Below, in pieces: positions 1 through 64,000 of a stretch of DNA of 64,000 nucleotides. Within the stretch, counting starts at the first letter, position 1. Each line of letters begins with the position of its first letter. The notes beneath the pieces are model-generated. The model searched no databases. It saw nothing but the letters and a program-made list of their open reading frames with translations, and was not told where the DNA came from. A program made the position numbers and the translations under genes. The stretch comes from an uncultured delta proteobacterium. GTDB lineage: Bacteria; Desulfobacterota; Desulfomonilia; UBA1062. Where the stretch lies: positions 128,001 through 192,000 of the forward strand of contig CAVVYZ010000015.1 of assembly GCA_963752595.1 (NCBI GenBank). Reading direction: 5' to 3'.

Positions 1-529
1 AGATGATCGTATACGTTCCTGTCCCGAAGATAGCCAGGATCTCACCAAAAAATATCCTGTGATAATCTTTCTGGGGATAGTTCTCGTCGATGGAAGGATC
101 GAGAAAATGTTCCGGTTTGAAATCATCCCAATAGATTTTTTTCAGCTCGATGATGAGCTGGGCCTCGGCAAAACCCGGCGCAGCGATTTTTGTGGAAGGT
201 ACCGGGGTAAGGCCGGATTCCGAGATCTTATCCCTGTCTCTGCCTGATCGGCTTCCTAGTATCTGCAGGGCATCACGGTATTTTTTCCCGAGCGCACAGA
301 GCGTGAAGGTATTATATTGTTCCATGAACCCGTAGGTATGCCGCCCGGGCCTCACGACAACCTGGGCAAAGGGCATATTCCACATGACGCCGAAGCCTCC
401 CCATCCTACGGTCATGGAGTTGAATTTCCCTGTCTCGAAATCTCCGCAGGTGAGGACCAGCCATTGACGCGCCCAGATGGTGTGCGGTTGAACGAGAAAC
501 TCGGAGTAGTCGATCGGTCTCCTTTTCAT
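1..529 (-). CDS. Flavin reductase family protein (3' end runs off the window)
   Basis: Not in the ORF track. Read by eye from ATG 529 after an AGGAGG RBS: MKRRPIDYSEFLVQPHTIWARQWLVLTCGD..FNSMTVGWGGFGVMW..VVRPGRHT..YHRIFFGEI, typical flavin-reductase motifs. Confidence 0.8.
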   Translation of the reverse strand, partial: MKRRPIDYSEFLVQPHTIWARQWLVLTCGDFETGKFNSMTVGWGGFGVMWNMPFAQVVVRPGRHTYGFMEQYNTFTLCALGKKYRDALQILGSRSGRDRDKISESGLTPVPSTKIAAPGFAEAQLIIELKKIYWDDFKPEHFLDPSIDENYPQKDYHRIFFGEILAIFGTGTYTII

Positions 530-634
530 TTCAATCCTCCTGATTTTGGCTTTTTCATCATATCATTCTAGGCCCTGCTTCCAAGGACATTTATTCCTGA
601 CTGTCTTATCGCATGTGTCGTGCCCTCTATAATA

Positions 635-1600
635 CTATTGAGGGAGTTCATTCCCGATATCAATATACGATGAACCCTCATCTCTGATATCGCGGATGAT
701 GTGTGCCATGGATGATGCACAAACCTCCAATAAGGCGCGTTCATGAGAATCCAGATCCATCTCGACGATCTGGTTGACTCCTTCCCTGCAGACGATGACA
801 GGCAGCGCGAGGACGATATCCCGGAATCCGTATTCTCCTGCGCACGGTACGCTTACGGGGAATATTGCCGAGCGGTCGAGCACGATAGACTCGACTATCC
901 GGGCAATCACATGGGACGCAGCATAGAACCCGCTATGCTGTTTGAGATTTTGTACGATCGTCGTCCCCGCGACCCTTGTGCGACGTATTATCGTATCAAT
1001 GGTATTTCTGTCTACCATGGAAGGTAAGGGTATCCCGCCCACCGATGCATGGTTGGCAAGAGGTATCATATCGTCGGTATGGGCCCCGACTACCAATCCA
1101 TTGACCTGTTCAGCCGATACCCCCAAAGCTTCTGCAATGAAATATACGAAACGCACGGTATCCAGCGAACACCCAAGGCCGAATGCATTCATATCGGGCC
1201 AGGTGTTTCTCAGGTACCAGGTGATCACCTCCACGGGATTCGTCACGACGAGCACATATGCCCGAGGGCAGAATTCCATGATATGCATGCCGGCCTGGCG
1301 GGCAACATCCATATTCTTCTTAAGGAGGTCCAAACGGTCCATGCCGGCATGTCTGGCAGACCCTGCCGTAAAAACAATGATGTCTGAACCTATGAGGGTG
1401 TCCGGCGAACTGCTTCCCGTTACACGGCAGTCTGTATGGAGGCTCGGGGATGCCTGGTTTATATCCATGGCCTTGCCTGCTGCAAGTCCATCGGCGATGT
1501 CGTAGAGGAAGATGCTTCCCAGGCTTTTTTGCGCAATAATCGCGGCAACGGATGCTCCTACCGCACCTGAACCCATGACGACTATCTTGGACAGGGCCAT
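635..1600 (-). CDS. mdh: Malate dehydrogenase (LDH-like MDH family)
   Basis: GSGAVG Rossmann motif, ARHAGMDRLDLL substrate loop, VTNP, LDTVRF, catalytic His in GAH; GGAGG RBS. Confidence 0.8.
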   Translation of the reverse strand: MALSKIVVMGSGAVGASVAAIIAQKSLGSIFLYDIADGLAAGKAMDINQASPSLHTDCRVTGSSSPDTLIGSDIIVFTAGSARHAGMDRLDLLKKNMDVARQAGMHIMEFCPRAYVLVVTNPVEVITWYLRNTWPDMNAFGLGCSLDTVRFVYFIAEALGVSAEQVNGLVVGAHTDDMIPLANHASVGGIPLPSMVDRNTIDTIIRRTRVAGTTIVQNLKQHSGFYAASHVIARIVESIVLDRSAIFPVSVPCAGEYGFRDIVLALPVIVCREGVNQIVEMDLDSHERALLEVCASSMAHIIRDIRDEGSSYIDIGNELPQ

Positions 1601-1674
1601 AAAAACCTCCTTATGGCATTGATATAGTGTGAATATAGTATGCTGTTCCCTGCAGATGGCAAATAGGGCGCTTG

Positions 1675-3846
1675 CTACTCGTCGAGGGCTTTTCTCACCG
1701 CGAGCCCGATTTTCTCCAGGAAGTAAGGCTTCCGGATGTATGCCGTGACACCGAGCTCCTGCGCCTCTCTTACCCGCTTGGTCTCGGAGAAGCCGCTCGT
1801 GATGATGGCTTTTTGCTTTGGATGGATTTTGAGCACTTTCTTATAGGTTTCGAGCCCGTCGATCCCGGGGTCCATGATCATATCGAGTATCATGAGGTCT
1901 GCTCCATGGTCCTTCATGTATTCTATGGCTTCTTCTCCGCTGGATACCGCAGTCACCTGGTATCCGAGCTTGGTGAGGATCATGGAGGCTATTTCCCGCT
2001 GTTCCATGATGTCGTCCACCACCAGGATATTTTCGCCTTTGCCCCGGTAAGCATCAATGGACAGGAAGGTTTTGTCATGCTGCGATTCCTGGCGCGTCAC
2101 CGGGTAGTAAAGAGTGAAGGTCGTACCCTCTCCTTCTACGCTGTTCACATCGACAAACCCGCCGTGGTCTTTGACGGTTCCCCATACGACGGGCAGGCCA
2201 AGGCCCGTGCCGCTCCTGCCGAATTTTTTCTTTGTATAGAAAGGCTCGAAAACCCTGCCCAGAGAGTCGGGCGGTATGCCCTCGCCGGTATCGGAGACGG
2301 TAAGGATTACATAGTCCCCTTCCTCGATGAGTTCATAACCCTGGATAGGCCTGTCCAGATGGCGGGTCTCGGTACTTATGCTTAAGTTGCCACCCTCGGG
2401 CATGGCCTCTGCAGCATTGAGGACGAGGTTCAGGAGGGTCTTGGTGAGATGGTAGGGAGAACCCATGATGTTCAAGCTCCCGTTTTCGAAATTTTTCGAG
2501 ACCCAGACCTTGGGGTGATGCGACTTGATTTTTTTATGCTCCGGACTCTCGATGTATTCATCCACCAGTTGGTTGATGTCTACCACCTCCATTGCTGCTG
2601 CTCCTCTCCGTGCAAGGGTCAGCAGATCCTGTACCGTGGCAATGGCCTTTTCTCCTGATTTTTTTATGGTGAGCAGGGGTTTTTTTAAGGAATTGTCATC
2701 TTTCATATCCATGAGCAGGAGCTCTGGGTAGCTCGTGATGCCGGAGAGGATATTGTTGAGGTCGTGTGCCACACCTCCGGCTATAACCCCGAGGGCCTCC
2801 ATCTTCTGAGCCTGCTGGAGCTTGATCTCGAGCTCCTTGCGTTCCCTTAAATCACGCATGGAGATGATCTTTGCATGCCGACCCATATAGATGAACGAGG
2901 CATGAGATATCTCCACCGCAAATTTCTTGCCGGTCTTACCGACCAGTGAACCCTCAAAGGTCCCCGGAATGTTGCTGTCCAGGGGATTCATCTTGGGTAC
3001 ATAGCCGTTTGTGTGCTCAAGCGGACAGAGGATCCGGTCAAAGGGGATATCCTTCAACTCCTTGAAACTGTAGCCGGTCATGGATTTATAACTTGGATTG
3101 GCATACATGTGCCTGCCGCCCTGGATGATGGTAATACCGTCGTTCGAGTATTCCGTCAATGCCCGGTACTTTTCTTCCGAATTCTTGAGCGTCTCAAAGC
3201 TCAATGCGCTGTTGATGGCCAGGGCAACTATATTCGCCACGATCGTAAACAGGTTCACGTCGTTGGGCTTGAACATATGGGGCTGAGGGTGGCTCAAGGT
3301 AAAAACACCGCAGGCAGAGTCTTCGATGATGAGAGGGAGCGAAAGCAGCGTACCGATTTTGACTTTTGTCTTCTTGCTCTTGTTGAAGATCGCTGATTGG
3401 CTCACGTCATCGATAAGAATCGGCTCTTTTTTCTGAAGGGACTCTCCTGCAGCGCCTTCTCCATAGGAAAAGGTGTAGTGCACATCTTCTTTGGAAAACA
3501 TTTTCCAGGTATCAATAACGTAGCTTTCCCCATGGGGATTGGTTGCCGCAACGAGAAAGAGCTTGTTCGTGTCGAAATCGAGAAGCATGATGGAGCAGTT
3601 CCTCGCTACGGTATTGTTGATGGTGATGTCCATGATTGTCTGACAGATACGTTTGAAGTCGTTGATATAGAAAAGGATGTTTCCCAGTTCCCGCAGGATG
3701 GAAAGCTGAGACAGCTTGTCTTGAAATTTATTATATACGGTCCTTATATTGTCGAGCAGGAGTTTATTGTCTTCTTCATCGAGAAGGTTCAGCGGAAGAT
3801 TTTCTCCGAAAATATCCTTCATAATCCCTCTATGATAAGGCCTCAA
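1675..3846 (-). CDS. Hybrid histidine kinase (GAF-PAS-HisKA-HATPase-REC)
   Basis: GGVAHDLNN H-box, NAAEAM N-box, DTGEGI, GTGLGL, C-terminal receiver (LVVDD..LDMIM..KP). Confidence 0.92.
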   Translation of the reverse strand: MRPYHRGIMKDIFGENLPLNLLDEEDNKLLLDNIRTVYNKFQDKLSQLSILRELGNILFYINDFKRICQTIMDITINNTVARNCSIMLLDFDTNKLFLVAATNPHGESYVIDTWKMFSKEDVHYTFSYGEGAAGESLQKKEPILIDDVSQSAIFNKSKKTKVKIGTLLSLPLIIEDSACGVFTLSHPQPHMFKPNDVNLFTIVANIVALAINSALSFETLKNSEEKYRALTEYSNDGITIIQGGRHMYANPSYKSMTGYSFKELKDIPFDRILCPLEHTNGYVPKMNPLDSNIPGTFEGSLVGKTGKKFAVEISHASFIYMGRHAKIISMRDLRERKELEIKLQQAQKMEALGVIAGGVAHDLNNILSGITSYPELLLMDMKDDNSLKKPLLTIKKSGEKAIATVQDLLTLARRGAAAMEVVDINQLVDEYIESPEHKKIKSHHPKVWVSKNFENGSLNIMGSPYHLTKTLLNLVLNAAEAMPEGGNLSISTETRHLDRPIQGYELIEEGDYVILTVSDTGEGIPPDSLGRVFEPFYTKKKFGRSGTGLGLPVVWGTVKDHGGFVDVNSVEGEGTTFTLYYPVTRQESQHDKTFLSIDAYRGKGENILVVDDIMEQREIASMILTKLGYQVTAVSSGEEAIEYMKDHGADLMILDMIMDPGIDGLETYKKVLKIHPKQKAIITSGFSETKRVREAQELGVTAYIRKPYFLEKIGLAVRKALDE

Positions 3847-4693
3847 GGAAGCTGTCCACCTGGTCGCGGGACGCCGTCATCGTTTTGGCAAGCTCCTCAA
3901 TCTGCCGGCCGGAGAGGCCAAGGGCCGATATCACTTCATCCTTTCTTTCCGGATTGCTGTTTGCGCTGTGCCCGATTCCTGCTGTTTGGCAGAGATAATC
4001 TGCAACGTTTACCATCATGGCTCGGTTCAGATATTCAAAGGGGCAATCGATGAGATTGTGATGGTACCGGATGGGGATGCTGATATTGTCCGGGAAATTC
4101 CATTGTTTCATCAGCATATACGCGATTTCGGGATGATCGATCCCCAGGAGGTCCTGCTCGACTGCATGGAGGGGAACCCCATCCGCATGGTGTTTTACCA
4201 GTACTTCGGAATAATCGCCCGGGAAATAGATGAGGAAGAGGATCTTACCCATGTCGTGGAGCAGGCCCACGAGCATGGTGGATTCTTCCATGGACTTCTT
4301 CGCCGTCATCTCGATCTGTCTGGATGCAAATCCGACCCCGATAGAGTGCTTCCACAGTTCGTTCATGTCGAGCAGAACATCTTTGCTCTTCGGTGTGAGC
4401 GCTTTGAATATTCCGGAACCCAGCGCAATGGATATGATCTCTTTAAAACCGATGACGATAATCGCCCTGGATATGGAATCGATCTTTTTCGGCAGGCCGT
4501 AGTAAGGCGAATTGGCAATCTTGAGGACCCGTGCAGAGAGTGCCTGATCGTTGGAGATAAAACGCGCGAGGTCGTTGGCCGTAGTACTGTCGCTCTTTGC
4601 CGTCACGATAATATTGTTGATAATGACCGGCAAAGTCGGCAGGGAAGTCGTCTTGTTCCTGATAAGATCAATGACCTTTTCTCTGATACTCAA
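3830..4693 (-). CDS. HDOD domain protein
   Basis: LPTLP start, ANSPYYG, LWKHS, GLLHDMGK, IRYHH; overlaps the start of the kinase gene. Confidence 0.92.
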   Translation of the reverse strand: MSIREKVIDLIRNKTTSLPTLPVIINNIIVTAKSDSTTANDLARFISNDQALSARVLKIANSPYYGLPKKIDSISRAIIVIGFKEIISIALGSGIFKALTPKSKDVLLDMNELWKHSIGVGFASRQIEMTAKKSMEESTMLVGLLHDMGKILFLIYFPGDYSEVLVKHHADGVPLHAVEQDLLGIDHPEIAYMLMKQWNFPDNISIPIRYHHNLIDCPFEYLNRAMMVNVADYLCQTAGIGHSANSNPERKDEVISALGLSGRQIEELAKTMTASRDQVDSFLEALS

Positions 4694-4983
4694 TTGATCT
4701 TTTCTCCTTTTACCCTGTCTCGTTTCAATACATCACATCCGTTTCTCATGAACGTGTACTGACCTTTCTCCAGCAGTAGTTCTCCTGGAAAACCTGCCCC
4801 TGTGCTTAGAATCAGGGATAAACAGGCAGCTTTCCAGAGCAGCCGGGAAGAGCCGGTACTGAGATACGGGGTCGACATTATGCATAGATCATCTATCGGA
4901 AATCGGTATGAGAAAGATAAATGACAAATCATCCCTTGCGGACCATAAATTAGCCGTGATTCCAGTGGGTACCGGCCTTTTTG

Positions 4984-5775
4984 TTATGTTACTTTTGCCT
5001 TCCTGATGATCCGGTTGAATAGTGAGGGCACAAATCTCTTGAGATATACTCCCAGGAGCTCGCGGCCGCCGATATATACCTCGGGCTTTTTTTCATCGAT
5101 CGTACTGATGATCCTGGCGGCACATACATTCGGGAGCATTCCGCATGCCTGGGCCTCGTCCATGGTGCCCTGAGGCGTGCCGTTAGAGGTGAGGGCATTG
5201 ATGGAGATACTGGTCCTGATAAAGCCCGGACAGACGATTACAACTGAGATCCCCTGATCCCATATCTCGGCCCGCAGTGAATCGAAAAAGCCGTGGAGAG
5301 CGTGTTTGGATGCGCTGTAGGAAGATCGAAGGGGAGTCCCGAACTTACCCACCAGGCTGCTGATCACCACGATACGGCCTGATCTGCGTTCCAGCATGGA
5401 AGGAAGGACGGCCTTTGTAAGGGCAACGGTGCCGAAGAAATTGGTCTCCATGATCCTTCGGTCGATCTCCAGGGGGGTCTGAGCTGCCAGGCTGCGCTGT
5501 GAAACGCCGCCGCTATGAATCATGATGTCGACACGGCCTGCAAATTTCAGCGCTTCCCTGCATCCGGCTTCAATGGATCCTGAGTCTGCAAGATCAAGTG
5601 GGAGAACCAAATGCTCTTTCGGTCCGGCACATCTATCCTTCACCTCTCTGAGCTTTTCCTCGTTTCTGGATGAGAGGATCAGTCGAGCGCCGCTGTTACT
5701 GTAAGCATATGCCAGGGCCTCACCGATTCCGGAAGAAGCGCCGGTTATCCATACGACAGTACCTTCATTTTCCAC
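4984..5775 (-). CDS. Short-chain dehydrogenase/reductase
   Basis: TGASSGIG, YSASK catalytic motif, CPGFIRT. Confidence 0.92.
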   Translation of the reverse strand: MENEGTVVWITGASSGIGEALAYAYSNSGARLILSSRNEEKLREVKDRCAGPKEHLVLPLDLADSGSIEAGCREALKFAGRVDIMIHSGGVSQRSLAAQTPLEIDRRIMETNFFGTVALTKAVLPSMLERRSGRIVVISSLVGKFGTPLRSSYSASKHALHGFFDSLRAEIWDQGISVVIVCPGFIRTSISINALTSNGTPQGTMDEAQACGMLPNVCAARIISTIDEKKPEVYIGGRELLGVYLKRFVPSLFNRIIRKAKVT

Positions 5776-5835
5776 AGAAACACCTCCTTTAAGCGTAGCT
5801 TTGTTCAGTCAACAGGAGCCTTTGAATGCATCGAC

Positions 5836-6102
5836 TCACTTGCCTTCGTTTTCCTGTTCCCGGCTGTAGGTCCCGTTGTTGATGTCCTGCTGGACCTTCT
5901 CTATTTGCTCGGCACTCAGTGTATCGATCTGCTGCTTGATCTTTTCTCCCTTGTCGACGATATTCTTGCCGCTGAGCTCTTCCACGGTTTCTTTGGCCGC
6001 TTTATTCGCATCGCTTCCGTCACAACCGGTGAGGACATGGGATGCCGCCAACGCGAAAAAAATAATGGCGAATGCCGAGAATCTCTTGATAACAAACTTC
6101 AT
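5836..6102 (-). CDS. Small hypothetical lipoprotein
   Basis: Start moved to ATG 6102 after AAGGAGGG; hydrophobic signal peptide with LTGC lipobox. Confidence 0.65.
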   Translation of the reverse strand: MKFVIKRFSAFAIIFFALAASHVLTGCDGSDANKAAKETVEELSGKNIVDKGEKIKQQIDTLSAEQIEKVQQDINNGTYSREQENEGK

Positions 6103-6191
6103 GTTTCCCTCCTTACACATCGGTTTTTCTTTCCTGAGCGACTTGCTGCTCCGCCCGACGCAATCTTCGTAAACGAGAGACGGACCGAGCT

Positions 6192-7058
6192 TCAGCTGAG
6201 ATGTTTCAATGCCCACCGGGCAGTCAGTTCCATCACCATATGCTTATTTCTGTCCAGATGGCCCATATGCCCGTTCCCCTCGATAATATGGAGACTTTTG
6301 GGACAGGTCAGTGTGCCATAGAGAAGTCGTGCCGTATCCGGACGGTCGATTTTATCCTCAGCCCCGTGAAGTACGAGTGTGGGTACGGTTATCAAGTGCA
6401 CCCTCCTGATGGTATCGACGATGAGCGATTCTTCAGACCCGGGAAAGGGGAAAGCGGACCACATCCGGAGTACCCGGGGGTCGTTCCCCCAGGACGAATT
6501 GACTTCCGGGTCGCAGGCGACCGGTATCTTTTTGCAGGATTGGATAAGGGAAATGTGCAGGCTTGAACTGGTGAAAAAACGCTTGGCCTTTCCCAACAGG
6601 GTCAGGATTTTAATGCCGATGCGTTCCGGAAAACTTAAGATCGTTCTGACTGTGGCATCGAGCGTGATCAATGCCTTCAGCCCGGGCTCAACGAGAGAAC
6701 ATTCAAGGGCCGCCGTTCCCCCTGAGGAGACGCCGAATGCGCCGATTTTTGTACCATTGATGAGGGGGTGCGTCTGCAGGACAGCCAGAGCGGCACGGAT
6801 GTCGGCAACCCATTCCTCGATCGTGACATGAAATCTGTCTCCATCGCTTTCTCCGAAGCCGTGCATGTCCACAGCCAGTGTTGCGATTCCCTTTGTGGCA
6901 AGGTATTCGCAGAACTCGAAATAATTCTCCTTAAAGTCCATAGCGCCGTGGCATACGATCAATGCTGGATGCGGAACAGGGGCTTCGGGCAGAAAGAGCA
7001 CTGAGGCTATCTTGTGCCCAAGGGAGGTGAACTCAAGTTTCTCTTGTACGATCCTCAC
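6192..7058 (-). CDS. Alpha/beta hydrolase
   Basis: CHG, DMHGFGES, GVSSGG nucleophile elbow, HGAED, GNGH. Confidence 0.88.
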   Translation of the reverse strand: MRIVQEKLEFTSLGHKIASVLFLPEAPVPHPALIVCHGAMDFKENYFEFCEYLATKGIATLAVDMHGFGESDGDRFHVTIEEWVADIRAALAVLQTHPLINGTKIGAFGVSSGGTAALECSLVEPGLKALITLDATVRTILSFPERIGIKILTLLGKAKRFFTSSSLHISLIQSCKKIPVACDPEVNSSWGNDPRVLRMWSAFPFPGSEESLIVDTIRRVHLITVPTLVLHGAEDKIDRPDTARLLYGTLTCPKSLHIIEGNGHMGHLDRNKHMVMELTARWALKHLS

Positions 7059-7175
7059 AATAAATAAAACGCTTCAGCATGCATGCTGTTTGGCTTATTT
7101 GGTTAGACAGCGGCTGCGCAGTAAAAGAATCTTAACCAAATAAGACGGTCCTTTGTTCCTCTTGTGCTCCTGCTC

Positions 7176-8504
7176 TTATACGGTACTCGTTTTAACGGCA
7201 GACACGTGGGTTGAATGCACGTACTGTTTGATGCTGTCTACGATGGTCTGCCATGTCCACCCCCGCTTCTGGTCGTCCATCTCCAGCAGGGTCAGGCGGA
7301 AACCCTTCTTAGTACAGCAGAAACCGGTGAGCGGTACGACGCATATGCCTGTAGAACCGAGGAGGTAATAGACGAACCTCTTGTCCGGTTCTACGCCCTT
7401 GACCTTATCTTCAATGAATTTTCGTACCTTGGTATCGGCTATGGGAAGGGTCTGCCGGTTATTGAGCATATGGTCTTCGAACAGCACAGTCATATAAAAG
7501 GCGCCCTGCGGCTTGTTGACGATGACACCATCGATATTCGAGAATAGATTGAACGCCTCTTCGGCACGAGCTTCATACACGGCCCGCCTCTTTTCGAGGT
7601 GGCCCTGATACCGGGGATCTCCCAGGATGAGCGGAATGGCGTACTGGGGGAGGCTCGTGGAGCAGACTTCGAGCATCTTGGCATTGATGAGGCTTTTCAT
7701 GTACCGCTTGAAATTCAGCTTGTCCTGATTGAAAACCTCTATCCACCCGCACCTGGAGCCGGGCCAGGGTACCTCTTTAGAGATTCCGCGGAGTGCCATC
7801 CCGGGGATCTCCTCAATCACTTCGCTCAATGGTGCAGTCTTATGCGTATCGTAAACGAGGTTTCCGTATATCTCGTCACAGATCATGAACACCTTGTAAC
7901 GACGCGCGATATCAACCATCTGCTCGAGCACATGCCGGGGATAGACTGCACCGGTGGGATTGTCCGGGTTGATGAGGAGGATGCCCGCAATCGAGTCGTT
8001 ATACTTGATCTTGTTCTCGAGGTCGCCGAGGTTGGGCATCCAGTTGTTTTTCGGATCCAGTTCGTAGGTGAGGTGGTCGTAACCCGAATGGGCCGCCTCT
8101 GCGGATGAATGCGTCGAGTAGGCAGGAGAAGGGCCGATGACCCGCGCCTCTCTTTTCATAAAGTTGAAAACTTTGGCTACGGCATCTCCAAGACCGTTGA
8201 AGAATACGATATCATCTCTGGTTATCTGGTAGCCGCCGCGTTTGTTCACTTCACGGGCGAGGAAATCACGGGTCTCCGGCACGCCCTGAGTTGCTACGTA
8301 AGCGTATGTTTTATCTTCGGACACAAGCTGGATAACGATATCCTTGATCCACTGGGGAACCTTTTCCCCTTTCTGTACAGGATCTCCGATATTTTCCCAG
8401 GTGATCTGCACACCGAGCTTTTTCAGTGCATCAGCTACGGCTACGATCTCCCTTATCTCATAGGTTAGCTGTTCGGAACCTTCGTGGACGATGTCTCTCC
8501 TCAT
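7176..8504 (-). CDS. PLP-dependent aminotransferase class I/II (AlaA-like)
   Basis: NIGDP, INPDNPTG, DEIY, ISK..PGSRCGW. Confidence 0.9.
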   Translation of the reverse strand: MRRDIVHEGSEQLTYEIREIVAVADALKKLGVQITWENIGDPVQKGEKVPQWIKDIVIQLVSEDKTYAYVATQGVPETRDFLAREVNKRGGYQITRDDIVFFNGLGDAVAKVFNFMKREARVIGPSPAYSTHSSAEAAHSGYDHLTYELDPKNNWMPNLGDLENKIKYNDSIAGILLINPDNPTGAVYPRHVLEQMVDIARRYKVFMICDEIYGNLVYDTHKTAPLSEVIEEIPGMALRGISKEVPWPGSRCGWIEVFNQDKLNFKRYMKSLINAKMLEVCSTSLPQYAIPLILGDPRYQGHLEKRRAVYEARAEEAFNLFSNIDGVIVNKPQGAFYMTVLFEDHMLNNRQTLPIADTKVRKFIEDKVKGVEPDKRFVYYLLGSTGICVVPLTGFCCTKKGFRLTLLEMDDQKRGWTWQTIVDSIKQYVHSTHVSAVKTSTV

Positions 8505-8649
8505 AGCACCTGCTCCTGATTAATTTCTCCTCTTAAAAGTGACTATCATTTTTGCGATAGATAAGATTAATAGTCAAAATAGAGGGCGAATGCAAATTTA
8601 TTCTCTTATCCGCTTGGGATGAAGGTAAATGAGCTGCCTAAGGAGGATA

Positions 8650-10110
8650 TCAGCGGGTGCCGGGAGTGATTATAATCTTCGGAAGTTCGATCAGAGGGCT
8701 GCCTTCCTCAAGGATACCTTTGCCTTCCATATTAATCCCGTCCCAGAGCTCCATCTTAAGGAATACATCCACGCAGTCCGGACAGAGCTGACTTCCGCTG
8801 ACTTCCTCGATAATCTGGAGGGCCTTGTCCTTTTCCATCCCTTTGCGGTACGGACGGTCGCTCGTGAGGGCGTGATATGTATCTCCGACGGCGGTAATCC
8901 TGGCCCACAGAGGGATTTTGTCTCCTTTGAGTCCTTCAGGATATCCTTTTCCGTCCATGCGTTCGTGATGGTAGTACACAATGGGCAATATTTTGGCAAG
9001 GCTCGGAACCGGCCGCAGGATATCGGCACCGATTACCGGGTGGCGCTTGATGATCGCAAACTCGTCGTCGCTGAGCTTCCCCGGTTTGAGCAGTACGCTG
9101 TCGACCACCCCGATCTTACCGAGATCATGGAGTTTGCCTCCGAGCTTGACAAGTTCGATCTCTTCCTGACTCATTCCCATCTCCATGGCCATCCGGGTGG
9201 CAATGTACGACACCGCTTCGGAATGACCCCGTGTATAGGAGTCACGGGCTTCCAGGGCACAGCAGAGCGAGGTGATGCTGGCAAGGATGAGCCGCTGTTC
9301 GATTTCGAGACGCTCTTTTTCCTTGTGCAGAAGCAGGAGCTTGTCTGAAAGGAGCTTTTCAACTGTGATCACCAGTTGATCGACGTTAAACGGTTTTACG
9401 AGGTACGCATCCGCACCGAGCTGGAGCATGCGGCGCATGATGGGGCGGTCGTTGTTCGCACTCATCACGACAAAGGGAATGGTTGCAAGTGCCGGGTCGG
9501 CATGAACATTCTGACAGAATTCCTCCCCGTTCATCTCGGGCATGTCGATATCGCTCAGGATGAGGTCCGGCCGTACGGTTTTGAGAGTATTGAGGGCAAC
9601 CCTGCCGTTTTCGGCCTTCACCACCTCGAAGCCGACTTCTTTCAGGCCTTTTTCGACCAGAGTCCTCACGGTCGAGGAATCATCCACTACGAGGATGAGG
9701 CGGCCTTTCTGGAACGTGGTTTTCTGTAATACGGTCTCAATGGTCTCAATGAGGGAATCCTTTGCCTGGGCCTTGGAAATGTATGTAGAGGCGCCTGCCT
9801 TGTAGCCCTTCTTGATATCTTCTTCACTGTCCAGGGAGCTCAGGATGACAATAGGAATCTGCAAAGTCCTCGGATTGGATTTCAGCTTCCTGCAGAGCTC
9901 GATACCGTCCATCTGGGGCATCTCGACATCGGTAATGATCAGGTCGAACTCCTTGCAGAGAGCTATATCAAACGCCTGCTGACCGTTCTCGGCTTGAGTC
10001 ACCTCAACCCCTGATCTCAGGAGCTCCTTGGAGAGTACGCTTCTTACCACTGCAGAATCGTCTACAATGAGTATCCGCAGCTCTTTGAGAAAGGGCAATG
10101 AGCTCGTCAT
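8650..10110 (-). CDS. Response regulator with two REC domains and an HD-GYP phosphodiesterase
   Basis: Two receiver domains (IVDD..DVEMP; VVDD..DIDMP), then HDLGK and HHERMDGKGYP. Confidence 0.92.
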   Translation of the reverse strand: MTSSLPFLKELRILIVDDSAVVRSVLSKELLRSGVEVTQAENGQQAFDIALCKEFDLIITDVEMPQMDGIELCRKLKSNPRTLQIPIVILSSLDSEEDIKKGYKAGASTYISKAQAKDSLIETIETVLQKTTFQKGRLILVVDDSSTVRTLVEKGLKEVGFEVVKAENGRVALNTLKTVRPDLILSDIDMPEMNGEEFCQNVHADPALATIPFVVMSANNDRPIMRRMLQLGADAYLVKPFNVDQLVITVEKLLSDKLLLLHKEKERLEIEQRLILASITSLCCALEARDSYTRGHSEAVSYIATRMAMEMGMSQEEIELVKLGGKLHDLGKIGVVDSVLLKPGKLSDDEFAIIKRHPVIGADILRPVPSLAKILPIVYYHHERMDGKGYPEGLKGDKIPLWARITAVGDTYHALTSDRPYRKGMEKDKALQIIEEVSGSQLCPDCVDVFLKMELWDGINMEGKGILEEGSPLIELPKIIITPGTR

Positions 10111-10385
10111 TCCTGTTGTTCAAACCTCATGCTATTACCGTCCCGATACTTTCACGTAATAATCGTCCGGCGAATGGGAAAAGATTAATACATCTGCCTT
10201 TCATTTTCCTTGTCGGATTTTTTAAAGAAATTAATATTTCTTTTTTTACCATGCAGAATATTGAGGAAAATATTCTTGAAAATTTACGCTGAAGTCCAGA
10301 GGGGGATATGAACACATGGCAACGGATGCATTATCTTGAAGATTCTGACCTTGACGAATGTACTAATCCCGTAATGCCATATACT

Positions 10386-11510
10386 CTAATCACTTCCGCA
10401 GCTCTCGGTCAGGGTCTCATATTTATCCTGTACCCCCACCGGTATAGGTCTTGCCAGACTGCTGGTCCAAGCCTTGTATACCGAGTGAACAAGGGTAGCA
10501 AGGGGTATGGCAAAGAGAAGGCCCCAGAATCCCCACATGCCGCCGAATACAAGTATGGCAACGATGATGGCTACCGGGTGGAGATTGACTACTTCGGAAA
10601 GAAGCAAGGGAGCAAGGATGTTTCCATCCAGAGCATGGATGATGCCATAGGCAGCGAGAACGTATGCCAGGTGCCATTCAGGTCCCCACTGGAAGAACGC
10701 GATGAAGGTAATGGGAATAAGCATGACGGTGGCGCCAATATATGGAATGAGCACGGCTAATCCTACCAGGAGTGACAGAATCATGGGGAAGCGCAGTCCA
10801 ATGAAGAAAAACGTTATGTATGTAACTGCCCACACGATAATAATTTCCCAGATTTTGCCCCTGAGGTAGTTGGCGATCTGCTGGTTTACTTCTTCCCAAA
10901 CCCTGTTCGTAAGGACGCGCTGCTCAGGAAGGAGGTTGCCTATCCACTGGAATATCAATTCCTTGTCCTTAAGGAAGAAGAATACGAGGAAGGGTACCAG
11001 TACAAGGTAAACGAGTACCTCTATGATACTCCGCACTGAAGACAGCGATACGGAAAGGATATATTGCCCTAAATCGGTTATATTGGAATCGATATAGGCA
11101 AAGAGATGGTTGACATTTTCCTGAGAAACGAGCTGTGGATACTTCTCCGGAAGACGCATCAACTCTTGCTGCCCCTTGGCAATCATGTTGGGCAGCTCCT
11201 GGATGAATTGGGCAATCTGATCGGACATCAACGGAAGCAGAAGGGTCAGCATGGCAACGATCATGGCGATAAGGAACAATGAGACAATAGACACAGCTAT
11301 GTTCCTGGATATACGGAAGAGCTGGAGCCAAGATACGAATCCGTCGAGGAGATACGCAATAATTATTGCGACAAATACGGGCAACAGCATATGCCCCAGA
11401 AGCAAAATAGTGACAAGCCCGAAAAGAAGGAGAAGCACCAGGATTATTACCTGGGGATCGGAAAAATATCGATGAAACCAGTGTTGGATGAGTTTTTTCA
11501 TGGCGATCAA
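10386..11510 (-). CDS. AI-2E family transporter (PerM-like)
   Basis: Multi-TM protein with IPYIGA, DGNILAPLL, LHPVAII and GLLFAIPLA motifs. Confidence 0.88.
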   Translation of the reverse strand: MIAMKKLIQHWFHRYFSDPQVIILVLLLLFGLVTILLLGHMLLPVFVAIIIAYLLDGFVSWLQLFRISRNIAVSIVSLFLIAMIVAMLTLLLPLMSDQIAQFIQELPNMIAKGQQELMRLPEKYPQLVSQENVNHLFAYIDSNITDLGQYILSVSLSSVRSIIEVLVYLVLVPFLVFFFLKDKELIFQWIGNLLPEQRVLTNRVWEEVNQQIANYLRGKIWEIIIVWAVTYITFFFIGLRFPMILSLLVGLAVLIPYIGATVMLIPITFIAFFQWGPEWHLAYVLAAYGIIHALDGNILAPLLLSEVVNLHPVAIIVAILVFGGMWGFWGLLFAIPLATLVHSVYKAWTSSLARPIPVGVQDKYETLTESCGSD

Positions 11511-11653
11511 TAATATCAGGAAATTTTAATCTCGCAACTGGAAAGAATAAGCCGTTTATCCCCTGCGCTGTGGATAATGTAAGAGCAAGGTATTGCAGAC
11601 AGAATCCATTCCCGGGTGAGGCACTGTGTATAAGTCACTAAAAGATATTGAAA

Positions 11654-11699
11654 TCAAAAAAGGGTTTGAAGGATGCGTGCTCTTTCAAACCCTTTTTGA
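11654..11699. terminator. Intrinsic terminator downstream of the chalcone-isomerase-like gene
   Basis: Inverted repeat TCAAAAAAGGGTTTGAA...TTCAAACCCTTTTTGA with A/T tails. Confidence 0.75.
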
Positions 11700-11714
11700 T
11701 AAAGACTGGTAATT

Positions 11715-12284
11715 TTACTTCTTGTTGCCGAGCATTTCTGCTTTGAGGCTGTCCTGAGCAGGCTTGTCGCCGAGCCAGATGCCGAAGAGAGCCTTTTTGA
11801 AATCCATGCCTGCGATTGTAGACTTGACGGCGCCGTTCTTGAATACCTCAACTCCTTTGCCGGGAATATAGACGAGCTCGAAAACATCATTGAGCTTTAT
11901 GGGCTCTTTGAAGACGCCGATGAATGATTCGATAAGATTTTTGATCGGTGCGATGTTACCCTTCGTGGAATTCTCAAAGCCTTCTCTGACAGCCGATTCC
12001 ATCTTATCGCTGGTGATCAGCTTGGAAGTGATGGTGAGCCTGACTGCCATGGGCTGGTCGGCATTGACGATAGCCTGGGCATTGCTGCTCTTCTGGGTAA
12101 GGTAGAGACCGCTGATATAAGCCTTGATGAAGAACTTGGTACGTAATCCGGCACCGTTCAGAACCAGATTGTTGCCGTTTGCGCTGATAGAATCAGGCAC
12201 GTTCACGCCGGCTATTTCCAAAGAATATCCGGCAGTAGCAAGTAATAATGTAACTAAGATAACCCCCAAAAACTTTTTAAGCAT
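11715..12284 (-). CDS. Chalcone isomerase-like secreted protein
   Basis: Signal peptide, LVLNGAGLRTKFFIKAY, FKKALFGIWLG..PAQ.SLK..ML. Confidence 0.85.
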   Translation of the reverse strand: MLKKFLGVILVTLLLATAGYSLEIAGVNVPDSISANGNNLVLNGAGLRTKFFIKAYISGLYLTQKSSNAQAIVNADQPMAVRLTITSKLITSDKMESAVREGFENSTKGNIAPIKNLIESFIGVFKEPIKLNDVFELVYIPGKGVEVFKNGAVKSTIAGMDFKKALFGIWLGDKPAQDSLKAEMLGNKK

Positions 12285-12413
12285 GATTCCCTCCTCATTT
12301 GAGAATTTATTGTCGCTTAGGATCTAAGCGCTTATTCCAGATCTTGAAACGTCCCCTTTTAAGGACAATAACTTTTTAATACCATGCTTTTCTGTAAAAG
12401 TGAATAAGGGAAT

Positions 12414-13067
12414 TTATGGGCAGATCAACCCCGGCAGCATGATCTCTTCCAGCTTGAGGCGGACATCTTCAAATTCCTCCGGTGTCGATGTGGACGGTAT
12501 CGGGAAGAGCTCATCGAAACGTAAAGTTACCTTGGCGAATGGCTTGGGTACCATGAAACGGTCCCAGCTTTTGAAATACCATGCCCTGTCCGCATGTACC
12601 GAAAAAGGTATAATTGCAGCGTTCCCAAGCTGGGCAAGCCTGATGATTCCTGCCTTTATCTTTCCGGCAGGGCCCCGCGGGCCGTCAACGATATGGGCCG
12701 CGATCTTTCGTTCGAGAAGCTTCTGCGCTATCTCGCTCAAAGCATCACGGCCGCCTTTTGACGAGGAACCTCGGACAGGGTCCCAGCCGGTACGACCGGC
12801 AATCCCGGCAATGAGTCCGCCGTCGCTGCTCCTGGAGATCATGAGCGGGGGCTTAAGATGACTGTAGTTCCTGAAGTGACGTATGGCGGAAAAGAATTGC
12901 TGGTGCCAGCAGCAGATTATTACAGAGCCGCCGGCTTTCATGTGGTCCATCCACACGTGCTCGTTTTCTACGGTCAGTCGATATGTTGCGGCATATCCCC
13001 TGACAGCATGATAAAGGGAGAATATCGTTATTTCGGAATTGAGTATCTTTTTGAGCTTTCCGGACAT
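12414..13067 (-). CDS. DUF374 / lysophospholipid acyltransferase family protein
   Basis: CWH, ISRSSDG, VRGSSSKGG, DGPRGP, SWDRFMVPKPF. Confidence 0.88.
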   Translation of the reverse strand: MSGKLKKILNSEITIFSLYHAVRGYAATYRLTVENEHVWMDHMKAGGSVIICCWHQQFFSAIRHFRNYSHLKPPLMISRSSDGGLIAGIAGRTGWDPVRGSSSKGGRDALSEIAQKLLERKIAAHIVDGPRGPAGKIKAGIIRLAQLGNAAIIPFSVHADRAWYFKSWDRFMVPKPFAKVTLRFDELFPIPSTSTPEEFEDVRLKLEEIMLPGLICP

Positions 13068-13073
13068 CTGCAG

Positions 13074-13562
13074 TTACTTCCCGCAGCACTTCTTGTACTT
13101 GGATCCGCTTCCGCACGGGCATGGATCGTTCCGTCTAACCTTCTCATCAGTGCGTACCACCTGTTGCTGCGGGACCATCTTCCCCTGGTAGAAGTACCAC
13201 CTGTCGTCTTCCTTGAGGAATTCTGCGAGCTCATGGTGTGCGGTCCGTTTGCCTTTATAGCGGTAATGGGCAATGAATTCCACCTTGCCTTGGGAGTCTT
13301 CTGCGCCACCCTTATCCGTCGAGACGACCTGGAGGCCGTCCCATTCGGATTTTTCAGCCCAGCGTTTGGTACCTTTGATATCGTAATCGCTCCTCTGATT
13401 CGGATGAGTCGATTCGAGGAGGTAGGCGAGCTCTGCCTTCGCATATGCACTATAACGCGAACGCATCAGTTGTTCGGCTGTCTCGGGTAAACGGGTTCCT
13501 TTGATCAGAGGTTCGCAGCAGTTCTCATACTCGATTTTTGATCCGCATGGACATAAACTCAT
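13074..13562 (-). CDS. ychJ: YchJ family protein with SEC-C motifs
   Basis: N-terminal [18 protein letters not shown]-terminal [17 protein letters not shown]. Confidence 0.9.
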
Positions 13563-13606
13563 AAGTTGCTCCTTTATTAGTATATGTGTAATCCTCGCAC
13601 TGTCTC

Positions 13607-14512
13607 TCAGATCAGTTGCGAAGAATCGGCAACACCCAGCGATTCATAGATCTTGAGGGTGGCTGTCGCATTATTCAGGGTATAGAAGTGGATGCCCCGG
13701 GCATGATTTTCTATGAGGTCACGCACCTGCTCGGTGGCCCAGTGTATGCCAACCCTCTCCACCGATTCATTGCTGCCCGCCCTCTGGATGGCCCTGAGCA
13801 ACGGCGCAGGAAATCGGGCTCCGGATGCGAGCTCGGCCATCCGGAGCATGCCGCTCCTGGAGATGATGGGCATGATCCCGGCGATGATGGGCACACGGAT
13901 GCCGGCAACGATGCAACGTTCCCGGAAGTCATAGTAGTCTCGGTTATCGAAGAAGAGCTGGGTGATGATGTAATCAGCCCCTGCATCGACCTTTGCCTTG
14001 AGATGGTCGATCTCCCTGATCCGGTTGCGCGTCTCGGGATGTCCTTCGGGGAAGCCTGCAACTCCCACGCACATGTTCGGGAAATGCTTTTTAATGAAGG
14101 TTACCAGATCCACGGCATAATAAAACCCGTTTGCGATCGGGGTCATGCTTTTCTGTCCAAGGGGAGGGTCTCCCCGCAGAGCGAGGATGTTGTGAATGCC
14201 TTCCCTGTCGTAGCGCTCAAGGATGGACATGACATAGTCTCTGCTCGTTTCGACGCAGGTGAGATGGGACACGACTATCAGGTCGGCCTCTTTTTTGATT
14301 CTTACGACAAGATTATGGGTGTTCTCCCTTGTGGAGCCTCCTGCACCATAGGTGACGCTGACCCAGGAAGGCTTTAAGGGAATGAGATCTGTAATGGTGT
14401 GGAAGAGCTTATCCCAGCCTTCGGGTGTTCTGGGAGGAAAAAATTCAAAGCTGAAGGTGGTATTGGCCCCTTGAATTATGTCTCGTACCAACATGATCCT
14501 CTCAATACGCAT
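13607..14512 (-). CDS. metF: Methylenetetrahydrofolate reductase
   Basis: [33 protein letters not shown]. Confidence 0.95.
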
Positions 14513-14631
14513 CTCCTGAAAAACCTCATTCGAAGAATAGAAGGCTAATGGAAATTGTACTCAATTGCAAGAGATTCGTTTGCCGTTTACGGTGCCCGGC
14601 ATGCTTCTAGGGCGCGTCATGATAAAAAGGC

Positions 14632-14982
14632 TCAGATGATGATTTCCAGTAATTTTGCATATTTTGAAGGGATTTCGAGTTTCTTCTCTTTGAGAAGATC
14701 ATCTGCAAGTATCTTCATCCATTCTCGTGAGACAGAGACCTTGTTACAGGTAATAAAGCTTTTACCTTCTTCAGAGACTATCTCATAGTTCTCTATGGAT
14801 ACGCTCAGCGGAGCTGTCTCGCCCCTGAGGAGCACTTCCACCTCTATCCTGCGGGTAAGGGAATCGAGCCTGATCCCGATGAGCTTTCCGTACCTGCTGA
14901 TGACTGTCTCTCCAAGTACCTCCAGTGCCTTGGATAGGGCTTTATCTTTGCCTTGTCGTGCGAGTTCCTTGAGATGTCCCAT
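14632..14982 (-). CDS. Hypothetical protein
   Basis: Start moved to ATG 14982 (GGGGAG RBS) to avoid overlap with the upstream gene; no family recognised. Confidence 0.65.
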   Translation of the reverse strand: MGHLKELARQGKDKALSKALEVLGETVISRYGKLIGIRLDSLTRRIEVEVLLRGETAPLSVSIENYEIVSEEGKSFITCNKVSVSREWMKILADDLLKEKKLEIPSKYAKLLEIII

Positions 14983-15002
14983 GAAATCTCCCCCTGTCTG
15001 AC

Positions 15003-15539
15003 TTACACCCTCGGGGGCTGTTTCGTTGCCATGATGAGCACCATGTATAAAGGCGCAAAGAGATCGACACAGTCGGTGACTCCTAGGGTGAGTACGTACC
15101 GGTCCGTTACATTGTTGATGCTGGTAAGCCATTCTTCAAGCTTTTGAATGCTTTTTGCCTGACGGATCAAGTCCTTAAAGAGAATAATACCCGAGTCCAT
15201 TATGAGCTTCCGGTCGGACTCAGGATATTTTTTGAATACCCGTTCTCCAACGTGATGCATGAGGGAGAGGGCATCTACTTCGTCTCCCAGTTCCTGAAGC
15301 CTGGAGATCAAAGGTACCGAGCAGGCTGCCAGGAAGCACGCATTTGCCGTGCACTGGTCGAGAGTGCTGTGATCAGGGTCTGCAATCTGGTCCGTTCCGG
15401 CCAGCACATTCTCGCCGATGAAGGAGAGGATGACCGTTAATGCCTCATTCAGGCTTGGGATCGGTCTCGGATCATAGGCACTCAGGATGCGGTACGCGAG
15501 ATTCATGACATTGTCCCGATAGGTTTTCTCAATATTCAT
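15003..15539 (-). CDS. Hypothetical protein
   Basis: 178 aa ORF with an AGAGGA RBS, co-directional with its neighbours. Confidence 0.7.
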   Translation of the reverse strand: MNIEKTYRDNVMNLAYRILSAYDPRPIPSLNEALTVILSFIGENVLAGTDQIADPDHSTLDQCTANACFLAACSVPLISRLQELGDEVDALSLMHHVGERVFKKYPESDRKLIMDSGIILFKDLIRQAKSIQKLEEWLTSINNVTDRYVLTLGVTDCVDLFAPLYMVLIMATKQPPRV

Positions 15540-15640
15540 CGTATCCTCTTGCCATGTCCGGCAAAATAGTAAAATGAGTGGATCGTGATGTTCCCGACCT
15601 TAGCGTCTCTATGGGGACACCGGCCGGCGATACTGGAGGT

Positions 15641-16651
15641 TCAATCATATCCGTTCGGGTTGTTTGATTGCCATCTCCAGGTATCCGTACACATCTCATC
15701 AATACCGCGTACGGCCGTCCATCCAAGCTCCAAGCGTGCCTTTGCGGGATCGGCAAAACAGCTGGCGATATCACCATGCCTCCTGGCAGTGATTTTATAA
15801 GGGATCTTTCTGCCAGATGCCTTCCCAAAGGCCCGGATCATGTCGAGCACGCTGTAACCCTGTCCTGTCCCGAGATTGTAGGTGGCGACCCCCGGATTGC
15901 TTTGAAGCTTCTTCAGGGCATTGATATGGCCTATGGCGAGATCGACCACATGGATATAATCTCTCACCCCGGTCCCGTCTTTGGTGGGGTAGTCATTCCC
16001 GAAGACAGAGAGTATGGAAAGTTTCCCAATGGCAACCTGAGAGATGAAGGGCATGAGATTGTTCGGGATATCGTTCGGGTCTTCCCCGATGAGCCCGCTC
16101 CTGTGTGCTCCCACGGGGTTGAAATAGCGGAGCAGGGCGATGTTCCACGCCGGGTCCGATATATGCAGATCGCGCAGGATCTCCTCGATCATGAGTTTTG
16201 AACGGCCGTAGGGATTCGTTGCGCCCAAGGGGAAGTCCTCACTGATAGGGACACTGCTCGGATCGCCGTACACGGTCGCAGATGAGCTGAACACCATATT
16301 CTTGACGCCGTGCTCTTTCATCACATCGCAGAGCACGAGGGTCCCGGTGATATTGTTATGGTAGTAGCGCAAAGGCATAGAGACCGACTCTCCCACAGCC
16401 TTCAAGCCTGCGAAATGGATGACTGCATCAATACTGTTGCTGGAGAATATGGAAGAGAGTGCTTTTCTGTCAACCAGGTCTGCCCGGTGGAATGTCAGGC
16501 CCCTGCCGGTGATTTTCTCGACTCTCTTCAAGGCCTCTTCCTTTGAATTGGAGAGATTGTCCACAACGATGACATTGTATCCTGTATCCATGAGCTCCAC
16601 GCAGGTGTGGCTCCCGATGTATCCGGCTCCGCCTGTTACCAAAATATTCAT
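15641..16651 (-). CDS. galE: UDP-glucose 4-epimerase
   Basis: [48 protein letters not shown]; start moved to 16651. Confidence 0.96.
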
Positions 16652-17066
16652 GGGTACTTCCTTCTTATGCTTTCTTGAGCTGGCCTTCATAATTACGGCT
16701 TCTTCTCCCATATTTTTACCGGCAAGTCAAAGAATTGGGATGATTTCTCAAGATGTCTTTGATGATAAAAGCATCTCATCAGCTATAACATACTTCACTG
16801 CAGGCAAGATTCATCAGGGTATGAAGAGGCTGTTTGCTTGAAACGGGCTTCCGTTCACGTCTCCATGCATATTGGACACGCAGGTGAACACTACCGGTAT
16901 TTCTGCAGAGGCAAATTTGACCTTTAATACCTTGTGGCAGGCGTGCCTCCGGTAAGTACGAGATCAGGCTTTTCTTCGACAATTCTCGATGCGGTTTTCT
17001 TGATATGGAAAAGGATGCACACCTTTTTCCACAATCCGGCATCGATGATGCCTTCACAAACCAGGC

Positions 17067-19190
17067 TTACCTCATAAGGGTAAATACCTTTGCAGGCCTG
17101 GCAGGAGTCTGCAAGCTTACAAAATCCATGAGCACCCGGCAGCTTTCAACCAGAACCGGGTCGTCCTGGGCTTTGATCTTGGAGTCTTTTTCCTTGTTTT
17201 CGAGGTCATCCGAAAGCGCTTCTATCGTTTTTAACGGCTGCAGTCCCTTTGCATTTCTGCGGACATTCTCCATATCGAGACGCTTCTTCCGGATCTGCTG
17301 TTCCTCGAGCTTCCTGACGTTTCTATTGAGGGAAATGTCAGTCCTCGAACGTAACTTTGCCAGGTAATCTGTCATCTGGTATACATACAGGTAGTCAGGA
17401 TCAGAGGCCATGCGCCTCTGATGCAGCTCTTTCAGCTTAGAAACGAGAGGTCTCATATCGATATAAAACCGGTGGGAGACGCCTCCTATGGTATCCCACG
17501 GCAGGGCTGCATCGAGAGAACTCTCACCGATCTTCGTCTTATCGTAGAGACTGGGATAGGCGATGTCGGGAACGATCCCTCTATGCTGGGTGCTGGCCCC
17601 TGAAATGCGATAGAACTTGGCCGATGTGAGTTTCAGCTGTCCATAATCGAGGTTGACAAGGCTTTGGACGGTCCCCTTCCCGAAGGTATCTTCACCGATA
17701 ATAATCCCTCGGGCATAGTCCTGGATGGCGCCTGCAAAGATCTCCGACGCGGATGCGCTCAGCCTGTTTACTACCACGGCCAGAGGCCCATCCCAATACA
17801 TCTGGGGATCATCATCGTAGAGTTTTTCCACTTTATTGTTGGCATCCCGTATCTGGACGACCGGTCCTTGGTCGATGAAGAGCCCGGTAAGCATTTCCGC
17901 TTCCTGGAGCGAACCGCCCCCGTTGTCCCGTAAGTCGACGACGATACCATCGACCTTTGCTTCCCTCAACTCGGCAAGGAGCTTCATGACATCCCGCGTG
18001 GTGCTCTTGTAGTCTTTGCTGCCGGAGCTCAAGGCGTTGAAATCCAGATAGAACGTGGGGATGATAATGACTCCGAGTTTATACGGGCGGTCTTTATCTT
18101 TGATCTCGATGATTTCCTTATGCGCTGCCTGTTCTTCAAGCTTTACCGTATTGCGTACGATAGAGACGGATTTTGTTTTATGATTATCGAGCGCATTTGC
18201 AGGGATAATCCTCAGCCTCACAACGGTCTCTTTCGGACCGCGGATGAGATCGACCACATCGTCAAGGCGCCAGCCAACGACATCCACAAATTCGCCGTCA
18301 GAGCCTTGCCCGACCCCGGTGATGCGGTCATCAGGCTTGAGCTGCCCGGATTTGTCGGCAGGTCCGGCAGGGATGAGGCGGACGACCTTGACATATTCGT
18401 CCTCTACTCCCAGCATTGCTCCGATGCCCTCAAGGGACAGGCTCATATTGATGGAGAAGTTCTCTGATGAACGCGGAGAAAAATACTCGGTATGGGGATC
18501 GAAGGTATGGGCAAAGGAGTTCATAAATATCTGGAATACATCTTCACTGTTAGTCTGGGAAACTCTGTTGAGCTGGCTCCGGTATCGTTTCGAAAGAGTC
18601 TGTTTGACCTCCGCCGGTGATTTATCATCCATCAGGAGATTGAGTATGTCATTTATCAGGGCTTTTTGCCAAAGCCCTTCCAGTTCGATGCGGTTTTTCG
18701 GCCACGGCGCCTTTTTTCTGTCGATTTCGAGGTTTACGTTCTGGTCAAGTTTGATATTCCCGATCCCGTTTTCAACGGCTTTGATCATGTAAGCGAGCCG
18801 TTCCGCCATGCGCTCCTGATACCGGTTATATATCCTGAAGGGTGGTTTTAAATCACCGGTCTTAAGGACATCATCCAGCAGGTACCGGTAGAAGTCAAAT
18901 TCCTTGACATCTGACGCGAGGAAAAAACTGCGCTGGGAATCGAGATCTGAGAGGTAGGTGTCCAGAACCCTTGATGAAAGCCTGTCATCGACTGACGGCT
19001 TCAGATAGTGGGTATACTGGATGTATTTGAGTATTTCCCTGTCCGCCTTCTGGTGTATTTTCAAGGGTGAGAGCTTCTCGGCATAATGTCCAGGTATAAG
19101 ACCTGTTTGTGCTGAGAAGAGAGGTGCGGCAACACAGAGGTTTACAAGGAACGAAAGGGCGATTAGGGCTCCAAGGATATTTTTCTTCAT
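17067..19190 (-). CDS. prc: Carboxy-terminal processing (tail-specific) protease, S41A
   Basis: Signal peptide, DPHTEY, LEGIGA (PDZ), DLRDNGGG, SASASEI, FGKGTVQ. Confidence 0.93.
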   Translation of the reverse strand: MKKNILGALIALSFLVNLCVAAPLFSAQTGLIPGHYAEKLSPLKIHQKADREILKYIQYTHYLKPSVDDRLSSRVLDTYLSDLDSQRSFFLASDVKEFDFYRYLLDDVLKTGDLKPPFRIYNRYQERMAERLAYMIKAVENGIGNIKLDQNVNLEIDRKKAPWPKNRIELEGLWQKALINDILNLLMDDKSPAEVKQTLSKRYRSQLNRVSQTNSEDVFQIFMNSFAHTFDPHTEYFSPRSSENFSINMSLSLEGIGAMLGVEDEYVKVVRLIPAGPADKSGQLKPDDRITGVGQGSDGEFVDVVGWRLDDVVDLIRGPKETVVRLRIIPANALDNHKTKSVSIVRNTVKLEEQAAHKEIIEIKDKDRPYKLGVIIIPTFYLDFNALSSGSKDYKSTTRDVMKLLAELREAKVDGIVVDLRDNGGGSLQEAEMLTGLFIDQGPVVQIRDANNKVEKLYDDDPQMYWDGPLAVVVNRLSASASEIFAGAIQDYARGIIIGEDTFGKGTVQSLVNLDYGQLKLTSAKFYRISGASTQHRGIVPDIAYPSLYDKTKIGESSLDAALPWDTIGGVSHRFYIDMRPLVSKLKELHQRRMASDPDYLYVYQMTDYLAKLRSRTDISLNRNVRKLEEQQIRKKRLDMENVRRNAKGLQPLKTIEALSDDLENKEKDSKIKAQDDPVLVESCRVLMDFVSLQTPARPAKVFTLMR

Positions 19191-19383
19191 GAACGCTCAC
19201 TGTCTCATATTTGATCGGAGCTTTATATAGCAAGGGTAGAGGGAAAATACAATGGGAGTATCGCATAATTAAATTCTGACTTCGCCAGTCTTATAAATTC
19301 ATAAGAAATAATCATCGAGGCGTATAATTACGGCTCAGATAATCTGATCAGGATTCTGGTTTGCCAAAAGCGCCAAAATGAAG

Positions 19384-19725
19384 TTAACCGCTTACCTCAT
19401 CAATCCAGTTGAGGTAATCCTTTGATCCTTTCAAAACGGGAATCTGCACGATCTCGGGAATTTCATAGCTATGGTTCTGGAGGATGAGATGCTCGATTCT
19501 TTCATAATGATCGGCTTTGGCCTTGATGAAGAGCAACTGCTCGCTGTCCGAATTCACCGTTCCCTTCCATTCATAGTAGCTGACTATGCCCGTTGCCTGG
19601 ACACATGCAGCCAAATGCTCATGGATGAGCATGGTTGCGATCTTATCAGCCTCCTCACGGCTCGGACATGTGGTGAGGACTACGCAGTATACGTTTGGTT
19701 CAGTCACATCCATCTCCTTTATCAT
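19384..19725 (-). CDS. cutA: Divalent-cation tolerance protein CutA
   Basis: LTTCP, LAACV, SYYEWKG, HSYEIPEI, YLNWI. Confidence 0.92.
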   Translation of the reverse strand: MIKEMDVTEPNVYCVVLTTCPSREEADKIATMLIHEHLAACVQATGIVSYYEWKGTVNSDSEQLLFIKAKADHYERIEHLILQNHSYEIPEIVQIPVLKGSKDYLNWIDEVSG

Positions 19726-19792
19726 GAATCATTCCCAATCATAAAATCAGGGCTTCAAGTCTCTATAAAACATAAAAATATGTCTAACACCC

Positions 19793-20581
19793 TTATTTCT
19801 GCGTACCCTGGTATTCCCGTGGCAGGAAAAGGCGGGTGATCTTTTCTCCCAGGCGAGGTGATAAGAAGAATACTGCACTCAGGAATTTCGGCATGTAAGC
19901 TGTGTCCGACTCGATCTTCCCATTCTTGATGGCCCGGATGATTGACCGGGCACATTGTTGGGGACTCTGGGAGGGAGAATTTGCCAGCACCGGCTCCTCA
20001 ACGACCATGTCTGTTTTTACAATGGTTGGGTAGACCGTAAGAACCCGGATGCCTGTGCCGGAAAGTTCCTGCCGAAGGGTGGAGCTGAATGCGGCTACGG
20101 CCCATTTCGAGCACGCATACACCCCAAGATAGGGAAATGGAGTACGGGCTATGATGCTTGCAACATTCACGAGGACTCCTCTGGTCTCCTTGAGAAAGGG
20201 AAGGGCAGCCCTGGTGCAGTGGAAGGTCCCCAACAGATTTGTCTCCATCAGGTTTCTGAAGTCATCCGGATTCGCTTCCATCAAGGCCTTTTCAAGGGTG
20301 ATGCCGGCGATATTCATAAAGACGTCGATCCGCCCCAAAGCCTGTACTGCCGATTTCACCATTTGATGTACGGAATGGTCATCCGTAATATCGCAGGGCA
20401 GGGTAATACAAAACCCTCCTGCATTCTCAACCATTTCTCTGGTATTGCCGAGCCTGGCTTCATCGCGTGCAGCAACCGCTATTAAGGCGCCTTCCCGGGC
20501 TAATTCTGCCGCCACCGCCTTTCCTATGCCCCGGCTTCCGCCAGTCAGTACTACTGCCTTGCCGCGAAGATCATATTTCAT
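19793..20581 (-). CDS. Short-chain dehydrogenase/reductase
   Basis: TGGSRGIG, NIAG, YACSK. Confidence 0.9.
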   Translation of the reverse strand: MKYDLRGKAVVLTGGSRGIGKAVAAELAREGALIAVAARDEARLGNTREMVENAGGFCITLPCDITDDHSVHQMVKSAVQALGRIDVFMNIAGITLEKALMEANPDDFRNLMETNLLGTFHCTRAALPFLKETRGVLVNVASIIARTPFPYLGVYACSKWAVAAFSSTLRQELSGTGIRVLTVYPTIVKTDMVVEEPVLANSPSQSPQQCARSIIRAIKNGKIESDTAYMPKFLSAVFFLSPRLGEKITRLFLPREYQGTQK

Positions 20582-20617
20582 GAAAATGCTCCTTTGTTTT
20601 TTGAGGATCGGGATACT

Positions 20618-21025
20618 TCATTGCGGGAAGAACTCCACCCTTATCCGTGCTCCTTCTTTGACTGAATGCAGGACTTTCGGATTGCCGAAAGCCCTGCCGA
20701 AGACGTTGACAGGGCTATATGCCCTCGGCTTATCAGATGTGCTCACCGGGGTGAGGCCAAAGAAGATGCAGAATGCGGGGCCTTCGGGCCAGTCGCCCAG
20801 GTCGCCCATATCGACATCCTGTCGTGCATAAGGCTCCAGGCTTTGATGAAGGGTGACAGTGAAGTAGATCTCATCTCCCCAGGTTGCAATGACAGCCTGA
20901 ATGGGCAGAAGTTTTTCGATTCCCTGTGCTGTAGGGGTATCAAACAGCTCTCCGATGAGCTCGATTTCATCGACCCTTATAATAATTCTTTTCATCATCC
21001 CCCGCATTTTGTGCGCCGGATGCAT
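20618..21025 (-). CDS. Cyclophilin-like fold protein (TM1367-like)
   Basis: TWGDEIYF, GDL..WPEG.AFCIFFG.TP, SPVNVFG. The true start may be the later MKRII. Confidence 0.8.
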   Translation of the reverse strand: MHPAHKMRGMMKRIIIRVDEIELIGELFDTPTAQGIEKLLPIQAVIATWGDEIYFTVTLHQSLEPYARQDVDMGDLGDWPEGPAFCIFFGLTPVSTSDKPRAYSPVNVFGRAFGNPKVLHSVKEGARIRVEFFPQ

Positions 21026-21249
21026 GGAGGGTAACCCATGCCTTGGAAAAGCTTTTAATCTTCAGCGCCGGCCGTTTCTAGAGAACATAATAAGAGCACA
21101 TAAAACATTTCTCACAAGAAACTCTCCTAAATTACTCTATAGGAATATACGAGATTTGCAAAGCGAATAGAAATCGGAATCTCCTGTCTTTATTGCCGGG
21201 TATATTCTTTTCAAGAAGGGAAAAGGTATTCAGACACCCATGACACTGA

Positions 21250-21276
21250 TCAAGAAATCCGGGGAATACCCGATGA
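21250..21276 (+). promoter_or_regulatory. Putative sigma28 (FliA) promoter
   Basis: TCAAG-N15-CCGATGA, with the same spacing and the same TCAAGAAAT start as the site upstream of fliS (42499-42525). Confidence 0.6.
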
Positions 21277-21301
21277 TAAAAGTAAGGGATAGAGAATACA
21301 T

Positions 21302-22327
21302 ATGAAAATTGCCGACACTCACATATCCATGAACTCATCCAGGACCTATCTGGAAACCAACGAGGTAAAGGAGAGTTTGCGGGTATGGGTGAGTCAGACC
21401 GCGCCGCTGAATGCAAGACACCCCGATCAGGTAACCATCTCTCCAAAAGCCGAATCCATGTTGAAAAGATTTGAGAATGAGCTGGGCGAAGCTGGCATCG
21501 AAGAAAACATGGATGGAGAAATTTTGCTTAAAAAACTCATCACGGAGATCCTTTCGGGCAGGGAAGTCAAGCTGTCCCGGATAGAGAAGGTTTCAGGGCG
21601 TGGTTCTGAAATGGCGGAAGAGGCAAAAGAAGCGGCCACGAAGGAAAATCAGCGTCAGGGATGGGGCATGCTGTATGACTATGAACAGACCCACCATGAG
21701 AAAGAGGATGTAAGCTTTCAGGCAAAAGGCATTATCAAGACCGCGGACGGAAAAGAAGTCGTTTTTGCCTTCAAGCTCGATATGAGCAGGGAGCATCTCG
21801 AAAAGAACAGCATCAATATAAGGGCAGGGGATGTGGCCATCGATCCGCTCATTATCAACTTCGACGGCAATGCGGCAGATCTCTCCAGCATGAAGTTCGA
21901 GTTTGACCTCGATTCGGACGGGCAAGTCGAGCAGGTATCAGTACCGACAGCTGGAAGGGGCTTCCTGGCCATCGATCTGGATAATAGCAATACTATAGAT
22001 AATGGTTCCGAGCTGTTCGGCCCGAGTACGGGCAACGGTTTCGCAGAGCTCTCTGCATATGATGAAGACGGAAACAGCTGGATTGATGAAAACGACGAGG
22101 CTTACAGCAGGCTTCGGGTTATGACTGTGGACAGCAATGGATCGAGCATTTTGCAGACGTTGAAAGATACCGGTGCCGGCGCTATTTACCTCGGCAGGAG
22201 CACTACCCGGTTTGATATCCGTACAAGTTCTGACAACAGCCTTCTCGGCCAAGTCCGCACTACGGGCATCTATCTCCATGAAGACGGAACACCGGGAACC
22301 ATCCAGCAGTTGGATCTCATAGCATAA
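21302..22327 (+). CDS. Uncharacterised protein with a C-terminal FrpC-like self-processing / Ca-binding module
   Basis: D181-P182 (DPLIINFDG) followed by FDLDSDG, GFLAIDLDNSNTIDNGSELFG and GFAELSAYDEDGNSWIDENDEAYSRLRV, which align by eye to the FrpC self-processing module. Confidence 0.7.
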   Translation: MKIADTHISMNSSRTYLETNEVKESLRVWVSQTAPLNARHPDQVTISPKAESMLKRFENELGEAGIEENMDGEILLKKLITEILSGREVKLSRIEKVSGRGSEMAEEAKEAATKENQRQGWGMLYDYEQTHHEKEDVSFQAKGIIKTADGKEVVFAFKLDMSREHLEKNSINIRAGDVAIDPLIINFDGNAADLSSMKFEFDLDSDGQVEQVSVPTAGRGFLAIDLDNSNTIDNGSELFGPSTGNGFAELSAYDEDGNSWIDENDEAYSRLRVMTVDSNGSSILQTLKDTGAGAIYLGRSTTRFDIRTSSDNSLLGQVRTTGIYLHEDGTPGTIQQLDLIA

Positions 22328-22453
22328 GTTCTTTCCTTTATATTTATCCGGAAAACATATCCCCAAGGCTTTCTTCATAAAAGAACTCCTCACACGTGCA
22401 TGTCCGGTACCTTGCAGATGGCATTGAGTAATCCAAGATATCGGTGAATCGTC

Positions 22454-22494
22454 TTGACAGGTGATTTCTCATAATATACTTTGTTATAAAGTAT
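22454..22494 (+). promoter_or_regulatory. Putative sigma70 promoter overlapped by an inverted repeat
   Basis: TTGACA-N17-TACTTT; the palindrome ATACTTT-N5-AAAGTAT at 22476-22494 covers the -10. Confidence 0.5.
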
Positions 22495-22642
22495 GATGTT
22501 ATAAACTACTTATCTGATTACTATTCTTGCAGAGCTGCTGAGAGTGAATAATCCTGTTCATAGTGCTGGTGAATCATGTCTTCTGTTCCATGGGATAAGG
22601 CTTCACTTGGGCATGCGTAGTGAGGAGCGACAGGAGGGGTTT

Positions 22643-23092
22643 ATGATCGAAGAAAAATACAGGGATGCCGCATCCATTCTCGAACAGGCTGTTCCTCTCA
22701 TTGCAAAAACCGGAGTCAGGATCCTTGAGCTTCAGGACCGCTATGCAAAGATCCTCATGCCTTTCAAGCCCAACGTTAATCATATCGGAATCATGTACGG
22801 CGGATCACTCTTCATCCTTGCCGAGTTCTCCGGCGGGGTTCTCTACTATGTCTCCTTTGACCATGCAAGGTTTTACCCTATCGTCAAAGAAGTAACGATC
22901 AAATACCGCCGGCCTGCCGCGACCGACGTGACCCTTGAAGTACGCTTGAGCAAAGAGCAGTCAGACTCGATCCAGGATGCCGCGGACAAGGAAGGCAGGA
23001 AGGATTGGTCCATGGATCTGGAGCTCAAAGACGCATACGGCGAGGTGTGCAGTCTTGTTCATGGAGTCTGGCAGTTAAGGAAACTCCCTTAA
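22643..23092 (+). CDS. Hot-dog fold thioesterase (YiiD C-terminal / PaaI-like)
   Basis: NVNHIGIMYGGSLFILAE, IKYRRPA; start moved to ATG 22643 after GGAGGGG. Confidence 0.85.
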   Translation: MIEEKYRDAASILEQAVPLIAKTGVRILELQDRYAKILMPFKPNVNHIGIMYGGSLFILAEFSGGVLYYVSFDHARFYPIVKEVTIKYRRPAATDVTLEVRLSKEQSDSIQDAADKEGRKDWSMDLELKDAYGEVCSLVHGVWQLRKLP

Positions 23093-23121
23093 AAATCAAT
23101 AAACCATAAAGGAGTAATGAT

Positions 23122-24991
23122 ATGGCGAATCAGATTTTGGATGAAAGGGATCAGCGGTTCATCTTGTATGAGATGCTGGGGGTGGAGAAACTCTGTGGGT
23201 ATGAGAAGTATCGGGATTTCTCCAAGGACATGTTCGACATGATCCTCACCGAAGCGCAGAAGATGGCGGTGGATGAAGTTCTTCCCACCCTGGCCGAAGG
23301 AGACAAGGAAGGCTGTACGCTGAGCGACGGAAAGGTTTCTGTCCCGAAATGCTACCATCGCGCGTATCAGCTTTTCCGTGAGGGCGGCTGGATCGGGACG
23401 AATTTTCCTCCTGAAGAAGGTGGCCAGGGCCTGCCGGACAGCGTGAAGATTGCAGCCATCGACTGGTTCTACCATAACTTTGCCTTTTCTGCGTATCCGT
23501 TCGCGACCGAGGGAGCTGCGCACCTCATCCTGACCTACGGCACGGAAGCGCAGAAGAGAAAGTATATGGACAAGATGGTTCAGGGCATCTGGGGCGGAAC
23601 CATGGCACTGACCGAGCCCAATGCCGGATCCGATCTCGGCAATATGATTACCAAGGCGATACGTCAGCCGGACGGAACCTTCAGGATTCAGGGCACTAAA
23701 ATATTCATTACCGCAGGCGACAATGATCTGGTGGAAAATATTGTCCACCCCGTGCTTGCCAGGATTGAAGGCGATCCGGCCGGCACGAAGGGCATTTCGA
23801 TTTTCCTCGTGCCTAAGTATCTCGTCAACGATGACGGCTCCCTGGGCAGGCGCAATGACTATGAGATCGCCAATATCGAGCACAAGATGGGTATCCGGGG
23901 CAGCGCCACCTGCCTGATCAATTTCGGTGACAACAACAACTGCTATGCCGAACTGCTGGGTGACGAGCGAGAGGGCATGAAGATCATGTTCCAGATGATG
24001 AATGAGGCCCGTCTTGCCGTCGGCCTGCAGGGTCTCTGCAGTGCCTCGATCGCTTATCTCCATGCGCTTCAGTACACTAAAGACAGCCTCCAGGGCTCAT
24101 CACTCATTGAATTCAAAAATCCCAATGCTCCCCGCGTTCCCATCATCCATCACCCGGACGTCCGCAGGATGCTTCTGTGGATGAAATCCACCGTTGACAG
24201 CATGCGTGCCCTTATCTACTTCACTGCCTACTGTTTCGACATGGAAAAAGTTGCGAAGGACGAGGTGGAAAAGGACAAATGGCTTGGCATTCGCAGAGGT
24301 GCTAACCCCCATCGTTAAGGCATATTGCTCCGATATTGGCTTCAGGGTCACCGAGACAGCCATGCAGTGCTACGGCGGGTACGGCTTCTGCTGCGAGTAC
24401 CCTGTGGAGCAGTTCATCCGGGATGAAAAGATCGCATCCATCTATGAAGGGGCCAACGGCATTCAGGCCCTCGACCTCATCGGCCGCAAGCTCGGCATGA
24501 AGAAGGGCGCGTACTTCATGAATCTGCTCGGCGAGATGAATACCACAGTAACAAAATACAAGGACCTGACCGGCAATGCGGACATGGCAGCGGATGTCCA
24601 GAACGCCGTGAATAAACTCGCCGAGATGGGCATGTTCCTTGCCTCCTGCGCTAAGCAGGGCAAGTTCCTTGTGCCTGTCAACAATGCCTATCCCGTTCCT
24701 CATGATGATGGGCAAGGTCGTTTCTGGCTGGTTCCTCCTCTGGCAGGCCGGCGTTGCACAGCAGAAGCTCGATGCGCTGCCAAGGAAAAGGGTATTGACG
24801 AAAAGGACAAGACCGCCATAGCTCAGCTCATGCAAGGAGAACAAGGACGCCGCCTTCTATTCCGGCAAGATATATTCGGCCAGGTTTTTGCCAAGAACGT
24901 ACTGCCCGAGGTCGATGCGGCAGCAGTGGCCATCAAGACTGAAGACATGTCCATTCTGGAGATTCCTGAAGAAAGCTTCTGTTCGTATTAA
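23122..24991 (+). CDS. Acyl-CoA dehydrogenase, ~600 aa type (3' third interrupted by indels)
   Basis: GTMALTEPNAGSD, GTKIFIT, EHKMGIRGSAT, MNEARL, then in another frame TPIVKAY, GGYGF..EYPVEQ, IYEGANGIQALDL. Several frameshifts at about 24290-24890. Confidence 0.9.
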
Positions 24992-25002
24992 AAACACCTG
25001 GA

Positions 25003-25031
25003 CGGGGGATCGGAGCCGGTCCCCCGGTTTC
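25003..25031 (+). terminator. Intrinsic terminator after the acyl-CoA dehydrogenase gene
   Basis: GGGGGATCGG-AG-CCGGTCCCCC hairpin followed by a short T run. Confidence 0.6.
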
Positions 25032-25039
25032 AAGCTATT

Positions 25040-25412
25040 TAATGTCTCCTTCGGGGATGGTTGAAGGCCCTCGCCTTTAGGCGAAGAGAGGATTATATGT
25101 GTCGCTATGCGACGTTATAGGGTAGGAGCCCACACGAAAACTGACTTAAAGGTGCACCTGGTGTGGGTGCCTAAGTATCGGAAGAAGTTGTTGACCGGAG
25201 AAGTAGCTATTCGAGTAAGGGACCTGCTGAAGCAGATTGCGATTGAACATGAGTTGGAAGTGATATCCGGGAAGGTAGCCAGTGACCGTGACCATGTGCA
25301 CATGTTTATTGGGTATAATCCGAGCCAGGATATCAGCAAGATAGTGCAATGGCTGAAGGGAATAAGTTCCCGGGTAATTAAATCCCTCGCCTTCAAGGCG
25401 AGGGTCGTTTAG
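25040..25412 (+). mobile_element. tnpA: IS200/IS605-family element, internally deleted (truncated Y1 transposase at 25107-25412)
   Basis: HLVWVPKYRK, DHVH (HUH motif), LKGISSR. Matching subterminal hairpins at 25068-25088 (CCCTCGCCTTTAGGCGAAGAG) and 25384-25404 (CCCTCGCCTTCAAGGCGAGGG). The left boundary is approximate. Confidence 0.88.
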
Positions 25413-25575
25413 TTGTTTCCTCGGACCTCACGGATATATTCTGTCACATCCATCTGTGTGAGAGATGGAACTGAAACCATAAGCTTATATTCTCCTAGAG
25501 AAGATCTTGTTTGTGATCATCCGGCCTTTAGTTAATAAAGTATCTCAGATCTTCACCGCCTAAGGAGGTGGATGT

Positions 25576-27675
25576 ATGCATCAGCTGTTTTATCCCGGAT
25601 CAATTGCCATTATCGGTCTGTCTTCTAAATCATCCAATATCCCTAGGATAACTCTGGAAAATCTTCTCCGCTGGGGATACAGAGGGAGGATCTTCGGCGT
25701 AAACGCCAGGAATGAGGATGTCCATGTCGACGGGATCAGGATGTATAAGAATATCGAGGATCTTCCCGAGGTCCCGGACCTGGCCTATTGCCTTATCCCT
25801 GCAAAGTACATCCCTGACATGGTGGACCGATGCGGCAGGTACGGCATCAAAAGGATGGCGATCCCTTCCGGCGGGTTTTCAGAGTTCAGCGAAGAGGGGA
25901 GAAGACTTGCCGATACGACACTGGAAAATGCCAGAAAACACGGCGTCCGTTTCGTCGGGCCTAACGGAGTGACCGTGGCTAATACGGACAACGGCCTGTG
26001 CCTTCCGTTCGTGCCTTTGTTCAAGGCACCGAAGGGAGAGATGTCGATCATATCCCAGAGCGGAGGGGTGTCTCTCATGATGCTCAATTTCCTCCTGGAT
26101 GAAAATGTCGGCCTTGCAAAGTTCGCGAGCATCGGCAACAAGCTCGACCTCGATGAGGTAGACTTCTTGAAATACTTTGGGAAAGATCCTCAAACAAAGA
26201 TCATCTGCCTCTACCTGGAAAGCATGAACCGGGGCAAGGATTTCATCGAGACAGCCGCAAAGATCGACAAACCAGTCGTAGTCTACAAGTCAAATACCAC
26301 CTCGGCTGGCAAAAAGGCTGCCATGAGCCACACTGCAGCAGTGAGCAATGATGAGGATATTATCGACTCGGCCTTTGAAGAGGCCGGGGTAATCCGTATC
26401 CGGAATTTCCTCGATTTCATCGAGGTCGCGAAGGCCTTCCAACTTCCGCCCATGAAAGGCAGGCGGATCATGGTGATGAGCCCTGCGGGGGGGTTTTCCG
26501 TTATCACGGCAGACCTGTGCGAAAAGGCGGGATACGAGTTTGCGGATATGGGCAAGGATTTCTACGACAGCCTGAGCAAATTCAGCAATGCGGGCGTAAT
26601 CAAGTTCTCCAACCCTCTGGATATGGGTGATATCTATGATCCGCAGCTTATGGCTCACGTGGTCTATTCGGTCATGCATTCGGACAGCGTCGATGGCGCC
26701 ATGATCGTGAGCCAGCGGCCCCAAATGCCTGCCGGTGAGAATGTGTTCCACAAAATGTTCCTGACGGACCTCTCGAAGGAGACCTGGGGAACCATTTTGT
26801 CCGCGGGTAAGCCGCTGGGGGTATGCCTGTTCGGACCCACGAGGATGATCCAGCAGACCAAGCGGTCGGTTGAATTTCCCATATTCAACAGCCCGGAGGA
26901 GATGGTGAACGCCATGGCCATGCAGATGAAATTTTATATGCGAAGGATGCATGCAGGAAAAGAGGATATCGTTCCTTCAGGAATCGATCACAAAGCAGCA
27001 CTGGCCTGGATGTATGGGAAAAAGGGAGATTACGGAGAGGAAATTCTCGATCTGCTCGCTGCCTTTGGTGTTCCGGTCGCAGCATCCCGAATGGCTGTAA
27101 GCGAGGATGAGGCGGTGAAATACGCTGAGGAGCTGGGCTACCCGGTGGTCATGAAGGTCGTCTCCCCCGATGCCCTGCACAAGTCGGATGCCGGGGGCGT
27201 CGTTGTGGGTGTGCGGCAGGAAGACGATGTGAGAAAGAAGTTCCGGAATATCAGGGAGAACCTTCTGAAGTACAAACACAATGCCCGCTTCGAGGGAGTA
27301 AGGATTCAGGAGATGGCGCCGGACGGGTATGATATGTTCGTAGGAGGCAAGTATGATCCGTCCTTCGGCCCTGTGGTGTTCTTCGGCATGGGCGGCATCT
27401 ACATCGAAGTATTCAGGGACGTAGCGAACGTCCTCTGTCCGGCAGGCCCAGCTCAGGTCATGAACCGCCTTCAGAGGCTCAAGTCATACCGCGTGCTGAA
27501 AGGACTGCGCGGCATGGCTCAGGGTGATATCGATGCCTTTGTCGACCTGGTTGTGAGGGTATCCCGACTGCTGGCAGCTTTCCCGCAGATTCTGGAGCTC
27601 GACATAAACCCGGTGCGCGTATTCCCCGAAGGTAATGGAGTCATGGCCCTGGATGCAAGGGCACGTATCGCATAG
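25576..27675 (+). CDS. ADP-forming acyl-CoA synthetase (acetate--CoA ligase family, fused alpha-beta)
   Basis: LFYPGSIAIIG, GPNG, SQSGG, SIGNKLD, MSHT (phospho-His), NPLD, HKSDAGGV, ELDINP, DAR. Confidence 0.9.
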   Translation: MHQLFYPGSIAIIGLSSKSSNIPRITLENLLRWGYRGRIFGVNARNEDVHVDGIRMYKNIEDLPEVPDLAYCLIPAKYIPDMVDRCGRYGIKRMAIPSGGFSEFSEEGRRLADTTLENARKHGVRFVGPNGVTVANTDNGLCLPFVPLFKAPKGEMSIISQSGGVSLMMLNFLLDENVGLAKFASIGNKLDLDEVDFLKYFGKDPQTKIICLYLESMNRGKDFIETAAKIDKPVVVYKSNTTSAGKKAAMSHTAAVSNDEDIIDSAFEEAGVIRIRNFLDFIEVAKAFQLPPMKGRRIMVMSPAGGFSVITADLCEKAGYEFADMGKDFYDSLSKFSNAGVIKFSNPLDMGDIYDPQLMAHVVYSVMHSDSVDGAMIVSQRPQMPAGENVFHKMFLTDLSKETWGTILSAGKPLGVCLFGPTRMIQQTKRSVEFPIFNSPEEMVNAMAMQMKFYMRRMHAGKEDIVPSGIDHKAALAWMYGKKGDYGEEILDLLAAFGVPVAASRMAVSEDEAVKYAEELGYPVVMKVVSPDALHKSDAGGVVVGVRQEDDVRKKFRNIRENLLKYKHNARFEGVRIQEMAPDGYDMFVGGKYDPSFGPVVFFGMGGIYIEVFRDVANVLCPAGPAQVMNRLQRLKSYRVLKGLRGMAQGDIDAFVDLVVRVSRLLAAFPQILELDINPVRVFPEGNGVMALDARARIA

Positions 27676-27728
27676 ACTCAAGACGGCTGTAAAAACACCT
27701 ATTGATAAGAATTAACGATTGATAGCTG

Positions 27729-27764
27729 AAAAGGGGGGACAGATGCCGCATCTGCCCCCCTAAA
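27729..27764. terminator. Terminator between the convergent ligase genes
   Basis: AAAAGGGGGGACAGATG-CCG-CATCTGCCCCCC hairpin. Confidence 0.7.
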
Positions 27765-27769
27765 GCTGA

Positions 27770-29410
27770 TTAAGAGGCGAACTTTGCCGAGAATTGTTCT
27801 ACGATCTTGTACTTCTGCACCTTGCCGCTCGCGGTCATGGGCACTTCTTTGGTGAATTCCCAGTATTTGGGTATCTTGTGGCGGGCGATCCTGCCGTTGC
27901 AATACTCGATGAGCTCTTCTTTGGTCGCTGTCTCGCCGGGCTTGAGGATAACCACGGAAAGGAGCTGCTCGCCATATTTCTTGTCCGGTACACCGACCAC
28001 GTACACGTCGCTGACCTTGGGGTGCTTGTGGAGGAACTCTTCGATCTCCCGCGGGTAGATATTTTCTCCTCCGCGAATGACCATCTCCTTGATCCTGCCG
28101 GTTACCTTGAAGTTTCCCTTTTCATCCAGGGTGCCCAGATCGCCGGTGTGGAGCCAGCCTTCTTTGTCGATCGCTTTTTCCGTGTCTTCGGGCATCTTGT
28201 AATAGCCCTTCATAACACACGGGCTCTTGGTGACGATTTCGCCCTGGACATTGGGACCCACCTCTTCGCCTGTGACCGGATCGATGATCTTCCCGCCAAT
28301 GCCCGGGAGGAGCCTTCCCACCGTGGATACTCTGACATCCACCGGATCGTCGCGCCTGGTCATGGTCATCACCGGGGAGCTTTCCGTCTGCCCGAAGGCA
28401 ATGACTACCTCGGAGCAATGCATCTTTTCAATCACGTTGTTCATCGCCTCAACCGGACACGGTGCACCTGCCATGATGCCTGTCCGTAAGGACTTCATGT
28501 TGAACTTGCTGAAATCCTGATGATCCATCATCGTAATGAACATCGTGGGTACCCCATTGATAGCGGTGCACTGCTCCTGCTCGATATATTGGAGCGCTTT
28601 CAACGGATCGAAATACTCCACAATCACCATGGTGGACCCGTGATAAACGCAATTCAGCGAGCTCATGACGCATCCAAAGCAATGGAACAGGGGCACCTGG
28701 ATAAGGAGCCTGTCTTCTGCGGTCATGCCCATCACATCACCCACCATACGGGCATTGTTAATGATATTATAATGGGTGAGCATGACGCCTTTGGGGAAGC
28801 CCGTAGTACCCGAAGTGTACTGCATGTTCACGACATCGTGAGCATGGACCGATCGTTGCCTCTCTTCGAGCTGCACATCAGAGACAGCCTTGCCCAGCCT
28901 GATCATTTCATCAAAAGTATACATTCCTGGCGTATCTTTTCTGTTTCCGATGTACACGACGTTTTTGAGGAAGGGCAGGTTCGATGACTTAAGATCTCCG
29001 GGACGCACTTGGCCAAGCTCGGGGATCACGGTACGTGCAGTCTCGTAGAAATTCGAATCCCGGTAAGCCTCTATCAGGACCAGCGTCGTGGAATCTGACT
29101 GCCTGAGTATGTATTCGAGCTCGCTCGACTTGTAATTCGTGTTCACGGTGACCAGGACGGCTCCGATCATGCCCAGGCCGAACTGCATGTAAGTCCATTC
29201 CGGGATATTCGTAGTCCATACCGAAATATGATCGCCCTTCTTCACGCCTATGGCCATGAAGCCTTTCGCCACATCGGTGCACGACTGCAGAAACTCGGAA
29301 TACGTCTGTCTGAGGGATGTTGCTGGATTTACAAGGGCCTCGTTGTCCGGATACAGGGAGGCTGTTTCCCTGAGGAGTTCCCCCATTGTAATCTCTCTGA
29401 ACTGTTCCAT
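27770..29410 (-). CDS. AMP-forming acyl-CoA synthetase
   Basis: YTSGTTGFPKG, FGQTE, GWLHTGD, RGGENIYP, TASGKVQK. Confidence 0.93.
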   Translation of the reverse strand: MEQFREITMGELLRETASLYPDNEALVNPATSLRQTYSEFLQSCTDVAKGFMAIGVKKGDHISVWTTNIPEWTYMQFGLGMIGAVLVTVNTNYKSSELEYILRQSDSTTLVLIEAYRDSNFYETARTVIPELGQVRPGDLKSSNLPFLKNVVYIGNRKDTPGMYTFDEMIRLGKAVSDVQLEERQRSVHAHDVVNMQYTSGTTGFPKGVMLTHYNIINNARMVGDVMGMTAEDRLLIQVPLFHCFGCVMSSLNCVYHGSTMVIVEYFDPLKALQYIEQEQCTAINGVPTMFITMMDHQDFSKFNMKSLRTGIMAGAPCPVEAMNNVIEKMHCSEVVIAFGQTESSPVMTMTRRDDPVDVRVSTVGRLLPGIGGKIIDPVTGEEVGPNVQGEIVTKSPCVMKGYYKMPEDTEKAIDKEGWLHTGDLGTLDEKGNFKVTGRIKEMVIRGGENIYPREIEEFLHKHPKVSDVYVVGVPDKKYGEQLLSVVILKPGETATKEELIEYCNGRIARHKIPKYWEFTKEVPMTASGKVQKYKIVEQFSAKFAS

Positions 29411-29485
29411 AGAAGAAATCTCCTTATTTCAACGTCTTGATTTCTACTGCTTTCTTTTATAGCAAGGCCACATGCAATTATATGC

Positions 29486-29531
29486 TTGACATTAATGTCA
29501 AATAAATATCATGGCTTGATACGCATGTCAA
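29486..29531. promoter_or_regulatory. Tandem palindromic operator candidates
   Basis: Perfect TTGACATTAATGTCAA (29486-29501) and degenerate TTGATACGCATGTCAA (29516-29531), 30 bp apart. Confidence 0.55.
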
Positions 29532-29763
29532 TAACTATATAAAGAAAAATGCCCTGAGCAAGATGAAAAATTATAGAGAAAAAGAATAGTACCACATTCC
29601 ATGAAAAAAGCAACCTGGGCCGAGTGGCTTGTCTGCCTGATAAGGATGATGCTGTATTGACCAGCGGTCATTGAATATCCAGGATTTGACCCTATGAAAT
29701 ATAATAAAGAAAAAAGTGGTTCATGAGGTTTGGGGATTCTCAAAAAAGGGAAGGTGGAGAGGA

Positions 29764-30222
29764 ATGGATCAGGAGAGTTTTATTGTTCTGTGTCCCCATT
29801 GCGGGACCAAGAACCGGATTCCGTTACAGAGGATGAGCAATAAGGCTCGTTGCGGCAAGTGCCGCCAATCATTGATCACAAAAGCTTCTGCATCGCGTTT
29901 CTCTCACCCCGTCGATGTATCGGATATGAGTTTCCAGCAGGAGGTGTTGAGCTATCCCGGTACGGTGCTTGTCGATTTCTGGGCGCCATGGTGTGGGCAT
30001 TGCAAAACAATAGCACCTGTCGTCGATGAATTGGCAGGAGAGTATTCGGGCAGGCTCAAAGTGGCAAAACTCAATGTGGAGGCCAATCCCGGAATTGCAT
30101 CACAGTTCGATATCCGTTCTGTGCCGAGCATGCTTTTTTTTAAAAACGGGAAACTGGTGGATTCGATAGCCGGTGCTCTGCCGAAAAATGAGTTAAGGAG
30201 ACACATTCAGGCCATAGTGTAA
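29764..30222 (+). CDS. trxC: Thioredoxin 2 type (N-terminal Zn-finger)
   Basis: CPHC..CGKC Zn-finger and DFWAPWCGHC active site; start moved to ATG 29764. Confidence 0.85.
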   Translation: MDQESFIVLCPHCGTKNRIPLQRMSNKARCGKCRQSLITKASASRFSHPVDVSDMSFQQEVLSYPGTVLVDFWAPWCGHCKTIAPVVDELAGEYSGRLKVAKLNVEANPGIASQFDIRSVPSMLFFKNGKLVDSIAGALPKNELRRHIQAIV

Positions 30223-30475
30223 CAGATCGGTTACATGGCGGCTGACGATCCTTCTTTTACGATTACCGGATGCCTTTGGCGGGCATTTCATTCTTGCCTT
30301 CTCCTCGGATACATGCCAAATAATTCGCCGTGATCGTTTGGAGATAATCCTTGGGGAGAAAGGGCATTGAATTTCATACTCAAGTCCCGGCACCCCGTGT
30401 TCGATCACATAAAGAAGAAAGGCCTCAGGGACAGGAACTCCCATATAAGAAAATGCAACCAGGCGTGATAACTCC

Positions 30476-31300
30476 ATGAATAGAGATGCTCGATCAAACG
30501 ATACAAGAGGGAATCCAAGGCTTCGGCTTCTCAGCTACAATATTCAGGTTGGAATTACCGCCACTCGGTACCGGGATTATATTTTTCAGAGCTGGAAGCA
30601 TTTTCTGCCGTACCGTAACCGCATGAACAACCTTCAACGGATTGCCCGGATGATCAAGGATTTTGATGTGGTTGGGCTCCAGGAGCTGGACAGCGGGTCT
30701 CTACGAAGCGGGTTCATCAACCACGCCGAGTACCTGGCAAAGCTGGCAGAGTTTCCCCACTGGTATGACAAGACAAACCGCACCCTGTGGAAGGTTGCGC
30801 GGCACAGCATGGGGTTGTTGAGCAAATACGCGCCGATACGGATCAGCAGGCATAACCTTCCGGCAAGGGTGCCCGGCCGGAGTGCACTCATGGCCCATTT
30901 CGGGAATCAGGAGGACCCTCTTGTTCTGGTTCTCGCACACCTTTCCTTGAGCAGGAAGGCCAGGATCATGCAGATGGAATACGTGAGCGAACTCATCCGT
31001 GATTACAACCATGTAATCCTTATGGGTGATCTGAACTGCGGATGCGACAGCAAAGAACTCTCTACACTCCTCGAAGATACACACCTTCGCATGCCGTACT
31101 CAGATCTCCTGACCTATCCGAGCTGGAAGCCCAGAAAGCATGTAGACCATATTCTGCTGTCCCCAACGATTGAGATCGACTCCGTACGGGTGCTCAATTG
31201 CACCATCTCGGATCATCTCCCCATAGCCATGGAGATTTCGCTTCCGGAGAACGTCTTTCTTCCCATTGGAGGGAGATACGGAAAGACCAAGGCTGCATAA
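30476..31300 (+). CDS. Endonuclease/exonuclease/phosphatase family protein
   Basis: SYNI, GLQE, GDLN, DHI, SDHLP. Confidence 0.9.
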   Translation: MNRDARSNDTRGNPRLRLLSYNIQVGITATRYRDYIFQSWKHFLPYRNRMNNLQRIARMIKDFDVVGLQELDSGSLRSGFINHAEYLAKLAEFPHWYDKTNRTLWKVARHSMGLLSKYAPIRISRHNLPARVPGRSALMAHFGNQEDPLVLVLAHLSLSRKARIMQMEYVSELIRDYNHVILMGDLNCGCDSKELSTLLEDTHLRMPYSDLLTYPSWKPRKHVDHILLSPTIEIDSVRVLNCTISDHLPIAMEISLPENVFLPIGGRYGKTKAA

Positions 31301-31355
31301 GTTTTCATCGTTTTAAGGTATGCCGGTAACCTGGAAACACTAATGATAAGGATCC

Positions 31356-32300
31356 TTATCTGACGTCAAAGCCTTCAAAAAGCCTTTTGCATTGCTCAAC
31401 CAAAGGCACTGCCATCCAGTCTTTCATGGAGTCGGTATGGGAGGCCTCGCTGTGTTGTCCCAGTGTCTCAAGCTTGGAGAGCCAGAGGGGATTGTACGGC
31501 AACAGCTCTACCTTTGCGATGCCCAGTCCTTTGAGAAACCGTGCAATGGAAAGCAGGTTTTCATGCGTTGCCGTAATCCCGGGAACTAGTGGAATCCTCG
31601 GCAGGAGTTCTATTCCTGCATCGATGCAAGCCCTGCTGAGATCTGCAAAATTCTTCAGGATTCTGGTATTCGAAACGCCGCAGTAGCGTTTGTGCTCTTC
31701 CGCGCCAAAGAGCTTGATGTCATAGTAAATAATATCAAGGTATGGGGAGAGAGACGTAAGAAACCTCTCATAGTCAAAGAGCCCGCAGGTTTCCAGCAGG
31801 GTGCTGATTCCCATGGCTTTTGCCCTTTGCAGGAATCTGGATGCAAAATCCATATACAGCGTGGGCTCGCCTCCCGAGAGGGTGATCCCTCCACCGGAGG
31901 CCTGGAAGAAGGGAAGGTCTTTTTCAATTTCGAACATGAGTTCATCAAGGCCCCAGAACCTGCCGACCTGTGATAAGGCACCGCCCGGACAGGCATCCGT
32001 ACATTTCATGCACAGGGTACAAGCCTCCCTGTCGATAAAACAGGTATAGTTCCGGTCCAATGCCTTCTCGGTGCAGGCAGCGATACATGACCCACACCCG
32101 ATGCACTTTTCCTTGTCAAAGGAGAGCTCGATCTTAGCCTTCTTGCTCTCGGGATTATGGCACCACAAACAATCAAGGGGACATCCCTTGAAAAATATGA
32201 CGGTTCTGATCCCGGGGCCGTCATCCAGAGAATTGCCTTTTACCTCGAAAAGGAGTCCGTTATCTTGAGATCCCAAGGATTTCTCTTCGACCATCCTCAT
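31356..32300 (-). CDS. Glycyl-radical enzyme activating enzyme (radical SAM with 2x[4Fe-4S] insert)
   Basis: DGPGIRTVIFFKGCPLDCLWCHNPES, CIGCGSC..C and CTLCMKC..C, LSGGEP; start overlaps the GRE stop codon. Confidence 0.95.
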   Translation of the reverse strand: MRMVEEKSLGSQDNGLLFEVKGNSLDDGPGIRTVIFFKGCPLDCLWCHNPESKKAKIELSFDKEKCIGCGSCIAACTEKALDRNYTCFIDREACTLCMKCTDACPGGALSQVGRFWGLDELMFEIEKDLPFFQASGGGITLSGGEPTLYMDFASRFLQRAKAMGISTLLETCGLFDYERFLTSLSPYLDIIYYDIKLFGAEEHKRYCGVSNTRILKNFADLSRACIDAGIELLPRIPLVPGITATHENLLSIARFLKGLGIAKVELLPYNPLWLSKLETLGQHSEASHTDSMKDWMAVPLVEQCKRLFEGFDVR

Positions 32301-35260
32301 ATGCCGAATTCCGCCCTTTCAATCAATTCCATCTGCATGTCCCTGTTCAGAGTCACAAAGTAGGCGTTATATCCGGATATGCGGACGAGCAGATTCTGGT
32401 AGTTTTCCGGATGTTCCATGGCGTCTCTGAGTGTTTTGGAAGAGACGACATTCAGCTGCATCTGCATGCCGCCGAGATCGCTGTATGTTTTCACGTATGA
32501 ATAGATGTTATCCACGGCTTTCTGATGCGTCTCATTCGCGAGGCACGACTTTCACGTTAAAGGCGATATTGTTGTTCATGTTTTTCGGTTCCAGTCTGGC
32601 GACATCGCGGATGTTGTCCAGAATGCTCTTGGAGGCGTGCGGTTCGGGCGTCAGTCCCGGCGTAAAGGCTTTGCCGGCCAGCCTTCCCGAAGGAAGCGCT
32701 CCGGTCAGGGTGCCGAAAGCGACATGATTGGACATGGACCAGAACCCTGCCGTATATTTGCCGCCGCGGTAATTGATATGTTCCCAGAAACAGTCATGGG
32801 CAAGTTTTGTCACGCGGTTGGCTGTTGCCAGAGCTTCCTCGTTGCCGGAGCCGAACAGCGAGGCCTTGTTTTTTATCAAGGCCAGCAGGGCAGGGGTTGT
32901 TTTCAAAATTGGTGTTGACGGCATCCAGCAGTTCGCTAAAAGTTAACTTTCTTCTCTTCAAAGACAAGTTTTTTAATGACCATCAGCGAATCGGTGATAT
33001 CGGCAAGGCCGATACAGGCAGTGCCGGATGAGTTGTAAAGAGCGCCGCCTTTGGTAACGTCCTTGCCCTTTTTCAGCGGGCCTTCGATCAGGGCGGAGAT
33101 AAAAGGAGTCGGGCGGATGGCCTGATGAGCCTCACCCAGAAGATTATTGTATTCACAGGTCTGATCAGCCAGAGAAACGAAGCTGTGTGGCGAAAGCGTT
33201 GAAGAACGATTCGTAATCCTTAAAGTCTCCGGCCTTGATATCGCCGGTTTTCGGCCCCAGATCCCAGCGCATCAAGGGATGCCTGCCGTTGTTGAGAGCC
33301 ATTTCGAGCGCCGCCACCATGTTGAACATCATGCAGTTGGTGTGGCCGATATGGCGGCCGGAAAGGGTCGGCTCCACACAGCCGGTTGCCGACCAGTCCC
33401 GCAGATGCTCCGGCGGGATAATTGAATTCCGCGAGTGATGCCATGACAGCCTCGTCATTGTGGATCGAAGGAGTGGCGGTGGTATTCAAATTGACTTCGC
33501 AAAGCCGTTTCAGATATGTGGCGCTGTTTTTTCCCTATTGTAACGGGCATTGACGTTGGGGTCGCGGATGGAGAGCATTTCCGTGATTTTCAGAAAGATA
33601 TAAGTCATATCATTGACCGCGTCTTCGCCTTCCGGCGTCACGCCGCCCAGGGTGATGGCCTGATCGGAGGAACTGCCGCCGAACAGATAGTTGCCGATGT
33701 CCGGTATCAAAGGCAGATGATCTGTGCAGCGCATGTAAAAACAGCCGATCAGTTCGATGGCGTGCTTTATATATGTTTCCTTCTTCTGCTTTATCACTGA
33801 TTTTTTCCATGTCGGCTGAAAAATAAGGCTGAAGCCACTGATCCAGCCGTCCCAGCGAAAATCCGGCGTTGGTGTTTTCCATGTGCACGCCGACCCAGAT
33901 TATCCACATGGCGTTAACGGCTTCATCGAGCGTCGTGCAGGGATTCTCCGGAACATTCCGGCAGATACCGGCAAGACGCTGAAGCTCTTCTTTGCGAACG
34001 GGATCAGTTTCATTCGACGCCTCAGTCGCAGCCTTTCTAGAAAGGTTTTCCGCGTAAGTGATGAGTCCTTCGAACAGATAATCATTGCTTCAAGGGTATC
34101 TTTCTGTTCAGTCTGATCGGCGTGCCCGTCCCTGGCAAGCTCTTCTCTGATTTCCCGGATAATCCCCTTCGCCCCCAGCCTTAATAGCTTGGGGTAATCG
34201 AGGATAGTGTGGGACAGAGCGAGCAGTCTTCCAGAGAAAATAGACGGCAAAGCGGTCATCAAGGCTCTGGCAGAGCGGCTTACTGTAGAATCTCTCACCC
34301 ATTCCTTGAAGTTCCGCCTTGTCCAGAAGGGAAACACGGTGTGATGGAGGATTTCTCTGGTATCATCGCTGATATCGTAGGGAAAGAGCCGCCGGTAGGG
34401 GGTCGTAAGAGTTCACCCCAGATCATGGTTCCATGGGAATCGGGGTAAAGGACCACACCGATCTCATTTGTCGTGGTGGTTCCTGCGATGAGGTCATTTT
34501 TTCTGATAATGGGCTTCCTGTTCTCCATGAGATGCTTGAATGCATTTGCCTGCCTGAGCTCGGGAACCCATGGCTTGCCGTCCTTCTTTGTTTCGAATCC
34601 ATTGTTCCTGAACCATTGGGTGAGCAGCAACGGGCGTTCATGGCAGATGACAGGCTTTACCGTAAAATGGATGTCGAGGAATCTTTGGAGCCGGGGAAAA
34701 TCCTTCAGGGAGTAGTGAGAAAGATAGGGATCATCCTTGAGGTACAATACGCCGGGATCAATTGTGTCTCCCTTGAGCTGTTTATTTTCGCCCCTTGCCG
34801 GAGACGGGTTCGCTCCTATCCCGGAGCAGGAAACTGCCGGACTTTCCTGTCCCTGGCTTTTCATCATCTCGATCTGCTTGCCTTTTACGAACAGCGAGAT
34901 GAAAAAATTGAAGAGCTGGGCATACACGAGGTTTCCCTTCACGATCAGCTTGTTCTTGAGGATGAGGTTGAGCACCTCGTTCGGAGGCAGTGAGGCCAGG
35001 TCCTTCAATATGGATGTGTCGAGAAATACCATCTCGGTATCGACGTCTGCAGGTATCTTTCCGGAAACATTGACCTTGCCGTCCCGGAATGATATGCACT
35101 GCTCCACATCCCCTTTTTCCGTACGAAGCCCTATCGAGAAATTGAACCGGCCGTCATCCGTGCACAGATATTCTTTGAATTTGGGCAGGTAGTTAAAAGA
35201 AAATGCCATGGCCTGCAGCGCCAAATGCGTCGCAATATTTGCCATATTCCCCTTGAACAT
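32297..35260 (-). CDS. Glycyl-radical enzyme (GCVE eliminase type) with an N-terminal SCP2-like domain; ~990 aa reconstructed across about ten indels
   Basis: Start at ATG 35260 after AGGAGG. Fragments give ICHERP, LIAG, FSLGRLDQ, ITLGG, AVNDMTY, GCVEP (33369-33383), GLAD, ALPSGR, QLNVV, LLVRISGY (32369-32383). Confidence 0.88.
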
Positions 35261-35368
35261 AGACACCTCCTGTTTTCTCCAGGGGCACAATGCCTGAGAA
35301 TGTATCAGGCCTTCATTTTTCCCCCTGGCCTCATGCCACGAGTAAAGAAGCCCTTTTGGACCGAAGGA

Positions 35369-36064
35369 TCACCCTGTATTACTTATCATTTCAGGTGTTA
35401 TCTTCGGCTGAATGCCTTCACATCCGTCTCCTGCGATAACCGGTTTCAGGAGATCACGGGCAACCTGCTCGATGATCTGCTCCGGATTATCGTCTACCTC
35501 GGGGAGGACCCTGCTGTTGTAGAGAGCAATGATTCCATGAAGGGTGCTCCAGAGCTTTATGACGAAGTAGCGTGTTTGATCCGGGGGCATGCATTTTGTC
35601 ATGCTGATCACGTCCTGAAGCGCCCTCGAAGTGATGTCAATGAGTTTCAGCGCAGTCTGTTTCTCGAAGAATGCCACGGGCTCGATCTCTGTGCCGACAT
35701 AGTCCCGGTATTTTGGGGCATCGGAGGTGAACATGATATTGTAGTAGTGGGCCTTGTTTATCCCGAAATCGATGTATGCCCTCACCATATCCTGGAGCTT
35801 GCGGGCCGGGTCGCAGGCAGATTCATAAATACCGGCAAACCGCTGGTAAAGCATATCGAAACCTTTGGTAAGAATCATGAGATAGAGTTCGTCTTTGTTC
35901 GAATAATAGTTGTAAATGGTTGTTGCAGTCATACCCAGGCGGGAGGCGAGCTTTCTCATACTGAAGGAAGTGAATCCGTGCTCTGAGATAAGAGCGAGAG
36001 CTTCATCAAGAATTTTTTCCCTGATAAGTTCTCTGTCTTCTTGACTCCGAGGTATCTTTGGCAT
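35369..36064 (-). CDS. TetR/AcrR family transcriptional regulator
   Basis: ILDEALALISEHGF..FSMRKLASRLGMTATTIYNYYSNKDEL; C-terminal LWSTLHG (WHG-like). Confidence 0.93.
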   Translation of the reverse strand: MPKIPRSQEDRELIREKILDEALALISEHGFTSFSMRKLASRLGMTATTIYNYYSNKDELYLMILTKGFDMLYQRFAGIYESACDPARKLQDMVRAYIDFGINKAHYYNIMFTSDAPKYRDYVGTEIEPVAFFEKQTALKLIDITSRALQDVISMTKCMPPDQTRYFVIKLWSTLHGIIALYNSRVLPEVDDNPEQIIEQVARDLLKPVIAGDGCEGIQPKITPEMISNTG

Positions 36065-36080
36065 ATATATCCTTTAAAGA

Positions 36081-36134
36081 ATAACACTGTTAAGATAACA
36101 TTGTTATATTAACCTCGGCACTTAAGGATGTCAA
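36081..36134 (-). promoter_or_regulatory. tetR-GRE promoter with tandem palindromic operators
   Basis: Minus-strand TTGACA(36134)-N17-TAATAT(36106). Palindromes TAACA-C-TGTTA (36082-36092) and ATAACA-T-TGTTAT (36095-36107). Confidence 0.7.
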
Positions 36135-36308
36135 GGAATGTATTGATACGGATTTTGGGTTATAAAGAGCAGAGCTGTAATGCATGGGAAGATGATATCC
36201 CTTTCACTCCGGAGAAAGGGCTGAATGCACCGAAACCTCTTGGGGAAAAGGCTGGATTGAACGGATCGCAACACACTTGTCCATCTGCAATAAACAAAAG
36301 GAGGGCAC

Positions 36309-38298
36309 ATGAATCGAGGATATATGGGAAAGATCCTGATGGTCGACCTCGCAACAGGATTCCGGGAAGAGACGATCCCCGATGAGGTCTATGAGAAGTA
36401 CCTTTCAGGGCTGGGCCTTGCAGCATACCTCCTGTACGACCGGATACCTGCAGGCGCCGATCCGCTGGGACCGGATAATATACTCGGATTCGTTTCCGGG
36501 CTTCTGACGGGGACCGGCAGCCTCTTTTGCCGGCAGGTGGATGGTGGTGGGAAAGTCTCCGCTCACCGGCGGCTGGGGCGATGCCAATTGCGGCGGCTCC
36601 TTCTCTCCTGCCATCAAGCGTTGCGGCTATGACGGGATATTCTTTACCGGGATCAGCGAAAAGCCGGTCTTTCTTTATATCAAGAATGGTAAGGTCGAGC
36701 TCAGGGATGCTGCATCCCTCTGGGGCAAAGATACCATCGGAGACAGAAGAGATCCTGCAGGAGGAATACGGTGAAGGACGCCCGGGTGGCGGTAATCGGC
36801 CCTGCGGGAGAAAGACTCTCCTTGATCTCGGGGATCATGCAATGACAAGGGAAGGCTTGCAGCCAGATCAGGTCTCGGTGCGGTCATGGGTTCAAAACGG
36901 CTCAAGGCAGTGGTGCTCGACGGAAAGAAACGGATCGGTCTCCATATCGGGATGAAGTGCAGAAACTGAGCAAGACATGCAACAAGTGGGTACAGTTCCA
37001 GCTTCCCCTCGGTCCGGGCATCGGCGTGGGATTCCTGGGCACCCTACTGAGGGTTCTGCCGACTGCCATGGCACATGGACGGCTTGATTTACAAGATGAT
37101 CCTAAGGCAATGGGGCACCGGGGGTTGAACCAGATGTCTCCCGAATGGGGTGATTCTCCCATCAAGAACTGGAAGGGGAGCAATGTCGACTGGCCCATGA
37201 AAAGGTCGAAATCCGCCAGATCCGGACCGCATCAAGAAATATGCGAAGCAGAAGTACCACTGCTACTCCTGTCCTCTCGGGATGCGGAGGGAACTGCTCA
37301 ATACCGGCAAGTACAGCGAGACGCACAAGCCCGAGTACGAGTCGGTCCTCGCCCTGGGCGGGCTTTGCATGAACGAGGATACGGACAGCCTCTTCTATCT
37401 CAACGAAATGCTGAACCGGGCGGGAATGGATACCATCTCGGCAGGCGCCACCGTGGCCTTTGCCATGGAATGCTACGAAAAGGGCATCCTCACAAAGGAA
37501 GATACCGGACGGCATCGATCTGTACCTGGGGCAATGCGAGCGGGATAATCGCACTGATTCACAAGATGATAAACCGGGAAGGGATCGGAGATATCCTTGC
37601 GGACGGCTCCAAGGTGGCATGCAGGAGAAGATCGGCAAGGGAGCAGAAAAATATGCCGTCCACGCAGGCGGCCAGGAACCGGCCATGCATGACGGCAGGC
37701 ATGGACCCGGGCTTTGCCGTACATTATTCGGTGGAACCCACCCCCGGCCGGCATACCATCGGTTCCCAGCTCTATTATGAGATGTTCCAGCTCTGGAAAA
37801 AGGTCAAGGGGTTGCCGAAGAAATGGCCGTTCCAGATCTACCACAAGAACAGCAGGTATACGGCGCATCACAGAGCAGGCCCGTGAAGCTGCTGCGTGCA
37901 GCAAATACATGAACGTGGTGAACGGTGCGGGTATCTGCATGTTCGGTGCCTTCCTCGGTATCACGAGAACCCCCACATTCGACTGGCTCAATGCGGTCAC
38001 AGGCTGGAATAAGACCCCGAAGAGTACATGGAGATCGGCGAGCGGATCCAGACGATGAAGCAGGCATTCAACATCAAGCATGGGATAGAGCCGAAGAGCG
38101 AACAAGCTGAGCGACGTGCACTCGGAAGGGGCCGCTCGCATGCAGGGCGCCAACAAAGGCAGGACGGTTCTCATCGAAAAGATGATGAGCGATTACTGGG
38201 ACCAGTTCGGATGGGACCCTGTCAACCGGCAAACCTACCCCGGAATGTCTGGCACGTCTTGGGATAGAAGCTTGATAGTAAAGCTAAAGGGAGGATGA
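36309..38298 (+). CDS. Aldehyde:ferredoxin oxidoreductase family (W/Mo), reconstructed across multiple indels
   Basis: GYMGKILMVDL, ADPLGPDNIL, KSPLTGGWGDANCGG, GYDG, GAVMGSKRLKA, PEYES, GMDTISAG, REGIGDILADG. The 3' end is approximate. Confidence 0.88.
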
Positions 38299-38732
38299 CG
38301 ATGCCTTTCACGATTACACAGGCATGTAACGGGTGCCAGGCATGTAGGAGGATTTGCCCCGCAGATGCAATCTCAGGTGAAAAGAAAAAACTCATACCAT
38401 CGACGGACACGGTATGCATAGAATGCGGTGCATGCGGCAGGATATGTCCCCAACAGGCCGATCCTGGATGGCTCGGGAAAGGCATGTACGCATGGTCAAA
38501 CGTTCCCAGTGGAAGAACCCGCAGTTCGAGGATGAAGACCTGCATGTCGTGCACCATCTGCATCGATGCCTGCCCGGTGAACTGTCTTGCCCTTACGGAA
38601 GCAAATAAGGCAAGGGACCTGCATGGGTATCCGTACCTGAAGGATGAGAAGGCCTGCATCGGATGCGGATTCTGTGCAGCCGAGTGCCCGGTGGATGCGA
38701 TTAGCCATGAGACCCTTGCCCAAGGAGGCTAA
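38295..38732 (+). CDS. Polyferredoxin with four CxxCxxCxxxCP motifs
   Basis: CNGCQACRRICP, CIECGACGRICP, CMSCTICIDACP, CIGCGFCAAECP; directly follows the AOR gene after a GGGAGG RBS. Confidence 0.88.
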   Translation: MTMPFTITQACNGCQACRRICPADAISGEKKKLIPSTDTVCIECGACGRICPQQADPGWLGKGMYAWSNVPSGRTRSSRMKTCMSCTICIDACPVNCLALTEANKARDLHGYPYLKDEKACIGCGFCAAECPVDAISHETLAQGG

Positions 38733-38819
38733 GCTCCATGAAACCGTGGAAAGAGGCCGCATAACAGTATGCGGGGCATGTCTGATTGAAGTGCCCCGGT
38801 CTTCACCTGGTGCATTTCG

Positions 38820-39603
38820 TCAGAACATGATTGCGGTGAGGAAGTAGTCGGCAATAAGGATGCAGACCGAAGATATGACGACCGAGTATGGTGGTGGAAT
38901 TGCCGACACCTTCGGCACCGCCGCTCGGTGCTGTATCCTTTGTAGCATCCCACCAATGACAGGATGAACCCGAAGAAGGTCGCCTTTGCCAGCCCGTGTG
39001 AAAAGATCCGAGATAGTATGACATAATCGACGATCCGGGCCATGAAGATTCCCTCATCGATGTGCGAGGAGCTCGACCCCCACCAGATAGGACCCGAAAA
39101 CGCCGAATGCTGTCGAAGAGAGGGTGAGCATGGGCATCATGACGATCGTGGCAATGATCCGGGGAATGACGAGGTACTGAAAGGGGTTGACCCCCATGAC
39201 GGTCAAGGGCGTCAACCTGTTCGGTTACCCGCATGGTGCCGATCTCGGCGGTCATGGCAGATCCGGCCCGGGCAGTTACCATGAGGGATGCGAGCACCGG
39301 GCCCAGTTCTCTGAACAGCCCGAGCGTAGTGGTGGACCCGACCAGGGATTCCGCCCCGAAGAGGCTGAACCCATGATGGGTCTGCAGTGCGCTCACCATC
39401 CCGGTGAACATGCCGGTGAGCAGTACAACTGCTGGTCGGACCGCATCCCGATGAACTCCATCTGCTTGAAGAACTGCTTCAAGAACACGGGAGGCCTGAT
39501 CAGCCAGTAGATCATGTCTGATAGATAGAAGAGTGCAGATGCGCCAACCTGTTCAAGAGAATGAAATGGTCAGCCTGTCCGATGATATGCGAAACATCTT
39601 CAT
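38820..39603 (-). CDS. mlaE: MlaE family ABC transporter permease (frameshifted)
   Basis: FTGMV, RELGPVLASLMVTARAGSAMTAEIGTMRVTEQVDAL, KATFFG, GCYKGY, GAEGVG spread over several frames. Confidence 0.85.
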
Positions 39604-39613
39604 TTGTTCCCAG

Positions 39614-41102
<1,489 letters not shown>

Positions 41103-41105
41103 AGG

Positions 41106-41702
41106 TTAAACCTCCCCGATAGGATGTAAGGCCAGGCCGAAGCCTTTCAGGTCTTGATAGAGATCGGACAGGGGGAGCCCGATCACATTCGTATAGGATC
41201 CTTCGATCCTGTCGACAAAGATGGAACCGATTCCCTGCAATCCGTATGAACCGGCCTTGTCCATTGGCTCTCCCGTGGATACGTACCAGACGACTTCCTC
41301 AGAACTCATATTCCGGAAATAGACATTTGTACGGATTACCCGTGTAGTGCTACTTGTTTCATGAATAACCGTGTACCCGGTATACACCTCATGCATTGCG
41401 CCTTGCAAGAGCATGAGGTGATCACAGGCTTCCTGTTTATCAAGGGGCTTTCCGAGAATCTTTCCTTCGATCACGACCACCGTGTCCGCAGCAATAATGA
41501 GCGCATCAGGATGCTCATGCCGGACAGACCGGGCCTTGTCCTCGCTGAGCCTGGAACAGTACCGGCTTGGTGCTTCCCCGTTTTGTATCGTTTCATCGAC
41601 AAGGGGCACAAGCACCTCGAAATCCAATCCCAACCGGGAAAAGAGTTCTTTTCTCCTCGGAGAAGCCGATGCCAATAATATCTTCATAATGGAGAGACAC
41701 AC
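41106..41702 (-). CDS. maf: Maf family nucleoside triphosphate pyrophosphatase
   Basis: LASASPRRKEL, AADT, ILGKP, DKAGSYGLQG, NVIGLP. Confidence 0.93.
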   Translation of the reverse strand: MCLSIMKILLASASPRRKELFSRLGLDFEVLVPLVDETIQNGEAPSRYCSRLSEDKARSVRHEHPDALIIAADTVVVIEGKILGKPLDKQEACDHLMLLQGAMHEVYTGYTVIHETSSTTRVIRTNVYFRNMSSEEVVWYVSTGEPMDKAGSYGLQGIGSIFVDRIEGSYTNVIGLPLSDLYQDLKGFGLALHPIGEV

Positions 41703-41747
41703 TATGCAAAATAAAAAGATCTGTCAATGCGGGTAGTTTAAAGAGGA

Positions 41748-42116
41748 TCAGGTTCGTTCGCTTTTGAAACGGGGGGTTACCGACTTTCCCTGCCGGTAGC
41801 CTTTCATGGAGGTCTTGTTCTTCCTGATCGTGCCGATGGCATTCGAGATTTCCTGGGTGCCTTTCTTTAATTCTGCAATCAGGTCTGATTGGATGGTCTG
41901 GATTTCCTTGAGCAGGCCTAAACTTGCCTTGTCGAGCTTCAACGGGGCAGGTGCAGAGAGAAGATTGTCAAGCCGCGTCTGGAATGCAACCGATATCTGA
42001 GCGAGCTTACCGAAGTCTTCCAGATTTCCATCGAGCAAAACCTGGACTTGCTTCAGGGTAAGAGCATGCCACTGCCTGATGCTCTTTATGATGTTTTCTT
42101 TATTATCTTCTCCCAT
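41748..42116 (-). CDS. Hypothetical helical protein, FliT/FlgN-like by position
   Basis: Overlaps the end of fliS; ~120 aa helical composition ending in ..GY. Confidence 0.5.
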   Translation of the reverse strand: MGEDNKENIIKSIRQWHALTLKQVQVLLDGNLEDFGKLAQISVAFQTRLDNLLSAPAPLKLDKASLGLLKEIQTIQSDLIAELKKGTQEISNAIGTIRKNKTSMKGYRQGKSVTPRFKSERT

Positions 42117-42463
42117 GATTCCTTCAGTTCCTGGAGGTAGCTTATCACCTCGTCAGCGGCTTCGATATTCTTATTATACTCGGCATCAATAACGCGCCGT
42201 ATCATGTAATTGTACAGGGATTCCAGATTATGAGCGATTTCCCCTGCATCGAAATTGAGGCTGTTCAAGAGCTCCCAGAGAATATTCTGTACCTTGTTGA
42301 GACAATTGACACGTGCCGGCTCATCATTGTCCTGCTGGGCCTTCTGGGCTTTTTTCAAAAAATTGATAGCTCCGTCGTAGCACATAAGGATAAGGCTTCC
42401 CTGATCTGCAGTTTGGATCTGGGTTTTTTTGTAAGCCTCATAGCCTGTTGGATTCATATACAT
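42086..42463 (-). CDS. fliS: Flagellar export chaperone FliS
   Basis: AYKKTQIQTA..LILMCYDGAI, ELLNSL, IAHNLESLYNY, LKESW; start moved to 42463. Confidence 0.93.
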   Translation of the reverse strand: MYMNPTGYEAYKKTQIQTADQGSLILMCYDGAINFLKKAQKAQQDNDEPARVNCLNKVQNILWELLNSLNFDAGEIAHNLESLYNYMIRRVIDAEYNKNIEAADEVISYLQELKESWEKIIKKTS

Positions 42464-42498
42464 TACCGACCCTCCCCCACCAAGAGATGCTAAAAGCA

Positions 42499-42525
42499 TT
42501 ATCGGATTCTGAATTTATTTCTTGA
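42499..42525 (-). promoter_or_regulatory. Putative sigma28 (FliA) promoter of fliS
   Basis: TCAAG-N15-CCGATAA directly upstream of a late flagellar gene. Confidence 0.7.
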
Positions 42526-42530
42526 GAGGA

Positions 42531-43700
42531 TTATAATTTGGTTAGAGCTTCTTTTATCCTGTCGATTCCATTTATTATGTTCTGCTCGGAAGTAGCGAAT
42601 GAGAGCCGTATGTGGTCCGCTGCTCCGAACTCTTCTCCGGGTACTACTGCTACCAGGGCATTTTCGAGAAGATAATTCGTGAGCCCGTTCGACCCGCCGA
42701 ACCGTTCCAAATACCCGGGTATGGAAGGAAAGGAATAAAAGGACCCCTGGGGAGGTATGATATCGAAACCGGGCACCCCTCTGAGCTTTGATACGATGAG
42801 GCCGCGTCGTTTCTCGAATATCTTCCTGCGCTCTTCCACGATTGCTTGGTCCGCTGTCAGAGATACATAGGCGCCTTTCTGGGCAAAGCTGGTGGGATTG
42901 GAAGTGCTCTGGCTCTGGAGCCTTGTCATTGCTTTGATGACCGCACTGTCTCCGATGCAGTACCCGATCCTCCAGCCTGTCATGGCGTAGGTCTTGGATG
43001 ATCCGTCGATGATGAAGGTCCTCTTGGCAACTTCAGGGGAGATCGTTGCCATGGAGAAGAATTCAATATCATCAAAGATGAGCTTCCGGTAGATGTCGTC
43101 GGAGATGATGACTATATCCTTCTCGACGCATAAAGAGGCAATCTTCTCGAGTTCTTTCCTCTCGAAAACCATGCCCGTAGGGTTGGATGGCGAGTTTATG
43201 ATAATGCCTCTGGTCCTGGAGGTTATGGCCTCCTTTACCATATCGGCGGTAAGGTGCATCCTGTTTTTCCGCGTATCGATAATCACGGCCTTGGCTCCGG
43301 TCATTTCGATCATCGGCGGATAGGAGACCCAATACGGGGCAGGACAGATGACCTCGTCTCCTCCCTCGAACAGCGTATAGAAGAGGTTGTAGAGGCTGTG
43401 CTTCGCACCGCAGGAGACTATGACGTTGTCGGGTGTAACCTTCAGGCCGTAATCCGAGAATACGTCGGCGCAAATTGCTTCCCTGAGCTGCGTGGTTCCT
43501 GCCACAGGCGTGTATTTCGTATCACCTTTCTGCAAGGCCTCGATGGCAGCGTTTTTTATATGGTCAGGCGTATCAAAGTCAGGCTCGCCGGCTCCGAAGC
43601 CGATGACATTCTTTCCAGAAGCCTTCAACGCATTGACCTTTGCCGTTATAGCCAGGGTAGGTGATGCGGGGATTTTTGCAACAACCTTTGAAATTTTCAT
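42531..43700 (-). CDS. Aspartate aminotransferase-type PLP enzyme (class I/II)
   Basis: GAGEPDF, GAK, PYWVSY, NSPSNPTG, DDIY, SKTYAMTGWRIG. Confidence 0.92.
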   Translation of the reverse strand: MKISKVVAKIPASPTLAITAKVNALKASGKNVIGFGAGEPDFDTPDHIKNAAIEALQKGDTKYTPVAGTTQLREAICADVFSDYGLKVTPDNVIVSCGAKHSLYNLFYTLFEGGDEVICPAPYWVSYPPMIEMTGAKAVIIDTRKNRMHLTADMVKEAITSRTRGIIINSPSNPTGMVFERKELEKIASLCVEKDIVIISDDIYRKLIFDDIEFFSMATISPEVAKRTFIIDGSSKTYAMTGWRIGYCIGDSAVIKAMTRLQSQSTSNPTSFAQKGAYVSLTADQAIVEERRKIFEKRRGLIVSKLRGVPGFDIIPPQGSFYSFPSIPGYLERFGGSNGLTNYLLENALVAVVPGEEFGAADHIRLSFATSEQNIINGIDRIKEALTKL

Positions 43701-43725
43701 CGTTAATTTTCCTCGCTCTTCGTTG

Positions 43726-44220
43726 TTAATGATTCATCCTGGGGAATTTTTCCCGGAGTTTATCGAGAACCGGATCGGGGACGAGCCCTTTTACCGATCC
43801 CCCTGCAGCAGATGTTGCCTTGATAATAGTAGAGCTCACGAAAAGATTGTTGTAATCGGTCATGAGAAAGAACGTTTCGATTTTGTTGCATAACCGCCTG
43901 TTCATGAGGGCAAGCTGCAACTCCATCTCAAAATCAGATATGACCCTCAGTCCCCTGAGGATTGCACATGCATCCACCTTCAGAATATACTCAACGAGGA
44001 GGCCTTCAAAGGTATCCACCCCGATCCTTGGATTGTCGCCCACCGATGCACTGATCATCTCGATCTTTTCTTCCGTGCTAAAGAGATCACTCTTGAGGGG
44101 GTTGTGACCGATGGCGATAATGACCTTGTCAAAGACGCATAAGCCCCGGTTGACGATATCCAAGTGGCCGTTCGTTATCGGATCGAACGATCCGGGACAG
44201 ACTGCGATCCTTTTTTTCAT
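43726..44220 (-). CDS. coaD: Phosphopantetheine adenylyltransferase
   Basis: PGSFDPITNGHLDI, RGLR..DFE.E, VSSTIIK. Confidence 0.95.
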   Translation of the reverse strand: MKKRIAVCPGSFDPITNGHLDIVNRGLCVFDKVIIAIGHNPLKSDLFSTEEKIEMISASVGDNPRIGVDTFEGLLVEYILKVDACAILRGLRVISDFEMELQLALMNRRLCNKIETFFLMTDYNNLFVSSTIIKATSAAGGSVKGLVPDPVLDKLREKFPRMNH

Positions 44221-44747
44221 GATTCATCCTTCATGCTGTATGTGATCATGGTATCGCCATATGTGCGGGTTTTCCAAGGCTTAATTGGAATGAACTCGTT
44301 GGGCGAGTGCTCGATTACCAGCACACCTCCAGTTTTAACAAATCTATATACATGAGGTGCCAATTCAGAGGCAAGTCCTTTATTATACGGAGGGTCCATA
44401 AAAATCACATCGTATGTGTCCCGGCATTTTTCCAGGAAGGTGCGGGCATCGGACCTGATGATTTTCGCCCGGTCGAAGGCCTGTAAAGTACTCAGGTTCT
44501 TTTCGATAATCCCGGTGCATACCTTTGATGCATCTACAAACGTGACCTCGGATGATCCTCTGCTCAGTGCCTCTATCCCGAGGTTGCCGCTGCCGGCGAA
44601 CAGATCCAGGACATGTGTCCCGGCAAGGTCAAAGGGTATTGTGGAAAAGACGGCCTGCTTCACCTTGTCGGTCGTGGGCCTCACCCCTTTGACGGGGCAT
44701 CCGATCTTCCTGGACCGGTAGATCCCTGAACATATTCGAATAGCCAT
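44217..44747 (-). CDS. rsmD: 16S rRNA m2G966 methyltransferase
   Basis: RPTTDKVK, LDLFAGSG.LGIEALSRG, DPPY; adjacent to coaD. Confidence 0.93.
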   Translation of the reverse strand: MAIRICSGIYRSRKIGCPVKGVRPTTDKVKQAVFSTIPFDLAGTHVLDLFAGSGNLGIEALSRGSSEVTFVDASKVCTGIIEKNLSTLQAFDRAKIIRSDARTFLEKCRDTYDVIFMDPPYNKGLASELAPHVYRFVKTGGVLVIEHSPNEFIPIKPWKTRTYGDTMITYSMKDES

Positions 44748-44820
44748 GACGATTGAAGATAGGGGATATTCCCCATGAGGTCAATATGGATCGGTTCAGC
44801 AGAGCGACTTTTTTTAAGCC

Positions 44821-45534
44821 TTAAGATTCTATCTCGCGGACAATCCTCTCCACCGCATCGACCGGGTCGGCCGAATGACTGATGGGCCTGCCGATGACCA
44901 TGAGATCAGCACCTGATTCTATCGCACTCTTCGGTGTGGCGATCCTCTTCTGATCCCCTGTCGCAGACCACTGAGGCCTGATGCCGGGGGTGATGATAAC
45001 GGTTTCCCGGGGCACCCTCGGGCGGACGAATGAGAGGTCTGCCGGTGAGCACACGATGCCGTCTATTCCCTGTCCACAAGCCAGTTCAACCAGGCCGCTC
45101 ACGTGATCCTTTATGGATCTCTCGACGCCCAGGCCGGGCAGATCTTCCTGGCTCAATGAGGTGAGCACGCTCACACCAATGATCCTGGGTCTGGAGATTC
45201 CTAAGGAGCCTGATTCTTCTTTCGCTGCATCCAGTGCTGCCCTGATCATTTCACGGCCCCCTGAGATATGGATGGTCATCATCTGAGCTTTGAGCCTTAC
45301 GGCTGACCGCACTGCCCCTGCCACGGTATTGGGGATATCATGGAATTTCAGGTCGAGGAAGCACTTGATACCCGAAGAAGTGATGAGTTCGACGACCTCC
45401 GGACCGGCTGCACTGAAAAGCTCAAGGCCTACCTTGAACCACCCCACATGGGAACCGAGCTTTTTGATCCAGGTTTGAGCCGATGCCATATCGCCCACAT
45501 CGAGGGCGAAGATTATCCGATCTTTTGCAACCAT
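44821..45534 (-). CDS. pyrF: Orotidine-5'-phosphate decarboxylase
   Basis: IFALD, KVGLEL, FLDLKFHDIPNTV, TPGIRP, DQKR, VIGRPI; start moved to 45534. Confidence 0.95.
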   Translation of the reverse strand: MVAKDRIIFALDVGDMASAQTWIKKLGSHVGWFKVGLELFSAAGPEVVELITSSGIKCFLDLKFHDIPNTVAGAVRSAVRLKAQMMTIHISGGREMIRAALDAAKEESGSLGISRPRIIGVSVLTSLSQEDLPGLGVERSIKDHVSGLVELACGQGIDGIVCSPADLSFVRPRVPRETVIITPGIRPQWSATGDQKRIATPKSAIESGADLMVIGRPISHSADPVDAVERIVREIES

Positions 45535-46109
45535 GGAATCCTTCCTATTATCTCCATCCGGGAGCACCGTGATGCACGGATGATGCTCTGAATGTCTTCA
45601 ACGGCCTTTTCCAGCCTATCGTTTACTACCAGAAAGTCGTACATGGTCCAGGATTTCAATTCTTCTTTTGCATTCGTGAGGCGTAAGTTCAGGCTCTGCT
45701 CCTCCTCCGTACCCCTTTTCCGTAACCTTTCACGGAGATCGTCCATGCTCGGAGGCACGATCATGATGAAGGATCCGGAAGGATCGACCTGCTTCGCCTG
45801 CCTCACTCCCTGAACATCGATGTCGAAGAGGATATGTATTCCTTGTTGCTCCTGCGATTCAATCCAGCGCAGGGAAGTCCCGTAGAGGTGGCCGTGTACC
45901 CTTGCCCATTCGAGGAACTCCCCCTTGGCCATCATCGACTCAAATTCCTGACGGGAAACGAAAAAATAATCTCTTCCGTGTACTTCCTGAGGCCTTGGAG
46001 AGCGTGTCGTATATGATACCGACAGGCAGAGATCCGGATTCATGTTCAGGACCTCTTTGATTATCGTGGACTTCCCCACCCCCGAAGGGCCGGATATGAA
46101 TATCCTCAC
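45513..46109 (-). CDS. gmk: Guanylate kinase
   Basis: [26 protein letters not shown]. Confidence 0.95.
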
Positions 46110-46390
46110 TCCTTCTCCTTGGGAACCTCTTTCCCTGAGCCTCCGTCAGAGAGCCTGTTTGATATGGTCTCGGCCTGGATTGCGCTCAAGATCACATGCG
46201 AGCTGTCCGTGATGATGATGGACCTCGTCTTTCTTCCCTGTGTAGCATCGATGAGCTGGCCCCTCTCCCTTGCTTCTTCCCTGAGACGCTTCATGGGTGA
46301 AGATGATGGATTTACGATTGCGATGATTCTTGAAGAAACGACTCCGTTATTAAAACCTATGTTCAATAATTTCGTGTCATGCTTGCCCAT
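46106..46390 (-). CDS. DUF370 / RemA family protein
   Basis: [37 protein letters not shown]; canonical yicC-DUF370-gmk order. Confidence 0.92.
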
Positions 46391-46424
46391 TAACCACTCC
46401 TTTCATTATGCTATTCTACATGAA

Positions 46425-47288
46425 TTATTCGATATTCTGAACCTGTTCCCGAATCTTTTCAACTTCTGCTTTTGCCTCGATGACCGTGTGGCTTAAATGC
46501 GTGATCTGGCTCTTTGATCCGATGGTGTTGAGCTCCCGGTTTATCTCCTGGAGGATGAAATCCAGGCGTCTTCCAATGGAGGGGTCGGGAACATCGATGA
46601 CCTCTGTGAAAGAGGTAATGTGGCTGCGCAGCCTGACGAGCTCTTCGGTAATATCCGATCGGTCGGCGATCATGGCCACTTCCTGCTCGATGCGGGATGA
46701 ATCGATCATGTCCGTCTTGCCGTCGAGCAACTCATTCAGACGAGACGTAAGCCTTTCCCGATAAAAATCGAACATGCCCTTTACCGAGCTTTCCATCTTT
46801 TCACGTAAGACGGAGAGGAATTCCAGGCGCGAGCACATGTCTGATTTCAGCCTTTTCCCTTCCTCCTGTTTTGAGGCCAGAAACGATTCCAGCGCCTTTC
46901 CTATGCCGGCTTTCAGCAGGGGCCATTGCTCTTCGGTATTCTGAATGCTTTCGGCCATGACTCCGGGGAGCGCAATGATATCCCGGAAGGTAATTTCTCC
47001 GCCGTAGAGCTGAGTCATCTCGGTCAGGTCCGAAAAATACACCTTGGCGAGATCCCGGTTGATAGAAGGCCTGTCCTGGATATCAGACGAGGCATTCCTC
47101 GATATGTTTACCTCGACCTTTCCCCTGGCAACTGCTTCATTGACGAGATCACGTGCAGGTATCTCGTAAGCGGATAGGTCTTTCGGGAGACGTACCCGAA
47201 TATCGCGGTACCGGTGATTCACTCCCTTTATCTCGATATGATATCCGTTTTCATCGGCTTGGCCGAATCCTGTCATACTCCGCGGCAT
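46425..47288 (-). CDS. yicC: YicC/YloC family endoribonuclease
   Basis: SMTGFG, VNHRY, DITEELVRL.SH, GRRLDFILQEINRELNTIGSK, REQVQNIE. Confidence 0.95.
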   Translation of the reverse strand: MPRSMTGFGQADENGYHIEIKGVNHRYRDIRVRLPKDLSAYEIPARDLVNEAVARGKVEVNISRNASSDIQDRPSINRDLAKVYFSDLTEMTQLYGGEITFRDIIALPGVMAESIQNTEEQWPLLKAGIGKALESFLASKQEEGKRLKSDMCSRLEFLSVLREKMESSVKGMFDFYRERLTSRLNELLDGKTDMIDSSRIEQEVAMIADRSDITEELVRLRSHITSFTEVIDVPDPSIGRRLDFILQEINRELNTIGSKSQITHLSHTVIEAKAEVEKIREQVQNIE

Positions 47289-47806
47289 CTCGATCTCTCC
47301 TTATATAAACCTCTTAAGTGATTGAACATTCCAGTCAGTTCATAGGAAGCGTAATCAGGATATGTCCAGGGAAGGGCCTGGTAGGAGTCCTTCTGGTACA
47401 TCAGGGTAACCTCGGCCCAGATGCCTTTATCAAGGTATATTCGATGGCTGTAGGGCTTCGTGGTGGCAAGGCAGACATTTTCAAGACTCAGTATTCCGGG
47501 ATCGATGTTCACGCTTCTGTGGCCGCTTGTCATGAGTTTTTCTTCGATTTCATTCGTCAGGTTCTTCACATCGGGAAGAGAACTCCTTGGCACGAGGTTT
47601 TCGAAAGCCATGAGTATGCGGTGAAGGGGGGAGCCCATTTCTTTTTCATAATACGAAGTGTACGTGAAAGGGAAGGGTTGAGAATCGTAAGAAGCTTTGC
47701 CGTACGCTTCCTTAAGCTCTGCAACAGCCTTACCTGCAGAGTCGGCGGAGTTATAGAGGATGCTGCAGAAAAGCATGACCTCATGTGGGACTGCCGGGCT
47801 ACCCAC
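47273..47806 (-). CDS. DUF4416 family protein
   Basis: YYEKEMG, R.VNIDPG, LATTK.YSHRIYL, PWTYPDY; start moved to GTG 47806. Confidence 0.82.
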   Translation of the reverse strand: MGSPAVPHEVMLFCSILYNSADSAGKAVAELKEAYGKASYDSQPFPFTYTSYYEKEMGSPLHRILMAFENLVPRSSLPDVKNLTNEIEEKLMTSGHRSVNIDPGILSLENVCLATTKPYSHRIYLDKGIWAEVTLMYQKDSYQALPWTYPDYASYELTGMFNHLRGLYKERSRCRGV

Positions 47807-48797
47807 CGACTTCCTCCCTGCAGATCCGGTGCAGTCTCTCCCACGGGACGCTGGCGGCACCCACTTCGGCAACCACAAGTCCTGCAGCCGTGTTTGCAAT
47901 AAGAGCGGCTTCTCTGGGCATGGCGCCGGACACAAGGGCAAGGGTGAAACAGGCGATTACCGTATCTCCGGCCCCGGTAACATCGTATACGGCCCTGGCC
48001 ATGGCAGGAATATCGACGATACCGTTATCCCCGTCAAAAAGACTCATCCCGTGTTCTCCGCGGGTTACGAGCAGAGTTTCGCACGCCAGGGAGGATTTAA
48101 TCTTGTGCGCTGCCTGGATGAGATCCTGGTATGTTTCTATCTTTATGCCGGCTCCGAAGCTCAGCTCTTTTGTATTGGGAGTTATGAGATTGACATTCCG
48201 GTAGAAGGGGAAGTTCCTTTCCTTCGGGTCGACACAGACGAGCACGCCTTTACCTTTGGTGATATTCACCACATCTTCGATGAGCTCTCTGCTGACCACT
48301 CCCTTTGCGTAATCTGATATGATGACGGCATCGATTGAACTGGAAGCGTCACGAACTGCATCAACGATCCTCTTTCTGAGCTCGTCTGAAATAATGGACC
48401 GATTCTCCCTGTCAAGCCTGGCGACCTGCTGTGTATGAGCGATGATCCGGGTCTTTACAATGGTGCCTTTCCCGGAATCGGTAAGGATCCTGTCTACGGG
48501 GATTCCGTTTTCTTTGAGTATCTGAAGAAGGGTATCACCCTGCGGGTCGTTTCCCTTTACGCTGCTCATGATTACGGATGCCCCGAGGCTCAGGAGGTTG
48601 TTCGCCACGTTCCCTGCGCCGCCGAGCTTGAATTTTTCCTCCTGCACATCGACGACCGGAACCGGAGCTTCAGGCGATATCCGCTCGACGTTGCCCCAGA
48701 TATAATGGTCAAGCATGAGATCGCCGATGACCATGATGGTCTTGGACTTCATGCCCTCGAAAATGGATTCCAGCTTCCCATGCCCGATCTTCAACAT
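47799..48797 (-). CDS. rfaE1: D-glycero-beta-D-manno-heptose-7-phosphate kinase
   Basis: GDLMLD.Y.WG.VERISPEAPVPV, GGAGNVA, SDYAKG, TPN, DVTGAGDT. Confidence 0.93.
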   Translation of the reverse strand: MLKIGHGKLESIFEGMKSKTIMVIGDLMLDHYIWGNVERISPEAPVPVVDVQEEKFKLGGAGNVANNLLSLGASVIMSSVKGNDPQGDTLLQILKENGIPVDRILTDSGKGTIVKTRIIAHTQQVARLDRENRSIISDELRKRIVDAVRDASSSIDAVIISDYAKGVVSRELIEDVVNITKGKGVLVCVDPKERNFPFYRNVNLITPNTKELSFGAGIKIETYQDLIQAAHKIKSSLACETLLVTRGEHGMSLFDGDNGIVDIPAMARAVYDVTGAGDTVIACFTLALVSGAMPREAALIANTAAGLVVAEVGAASVPWERLHRICREEVGG

Positions 48798-48821
48798 GAT
48801 ATCACTATGAGAAAATTAAAA

Positions 48822-50021
48822 TTAATTGTCAAGAAAAAGAGCATTTACGAAAAATTGCGCATTGAATGTCTGGAGATCATCCATATCCTCTCCGATACCG
48901 ATATATCGGATGGGAATCTCAAATTCATTGGCAATCCCCACGATAACTCCGCCCTTGGAAGACCCGTCGAGCTTGGTTATGGCGATGCCGGTCACTCCAA
49001 GGACATTGTTGAACTGCCTTGTCTGCTCTATCGCATTCTGGCCGATTGTTGCGTCAAGAACCAGGAGGATCTCGTGGGGTGTACCCTCGAATTTCTTGTC
49101 AAGCACGCGCTTGGTCTTTTTGAGTTCTTCCATGAGGTTCTCTTTGGTATGGAGCCTTCCTGCGGTGTCAATGATCAGAACGTCGTGCCCCCGGGAGATT
49201 GCAGCCTGGAGTCCGTCAAAGGCTACCGAAGAGGGATCGGCCCCTTCGTGGGATTTGATGAAATCGGCACCCGCCCGCAGCGCCCAATGCTCGAGCTGTT
49301 CAATGGCTGCAGCCCTGAAGGTGTCTCCTGATGCGATGATCACTGATTTACCTTCGCTTTTCAGACGGTGGGCGATCTTTGCAATGGTGGTCGTCTTGCC
49401 TGATCCGTTCACCCCGGTAACCATGATGACAAAAGGTTTGATGCCCTCGGGAATCAGAAGAGGGCTCTCGCGTTTTTTGAGAATGTCTCCGATCTCTGCT
49501 TTGATGGCGCCCATGGCCTGTTCCGGGTCCGTGACTGTGCCGGCATTCTTCTGGACATACTCAAAGATAGTATATGCGGTCCTTACACCGATGTCCGTCC
49601 CCACGAGGGTCTCTTCCAGCTCGGTAAGGAGGTTCGCATCAAAGGTTTTCGAGCGCCTGAATACCGATGATATCCTTTCGACAAAACCTTTGTGTGTTTT
49701 TGAGAGCCCTTTTTCCAGCTTTTCCTTGGGAGAGGGCAGGGGCTTCTTTTCTGGTTTGGGGAGCGCCTCCCTCGTTGGAGGGGCTTCAATTTCTTCAGTG
49801 GAGGGCGCTTCTTCGATTCTCCTAGGTGCTCTTGGGTGGATACCCGGGATGGGGATGGCCCATGCATTACATATGATCGCTATCACGAGATAGATCCATG
49901 AGGGCACGTCGACCGGCTCAGGGAAAGGGAGCGCATTCCCGGTATCGGCGACATAAAGGTAGAAGAAGAGATAACTTATCAAATAGATAAGGTAATCGTA
50001 TGAACGAAAGCGGTACTTCAC
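48822..50021 (-). CDS. ftsY: Signal recognition particle receptor with a hydrophobic N-terminal extension
   Basis: GVNGSGKTTT, DTFRAAA, DTAGRL, TKLDG, GIGE..DL; GTG start after AAGGAGG. Confidence 0.95.
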   Translation of the reverse strand: MKYRFRSYDYLIYLISYLFFYLYVADTGNALPFPEPVDVPSWIYLVIAIICNAWAIPIPGIHPRAPRRIEEAPSTEEIEAPPTREALPKPEKKPLPSPKEKLEKGLSKTHKGFVERISSVFRRSKTFDANLLTELEETLVGTDIGVRTAYTIFEYVQKNAGTVTDPEQAMGAIKAEIGDILKKRESPLLIPEGIKPFVIMVTGVNGSGKTTTIAKIAHRLKSEGKSVIIASGDTFRAAAIEQLEHWALRAGADFIKSHEGADPSSVAFDGLQAAISRGHDVLIIDTAGRLHTKENLMEELKKTKRVLDKKFEGTPHEILLVLDATIGQNAIEQTRQFNNVLGVTGIAITKLDGSSKGGVIVGIANEFEIPIRYIGIGEDMDDLQTFNAQFFVNALFLDN

Positions 50022-50223
50022 CTTATTCCTCCTTGAGTTCCGTGTGACTGGTATCTCCTATCACAGGCATCCCGAAAGAACAAGGTCGAGCGTAGGAGAA
50101 CCGTATTGTTTTTCGTGCTTAACAGTCGTTACCGGGTACCATTAATATATATAAAGAGGATAAAGTGCACCTGAAGAAAATCCCTTGACATATTTAAGAG
50201 ATCAATGTACTTCAATAATAAAG

Positions 50224-50242
50224 CTTAAAGTTCAACTTTAAG
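50224..50242. promoter_or_regulatory. Palindromic operator candidate, site 1 of 3
   Basis: CTTAAAGTT-C-AACTTTAAG, downstream of TTGACA (50185). Confidence 0.65.
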
Positions 50243-50277
50243 TTGATATGAAACAAATCATAATCCGGGAGGAACCC

Positions 50278-51270
50278 ATGATCAAGACGGCAATCACTGA
50301 AATGTTCGGAATCAAATATCCAGTTATCTGCGGAGCCATGATGTGGTTATGCAAGCCGAAGCTCTGCGCTGCCATATCCAACGCAGGAGGGATGGGAAAC
50401 CTTACTGCCGGGAACTACGAGACGGAAGAAGAGTTCAGGAACGCAATCCGGGAAGTGAAGAGCCTCACGGACAAGCCTTTCATGATAGGCCTCACCTTGC
50501 TGCCCTCTGTACGGATAACCGGAGAACACCATAAGATGTACGCCAGGGTTTGCGCAGAGGAAAAGGTGGCAGGTATCGAGGTTTCCGGCACGCCCCTTGA
50601 CAAGGCTGTCGGCAAAGAAGGGGTAGCCATGCTCAAGGAAGCCGGCATAAAGCTTTTCCACAAGGTAGGATCGGTCCGCCATGCAATGCACGCCAAGAAG
50701 GCCGGGTATGACGGGGTGTACGCCGCTGGCTTTGAAGAGGGAGGACATCCTCTGGATGATGATGTAACGACCATGGTACTTACCCCGAGGATCGCCGACT
50801 CTGTCGATATTCCCGTTGTCACGGTAGGTGGTATCGCTGATGGAAGGTCTCTGGCTGCAGCCCTGACCCTGGGAGCACAAGGTGTTATGATGGCAAGCAG
50901 GTTTATTGCTACCAAAGAATGTGAAGTTCATGAAAATATCAAAAAAGAAATTATCAACCGCCAGGAATTCGAGACAACCATGATCTGCAAAACAATCGGA
51001 CTCCAGGGCAGGGCTTTGAAGAATAAGGTGATATCGGATGTTCTGGAAGTCGAAAAAAAGGGAGGAGGCCTGGACCAGCTGATTCCATTGATCTCGGGTC
51101 AGCGGATAAAAGATGCATGGGAACAAGGGTTGGTCGATAATGCTCCGCTGATGGTAGGCCAGTCCATAGGCCATATCCGTGAAGTCATAAGCTGCAAGGA
51201 ACTCCTTGAAAAAATGCAGGACGATGCAGTTACGCATCTGAAAAAGGCAATGAACCTGGTGCAGCAGTAA
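50278..51270 (+). CDS. Nitronate monooxygenase / FabK-like flavoenzyme
   Basis: FGIKYPVICGAM, SNAGG.G, GFEEGGH, GGIADGRSLAAAL.LGA.GV; start moved to 50278. Confidence 0.88.
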   Translation: MIKTAITEMFGIKYPVICGAMMWLCKPKLCAAISNAGGMGNLTAGNYETEEEFRNAIREVKSLTDKPFMIGLTLLPSVRITGEHHKMYARVCAEEKVAGIEVSGTPLDKAVGKEGVAMLKEAGIKLFHKVGSVRHAMHAKKAGYDGVYAAGFEEGGHPLDDDVTTMVLTPRIADSVDIPVVTVGGIADGRSLAAALTLGAQGVMMASRFIATKECEVHENIKKEIINRQEFETTMICKTIGLQGRALKNKVISDVLEVEKKGGGLDQLIPLISGQRIKDAWEQGLVDNAPLMVGQSIGHIREVISCKELLEKMQDDAVTHLKKAMNLVQQ

Positions 51271-51372
51271 TAAATCCATACCTTCGGGGCGCCGGCTGAT
51301 GCTCAGAGAGGCCGGTGCCCCCAGCCCCCCACCATCTGCTTACTCATTTAAACGATTGCATTAATGGCAAGA

Positions 51373-51403
51373 AAAAGGGCGGCTTGTTTCAAGCCGCCCT
51401 TTT
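51373..51403. terminator. Bidirectional intrinsic terminator
   Basis: AAAAGGGCGGCTTG-TTT-CAAGCCGCCCTTTT, a perfect inverted repeat between convergent genes. Confidence 0.88.
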
Positions 51404-51434
51404 CGTATCTCTGGAGAGAAAATGGTGCTTTTCG

Positions 51435-52577
51435 CTACCCTTTAGCAGCCGGAAATGCCTTTTTTGTTGATTTCGCTTTCGGCTTCGGAGCTGATTTGGG
51501 TTTCTCTGCTTTTGGTGCTGCAGGCTTTCCTGGATTTGCATTGCCGGCTAGCTTTTGTGCGATTTCTTCTGCTTCTCTGACGGTCCTTTCGAGGACTTCT
51601 GCTACGGTCGGATTATCTTTAATGAGACCTGTAGACTGTCCTACAGGCAGGACACCCTGCGTTAAATCGCCATATTCCGTTGCGACCCGGATGGCTTTGA
51701 AGGCGTTAGCCATAAAGGCAAGCTGTTTTGCATTTTTCCAGCCGGAAGCCATGACTCCGATGAAGAGCTTGAAATAGGGGAGGTGCAGCTGGCGGGCGAT
51801 ATCCATAGAGTTCGGAAGCGCCTCGACCAATTTTTTCAGATTCAGGCTTTCACGGATTGCCTTCCGTGCAGCCTTGGTATCAAGTACTCTGCATCCCAGC
51901 CCATCAAAACGTGTTGAATAGACCGTGTCATAGACATCCTTTTCAATGGATAGGTTCTTGTAAGTTTCATGGAGCGGGCTTTCCTGTGTCGTCATCAGGC
52001 GTGTCCCCATGGCAACACCGTCAGCACCGAGTGCGAGCGCTGCTGCCAGGCCCCTTCCATCGGCAATGCCGCCGGCGGCAATAATTGGAATATCCACTAC
52101 CGAGGCGATACTCGGAATCAGGCAGAACGTAGTCGCATCACCTCCGTGTGCAGCAGCCTCGTGGCCGGTCACCAGGAGGCCGTCACATCCGTAATCCTGT
52201 GCCCTCTTTGCATGCTTGTGATTGACCACGGTTGCGATGACCTTTCCCCCATACTCATGAGCGGCTTTCACGATCCAGTCACCCTTGCCCAGCGAGAAAT
52301 TGATTACCGGAACTTTCTCGTCAAGCGCTACCTGCGCATTATCGGAAGCACCCGGAAAGAGAAGGGTTGCATTCGTTCCAAAGGGTTTATTGGTAAGACT
52401 CTTGATTTCTTTGATGGCTTTCCTCGTCTGATCCGCATCGAGGGGTCCTGTGGCTAGTATGCCGAGCCCGCCGGCATTGGAGACGGCTGCCACCATCTTC
52501 GGCACGCTGATCCAGCTCATGCCGGACAGTACGATGGGATGCTGGATGCCCAACATTTCAGTAATCCGTGTTTTCAT
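51435..52577 (-). CDS. Nitronate monooxygenase / FabK-like flavoenzyme with a Lys/Ala/Pro-rich tail
   Basis: LGIQHPIVLSGM, SNAGGLG, GHEAAAHGG, GGIADGRGLAAALALGADGV.MGTR. Confidence 0.88.
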   Translation of the reverse strand: MKTRITEMLGIQHPIVLSGMSWISVPKMVAAVSNAGGLGILATGPLDADQTRKAIKEIKSLTNKPFGTNATLLFPGASDNAQVALDEKVPVINFSLGKGDWIVKAAHEYGGKVIATVVNHKHAKRAQDYGCDGLLVTGHEAAAHGGDATTFCLIPSIASVVDIPIIAAGGIADGRGLAAALALGADGVAMGTRLMTTQESPLHETYKNLSIEKDVYDTVYSTRFDGLGCRVLDTKAARKAIRESLNLKKLVEALPNSMDIARQLHLPYFKLFIGVMASGWKNAKQLAFMANAFKAIRVATEYGDLTQGVLPVGQSTGLIKDNPTVAEVLERTVREAEEIAQKLAGNANPGKPAAPKAEKPKSAPKPKAKSTKKAFPAAKG

Positions 52578-52648
52578 ACCTGACTCCTTTTCGGATTGTG
52601 GTTGCTTTCATGGTCTATTCCCCAAAAAGCCCTTTGAGTAATGTAAAG

Positions 52649-52698
52649 ATTAAAGTTAAACTACAAGGTTGTATATGTGAATAGGCCTAAGTTGTCAA
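52649..52698 (-). promoter_or_regulatory. Promoter plus operator candidate, site 2 of 3
   Basis: Minus-strand TTGACA-N17-TATACA; site ATTAAAGTTAAACTACAAG (52649-52667) matches site 1 at 15/19. Confidence 0.6.
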
Positions 52699-52707
52699 GG
52701 GATGATT

Positions 52708-53931
52708 TCAATCTTCAACAGTTACGGGCAGAACAGCCGCCCAATAGTCATTGTTGATCGAATCTTTGACAAATATCAAGATCCTATATAATCCGGAAGA
52801 ATTGAAAGTAAAGGTAGCATTCAAAGGATTATCGGAATATGAATACCTTGCCTGTTCCGGATAATCCCAGTCATAGAAAAACGGCGGATTGCCTTTCGTA
52901 ATCTCAGCCTTGATGCTGATACTTTCACCTGCCTTGACGATTAAATTCTCCGGTCCGACAAGGGAAACCCTCACCATCTCATCTTTAGCAGGAATGGTGC
53001 CGTAATTTGATTGATCAACCACGGTAATGAGCCTCTGATCGCTAGCACTGTTTCCATCAGAGTCCTCTGCCGTAAGAATCAGGGTATAGTTGCCGGGGCT
53101 AAGAGAGGGTAATATACCAGGTGGATAGACACCCTCGAAGATTTTTGTCTCGTCACTGTTGTTTTTGAGGACCCAGCTAAATGTATATTGTTTTGATCCA
53201 CCGAAGGCAGCTCCCTCGATGGGGATTGTCTGACCTTGTATAAGGAAAACATTTAGCTGAGGCTTTACAATTCCTGCTGTCAGGATGACGTCTTCAGCTT
53301 CAATTTCTTCCTGTTCTATTTCAAACAGAGTGTTCTCGAAATGTTGTATTGCCCCCTCTTCCGAGACGAGAGAATACTGGTGCTGCTCTGAGCTTTCTTC
53401 TCCAACGGGTATCCCATTATTATTAAGTTCATCGAACAGCCTGGTAACATCGGGATTCGTATCGAGAGGGTCATTGAAGTTAAATGAGAAGTCTGCCAAA
53501 ATGTTTCTTGCTCTCTCTGAGATTTTTATCCCGTTATTAGGGTTTCCGTCATCGTCCAATGATATGAGGAACCGGCAGATATTAATCACGGTAGGGTTTG
53601 TCGCATCCACAGCACCCGGAACGAGATCGATAGGTGTGATATTTTTTTTTGCCGGAGTCGTACCGAGTATGACACTTCCTACGGAGAACGTAATATTTTC
53701 CCCAGCCTGGAAATTAAAGGAGCCGCTATCATCGGTATATCCTTTCCATTCAAACGTGGAATAATAAAGGCCGCTTACAGCGCTATCCCGGAAGGCTCCT
53801 GTTTGGGCATTTCCAGGAGTTGCCAATGGTCCGTTGCCGCCGCCACCGGAACACCCTGCGATAAGAACTGAAAAAATAATGATGTATAAGGTGCCTAAAG
53901 TAGTAAGCCTGGAAGAACTCATACCGACCAC
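52708..53931 (-). CDS. Hypothetical surface lipoprotein with Ig/PKD-like C-terminal domains
   Basis: IAGC lipobox followed by SGGGG; YTFSW..PGNYTLILTAEDSDG and GLYRILIFVKDS beta-sandwich-like motifs. Confidence 0.7.
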   Translation of the reverse strand: MVGMSSSRLTTLGTLYIIIFSVLIAGCSGGGGNGPLATPGNAQTGAFRDSAVSGLYYSTFEWKGYTDDSGSFNFQAGENITFSVGSVILGTTPAKKNITPIDLVPGAVDATNPTVINICRFLISLDDDGNPNNGIKISERARNILADFSFNFNDPLDTNPDVTRLFDELNNNGIPVGEESSEQHQYSLVSEEGAIQHFENTLFEIEQEEIEAEDVILTAGIVKPQLNVFLIQGQTIPIEGAAFGGSKQYTFSWVLKNNSDETKIFEGVYPPGILPSLSPGNYTLILTAEDSDGNSASDQRLITVVDQSNYGTIPAKDEMVRVSLVGPENLIVKAGESISIKAEITKGNPPFFYDWDYPEQARYSYSDNPLNATFTFNSSGLYRILIFVKDSINNDYWAAVLPVTVED

Positions 53932-54456
53932 CTCTTTATTGTATCGTAAGCCATGAAAAAAATATCCTTCTCCATATGCCCTAGCTGGAGAAGGAAGAAA
54001 GAACTCCTTTTAAAAAAACATAAAAGCCAGTGCGAAACCTCCTTAACCGACCAAGACAAATGCTTATCCTTACAAGAACAAACCGTATCAATATATATAT
54101 TATAAGTTAGCAAAAATCATGCAATATGGGTAGCGTATTCATATTAATAACTTAGCTGAATGCATCCAGAAAAAAATATTGAAAGTGGTAAATATTTTAC
54201 CAAATGATGGAATGAACTTGCGCTCATTTCATAGTCCAGGGAGAGAAGTCCCTGCAGAGAAACTGCCCGGGTTTTCGACGCCGGGCAATTGCTCTGCAGG
54301 GCAGTTCCTCATTGGGTTACATTTGTGAAGGAATGGTATTGTCCAGGTAGGTCCTGTCTCCAAGCCGGCCCTTATCATCGGCTTTCCAGGTATAAAGCCC
54401 ATCCTATACCGTGATACTGAGACTGAAATACTCACCTGCTGACACAGAGACCCAAT

Positions 54457-55149
54457 TTAGCTTTTCAGGCTTTTATATATAGTGGTCTGGATTCTTCTCT
54501 GGAAGAGTCTCCTGAGAATATACGTTCTGATAAAATCGGCCATCATCGAAATCTCTGTTGTTATCTTGATATTTTCCTTTGAAGATTTTCCCTTGACCGT
54601 CTTTTTCCTCAAGGCAATCTCCTGGTCGATAATCTGGTTGCCGAGATCGATATAAAAGCTGAGCTCCCTGATATCCTGACCATACTCCATTATCCTTTTC
54701 AGCACATCCCTGGCGAACCGTACATCCTCCTGGTTATAGCGCGTTTCGTCCTTCTCCTGGATATATGGCATGATCAACCCGGTTTTTAATGCGAGGGAAA
54801 GCTCTTGCTCGCTGAAGCCGGTAAGCCTGAGAAACTCGGCTTTCCCCACAAGGGTTGCAGGTAGGTCGGTCTGTGTACCAAAGACTGCATCTTCGATGGC
54901 CTCAGCTTCCTCAAGGGTTAAACCCTCGTCTATTCTCCGTAAGATATTTTTAATGACCGAGAGAGGAAAATACTTTGTCTCCTGGAGGTGGCGGATGGCT
55001 TGAATCTTCTCAATGCAGCCTTCATCATAGTAGGCCATGCTCTTGTTGACCTTCGTAGGCTCGGGAAGCAGGCCTTGTCTTACGTAATAACGTATCGTTG
55101 AAGGAGGAACGCCGCTTTTTTTTGCAATCTCCCCAATTTTTAATTCCAT
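54457..55149 (-). CDS. MerR family transcriptional regulator
   Basis: LKIGEIAKKSGVPPSTIRYYVRQGLL; a second HTH-like segment (..GLI....RY..EDV). Confidence 0.9.
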   Translation of the reverse strand: MELKIGEIAKKSGVPPSTIRYYVRQGLLPEPTKVNKSMAYYDEGCIEKIQAIRHLQETKYFPLSVIKNILRRIDEGLTLEEAEAIEDAVFGTQTDLPATLVGKAEFLRLTGFSEQELSLALKTGLIMPYIQEKDETRYNQEDVRFARDVLKRIMEYGQDIRELSFYIDLGNQIIDQEIALRKKTVKGKSSKENIKITTEISMMADFIRTYILRRLFQRRIQTTIYKSLKS

Positions 55150-55166
55150 CCAAGACTCCTTTTAAG

Positions 55167-55219
55167 CATGAAGTGAAGCTATAAGATTCTTATATAAACC
55201 ATCAGATAACCGGTGTCAA
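55167..55219 (-). promoter_or_regulatory. merR promoter plus operator candidate, site 3 of 3
   Basis: Minus-strand TTGACA-N17-TATATA; CATGAAGTGAAGCTATAAG (55167-55185) matches site 1 at 13/19. Confidence 0.45.
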
Positions 55220-55431
55220 ATAGGGCAAAATGTGTTCAGGAGCACCAAGGTTTTTTATAAGGGAAGGAGATTGAACTCATGAAAGGTTAGCTGGTGAAAA
55301 ACATCGTTGTATGAACCCAATTTACAGCAGATATGCTTTGACATCATCAAGATCCGGCAGCCATGAGGAATAGTCCGGAAAGATTCACTATGTCATCAGG
55401 CGCCGGATCTCTAAAGATAGAAAGCGGATGT

Positions 55432-56277
55432 TTACTTGCCTCGATAATATGTCATGGCTTGGGGAATCATTTCTCGAAGCTTCCGGATACGGTCCTGATC
55501 AGCAGGATGGGTGGAAAGGAAGACAGGAGGAGATTGTTTGTTTGATTCGTTGAGCATTCTTTCGAAAAACGTCGGGGCCTCTCTCGGGTCATACCCTGCC
55601 TTTGCCATCAACATCAGCCCTATCTCATCAGCTTCGTACTCATCCCTTCTGCTGAAAGGCAGAGTTACGCCTACCGTACTTGCGAGCCCGTACCCGACAT
55701 TTACCGCCTGGACAGCCGCCGGGCTCCTTCCGGCGATGGCAACGTTCAGACCCTGCTGGCCGAGTTGGAGAAGCAATTGCTGGCTCATGCGTTCAGCGCC
55801 ATGACGGGCAATGGCGTGGGCAATTTCATGGGCCATGACAAAAGCAAGCCCTGCCTCGGTCTTTGTATATGGCAAGATGCCTGTATAAATAGCAACCTTG
55901 CCGCCGGGCAGTGCAAAGGCATTAGCGGTTTTATCATTATCAATCACCGTAAATTGCCAGTTGTATTCCGGCTTGTTTGCGACAGCGGCTATCCTTGTCC
56001 CGATCCTGTTCACCATTGCGTTGGTTTGCGGATCTTTTGAAATCTTTTCCTTGGCGAGAGTCTCCTTGTATGCCTGGAGCCCAAGGGAAGCTTCCTCCTG
56101 CTCGGAAACGAGTATAAGCTGGCGTCTTCCCGTAACTGGTGCAGTAGCGCATCCTGATATGATTATTGCGCACAAGAGAAAAAAGAAAAGGTATCGAACA
56201 GATAAACAAGCATTCCTCATAAGACTAATCTCCTTTATCCGACTCTGTATCAGCTTTGCATGTACATCGACAGACAA
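55432..56277 (-). CDS. M48 family metallopeptidase lipoprotein
   Basis: ISGC lipobox, NAFALPGG, HEIAH, EYEAD, FLSTHP. The true start is probably about 56220. Confidence 0.92.
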   Translation of the reverse strand: MSVDVHAKLIQSRIKEISLMRNACLSVRYLFFFLLCAIIISGCATAPVTGRRQLILVSEQEEASLGLQAYKETLAKEKISKDPQTNAMVNRIGTRIAAVANKPEYNWQFTVIDNDKTANAFALPGGKVAIYTGILPYTKTEAGLAFVMAHEIAHAIARHGAERMSQQLLLQLGQQGLNVAIAGRSPAAVQAVNVGYGLASTVGVTLPFSRRDEYEADEIGLMLMAKAGYDPREAPTFFERMLNESNKQSPPVFLSTHPADQDRIRKLREMIPQAMTYYRGK

Positions 56278-56555
56278 ATTTATTTAAGAAGAAGCACATA
56301 ACGAAAAACAACTCCATCATGTTACGGCAAAACACCTTTCATGATCCGTTAAGGCAAAATATATCGGATGATAATAAAAATTACAAGGCGGCTCATCAGT
56401 TTTTATTTCATACGATTTGGTGTTACTTTTCATTCTAATAAACATGAAAAATATTACACATGAGCCAATTGCCGCACACTATGAGTTTTGCCATTGGCTC
56501 TCTTTTATAAATTTTATAATCAGGGTTTGCATCCATTAGTAAAAAGCATGTACAG

Positions 56556-57245
56556 TCAGGGCATGAACCTATAACCTTTACCGCGGATGCTGATGATGTG
56601 CTCGGGCTTGGTGGGGTCTTGCTCAATATAACGCCGGATGCGGGATATAAAAGTATCTACGGTGCGGGTTTCGATGTCCGGGTCGAGCCCCCAGACATTC
56701 TTCAAAAGTTCCCCCCTGGTCACAATACGCTCCTGGTGGTCGGTGAGGTATTGGATGAGATTTGCTTCATGGGGAGTAATCCGCAATACTTCTCCGTTGC
56801 TTCGGGTTATTTCAAGGGTATTGAAATCAAGTGTATTTCCCCCGATTTTCAGAGTGTCTCCAGGCTTGTACCACTCATAGCGGTCCAGCATGCGTCTGAT
56901 CCGGAGGAGAAACTCCTCGAGGTGAAAGGGCTTGGTGAGATAATCATCCGCACCTGCTTTGAGGCCTTCCACCTTGTCTTCCACACTTGACTTCGCCGTT
57001 AAGATGAGCACAGGGAGCTTGGGATCATCCTTCCTGATGCGTTTGAGTGCCTCGATACCGTTAATGCCAGGCAACATGAGGTCAAGGACTACGAGATCTA
57101 TACTGGAGCCCTCAAGGAGGGAAATTCCTCTTTCTGCACTTGCCGAATGGATAACCTCATATCCTTCAGCCTCGAGGTTGATGTGCAAACCCAAGGCAAG
57201 AGCCTGGTCATCCTCGATGATAAGAATTCTCCATTTTATGCTCAT
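56556..57245 (-). CDS. OmpR-family response regulator
   Basis: IIEDD, LDLMLPG, GADDYLTKPF, winged HTH (TRTVD..RGKGY). Confidence 0.93.
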   Translation of the reverse strand: MSIKWRILIIEDDQALALGLHINLEAEGYEVIHSASAERGISLLEGSSIDLVVLDLMLPGINGIEALKRIRKDDPKLPVLILTAKSSVEDKVEGLKAGADDYLTKPFHLEEFLLRIRRMLDRYEWYKPGDTLKIGGNTLDFNTLEITRSNGEVLRITPHEANLIQYLTDHQERIVTRGELLKNVWGLDPDIETRTVDTFISRIRRYIEQDPTKPEHIISIRGKGYRFMP

Positions 57246-58171
57246 TTTTTCACTATCGGCAGGCGGATGAGGAACGATGTGCCTGAATTATTCAAGCCGG
57301 TGCTAACCTTAATGCTTCCGCCGTGCGCCTTGATGATCATTTTTACCACGTACAACCCCATACCTGTTCCGGAACCCCACATGGACATAGCCTCGGGCAG
57401 CCTCTGGAACAACTTGAAAATATCCCGATATTTTTCTTTGGGGATTCCGATTCCTGAATCGGAAAACCTGATATCCGCCCAGTTATTTTCACAAAGCGCC
57501 TCTATTTCAACTTTTGGAAGGCTTGTTGAATAATGGATAGCATTTTCAGCAAGATTGGAAAACACCAAATTCATCGCTTCTTTATCGATTGAGATTGTCA
57601 TCTCATCGTGAACTTTCATACGAACCTCCACTTCCTTGAGGAGCACCTTGTGGGTTTTCAAGAACTCGTTCAGGAATTCGGAGATGTTCACTATGGAAAA
57701 GACATAGGGTTTTTTTGAATAACTGAGCCGGGCACCCGCGAGAAAATTATCCACCAGCAGTTGGAGCCTCTGGTTTTCGCCCATCATACCATCGAGGAGT
57801 TGGTTCACGGTTTCCGGCGGGAGATCTCTTTTCTTAATGGTTTCCAGGTAAAGCTGCATGGTGGCAAGGGGGGTTTTAAATGCATGAGTTATGGAAGAGA
57901 TGAAGTGCATCTGGGTACGCATGAGGGTGAGTTGTCTCTGGTAGAGGATAAAGAGAATATAGATACCGGCGAGGATGAGCAGAAACAGGACCGATACCTC
58001 GATAATAACAATAATATCCCAGGCACCTATGGGTTTGATCCGTATGGCATTGATTTTGATGTACCAGATAACCCAGATGATGACTATGGAGAGCCAGGCT
58101 ACCTGGAGTGTGATGAAGGTAATAATGGCAGGCCATCGTTTGGGATTTTGCATAACAAAAGGTAATACCAT
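57242..58171 (-). CDS. Small two-TM sensor histidine kinase
   Basis: Two TM helices with a short loop, THAFKTPL H-box, NAIHY, DSGIGI, GTGMGL. Confidence 0.9.
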   Translation of the reverse strand: MVLPFVMQNPKRWPAIITFITLQVAWLSIVIIWVIWYIKINAIRIKPIGAWDIIVIIEVSVLFLLILAGIYILFILYQRQLTLMRTQMHFISSITHAFKTPLATMQLYLETIKKRDLPPETVNQLLDGMMGENQRLQLLVDNFLAGARLSYSKKPYVFSIVNISEFLNEFLKTHKVLLKEVEVRMKVHDEMTISIDKEAMNLVFSNLAENAIHYSTSLPKVEIEALCENNWADIRFSDSGIGIPKEKYRDIFKLFQRLPEAMSMWGSGTGMGLYVVKMIIKAHGGSIKVSTGLNNSGTSFLIRLPIVKK

Positions 58172-58220
58172 TACGTGATTTCTTGTTCCAGGTTTATTTT
58201 AGAAATCTGTTCTGCTGCAT

Positions 58221-59534
58221 CTAATCTGTCATCTCACCTGTCAGGGAGTTGGGATTTGCCCTTATAACCCTTACACGGACCTTTGACCCTACGAGGGAAG
58301 GGGGAGCAATAAAGTTGACAATGGCGTTCTGAGTAGTCCTGCCGTGAACCTGATCAGGGTTGCGCTCACTGATACCATCTACGAGAATCTCATAGATTTT
58401 ATTGACGCGGATCTGACTGCACTCCAGGGTGATCTTCCGCTGCATAGCCTGGAGCCTACTGAGGCGGCTCTGCTTTTCCTCACGGGCCACATCATCGTCA
58501 AGCTCGGCAGCTTTCGTGCCGGGCCGGACTGAGTATCGGAAGGAGTACAGGAGATCGAAACGTACTTCTTTGATAAGGTCAAGTGTATCCTGGTAATCGC
58601 TTTCGGATTCGCCCGGAAAACCGACGATCACATCAGCACTGAAGGCTATGTCAGGACGGGCTGCCTTCAGTTTATGAACAAGTCCAAGATATGCCTTTCC
58701 GGTATACTGCCTGTTCATGAGTCCGAGGATCTTATCCGATCCGGACTGAAAGGGAAGATGGATATGGCTGCAGAGCTTCTCCAAACCTGCAAAGCAGTCT
58801 ATGAGGTCTTCACTCATGTCTTTGGGATGGGAGGTTGTGAAACGGATGCGCTCGATCCCATCGATCTCGTTTATTCCACGGAGGAGGCAGGAGAAGCTCA
58901 TGCCTCCTGAATAAGAATTCACATTCTGGCCGAGGAGAAAGATCTCCTTAACTCCCCGTGAAGCATGCATCCTGATCTCTTCAATAATTCCTTGATGATT
59001 CCTGCTGATTTCTTTTCCCCGGACATAAGGGACAATACAATAGGAGCAGAAGTTATTACATCCCTGCATGATATTGATGTACGCCCGGTGAGAGGGTGTG
59101 ACGAATTCCGGATTGGGGATTATGTCCATGGAAGGAATGCATTCGCTCAGCCGGGTGTCTACCCGGGATTTTTTTTCTCTACGCTTCTCAGAAATAATTT
59201 CAGTAATCCGGTGGAGCTGGTGTGTTCCGAGCACGATGTCAACATGAGGCATACGATCGATGATGTCCTGTCCCTTCTGCTGAGCAATACAGCCGGTAAC
59301 GGCTATTATCAGGGACGGCTTTCTTCTTTTATACGGCCTCAGTCTGCCGATATTGCTTAAAGCCTTCTCATACGCCTTCTGCCTAACGGAACAGGTGTTG
59401 AGGATGATGAGGTCGGCTTCATTGATAGCTTCCGTACGTGTCCAGCCATCTGCTGCGAGCAGAGAATACATCTTCTGGCTGTCGAGGTCATTCATCTGAC
59501 AGCCGTAGGTGAAAATATGCACGCATCCTTTCAT
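58221..59534 (-). CDS. miaB: tRNA (i6A37) methylthiotransferase
   Basis: TYGCQMN, NTCSVR, GC.AQ, GCNNFCSYC, IVGFPGE, TRAM domain; start moved to 59534. Confidence 0.95.
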   Translation of the reverse strand: MKGCVHIFTYGCQMNDLDSQKMYSLLAADGWTRTEAINEADLIILNTCSVRQKAYEKALSNIGRLRPYKRRKPSLIIAVTGCIAQQKGQDIIDRMPHVDIVLGTHQLHRITEIISEKRREKKSRVDTRLSECIPSMDIIPNPEFVTPSHRAYINIMQGCNNFCSYCIVPYVRGKEISRNHQGIIEEIRMHASRGVKEIFLLGQNVNSYSGGMSFSCLLRGINEIDGIERIRFTTSHPKDMSEDLIDCFAGLEKLCSHIHLPFQSGSDKILGLMNRQYTGKAYLGLVHKLKAARPDIAFSADVIVGFPGESESDYQDTLDLIKEVRFDLLYSFRYSVRPGTKAAELDDDVAREEKQSRLSRLQAMQRKITLECSQIRVNKIYEILVDGISERNPDQVHGRTTQNAIVNFIAPPSLVGSKVRVRVIRANPNSLTGEMTD

Positions 59535-59666
59535 GGGCCATATCCATATCCTGCCCATGGTATCACGTCAATACCGTGCATCTGTTATTTAAAGGAAAAA
59601 TTATGTTGCCCGATCATTGAAAAAGCCGATAAAGAGATTAAATTATACAATTTTTGGAGAAAACAT

Positions 59667-60104
59667 ATGGGAAAAAAAGGATTCAGCCTCATGGAAGTAA
59701 TGGTAACTGTGGTTATAATAGGCATTCTCGCTGCAATAGCAATTCCTTCATATACCGGATACGTCACCCGAACAAGGAGGGTTGAGGCGGTAACAGCTCT
59801 CCAGGCCGTTGCCCTTTATGAGGAAAAGGCAAGGGCCGAGAGCGGAAGTTATGTTGCTGAAGACGTTTTAGTGGGCACATATGGCCTTAAGCCTGGCGGC
59901 GGCGGGGAATATACTCCTAGTGAGTATTATGACATCGAGATAGATGCAGATGCAGATACCTTTACTGCCAGTGCCGAAGGAAAGGCGGGCTCCTCCCAGG
60001 CTGGCGATGTAATATTTGGAATCGATCAGGATGGTACCGGATTAAAATGGGATGGCGCACAATTCGTGCCTGACGCCGAATTGTGGAGGTCGTTGAGAAA
60101 ATAG
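59667..60104 (+). CDS. Type IV pilin (PilE-like)
   Basis: Class III signal MGKKG|FSLMEVMVTVVIIGILAAIAIPSY; start moved to 59667. Confidence 0.92.
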   Translation: MGKKGFSLMEVMVTVVIIGILAAIAIPSYTGYVTRTRRVEAVTALQAVALYEEKARAESGSYVAEDVLVGTYGLKPGGGGEYTPSEYYDIEIDADADTFTASAEGKAGSSQAGDVIFGIDQDGTGLKWDGAQFVPDAELWRSLRK

Positions 60105-60252
60105 CAGCACATACTGCCGGATTTGTTTTTCTGTTTTATAAACACAATATTTCTGTCCCGATAAGTGTCTTGTTGAGGTTCTGAACAACTGACTGTGTAT
60201 AATAAAATGAGGTAGTTTAAGATTTTTTCACAGCATCCCGATACCAAATAGC

Positions 60253-60750
60253 GTGAACAGTAAAAGATGGCTTTTCCATCTCTATTTTTTTGTCCTGATA
60301 GGGGGTTGCACTGCCCAGTCAAATATCTCTTCCGACCAGATCTGGCCTGAAGATAAGCGCATGGTGCGGCTGGAGCGGGATGTCCAGATATTATGCGACG
60401 ATCTGGTGAAAAATATAACACCAAACAGCGTCGCTATTACCTGGTACGACAACCTTCATCCTCATTCCCCGATGCTTTCAGAGGCATATGTAGTATCCAT
60501 GTTCGAAAGAAGCCTTATCCGCAGGGGATTTACCGTGAGCCTGGATGAAGAAGATGCATACTACAAACTCATGCTTGCCATGACTCCTTCACAAAAATCC
60601 CTCCTTACTCTGGCATCGCTCACGCATGGCGACAAAATGTTCGCAACAAAAGAAGCGCACTTCGTCAACGGCTCGGAGAAATGGAACAAGGCACTCTGTT
60701 CCTACCGGTTCAGGACAAAGAACAGGATTCCTATAGGGAGCAGACCATGA
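60253..60750 (+). CDS. Hypothetical lipoprotein
   Basis: IGGC lipobox; ATGA overlap with the next gene. Confidence 0.7.
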   Translation: MNSKRWLFHLYFFVLIGGCTAQSNISSDQIWPEDKRMVRLERDVQILCDDLVKNITPNSVAITWYDNLHPHSPMLSEAYVVSMFERSLIRRGFTVSLDEEDAYYKLMLAMTPSQKSLLTLASLTHGDKMFATKEAHFVNGSEKWNKALCSYRFRTKNRIPIGSRP

Positions 60751-61289
60751 AACGTAGTGCGGGCCTCATTTTCGGGTTCTTTCTGCTCGGCTGCTCACAT
60801 ATGCCGCTCATCGATCTGAACAGCACAACCACAATCGATCAATGTGCGAGCCGACTATCCAAGGGCATCTGTAAAGGTCTCGAGGATTCCTATATGGGTG
60901 TAAGCGTACTCGTGAGCGCACCTGTCGATGCAGTCACCTTTTCCTCGAATGAATTCGGACTGGCGTTGCAGGAGTTCATGATCGGCGCAATGGCAGAAAG
61001 AAACTCAAATATCGTTGATATACAGCTCAGAAAAGAGCCGTACATAAATTGCAAGGAGGGGCTGATAAGCCTGAGCAGGGATGTAAGCAGGCTTCGCCCC
61101 GATATCAAGGCTGAGGTCATTGTCGTAAGCACATACGTTGTGAGCAAGGAAGATGTGGTCGTGACTGCACGGGCAATCGACTACACGACCAACGATGTCA
61201 TTGTCTCAGCCACTGCTCATCTAAAACGGACTGAACAGATCGATCATCTCTTGAACAGCAGGGAGCAGGTTCAATTATTTGAAAAATAA
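60747..61289 (+). CDS. FlgO-like outer-membrane lipoprotein
   Basis: LLGC lipobox; FG..L.E, LSRD...L, V.STY..VTARAID..VIVSA pattern. Confidence 0.65.
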   Translation: MKRSAGLIFGFFLLGCSHMPLIDLNSTTTIDQCASRLSKGICKGLEDSYMGVSVLVSAPVDAVTFSSNEFGLALQEFMIGAMAERNSNIVDIQLRKEPYINCKEGLISLSRDVSRLRPDIKAEVIVVSTYVVSKEDVVVTARAIDYTTNDVIVSATAHLKRTEQIDHLLNSREQVQLFEK

Positions 61290-61298
61290 CACAGGGAG

Positions 61299-61865
61299 GT
61301 GGAGATGTCCATGGACATCCAAACTATCCGGAAGATCACCCTTGTAGGTTTCTGCTTTGTTCTTGCCGGGTGTGCTCTTGTAAAGCCGACGCGAGGGCTT
61401 GACGAGGTAACCCCAATAGACTGGGGCTTAGGTGACTCTTTTGAAAGCGGCATAACGGTTCTGCCTTTTGATGCCCAGGACGAAAAATGGGGTGTCTATG
61501 CAGCAAAACAGATGAAGCAGCACCTCCTTGAAAGCAAGGCATTCCGGAGGGTGATTTATTCCGAGAAGGATACCGGAAATGCCCCTTATGCGTTGAAGGG
61601 AGAGCTCGAATACCTGTACTATGGAGGCACTCATTCACCTTCAAAGGTGTGCGTAAGCATGAGGATCATTGACGTAAAAGACGGGCAAACCCGTTTTATG
61701 CGCGTATCAAGGGCATCTTCGGAAAAAGACGCGTTTCACATGACATGGCTGAGCAGGGTATATGTGCCATCGCCTTATCCGGAAGAGATCCTCAATTCCC
61801 TGCTCAAACACATAGCCGAAGATATTGCCCATCGGACATCGCTACCAGCGAAGAAGTGCCCCTGA
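61299..61865 (+). CDS. Hypothetical lipoprotein (CsgG/TolB-N-like fold suspected)
   Basis: LAGC lipobox; VLPF..L....F..V, LKGEL, MRIIDVKDG. Confidence 0.6.
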   Translation: MEMSMDIQTIRKITLVGFCFVLAGCALVKPTRGLDEVTPIDWGLGDSFESGITVLPFDAQDEKWGVYAAKQMKQHLLESKAFRRVIYSEKDTGNAPYALKGELEYLYYGGTHSPSKVCVSMRIIDVKDGQTRFMRVSRASSEKDAFHMTWLSRVYVPSPYPEEILNSLLKHIAEDIAHRTSLPAKKCP

Positions 61866-62999
61866 GAGGGTCAGGAAATATATCCGGCCTTCTGTGCTGG
61901 CTACGACTTTATTAATCTCCTGGCCTTCTAGTAATGGGGGGGTCCACCAGCTCGATCCGTCCCACCGGTATTTCCCGCACCAGATATATCCGTCAATATC
62001 AACGTCGAGAGTATGAGCAACTTCCCCTGCGGGCGGTTGAGAACCGAGCTCATTTCCATTCTTGCATACCTTGTCTTCCGTAACATGCCATAGGGTTATT
62101 GTCTGGTCACTCTCAATATCCTGGGTCGTTTTATCGTCTCCAACAACCTCCAGGACTGCCCATGATTCACCCGTTGGGTCCGGACTCATACTGAGATCGA
62201 TGGAAAGTAAGGGATCGAAGCTGTAGATTCCCTGGCTTGTAGCAAAATAAATGAGATACTTTCCTCGTACGATGGCATTCGTCTTTTCCGATTTGATGAT
62301 ATTCCATGTTGAGCTTGATGGAAGATACCTATGCATACCGGAATCTGAACCTACAAACAATGCATCGGAATCGTACAAAATGTCATGAATAGATACGCAA
62401 TCAGTGCACCCAATTGTATTTGAATTACCTGATGATTGAATCGTGATTTTATTGTCTGCCGAAGAGCCGCCCCAAAGGGTATAGGAAAAGTCACTATAAC
62501 CTATGAACATGGTACTAAAGGCACCTGCCCATGAAGTGGACTGATTCGATGTAGAGGTAATATACCAAACCTCTCCATTCTCTGTGGAGATCCATATACC
62601 TCCGAGCCGTGATTCGCCCTGTTTTTCTATGGATAAAACCGTGCCCTCGTCATAGACCGTCTCAAGTTCCCGTGCGCTCACCTGTATACTGAAAACATGA
62701 GTTTCGTTTTGGTCCTTTTCATCGGTGACCGTACAGTAGACCTTGTATGTACCCAAGGTATCAGGCGTCTTCCAATAGGCAAAGTTATCAGTGGCTTCTC
62801 CTGCTTCGAGCACACCGCCTTCCGCCTGCCATGTATAGTGCAAGGGGAAATTGTCACTTACGCTTAAAACTTGGAAGAGCACCTTCTGGCCTGTTACCGG
62901 ATTATTATCAGAGACGGTTGCGTCGACGATCGAGGGATGCGATGGTGAACAGCCCCATAAGAACCAAGCCGCAATGCAAACAGCAATGAATTTTTTCAA
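61842..62999 (-). CDS. Hypothetical lipoprotein (Ig-like domain plus beta-propeller-like region)
   Basis: LWGC lipobox, YTW..GG.L..W.TP..GTY.V.CTV.D, then beta-rich repeats (IWIST, LFVGSDSG, IYFATSQGI). Confidence 0.7.
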   Translation of the reverse strand: MKKFIAVCIAAWFLWGCSPSHPSIVDATVSDNNPVTGQKVLFQVLSVSDNFPLHYTWQAEGGVLEAGEATDNFAYWKTPDTLGTYKVYCTVTDEKDQNETHVFSIQVSARELETVYDEGTVLSIEKQGESRLGGIWISTENGEVWYITSTSNQSTSWAGAFSTMFIGYSDFSYTLWGGSSADNKITIQSSGNSNTIGCTDCVSIHDILYDSDALFVGSDSGMHRYLPSSSTWNIIKSEKTNAIVRGKYLIYFATSQGIYSFDPLLSIDLSMSPDPTGESWAVLEVVGDDKTTQDIESDQTITLWHVTEDKVCKNGNELGSQPPAGEVAHTLDVDIDGYIWCGKYRWDGSSWWTPPLLEGQEINKVVASTEGRIYFLTLSGALLRW

Positions 63000-63249
63000 T
63001 GGACCCTCCGAAGTCTTTCTCTGCTACGTCCTAGCAGATCACCTCGAAACAGGCAAGCCCGCAATGGGCAGGTTGCTTTACCTGCCGAGTTCATATAGAG
63101 CTTTGATTGGATGCTCCATATTCGTTGCCATTTACCCTGCATGCTGTTATGGTAATAAATATGATTTTATCCATCATACGTGCCTGCAAGATTCGTAGGG
63201 AAGCCCGTTCTCATGAGATTGCACAGCCATACTCTTAAGAGGTGATTCA

Positions 63250-64000
63250 ATGATATTGGGTATAGACGTGGGCGGCACTCACACGGATGCCGTATGCATC
63301 GACCGGGGGAAAATCATAGCGACGGCAAAGTCACTGACCGGACACGATCTGGTACAATCGATCCACAAGGTCATAGATGCACTTGATATAGAATACAAGA
63401 ATATCAGGCGGACGATCCTTTCCACAACGCTCTCTACAAACTCGATCATCGAGAAAACCTTTGAGCCCACGGGCATGATCGTTTCCGCCGGCCCGGGAAT
63501 CCATCCCGGTAACTACTTTCTCACCGAGGACTTCCATCTCGTAGCAGGGGCCGTTGACCATCGCGGCAGGGAGTATATCCCCATCAGTAGGGATGAGATC
63601 ATCAACGCAGCCCGGACGCTAAAAAGCAAAGGGATTGCGGGCGTGGGCATTGTTTCGAAATTCTCCGTGAGAAACCCTGCCCATGAGATGAATATATATT
63701 CCCTCGTTGAAAAAGATTTTGAGCATGTTTCGATGGGGCATTCTCTGAGCGGCCACCTGAACTTTCCCAGGCGTATCTACACCACCTATTTCAACACCGC
63801 CGTGATGCCGGTGCAGAGACGCTTCGTCCATTCCGTAAGCCGGGCTCTGGCCGAGCTTGGTATTCATTCGCAGCTGCTCTTCCTCAAGGCTGACGGCGGC
63901 ACGTATTCTGAATCAGCTGCAGATAAATGCCCGGTAGAGACCATCCTGTCAGGGCCGGCAGCAAGCATGATGGGCGGGCTTGCCTTGTGCAGCGATCCGG
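63250..64000 (+). CDS. Hydantoinase/oxoprolinase family protein (runs off the window end)
   Basis: Not in the ORF track. Read by eye: MILGIDVGGTHTDAV, LSTTL.TN, RNPAHE, LKADGG, PVETILSGPAAS. Confidence 0.9.
   Translation, partial: MILGIDVGGTHTDAVCIDRGKIIATAKSLTGHDLVQSIHKVIDALDIEYKNIRRTILSTTLSTNSIIEKTFEPTGMIVSAGPGIHPGNYFLTEDFHLVAGAVDHRGREYIPISRDEIINAARTLKSKGIAGVGIVSKFSVRNPAHEMNIYSLVEKDFEHVSMGHSLSGHLNFPRRIYTTYFNTAVMPVQRRFVHSVSRALAELGIHSQLLFLKADGGTYSESAADKCPVETILSGPAASMMGGLALCSDP

Follow-up and report, generated by a model that had tools for sequence, protein, structure and literature searches.

The gene at positions 21302 to 22327 (+) of the 64-kb window (the whole stretch of DNA that was analysed, 64,000 nucleotides) encodes a protein, P0001, that belongs by sequence and by fold to the self-processing module (SPM) family, but that stands outside the RTX class. 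The domain as such is already known, having been labelled SPM (PF26745) in Pfam 38.1. What is new is the N-terminal half of the protein, which is predicted to form a three-stranded ribbon, and a pattern of co-variation that would dock the SPM on the tip of this ribbon. The features on which the argument draws are as follows.

21250..21276 (+): sigma28 (FliA)-type promoter motif TCAAG-N15-CCGATGA, from sequence; conserved upstream of homologues
21284..21289 (+): candidate ribosome-binding site AAGGGA, read from sequence
21302..22327 (+): gene for the stand-alone SPM protein P0001, 341 aa, from ORF translation
21308..21391 (+): predicted long strand b1, residues 3-30, antiparallel to b2 (AlphaFold2; coupling diagonal i+j=149-151)
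21515..21556 (+): predicted helix 72-85 with an L..L.E.LTGK motif, in a variable, low-confidence linker (AlphaFold2 and alignment)
21662..21829 (+): predicted long hairpin b2-b3, residues 121-147 and 152-176, with a T-x-D-G tip (AlphaFold2; diagonal i+j=296-298)
21842..21847 (+): GATCCG, Asp181-Pro182, predicted scissile bond, aligned to the FrpC site
21845..22324 (+): self-processing module, 160 aa (Pfam 38.1 PF26745 SPM), from sequence and fold match to FrpC
21902..21931 (+): acidic loop F-D-x-D-x-D-G, residues 201-210, common to RTX-type SPMs (alignment)
21974..22012 (+): EF-hand-like loop 1, D225-E237, equivalent to FrpC D462-E474 (alignment)
22061..22096 (+): EF-hand-like loop 2, D254-D265, equivalent to FrpC D499-D511, with family-specific W260 and E263 (alignment)
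22175..22279 (+): SPM hairpin 292-326, longer than that of RTX-type SPMs; predicted docking face for the ribbon tip (couplings)
42086..42525 (-): for comparison, fliS (Pfam FliS) with a TCAAG-N15-CCGATAA motif (pattern match)

The relationship to FrpC is apparent at several levels. P0001 matches the FrpC SPM structure (6SJW) with a phmmer E of 2.6e-5, the profile of its family matches the FrpC SPM at 1.7e-14, and its predicted fold matches the same module with a Foldseek E of 5e-10 and a VIA Z of 19.3 (rmsd 2.8 Å over 147 residues). The original prediction had read Asp181-Pro182 as the opening of a 160 aa C-terminal module and had proposed a profile and structure comparison with FrpC; the modules are indeed homologous, and the motifs it quoted are present in the translation, with GAT CCG at 21842. 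The local copies of Pfam and NCBIfam contained no family for P0001, the assignments to PF26745 (SPM) and PF28292 (DUF8379) coming solely from the Atlas.

The predicted scissile bond is very strongly conserved. Of 265 unfiltered family sequences, 264 have the Asp and all have the Pro, and an alignment made without an Asp-Pro filter gives 464 and 465 of 465, respectively; these two sets were used for the counts instead of the 558-sequence alignment, 97 entries of which had been chosen for D-P. A lack of Asp-Pro conservation in homologues, named at the outset as a refuting outcome, was thus not seen. Position 181 is Glu or Asn in none of the 465 sequences, the adjoining positions vary freely, and the linker ahead of Asp-Pro varies in length across the family. 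The motif at the scissile site of P0001 is x-D-P-L, and the residue preceding the Asp is Ile, which is none of the three (D, G or P) reported to block SPM cleavage when they stand at this position (PMC7846742). RTX-type SPM segments from other loci have the scissile Asp in just 21 of 28, their Asp at position 186 being present in 28 of 28 by construction of the selection pattern. SPM domains within long ORFs are common in Pseudomonadota, being present in about 50 of 300 genomes (for example at loci L105-L111 and L206-L229), and in 7 of 28 SPM segments from long ORFs Ser or Thr replaces the scissile Asp; such segments are possibly inactive or altered in their chemistry.

Comparison of the calcium ligands and catalytic residues gives a more mixed picture. 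Both main EF-hand-like loops (225-237 and 254-265) are nearly invariant in the family, and the acidic loop 201-210 is additionally conserved, but two of the four Ca sites of folded FrpC are degenerate. FrpC Ca site 4 (D419/D421/D423/D456) corresponds to N186, two variable positions and S(R)219, the loop equivalent to FrpC D521-E532 is shortened, and Pro occupies the position of FrpC D478, where the D478A substitution is reported to slow cleavage (PMC7078468). The equivalents of FrpC W451 and W519 are Phe in 378 and Trp in 493 of 558 family sequences, P0001 itself having V214 and M274 at these positions and also S229. An alignment with RTX-type segments (Glu in 13 and Asp in 10 of 28) suggests that the position of FrpC D579 is Gln336, on an FrpC numbering that we in part take as given. 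FrpC D579N is described as active and D579A as inactive (PMC7078468). The amino acids of FrpC's "narrow port", L475, G477 and G491 (PMC7078468), are L238, G240 and G246 in P0001, and each is kept in at least 263 of 265 family sequences. Couplings place I180 near L203, E210 and P241, and N245 near Q336, an arrangement that resembles the published placement of the N-terminus of FrpC beside residues 477-479, H490 and 578-582 (PMC7078468). The FrpC module is reported to require about 150 μM Ca and to be active solely outside cells (PMC7078468). Judging from FrpC chemistry, we consider it quite likely that P0001 would cleave itself at Asp181-Pro182 in a Ca-dependent manner.

For the N-terminal half, AlphaFold2 predicts three very long strands (residues 3-30, 121-147 and 152-176) together with helices, whether the whole protein (pLDDT 77) or the N-half alone (pLDDT 80) is modelled, with a pTM of 0.52 in either case; the strands are continuous, at pLDDT 88-98. 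Couplings calculated from 465 and 558 sequences give the strand order b1-b2-b3 with unbroken antiparallel registers. The tip of the predicted ribbon consists of Met1/Lys2 and the T147-x-D149-G turn, and its base of W29, W121 and D177, the last of which sits four residues ahead of the scissile Asp181. On one face, a hydrophobic patch at the tip and another at the base flank a charged middle; in the tip half the hydrophobic band is one-sided and about five residues deep per strand, and the middle has no conserved Gly or Pro. The Met1 position is fixed in 544 of 558 sequences, and Lys is found at any of positions 2, 146 and 151 in 477 of 558, with no tip lysine invariant.

This half corresponds to no known family or fold. 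Its alignment matched no family in local Pfam and NCBIfam, searches by sequence gave no solved relative, and fold comparison gave no match at Z of at least 8 and none among viral structures; the Atlas returned look-alikes only at 0.82. Weak matches to ribosomal eS7 were rejected as chance. The best fold matches of the N-half were pore-state beta-barrels, namely complement at Z 5.8-6.0 and gasdermins and Aegerolysin-L at Z 4-5, and the best beta-pore-former comparison (Z 5.8, rmsd 6.8 Å, 90 residues aligned) is within the background for long strands. A complex prediction with four N-domains scored 0.21. The registers of a side-by-side barrel and of an antiparallel ribbon dimer were also considered and rejected, their couplings not rising above background.

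Co-variation between the two halves of the protein is concentrated at the ribbon tip. By rank, the strongest inter-domain couplings are I145-L325 (8), K2-N264 (21), M10-S300 (27) and V137-T302 (33), followed by M161-V318 (46), R14-R303 (51) and I8-Y296 (53). Ribbon-SPM pairs at z>6 number 20 in the tip half and 2 in the base half, and mean-field top-L counts for tip versus base are 46 versus 25 and 48 versus 28. When the alignment was divided at 55% identity into two independent halves, I145-L325, K2-N264, M10-S300, V137-T302, R14-R303 and I8-Y296 were within the top 132 of 22057 pairs in both, whereas for M161-V318, F139-T302 and H165-N312 the signal was strong in just one of them, and for K151-S236 in neither. 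The couplings from base to SPM are weak: I173-I334 (ranks 166 and 163 in the two halves), V30-S269 and W121-W260. On the SPM side, a family-specific conserved surface (W260, E263, G293, A294, Y296, T302 and L325) co-varies partly with the protein's own N-domain, and several of the SPM coupling partners are polar or variable in RTX-type SPMs.

I185 couples to Y324 and A292, which adjoin I145 and K146, and lies only 8 residues past D177. We estimate that a contact within one chain would limit the D177-I145 distance to about 45 Å, versus about 80 Å for the 24 intervening residues of a straight strand; this gap leaves two possibilities, a sheet that turns back on itself by about 180 degrees, or an SPM seated on the tip of another chain, in which case the new anhydride would come to lie next to the neighbour's N-terminus and tip lysines. 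We lean toward the second arrangement, since the couplings point, with some confidence, to chain-to-chain docking, in which the ribbon tip that receives the SPM belongs to another copy. In the original prediction, the N-domain was attached to filaments, matrix or partner cells. The co-variation of the conserved SPM surface with the family's own N-domain does not bear this out as the main outcome, and suggests that the protein is first joined to a further copy of itself.

The gene appears to be wired to flagellar assembly. The sigma28 consensus used for scoring is TAAA/TCAA-N15-GCCGATAA, and 200 nt upstream of each gene were scored, a match being defined by at most two mismatches and a spacer of 15-16 nt. 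A sigma28-like motif precedes the family gene in 64 of the 98 loci of a first set, where the controls gave 1/98 for the reverse strand and 1/96 for downstream sequence, and shuffling led one to expect 1.7. It was found again in 58 of the 92 loci of an independent second set, against 0/92 on the reverse strand and 6/280 upstream of other genes in the same loci. A check of homologues for this motif had been part of the original proposal, and its outcome makes sigma28 control of the family gene very probable. The site at 21250 gains weight only from these homologues: a genome-wide count of the exact pattern gives 6 occurrences with a spacer of 15, 6 with one of 10 and 5 with one of 13, so that spacer 15 is no commoner than the other two and the lone site is not above chance. 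The sole second match to the TCAAG-N15-CCGATGA-type pattern in the window, at 42525 (-), lies ahead of the gene with the Pfam FliS domain, in keeping with the earlier remark that the upstream motif mirrors the fliS promoter. In the genome as a whole, a similar motif precedes fliS, flgL, and ORFs that by eye resemble flgN and cheX.

Several other genes with sigma28-like motifs came to light in this genome. One such motif lies ahead of an ORF of 311 aa (G000:C5:218832, +) that begins like a signal peptide and has no evident identity, and a LysM-like ORF at C5:178542 is likewise placed. Within the window, a motif with a 14 nt spacer lies ahead of three lipoprotein-like ORFs (60139-61865, +), the second of which has a Pfam FlgO domain; this is possibly a FlgO/P/T-type flagellar outer-membrane ring operon. 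At 41748-42499 (-), fliS is paired with a 122 aa FlgN/FliT-like ORF (identified by eye, without a Pfam match), and the pair stands behind an aminotransferase gene, with its own sigma28-like motif and away from other flagellar genes.

Carriers of the family gene nearly always have flagellar genes. The source genome has FliA, FlhA, FlgL and FliS; flagellin and FliD were not found in its assembly, which is 84% complete, and all four sampled members of its taxonomic family have two flagellin-domain matches each. Among 300 genomes of its phylum, 18 carry an intact family gene, and a flagellin/FlgL domain is present in 17 of these versus 160 of 282 non-carriers (Fisher p 0.001, overstated by kinship), the 18th carrier having FliA. 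The corresponding figures for 250 Bacillota genomes are 24 of 24 carriers versus 167 of 226 others (p 0.002, inflated by kinship), and across phyla the domain was found in 48 of 50 carriers, results being given for 50 of 80 loci. The contrast is empty in Pseudomonadota, where 5 of 5 carriers are flagellated but so are 49 of 51 genomes with other (RTX-type) SPM matches. One carrier, G198, had no FliA above the cut-off. These co-occurrences, also proposed at the outset as a check, together with the motif counts support the earlier description of a late-flagellar-class protein. The family gene is nevertheless not a core flagellar part, because most flagellated genomes do without it; it is present in 17 of 177 and in 24 of 191, or about one in ten.

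No neighbouring gene is conserved beside the family gene across phyla, although individual loci have flagellar surroundings. In L016 the order is flagellin, three ORFs, the family gene, fliD, fliS and flaG- and flgBC-like ORFs (the last by eye), and in L011, L047 and L049 the family gene adjoins flaG. In six loci, mostly of Desulfobulbaceae type and including L032, L061, L065, L073 and L075, the family gene has nearby a member of an ORF cluster for which Pfam assigns a SprA-related domain to the representative. In the source genome, P0001 is a single-copy, apparently monocistronic gene among neighbours that a Pfam scan identified as metabolic or housekeeping. No type I secretion family was found among the 36 neighbouring ORFs scanned, a subset of those in the window, in agreement with the first observation, and no HlyD match above cut-off was found in the 84% complete genome. 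Absence of RTX repeats and of a Sec signal, likewise claimed for P0001, extends to its relatives: of 260 family proteins, a single one has the RTX nonapeptide pattern and none has a hydrophobic stretch at the N-terminus. Given the regulon, the absence of another export signal, the presence of the family in bacteria with either one or two membranes and the dependence of the SPM on Ca outside the cell, we infer that the protein is probably exported unfolded through the flagellar channel.

At window positions 23122-24991 and about 32500-41100, several genes (acyl-CoA dehydrogenase, glycyl-radical-like, aldehyde oxidoreductase-like, MlaE and glycerol kinase) appear split by frameshifts, which suggests indel errors of the assembly and not biology. 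An incomplete IS200-type transposase lies at 25107-25412 (+).

The family itself is large and uniform in architecture. Scoring of 8000 candidates gave 5583 near-length matches, and 2130 representatives at 50% identity have an E of at most 1e-30. Named records come from Desulfobacterota, Nitrospirota, Beta- and Gammaproteobacteria and Bacillota, and lone bins from Planctomycetaceae, Sandaracinaceae and Verrucomicrobiia (some bin labels may be wrong); bacteria with one and with two membranes share the same architecture. The hosts are mostly environmental anaerobes, and cultured carriers include Methylobacter tundripaludum SV96, Aromatoleum toluolicum T, Acidovorax sp. GW101-3H11 and Dechloromonas. 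In proteins of about 340-370 aa, the order is constant: an N-part of about 176-220 aa, D-P and an SPM of 158-160 aa (5th-95th percentile of 260 proteins, five more that the split pattern missed being left out), which is the last domain. The N-domain profile had 443 matches, and all 120 listed carry an SPM; no longer protein with a P0001-type N-domain was present among 676 candidates, which is a weak test. Matches in plasmid and phage collections were confined to the SPM, and none of them spanned 80% of the query. A match from Tistrella H1 was rejected as a member, being an RTX-type protein instead. Databases name the family proteins hypothetical or VCBS repeat-containing, and the "VCBS repeat-containing protein" of two secretomes (PMC13274458, PMC10746435) could not be tied to this family from the portions of those reports consulted. 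The family gene occurs as tandem pairs in L008 (3782-6066) and L237 (G320:C19:48266-50556), and in three copies in G406.

We propose the following sequence of events. Transcription driven by sigma28 would make the SPM protein late in flagellar assembly, and the protein would leave the cell unfolded via the flagellar channel. Outside, Ca would fold it, and its module would attach to the tip of an adjacent copy's ribbon and cleave at Asp181-Pro182, after which the liberated Asp would likely be joined to an amine of the adjacent copy, candidate acceptors being the N-terminal alpha-amine, Lys2, Lys146 and Lys151. The SPM anhydride is known to react with alpha-amines (PMC7846742). What results would be either a fibre of covalently linked subunits arranged head to tail or a closed oligomer such as a dimer or ring, located at the flagellum or cell surface or close by. 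For this chain as a whole, from sigma28 through export and docking to the amide link, we put the probability at about 0.42. Its most specific form, an extracellular fibre of flagellated bacteria whose flagellum-exported subunits dock, clip and fuse their Asp to the next N-terminus or tip lysine, we offer only tentatively.

Export and cleavage could also lead to a different weld, in which the ribbon is joined mainly to foreign lysines, whether of flagellin or the cap, matrix or partner cells, and serves as an adhesin or filament coat. FrpC is described as linking non-specifically to nearby lysines and cell-surface proteins (PMC7078468), the welding of FrpC1-414 is the analogous case, some family copies sit among fliC and fliD, and an invariant acceptor lysine is absent from the family. 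We nevertheless regard this outcome as somewhat unlikely, because the family-specific SPM surface co-varies partly with its own N-domain, which indicates a self partner, and because no conserved adjoining partner gene comparable to frpD is found. A purely structural, Ca-binding module, with the Asp-Pro kept for folding and nothing cut, would make the protein a non-covalent extracellular or flagellum-associated component. The two degenerate FrpC Ca sites and the Pro in place of D478 fit such a role, as does the apparent retention of the SPM in a conserved interface with the ribbon. It is made unlikely by the absence of Glu and Asn at position 181 in 465 sequences with freely varying neighbours, by the preserved port residues and by the activity of FrpC D579N, given that the family has Gln at the inferred equivalent position.

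The hydrophobic tip raises the prospect that the SPM is a removable cap and that Ca-induced cleavage would free ribbons to assemble into a beta-barrel pore or tube, making the protein a flagellum-secreted pore-former. Both the one-sided band of the tip half and the pore-state barrels among the best matches of the N-half are in line with this, but the Z values of those matches are within the background for long strands, there is no significant edge-to-edge coupling diagonal for b3-b1 or for like strands, the N-terminus and charged tip would need to cross the membrane, and the hosts, mostly environmental anaerobes, conserve no immunity gene nearby. We consider a pore quite unlikely. Most improbable is a monomer whose ribbon folds round its own SPM, so that cleavage would cyclise the N-domain via its own N-terminus into a protease-resistant ring. 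Self-cyclisation is a known side reaction of the SPM (PMC7846742), both hydrophobic patches lie on one face, and the weak couplings V30-S269, I173-I334 and W121-W260 connect base and SPM; such a ring would, however, require a bend of about 180 degrees in a sheet that has an unbroken register, continuous AlphaFold2 strands at pLDDT 88-98 and no conserved Gly or Pro midway. The preferred reading is the chain from sigma28 to a link between neighbouring copies.

With the SPMs of FrpC from Neisseria meningitidis and ApxIVA (6SJW, 6SJX), P0001 shares the fold, the initial Asp-Pro, two EF-hand-like loops, the L/G/G port residues and the lack of a Sec signal. FrpC-type hosts are RTX proteins of >1000 aa that leave by type I secretion, and the SPM has been called "exclusively present" there (PMC7078468); a review likewise places it in RTX hosts (PMC3034196), and SPM engineering work is reported to have drawn on RTX-type homologues only (PMC12538545). 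P0001 differs from this class in being 341 aa long, with the SPM last and no C-terminal RTX repeats, and its family differs in the sigma28-type motif, the altered Ca sites, the conserved surface that co-varies with its own N-domain and the occurrence in Bacillota besides Gram-negative groups. Our searches of the mostly open-access literature found no paper describing this family, and to that extent the original view that no such system had been described still stands, although the domain itself already bore the name SPM in Pfam 38.1.

The nearest type III precedent is the MIIA domain (DUF1521, PF07481) of NopE1 and VIC_001052, described as type III-secreted, as lacking a classical Ca-binding motif and as cleaving itself in a Ca-dependent manner after the Asp of GDPH (PMC6506597). 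It provides a precedent for Asp-Pro cleavage on a type III route in an unrelated domain, P0001 having no match to PF07481 at E<=1, but MIIA proteins leave by the injectisome, whereas the flagellum is proposed here. Export of non-flagellar cargo via the flagellum, as proposed for P0001, is described for the Campylobacter Cia proteins and Vibrio MakA, for which we found no sequence or fold link to P0001. To our knowledge, neither carries a self-processing module. Sortase pili and the HK97 chainmail are covalently cross-linked protein polymers whose subunits are joined by amide links, as would be those of the P0001 product; the link proposed here would arise from the anhydride of the protein's own Asp-Pro cleavage, without sortase and without a Lys-Asn autocatalytic triad.

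So far, reports of clip-and-link chemistry are confined to giant RTX proteins that leave by type I secretion. The family described here has the SPM in a small protein that is tied to the regulon of late flagellar genes, and it comprises thousands of sequence clusters from Gram-negative and Gram-positive bacteria. Its divergent SPMs, with their altered calcium sites, may serve anhydride-ligation tools such as NeissLock, and the small size of the proteins and the existence of cultured carriers make the question accessible to direct testing. If the proposal is correct, flagellar exports would gain a covalent cross-linker, and possibly a self-welding fibre, which would be one covalently continuous protein thread, made without an enzyme and widespread among bacteria.

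Follow-up and report, generated by a model that had tools for sequence, protein, structure and literature searches.

What does a glycyl radical enzyme (GRE) with a domain resembling a lipid carrier do next to an aldehyde:ferredoxin oxidoreductase (AOR)? The question is raised by a locus in a 64,000-nucleotide stretch of contig CAVVYZ010000015.1 (hereafter the window), from an uncultured delta proteobacterium of the Desulfomonilia. The initial annotation placed five genes here, and profile matches, motifs and direct reading of the sequence located all five at the same positions. Leftward run tetR (35369..36064, minus strand), the GRE gene (32297..35257, minus strand) and its activase gene (31356..32300, minus strand); rightward run the AOR gene (36309..38275, plus strand) and a gene for a polyferredoxin with four [4Fe-4S] motifs of the form CxxCxxCxxxCP (38295..38732, plus strand). 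The tetR and AOR start codons are 244 bases apart. Counts of loci out of 80 are based on tblastn markers throughout.

The Glycyl Radical Enzyme and Its Activase

Read through 11 indels, the GRE gene encodes ~987 aa without an in-frame stop, 80% identical to an intact 986-aa relative (P0002), and all five ORF pieces tested matched PF02901. Intact relatives of ~990 aa are widespread, and the SCP2-fused family to which they belong is conserved at 60-80% identity across several phyla, with enrichment in Smithella and Desulfomonilia records. The predicted model of P0002 has the ten-stranded barrel with Gly and Cys loops and matches GRE eliminase folds (target TM ~0.9); the corresponding RISGY and GCVEP motifs are present in the window. 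The catalytic loop (33372..33380, minus strand; C627-V628-E629 in P0002) is invariant in 94 of 94 aligned relatives, and the RISGY glycyl radical loop (32369..32383, minus strand; G962 in P0002) is invariant in alignment A1. According to sections of a GRE review, a CXE motif is common to GRE eliminases and isomerases (PMC13450708), and the Cys-Val-Glu found here fits that review's definition of the 1,2-eliminases. As is typical of a GRE, a cognate radical SAM activase is encoded alongside: its intact gene, whose start overlaps the GRE stop, specifies a single CxxxCxxC motif together with two additional ferredoxin-type cluster motifs, and has homologues in 65 of the 80 loci. The activase scores 279 bits with TIGR02494 (cut-off 174), and less than every activity-specific cut-off, falling far below that of BssD.

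The claim that no characterized GRE is of this kind held up, the core being ~30% identical to characterized GREs. The NCBIfam equivalog models for HypD, HpfG, HpsG, IAD, HPAD and PFL all scored less than half of their cut-offs, and the CutC equivalog TIGR04394 reached 392 bits against 1050. Literature searches combining GRE with SCP2 or sterol carrier returned nothing relevant, supplementary GRE networks being outside their reach, and literature listings contained no paper on the SCP2-fused family.

There is a close likeness to B12-independent glycerol dehydratase (GD; 1R8W) and 1,2-propanediol dehydratase (PD; 5I2A/5I2G, 9RCO), which share with it a target TM of ~0.9, 27-30% identity, the Cys-Val-Glu loop and a ferredoxin-containing activase. 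Its His351 aligns with the histidine (GD His164) that serves as acid when the hydroxyl departs. Unlike them, the window GRE has ~190 extra N-terminal residues including the SCP2-like domain, and its partners are an AOR and a ferredoxin. The remainder of the GD/PD pocket is not retained: by sequence alignment rather than coordinates, GD His281, Ser282, Tyr336, Tyr339, Asp447, Tyr640 and Ser642 are replaced by Ala465, Gly466, Ser529, Asp532, Asn641, Trp839 and Met. We take GD His281, Ser282, Asp447 and Tyr640 to be substrate-pocket residues. Ala465, Gly466, Ser529 and Asp532 are invariant in the 94 relatives, giving the pocket small residues and an aspartate where solved eliminases carry aromatics; the P0002 model is poor (pLDDT <50) at residues 523-531 and 842-852. 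CutC (5FAU, 9F3W) resembles the window GRE in fold, CXE loop and a Thr thirteen residues after the Cys, and differs in having Asp at the position of His351 and Phe at that of Asp532, residues with which CutC holds the trimethylammonium group. Archaeoglobus fulgidus PFL2 (2F3O) is an equal-best sequence match (30% identity) with the same His, Met at 841 and a non-aromatic residue at the Asp532 position, but is without an SCP2 domain. HypD, HpfG/HpsG, IslA/IseG, HpyG/HpzG, HplG and YbiW/PflD are likewise of the eliminase/isomerase type with CXE; their equivalog models reach at most 410 bits against cut-offs of 1000-1150, and residues 1-180 are not covered by an alignment to any of their PDB chains.

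The SCP2-like Domain

The N-terminal domain (34868..35257, minus strand; residues 1 to ~130) is predicted to fold like SCP2. In its model (pLDDT 89.6), the best Foldseek match was UbiJ-SCP2 (E 6e-7), the ten VIA-align rows at Z 9.0-11.4 were without exception SCP2 folds, and the Atlas match was to SCP2 clusters at 0.92. PF02036 had no match in the window ORF or among the domains precomputed for 120 listed relatives, and the domain gave no Pfam match of any kind in the window GRE. In four distant loci SCP2 is a separate gene between those for GRE and activase. UbiJ, the alkylsulfatase SdsA1 and MFE-2 likewise combine an SCP2 fold with a catalytic or pathway protein, whereas here the domain is fused to a radical enzyme and its lipid binding is a prediction. 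An SCP2 fold was also seen on a molybdopterin enzyme. Together, the small invariant pocket residues and the SCP2-like fold support the earlier suggestion of a hydrophobic substrate, and the Cys-Val-Glu loop and predicted fold that of an uncharacterized SCP2-fused GRE of the eliminase type.

Frameshifts and a Mosaic Segment

Four adjacent genes in the window are frameshifted, with 11 indels in the GRE gene, 18 in the AOR gene, 5 in mlaE and 10 in glpK. Twelve other ORFs aligned in the same run have none, and neither tetR nor the activase gene is frameshifted. Because these 44 indels, in genes that include glpK, occur over ~2,380 aligned codons with no in-frame stop, they are probably assembly errors. 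It is improbable that the frameshifts are real and the locus dead, a reading that would concern the window's copy and not the family. In its favor, GRE and AOR are heavily hit while tetR, between them, has no frameshift, and the reads of the one DNA run (share 0.10) cover no GRE indel. Against it, besides the lack of nonsense codons, glpK and mlaE are equally affected, the frameshifted genes are as similar to their relative as the intact neighbors are, genes on other contigs are also frameshifted, and in a low-depth contig of a relative, one frameshifted stretch of the AOR shows 4 indel differences.

A feature absent from the initial annotation is that the 3' half of the GRE gene (approximately 32350..33950, minus strand) is Smithella-like while its flanks are not. 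This segment is 85-88% identical in nucleotides and 84-99% in amino acids to Smithella-type loci, as against 69-78% in nucleotides to the closest syntenic relative, and may reflect recombination or a chimeric consensus.

The Aldehyde Oxidoreductase and Its Association With the Family

AFOR_N and AFOR_C domains (PF02730, PF01314) were matched in the AOR pieces, which assigns them to the AOR family. The protein is 83% identical to an intact 653-aa relative, has no stop, and finds its best PDB match in 1aor; the genome's other AORs, in pieces, are only 26-47% identical to it. With tungsten AORs (Pyrococcus 1AOR; 9G7J, 9MQX, 8C0Z) it shares both domains and a ferredoxin partner, but it belongs to a distinct subfamily of ~650 aa whose substrate range is a prediction.

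The expectation that SCP2-GRE homologues keep an AOR neighbor was borne out in part. An AOR lies inside 21 of the 80 loci, 17 of them forming one syntenic block, and a polyferredoxin homologue was found in 16; 59 loci have no AOR within the DNA covered, and 20 have an SDR instead, so the linkage is not family-wide. AOR-linked loci do fall on separate branches with differing gene orders (L051, L059, L065, L123, L126, L118/L128) in a FastTree tree that left out P0186, P0205 and cores <600 aa and served for branch separation alone. The window's AOR subfamily is present in 12 of 24 gut Bacillota that carry the GRE, against 1 of 149 control genomes that lack it, and any AOR in 21 of 24 against 44 of 149; the controls come from one family while the GRE-carrying set spans several, and kin are not independent. 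The single GRE-lacking exception has the subfamily beside an HpfG-like diol-dehydratase GRE. The subfamily was not found in 25 of 46 GRE-carrying genomes, which are drafts. The separate arrangements and the co-occurrence nevertheless support a functional tie between GRE and AOR.

Other parts of the proposed module fared unevenly. No microcompartment shell (BMC) gene was found anywhere in the 84%-complete genome, as had been noted for the locus. There is indeed no alcohol dehydrogenase gene in the window's locus, but elsewhere unlinked copies of the same AOR subfamily sit with iron alcohol dehydrogenase genes in 10 of 20 loci. Acyl-CoA ligase genes do lie nearby, but their synteny is limited to close relatives and two convergent genes intervene. 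Two relatives have the operator described below, with a TetR of this family, in front of an ADP-forming ligase gene. Single or few loci have genes for a split transketolase, a MaoC, a phytoene-desaturase-like protein or a zinc alcohol dehydrogenase as neighbors.

Regulation of the Locus

The TetR-family protein (PF00440, PF13305), encoded by the intact first gene of the leftward operon, has homologues in 48 of the 80 loci. Upstream lies a candidate tandem palindromic operator, TAACRNYGTTA-N3-TAACRNYGTTA (36082..36106), that had no match in 100 shuffles; at least one half-site precedes 51 of 62 adjacent tetR genes, and matches occur in 28 of 61 genomes, mostly one each, against 6 for a reversed control. 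It abuts a sigma-70-like promoter for tetR-GRE-activase (TTGACA, 17 nt, TAATAT; 36106..36134, minus strand), a match that is weak by itself because the search found 7 sites where 6.8 were expected; in most relatives a TTGAC box immediately precedes the operator. The operator covers the tetR-GRE promoter, but it lies ~200 bp from the AOR start, near which there is no operator, and the window's genome has no second tandem site, so the operator does not show co-regulation of the AOR. When the tandem operator was used to look for a regulon, almost every good match stood ahead of a tetR of the same family, in pairs that front GRE paralogues, a displaced activase, the ADP-forming ligase or unrelated genes; matches with 3 mismatches were at control level, and the search pointed to no substrate.

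The Proposed Reaction

We consider it moderately probable that the GRE acts by radical 1,2-elimination on a long-chain lipid at its polar head, yielding a fatty aldehyde that the AOR oxidizes to the acid. The individual steps are taken from the chemistry of GD, PD and CutC, the last of which would also have an aldehyde product in common with it. The activase would place a radical on Gly962, Cys627 would abstract hydrogen from the terminal carbinol, Glu629 would deprotonate its hydroxyl, and a group on the adjacent carbon would leave with the aid of His351. That group could be water from a 1,2-diol (an alkanediol or a 1-O-alkylglycerol) or ammonia from a sphingoid base, whose group Asp532 may hold; the chain would pass Ala465, Gly466 and Ser529 towards the SCP2 domain. 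AOR electrons would go to the polyferredoxin, and the acid, once activated with CoA, would enter beta-oxidation; alternatively, an iron alcohol dehydrogenase would reduce the aldehyde. The operon of tetR is likely under repression by TetR itself, to be relieved when a lipid inducer binds. As a matter of judgment within this reading, a terminal diol or glyceryl ether takes slightly more than half of the weight, a sphingoid base about a third, and the polyol side chain of a steroid or hopanoid the small remainder.

A narrower proposal, which we regard as possible though doubtful, is that the family is devoted to sphingoid bases, as a lyase or dehydratase on a route that is oxygen-free and independent of S1P lyase, with the AOR harvesting reduced ferredoxin. 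A PF00282 search over ten genomes assigned matches to family level alone; three of five genomes tested, all three SDR-carrying, have no PF00282 gene and hence no S1P lyase of that family. A supposed S1P lyase beside a paralogous GRE (L060) was discarded, since this PLP enzyme matched amino-acid decarboxylases alone. Neutral ceramidase was not found in the window's own genome or in 9 of 11 genomes of the genus, and 1 of 24 gut Bacillota had a strong match; overall, a ceramidase turned up in 10 of 61 relatives and in 21 of the 46 genomes that carry the GRE. Neither the GRE nor the operator was present in any of ten ceramidase loci, of which one adjoins a TetR of the same family and another lies 6.6 kb from a gene of the AOR subfamily.

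The best-surviving alternative, in our view unlikely, is a ketone-forming dehydratase acting on an internal vicinal diol, for instance converting phytosphingosine at C3-C4 to 3-ketosphinganine, which a ketosphinganine-reductase-like (KDSR-like) SDR would reduce; the AOR would act on an aldehyde released later. Such an SDR is encoded downstream in 20 of the 80 loci and never together with an AOR among the 46 with full flanks. His351 suits loss of a hydroxyl, invariant Asp532 could hold a neighboring amine, and genes for amide hydrolases are repeatedly found close to the AOR subfamily. In Smithella-type loci, the SDR pair indicates a ketone as readily as an aldehyde. The label '3-dehydrosphinganine reductase', a source annotation, belongs to one member in one of ten clusters looked up, and we take the resemblance to KDSR to be one of motifs. 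Against the ketone, TSC10 (8jat; aligned over 5-244) ranks only ~49th of 261 PDB matches to the SDR profile, the NCBIfam KdsR model gives 129 where its cut-off is 400, no high-scoring copy of the SDR turned up in the window's own genome or in four close relatives, and the three genomes without a PF00282 gene all carry the SDR.

There is a small chance that the substrate is a small soluble compound, with the SCP2 domain serving only as a membrane anchor or a regulatory element. Enzymes not concerned with lipids (Eis-type acetyltransferases) and the molybdopterin enzyme likewise have SCP2 folds, AORs accept many aldehydes, and most gut-bacterial loci have no lipid genes nearby. The small pocket positions, where solved enzymes have aromatics or His, speak against it, as do the enrichment in Smithella and Desulfomonilia and the recurrence nearby of genes for acyl-CoA ligases, esterases, lipid-type SDRs and FadL-type porins (the last upstream in three loci of one genus).

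The chance is slimmer still for an ether lyase, in which a 1-O-alkylglycerol, or its phosphate, would lose a hydrogen from C2 and expel a fatty alcohol, to be oxidized to the acid by iron alcohol dehydrogenase and AOR. YbiW and PflD cleave a C-O ether bond in this way according to sections of the review (PMC13450708), but they score below the diol dehydratases. The frequent pairing of the AOR subfamily with iron alcohol dehydrogenase genes and a YhhN (lysoplasmalogenase family) gene near one AOR-subfamily copy fit such a reaction, and invariant Lys345, His639 and His844 could bind phosphate; the window's locus, however, is without an alcohol dehydrogenase, and the adjacency of glpK is syntenic in close relatives alone. 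A hydroalkylase that adds fumarate to alkanes or lipids, the role suggested for PFL2, a top sequence match whose function is debated between dehydratase and alkylsuccinate synthase in sections of that review (PMC13450708), is very improbable, given that MasD and BssA (212 and 193 bits, both against 379) are the lowest-ranking GRE matches, the CXE Glu is retained, and no small-subunit gene was seen in the loci among ORFs of at least 100 aa.

Implications

Sections of the GRE review, which dates from June 2026, list eliminases for small soluble substrates only, and elimination of a lipid head group is absent from the known GREs reviewed there (PMC13450708). With a lipid-carrier domain built in, a conserved GRE family would bring lipids within the range of radical elimination, and could account for the anaerobic removal of diol, ether or amino-alcohol head groups that block beta-oxidation. 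If the sphingoid-base proposal were true, anaerobes of sediments, digesters and the rumen would break the long-chain bases of plant, fungal and bacterial sphingolipids down to fatty aldehydes. Intact relatives, an AOR partner, a TetR-operator pair and a short list of substrates make the family directly testable.

A Widespread GRE Subfamily With an SCP2-Like Domain

The glycyl radical enzyme (GRE) encoded at 32297-35257(-) belongs to a real, widespread and uncharacterised subfamily whose domain architecture and pocket are new, and which is tied to a specific subfamily of aldehyde:ferredoxin oxidoreductase (AOR). Its N-terminal ORF matched 711 longer proteins, the best 120 of which were nearly all about 990 aa, and a collection with one genome per species held 375 stretches encoding a relative of P0002, an intact 986-aa GRE. 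The best 80 of these 375 are 60–100% identical and carry the labels Desulfomonilia, other Deltaproteobacteria, Smithella and Desulfosudaceae, as well as Leptospirales, Spirochaetota and gut or rumen Bacillota (Mogibacterium, Lachnospiraceae, Oscillospiraceae). The distribution is uneven: in the family that includes genome G353, 2 of 151 genomes carry a member. The source genome also carries two ordinary GREs and a diverged SCP2-GRE paralogue on contig C1 (G000:C1:74082-78740); in this paralogue and a counterpart at locus L060 the pocket is altered, an activase is missing from the immediate neighbourhood and the next gene encodes a group II PLP decarboxylase. Two relatives, P0186 and P0205, are without the catalytic Cys and Gly loops and are probably inactive copies.

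Neither the N-terminal domain of the window ORF nor those of the 120 best relatives had a Pfam match. A model built from 75 sequences (pLDDT 89.6) gave UbiJ-SCP2 as top Foldseek match (E 6e-7), SCP2 domains of alkylsulfatases and sterol carriers came next, and all ten best VIA-align rows (Z 9.0-11.4) were SCP2 folds. In four distant loci (L169, L170, L171, L178) an SCP2-like gene of about 150 aa stands alone between GRE core and activase, and the SCP2/GRE pairing is therefore kept in two forms; a DUF6765 gene adjoins three of these four loci. An SCP2-like N-terminus is also fused to a pyrogallol-transhydroxylase-like molybdopterin enzyme, with the Fe-S subunit next (L167:7938-10943, L168:6692-9694).

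The claim that no characterised GRE is known to share this architecture was supported. No activity-specific NCBIfam model reached half of its own cut-off, and the P0002 model (pLDDT 86) resembles propanediol dehydratase (PD), glycerol dehydratase (GD), HypD, PFL2 and CutC to much the same degree, with identities of 24-30%. Sections 4.3, 5.6, 5.7 and 7 of a 2026 review (PMC13450708) name neither a lipid-acting eliminase nor an SCP2 fusion, and none of the papers listed in searches of the open literature pointed to this family.

Catalytic Core and Pocket

The pocket comparison was read from sequence alignments, two of the loops being poorly modelled. The CXE motif comprises Cys627 and Glu629 (P0002 numbering). 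His351 aligns with GD His164, which protonates the leaving hydroxyl (PMC13450708), whereas CutC has Asp at this position. GD His281 and Ser282 are replaced by Ala465 and Gly466, Tyr336 and Tyr339 by Ser529 and Asp532, Asp447 by Asn641, and Tyr640 and Ser642 by Trp839 and Met841; where P0002 has Asp532, GD, PD, CutC, HpyG and IseG have Phe, Tyr or Trp. These core and pocket residues are invariant in 94 relatives and throughout the main clade. The alignments suggest a wider pocket carrying a new acidic group, which would suit a bulky substrate, possibly one including an amine. The enzyme would work like a diol dehydratase or CutC but belongs to none of the characterised activities.

Gene Context and the AOR Link

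All five genes of the initial annotation lie where it placed them: activase 31356-32300(-), GRE, tetR 35369-36064(-), AOR 36309-38275(+) and polyferredoxin 38295-38732(+). Of the neighbours whose retention it proposed to check, AOR was present in 21, ferredoxin in 16 and TetR in 48 of 80 loci; activase was present in 65, a ketosphinganine-reductase-like short-chain dehydrogenase/reductase (KDSR-like SDR) in 20 and an extended SDR in 15. Among 46 loci with at least 3 kb on each side, 17 had AOR, 13 had SDR and none had both. One syntenic block of close relatives accounts for 17 of the 21 AOR loci. Elsewhere, on separate branches, AOR follows the GRE immediately in L051 (69% identity to the AOR of the block), lies a few genes away in L059 (66%), L065 (46%) and L123 (49%), and belongs to a different clade after the GRE in L118, L128 and L126 (27-28%). 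The activase is gone from the locus in the close relatives L080, L088, L090, L095 and L133, and two lineages that are not related to each other have an AF_1327-family membrane protein close to the GRE (L052, L053, L055, L124, L129).

In a genome-wide search (E below 1e-110), the window's AOR subfamily was found in 21 of 46 GRE-carrying genomes, including 12 of 24 gut Bacillota, and in 1 of 149 GRE-lacking genomes of the control family. No probability is attached to these counts, as related genomes are not independent samples and all the control genomes come from a single family. In the sole control exception, AOR and ferredoxin directly precede an HpfG-like diol-dehydratase GRE. Aldehydes are usually disposed of by AOR plus an alcohol dehydrogenase; iron alcohol dehydrogenases occur in 10 of 20 loci fetched around AOR-subfamily copies. 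In seven gut genomes (L309, L311, L312, L314, L315, L317, L318) the operon around the AOR also includes a D-aminoacylase-like amidohydrolase, a flavin ene-reductase-SDR fusion and a tocopherol-cyclase-like protein, each within the locus in six of the seven, or in seven if k3-k5 are counted as clustered.

Regulation

A tandem palindrome (36082-36106), a candidate operator, abuts the predicted leftward promoter. Of 62 adjacent tetR genes from several phyla, 51 have at least one half-site upstream, and 28 of 61 genomes match the tandem palindrome, mostly once; in one relative (L233) the activase has relocated and still has the operator in front of it. The source genome has no second tandem site, so control of AOR by the TetR repressor is not established.

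A second operon conserved among relatives (L236, L237, L240, L243) encodes a same-family TetR, a glyoxalase-type protein, a KDSR-like SDR and a DUF362 protein, often with a split transketolase, which in L173 follows the GRE. A further gene cluster encodes an FGGY kinase, a class III aminotransferase and a RuBisCO-like protein (L271:59-8980, L241:12855-18685). In L271 this cluster comes after a same-family TetR gene, which is itself divergent from a gene for a full-length neutral ceramidase. Contig C17 of the source genome opens with close homologues of two of the cluster's genes.

Frameshifts and a Mosaic Gene

The activase, tetR and ferredoxin frames are open. Against intact relatives, the GRE carries 11 frameshifts and the AOR 18, with no in-frame stops; mlaE (5) and glpK (10) are broken too in the same stretch (about 32.3-41.1 kb), while 12 other ORFs, including tetR, had none. 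The broken genes are 0.76-0.85 identical to the relative, like most intact neighbours. As no nonsense changes accompany the indels, assembly error is the probable cause. They are patchy: besides mlaE and glpK (38800-41100), an acyl-CoA dehydrogenase (23122-24991) is frameshifted. A short ORF at 25107-25412 may be a truncated IS200-type transposase.

From about residue 440 onwards the GRE shares 84-99% identity with Smithella-type proteins. At the nucleotide level, tiles between 32401 and 34000 are 85-88% identical to Smithella-type loci, the best match on both flanks being the syntenic relative. This Smithella-like 3′ half (about 32350-33950) in an otherwise syntenic locus reflects recombination between family members or else a chimeric consensus; contamination of the genome stands at 6.8%. 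The invariant residues are the same in the two halves, and the functional reading is therefore unchanged.

Candidate Substrates

We lean towards an aldehyde-forming elimination as the reaction. One reading of the substrate, a terminal diol or glyceryl ether, is favoured by His351, by the aldehyde-handling partner genes and by the HpfG-like exception in the control family. The other, a sphingoid base, draws on Asp532, on the recurrence of amide hydrolases, on a ceramidase as loose neighbour in two cases and on an SDR annotated in one source as 3-dehydrosphinganine reductase; however, PDB and NCBIfam support for that identity is weak, the source genome lacks both a high-scoring SDR and a ceramidase, and a PF00282 gene is absent from three SDR-carrying genomes. 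The known route from sphingoid base to fatty aldehyde, as described in PMC11765627, passes through S1P lyase; a GRE route from sphingoid bases, if true, would bypass it.

Follow-up and report, generated by a model that had tools for sequence, protein, structure and literature searches.

The 64,000-nucleotide stretch of DNA analyzed here (the window) carries, on its minus strand, a gene for a glycyl radical enzyme (GRE), a class sensitive to oxygen, fused at its N-terminus to what is almost certainly a domain of the SCP2 (sterol-carrier) fold. Both the SCP2–GRE architecture and the pocket of the enzyme are new within an otherwise known class. As a tentative reading, we propose that a widespread GRE clade uses this domain as a built-in lipid-carrier lid that delivers sphingoid bases to a radical C–N lyase. 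A search of titles and abstracts, with supplements and most subscription journals outside its coverage, returned no description of such a fusion, and the terms “SCP2”, “sterol” and “fused” do not occur in the main text of a June 2026 GRE review (PMC13450708).

The GRE gene occupies positions 32297..35260 (minus strand), as delimited by tblastn with the homologue P0001 in five segments, nucleotide alignment to locus L001 and PF02901 matches on the fragments. Intact homologues are ≈986 aa long, and one of them, P0001 (986 aa), supplies the numbering of GRE residues used here. The reading frame opens with an ATG at 35260, preceded by an AGGAGG ribosome site. The preliminary description placed about 200 residues, in one indel-free frame, ahead of the ICHERP motif. 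The frame is as described: residues 1–294 align with P0001 without gaps at 80% identity, the first residue of ICHERP is residue 205 of the open reading frame, and short contigs from near-identical strains span parts of the domain, the linker and the start of the core, also gap-free. The N-terminal residue pattern and the linker quoted there are both present in the sequence. There is indeed a conserved N-terminal extension, but its proper length is ≈165 aa rather than 200, since residues 166–204 are a segment conserved across the family and retained in the split forms described below.

Relative to its closest relative, the gene in the window contains ≈12 one- or two-base indels, all beyond nucleotide 854 and located between 34406 and 32537, with the result that the open reading frame ends at 331 aa. 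The preliminary description had passed over these downstream indels. With ≈12 indels in 1.9 kb, the window copy might be a decaying pseudogene, a question separate from the function of the family. We consider this improbable. The in-frame segments retain 77–85% identity and every catalytic codon. The nearby genes for an aldehyde:ferredoxin oxidoreductase (AOR), glpK and mlaE are frameshifted like the GRE gene, whereas the tetR and activase genes have undamaged frames. The base that is absent at 34287 is present in one near-identical contig of low depth. Assembly error is therefore the likelier source of the indels. The same genome also encodes a second fused SCP2–GRE paralogue, on contig C1, with no activase gene adjoining it.

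The SCP2-fold domain corresponds to GRE residues 1–135 (34856..35260, minus strand). An AlphaFold2 model of these residues, made from a 90-row alignment, had a pLDDT of 84.6 and a secondary structure of H-H-E-E-E-E-H-H-E-H, with the five-stranded sheet and flanking helices of the SCP2 α/β fold. In a Foldseek search the model matched the SCP2 protein UbiJ (E = 5e-7), along with eukaryotic SCP2 and the SCP2 domains of alkylsulfatases. In a VIA search, the match to human SCP2 had a Z score of 11.4 with an rmsd of 2.7 Å over 110 aligned residues, and the ten best chains were SCP2 domains throughout (Z = 9.2–11.4); the top ten of both fold searches thus contained SCP2-family folds only. A language-model atlas assigned the domain to an SCP2 cluster with a score of 0.95, 47% of the cluster members being PF02036. 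The preliminary description had proposed an SCP2-like domain, to be checked by profile and by structure prediction. The structural comparison bore this out, while the profile comparison was divided: the window's own domain, searched alone against Pfam, had no match, PF02036 included, but 28 of 52 homologous domains matched PF02036 weakly at E ≤ 0.1 (best, 4e-5), and two proteins, P0238 and P0293, scored above the gathering threshold.

SCP2 domains typically hold lipids in a hydrophobic cavity (10.1101/587956), and by analogy with this family the domain described here may bind lipid as well. The SCP2 modules of UbiJ/UbiT, the C-terminal domain of the alkylsulfatases SdsA1/Pisa1 and MFE-2 share its fold and, as proposed for the present domain, are attached to enzymes acting on hydrophobic substrates. 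They differ from it in sequence (<21% identity; 9–20% for the lipid-binding SCP2s) and in their partner, a GRE being without precedent in the PDB search. The domain is followed by a variable, predicted disordered linker at residues ≈136–165 (34766..34855, minus strand), identified from its conservation and from the pLDDT of a homologue model. The mean column conservation was 0.41 in the linker, compared to 0.60 in the SCP2 domain and ≈0.8 in the GRE core, and in the full-length model of P0001 the pLDDT fell below 50 at residues 139–158.

The association between domain and enzyme extends throughout the family. A search among proteins of 563–2000 aa yielded 538 relatives. All 120 of those listed have the N-terminal domain, truncated at its N-terminus in one case, and 117 of the 120 are 974–1002 aa long with PFL-like and Gly-radical domains. 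A profile of the SCP2 domain retrieved 299 representatives; among the best 150, the long non-repeat proteins are GREs. Four matches from this search (P0226, P0229, P0272 and P0278) are repeat proteins and were discarded as spurious. Two apparently standalone copies, found in a near-length search with the window domain, were rejected as well, both appearing to be truncated N-termini of fused proteins. At the genome level, the GRE core (E ≤ 1e-45) occurs in 35 of 301 genomes of the phylum, every one of which has the same SCP2 type too; an SCP2 match without the GRE core was found in five further genomes of this set. In a deeper branch (L094–L099) the two parts are split: a GRE of 800–860 aa is followed by an SCP2 gene of 150–170 aa and then by the activase, an order seen in six of six split loci examined. 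The preliminary description held that its reading would be refuted if homologues encoded the domain as a separate, unrelated reading frame. The separate copies are related and sit between GRE and activase, which strengthens the link between domain and enzyme.

A predicted complex of the split pair from L096 scored 0.91, whereas none of three controls exceeded 0.00. Of 157 solved complexes, 116 reach this mark, as do 2 of 215 mismatched pairs. The input alignments contained fused members, and these counts hold only roughly here. At least 89% of contacts were shared between runs, with a partner pLDDT of at least 79, and the PDB search found no solved SCP2–GRE structure for the predictor to copy. 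The prediction supports binding of the split SCP2 and GRE to each other. The predicted interface on the GRE comprises P0001 residues 278–338 and 519–525, the latter forming a short helix between β2 and β3. In other GREs, the helix at this location is the cap helix, which lies over the barrel and borders the channel for the substrate (PMC13450708). The SCP2 domain is thus predicted to contact this helix beside the channel, which supports the substrate-capture role suggested in the preliminary description. The pTM of 0.91 for the full-length fused model is likewise consistent with a domain held in a fixed position.

The same geometry would suit a structural lid or sensor, comparable to the channel-gating small subunits of BSS, in an enzyme with a small, polar substrate. 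The predicted docking site is where small subunits gate other GREs, the best-conserved residues of the domain (PPNE and GNL.Y) fall in the predicted interface rather than in the cavity, and the identity to lipid-binding SCP2s is low, as noted above. We nevertheless regard this explanation as quite improbable, given the lipid binding typical of SCP2 domains. Genes for transporters or for small-molecule pathways do not recur next to the GRE, and the named hosts of the fused family include Smithella, other Syntrophales and Desulfobacterales, which are fatty-acid degraders.

Membership of the core in the PFL-like GREs is indicated by matches to PF02901 and PF01228, the barrel fold, the catalytic Cys and radical Gly codons and the adjoining activase. 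The Cys-Val-Glu motif (C627/E629) is encoded at 33372..33380 and the radical-bearing glycine (G962, in RISGYNAYF) at 32372..32374, both on the minus strand. In an alignment of 187 GREs, which includes four from outside the clade as well as redundant close kin, Cys and Glu are each present in 185 and the glycine in 177, nine of the other sequences being truncated. Retention of the CxE motif, which characterizes GRE 1,2-eliminases, and of the radical glycine indicates an enzyme of the 1,2-eliminase type. Since CxE is also kept in GRE isomerases (PMC13450708), the motif is necessary yet not specific for 1,2-eliminases. We consider it very probable that the enzyme is an eliminase acting on a lipid head group.

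No NCBIfam GRE model was passed. Scores for HypD (NF043068), HpsG/HpfG (NF048011/NF048009), PFL, IAD and HPAD were at most 402 bits against cut-offs of 994–1150, and the broad TIGR01774 model was also missed (470 versus 678). The CutC model (TIGR04394) gave 386 bits against a cut-off of 1050. The nearest solved relatives are Archaeoglobus fulgidus PFL2, GRE 1,2-propanediol dehydratase (PD), B12-independent glycerol dehydratase (GD) and the choline trimethylamine-lyase CutC, at 27–29% identity. A. fulgidus PFL2/PflD (2F3O), the function of which is debated, is the top PDB hit by sequence (E = 1e-110) and shares a similar QA(V/I)T strand and the M-x-x motif on a late strand, but it is only 776 aa long, has no fused SCP2 domain, has Asn at the 532 position and is ≈27% identical. 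GD from C. butyricum (1R8W/1R9D) and PD (5I2G, 9RCO) have a similar barrel (TM ≈ 0.9; 27–29% identity), the CxE motif and the equivalents of His164 and Phe333, but lack the SCP2 domain and the lipid-type gene context. CutC (5FAU, 9F3W) is the best match for the active-site half, sharing CxE and the Thr502 and Phe389 positions and, if our proposal is correct, C–N cleavage via a C1 radical. It differs in having Phe395 in place of Asp and in lacking an SCP2 domain, and no microcompartment genes are found among the recurring neighbors of the present enzyme.

Pocket positions were counted along the alignment with GD, a numbering that reproduces GD His164, Cys433 and Glu435. His351, Phe526 and Cys627/Glu629 of P0001 correspond to GD His164, Phe333 and Cys433/Glu435, respectively. 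Elsewhere the pocket is substituted: Ala465/Gly466 replace GD His281/Ser282, Asp532 replaces Tyr339, Asn641 replaces Asp447, and Trp839/Met841 replace Tyr640/Ser642. His281 and Asp447 both have roles in the GD pocket. From the GD/PD pocket set (His164, His281, Tyr339/Phe344 and Asp447), the His164 position alone is kept. Judged from its spacing to the Cys, Thr640 is the counterpart of CutC Thr502. By this sequence comparison, the pocket equals that of no characterized enzyme.

One of these substitutions is Asp532, encoded at 33663..33665 (minus strand) within FGGSSSDQ and identified from the sequence and alignments. Among the 187 aligned GREs, 167 have Asp at this position and 10 have Asn; the split branch has Asn or Val (six loci aligned). 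GD Phe333, CutC Phe389 and HypD Ser334 are equivalent positions (PMC7077986), which places Asp532 at CutC Phe395 and HypD Phe340. CutC Phe395 is essential (PMC4453576), and HypD Phe340 makes a cation–π contact with the substrate amine (PMC7077986). The replacement, by an acid, of the aromatic ring of two amine-handling GREs suggests that the substrate has a primary ammonium or hydroxyl group.

Conservation of His351 means that dehydration fits as well, the equivalent GD His164 being the residue that protonates the leaving hydroxyl. The enzyme might be a C–O eliminase for lipid diols or glycerol ethers, converting, for example, 1-O-alkylglycerol to 3-alkoxypropanal, which could shed a fatty alcohol. 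PD and GD are the top structural matches, GD His164 and CxE are conserved, and the Asn532 of the split and deep forms and of A. fulgidus PFL2 could hydrogen bond to an ether oxygen. In addition, glpK lies 4 kb from the GRE in close relatives. However, this linkage does not extend beyond a single syntenic lineage (9 of 80 loci), Asp532 of the main clade is a hydrogen-bond acceptor, not a donor, GD Asp447 is replaced by Asn, and the KDSR-like neighbor described below would be left unexplained. We consider C–O elimination of this kind rather unlikely; if correct, it would provide an oxygen-free route into ether lipids. The Asn532 sister branch, in which SCP2 is a separate subunit, may apply the lipid-carrier-lid design to ether lipids.

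The GRE gene is followed by an intact gene for a GRE-activating radical SAM enzyme with a ferredoxin insert (31356..32300, minus strand; Pfam Radical_SAM and Fer4), the start of which overlaps the GRE stop (ATGA); the L020 orthologue of this activase passes TIGR02494. Upstream of the GRE is an intact gene for a TetR-family regulator (35369..36064, minus strand; Pfam TetR_N and TetR_C_33), and beyond it lie tandem palindromes TAACANTGTTA, 14 bp apart, at 36082..36106 (two matches in the window compared to 0.01 expected). A palindrome is found at the equivalent position in ≈48 of 80 loci across phyla and is paired in 35 of them. The tandem palindromes are likely the TetR operator, through which the TetR protein likely represses the operon. 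A search with the operator revealed no wider regulon: single sites in ten other genomes were for the most part no more numerous than in the control, and the remaining sites within the window's genome did not resemble promoters of lipid genes.

Divergent from these genes is the frameshifted AOR gene (36309..38272, plus strand; Pfam AFOR_N and tblastn with L001), a candidate consumer of an aldehyde product. Among 80 GTDB loci, 67 have the activase, 51 tetR, 23 an extended SDR and 14 AOR, the AOR loci being nearly all close kin. The extended SDR beside the GRE is HpnA/OleD-like, below cut-offs. An adjoining EEP-family gene, a thioredoxin gene and an acyl-CoA ligase gene are kept in close kin only and were not counted as evidence.

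A second, classical SDR adjoins the GRE in 26 of the 80 loci, 14 of which went into building the SDR profile. These SDRs form one clade (support 0.996) and accompany the GRE on three or more separate branches of the GRE tree if the metagenome locus L176 is included, in FastTree trees from which most metagenome loci and near-duplicates were left out. Three partly dependent sources label this SDR as similar to 3-ketodihydrosphingosine reductase (KDSR-like): ranks 1 and 3 in the atlas are named 3-dehydrosphinganine reductase, as are 21 of the 35 JGI-named proteins among its top 120 matches, and, among single-domain PDB entries, TSC10 (8JAT) gives the best match to its C-terminal half (63 bits, gap-free; next match, 56 bits). 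When the profile of the full-length SDR is used, TSC10 comes only ≈40th. Unlike TSC10/KDSR, the neighbor SDR is bacterial and lies in a catabolic-looking operon, and 3-dehydrosphinganine reduction is its candidate function. It is missing from 54 of the 80 loci and from all rumen/gut-type loci inspected. Neither the window nor its genome (84% complete) contains a KDSR-like SDR (best match, 34% identity), and no ceramidase match was found in that genome.

At the genome level, a KDSR-like SDR (E ≤ 1e-37; only 13 candidates scored per genome) was found in 8 of the 13 genomes of the main clade (SCP2 profile, E ≤ 1e-39) versus 15 of 288 others, and a ceramidase-family match in 6 of 13 versus 16 of 288. 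These contrasts are inflated by kinship: family f12 contributes 4 of these 13 genomes and 8 of the 22 that have a ceramidase match. Four of the six main-clade ceramidase matches were above the Pfam cut-off, and most are partial. Neither the KDSR-like SDR nor the ceramidase family was found in the 15 split-form genomes; the deep-branch locus L176 combines a KDSR-like SDR with Asn532. No recurring sphingolipid gene was seen in the neighborhoods of distant fused or split members or at rumen/gut-type loci. Around KDSR-like genes elsewhere (136 ORFs, 17 of 20 loci), general lipid and aldehyde genes were found, also with no recurring sphingolipid gene. In L212, a GH5 gene with a Glyco_hydro_5_C domain lies near the KDSR-like gene.

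The partner genes in relatives suggest breakdown of the sphingolipid backbone without oxygen, and we put the probability that the substrate is a sphingoid base at roughly even. Such a substrate could also be cleaved at a C–O bond, either by dehydration of phytosphingosine to 3-ketosphinganine, which the KDSR-like SDR would reduce as an electron sink, or by HypD-like dehydration beside the amine to a ketone. In that case the KDSR-like neighbor would work in its canonical direction, and His351 and Glu629 would constitute the dehydration pair of HypD and GD. This chemistry would require the radical to attack a carbon within a bulky chain, the AOR beside the GRE here and directly downstream in L015 and L121 points to an aldehyde product, and the SDR is missing at most loci; it appears improbable. 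We instead propose, with somewhat less than even confidence, that the enzyme is a C–N lyase that converts sphingoid bases such as sphinganine to a 3-hydroxy fatty aldehyde and ammonia.

In the proposed C–N lyase, the adjoining activase would install the radical on Gly962, as in the family generally. The SCP2 domain, docked as predicted at the cap helix, would keep the alkyl chain in place where the channel opens, and the reduction of GD His281/Ser282 to Ala/Gly would make room in the pocket. The Cys627 thiyl radical would take a hydrogen from C1, and Glu629 would deprotonate the C1 hydroxyl, as in CutC. Ammonia would then depart from C2, with Asp532 pairing with the ammonium or with the C3 hydroxyl. 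The resulting 3-hydroxy fatty aldehyde would presumably be oxidized, by the AOR next door in the present case, and enter β-oxidation. Where present, the pair of KDSR-like and OleD/3β-HSD-like SDRs may handle the C3 oxo/hydroxy center.

In the June 2026 review, CutC is listed as the only C–N-cleaving 1,2-eliminase, and the eliminase substrates given there are small and water-soluble (PMC13450708). If the proposal is correct, the enzyme described here would be the second C–N-cleaving GRE eliminase, CutC being the first. A lipid-carrier lid on an eliminase would bring the head groups of membrane lipids within reach of radical chemistry and would offer a concrete route for the anaerobic breakdown of sphingolipids or ether lipids. 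It might also help to assign the long-debated A. fulgidus enzyme. For the organisms themselves, it would mean a kinase-free, oxygen-free breakdown of the sphingolipid backbone in sediments, digesters and the rumen.

Single-base indels are densely clustered at 32500–34400 and 36300–40400 of the window, where they disrupt the genes for the SCP2-fused glycyl radical enzyme (GRE), aldehyde:ferredoxin oxidoreductase, mlaE and glpK, while the genes flanking these patches are intact. The patches are probably stretches of low assembly accuracy. An acyl-CoA dehydrogenase gene (window 23122–24991) is also divided between two frames. The source genome encodes a second SCP2-fused GRE (G000:C1:74082-77054), which is intact, shares 54% identity with the 986-residue homologue P0001 and has Asn at position 532 (P0001 numbering, used throughout); an activase gene is absent from the adjoining position. 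Two more GREs, both non-fused and accompanied by activases, are located on contigs C13 and C9.

Among the fused homologues, the catalytic Cys-x-Glu is lost in two full-length proteins, P0216 and P0247, the former of which has lost the radical Gly as well. These are possibly inactive partner subunits. Fused GREs occur in tandem pairs at four loci (L048, L056, L061 and L074), and the pocket of the second copy differs in three of them (Thr465, Gly641, Gln843), suggesting that substrate ranges are divided between the copies. A fused sub-branch comprising L087, L088 and P0221 has a strongly divergent pocket, with Glu/Gln at 351, DDG at 464–466 and Asn526; a different reaction is likely beneath the same SCP2 lid. 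The SCP2 profile of the fused GREs also weakly matched the N-terminus of two ≈1000-residue proteins (L093:9438-12443 and L101:6692-9694) that were not scored as GREs. The L101 gene adjoins one for a 4Fe-4S-type subunit, and SCP2 may thus be fused to a different enzyme class.

In five Actinomycetota loci (L062, L066, L073, L074 and L078), an acyl-CoA dehydrogenase lies close to the GRE, accompanied by a class III aminotransferase in four and an unannotated gene of ≈330 codons in three, a candidate amine-handling context. In a single case, without linkage to a GRE, a GH5 protein with a Glyco_hydro_5_C domain (L212:5335-6720), an architecture of endoglycoceramidases, is encoded three genes away from a 3-ketosphinganine-reductase-like SDR.

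Immediately upstream of the regulator gene tetR are tandem 11-bp palindromes with a spacing of 14 bp (window 36082–36106), kept at the same position in ≈48 of 80 loci from several phyla. This likely operator would be usable as it stands to identify the inducing ligand.
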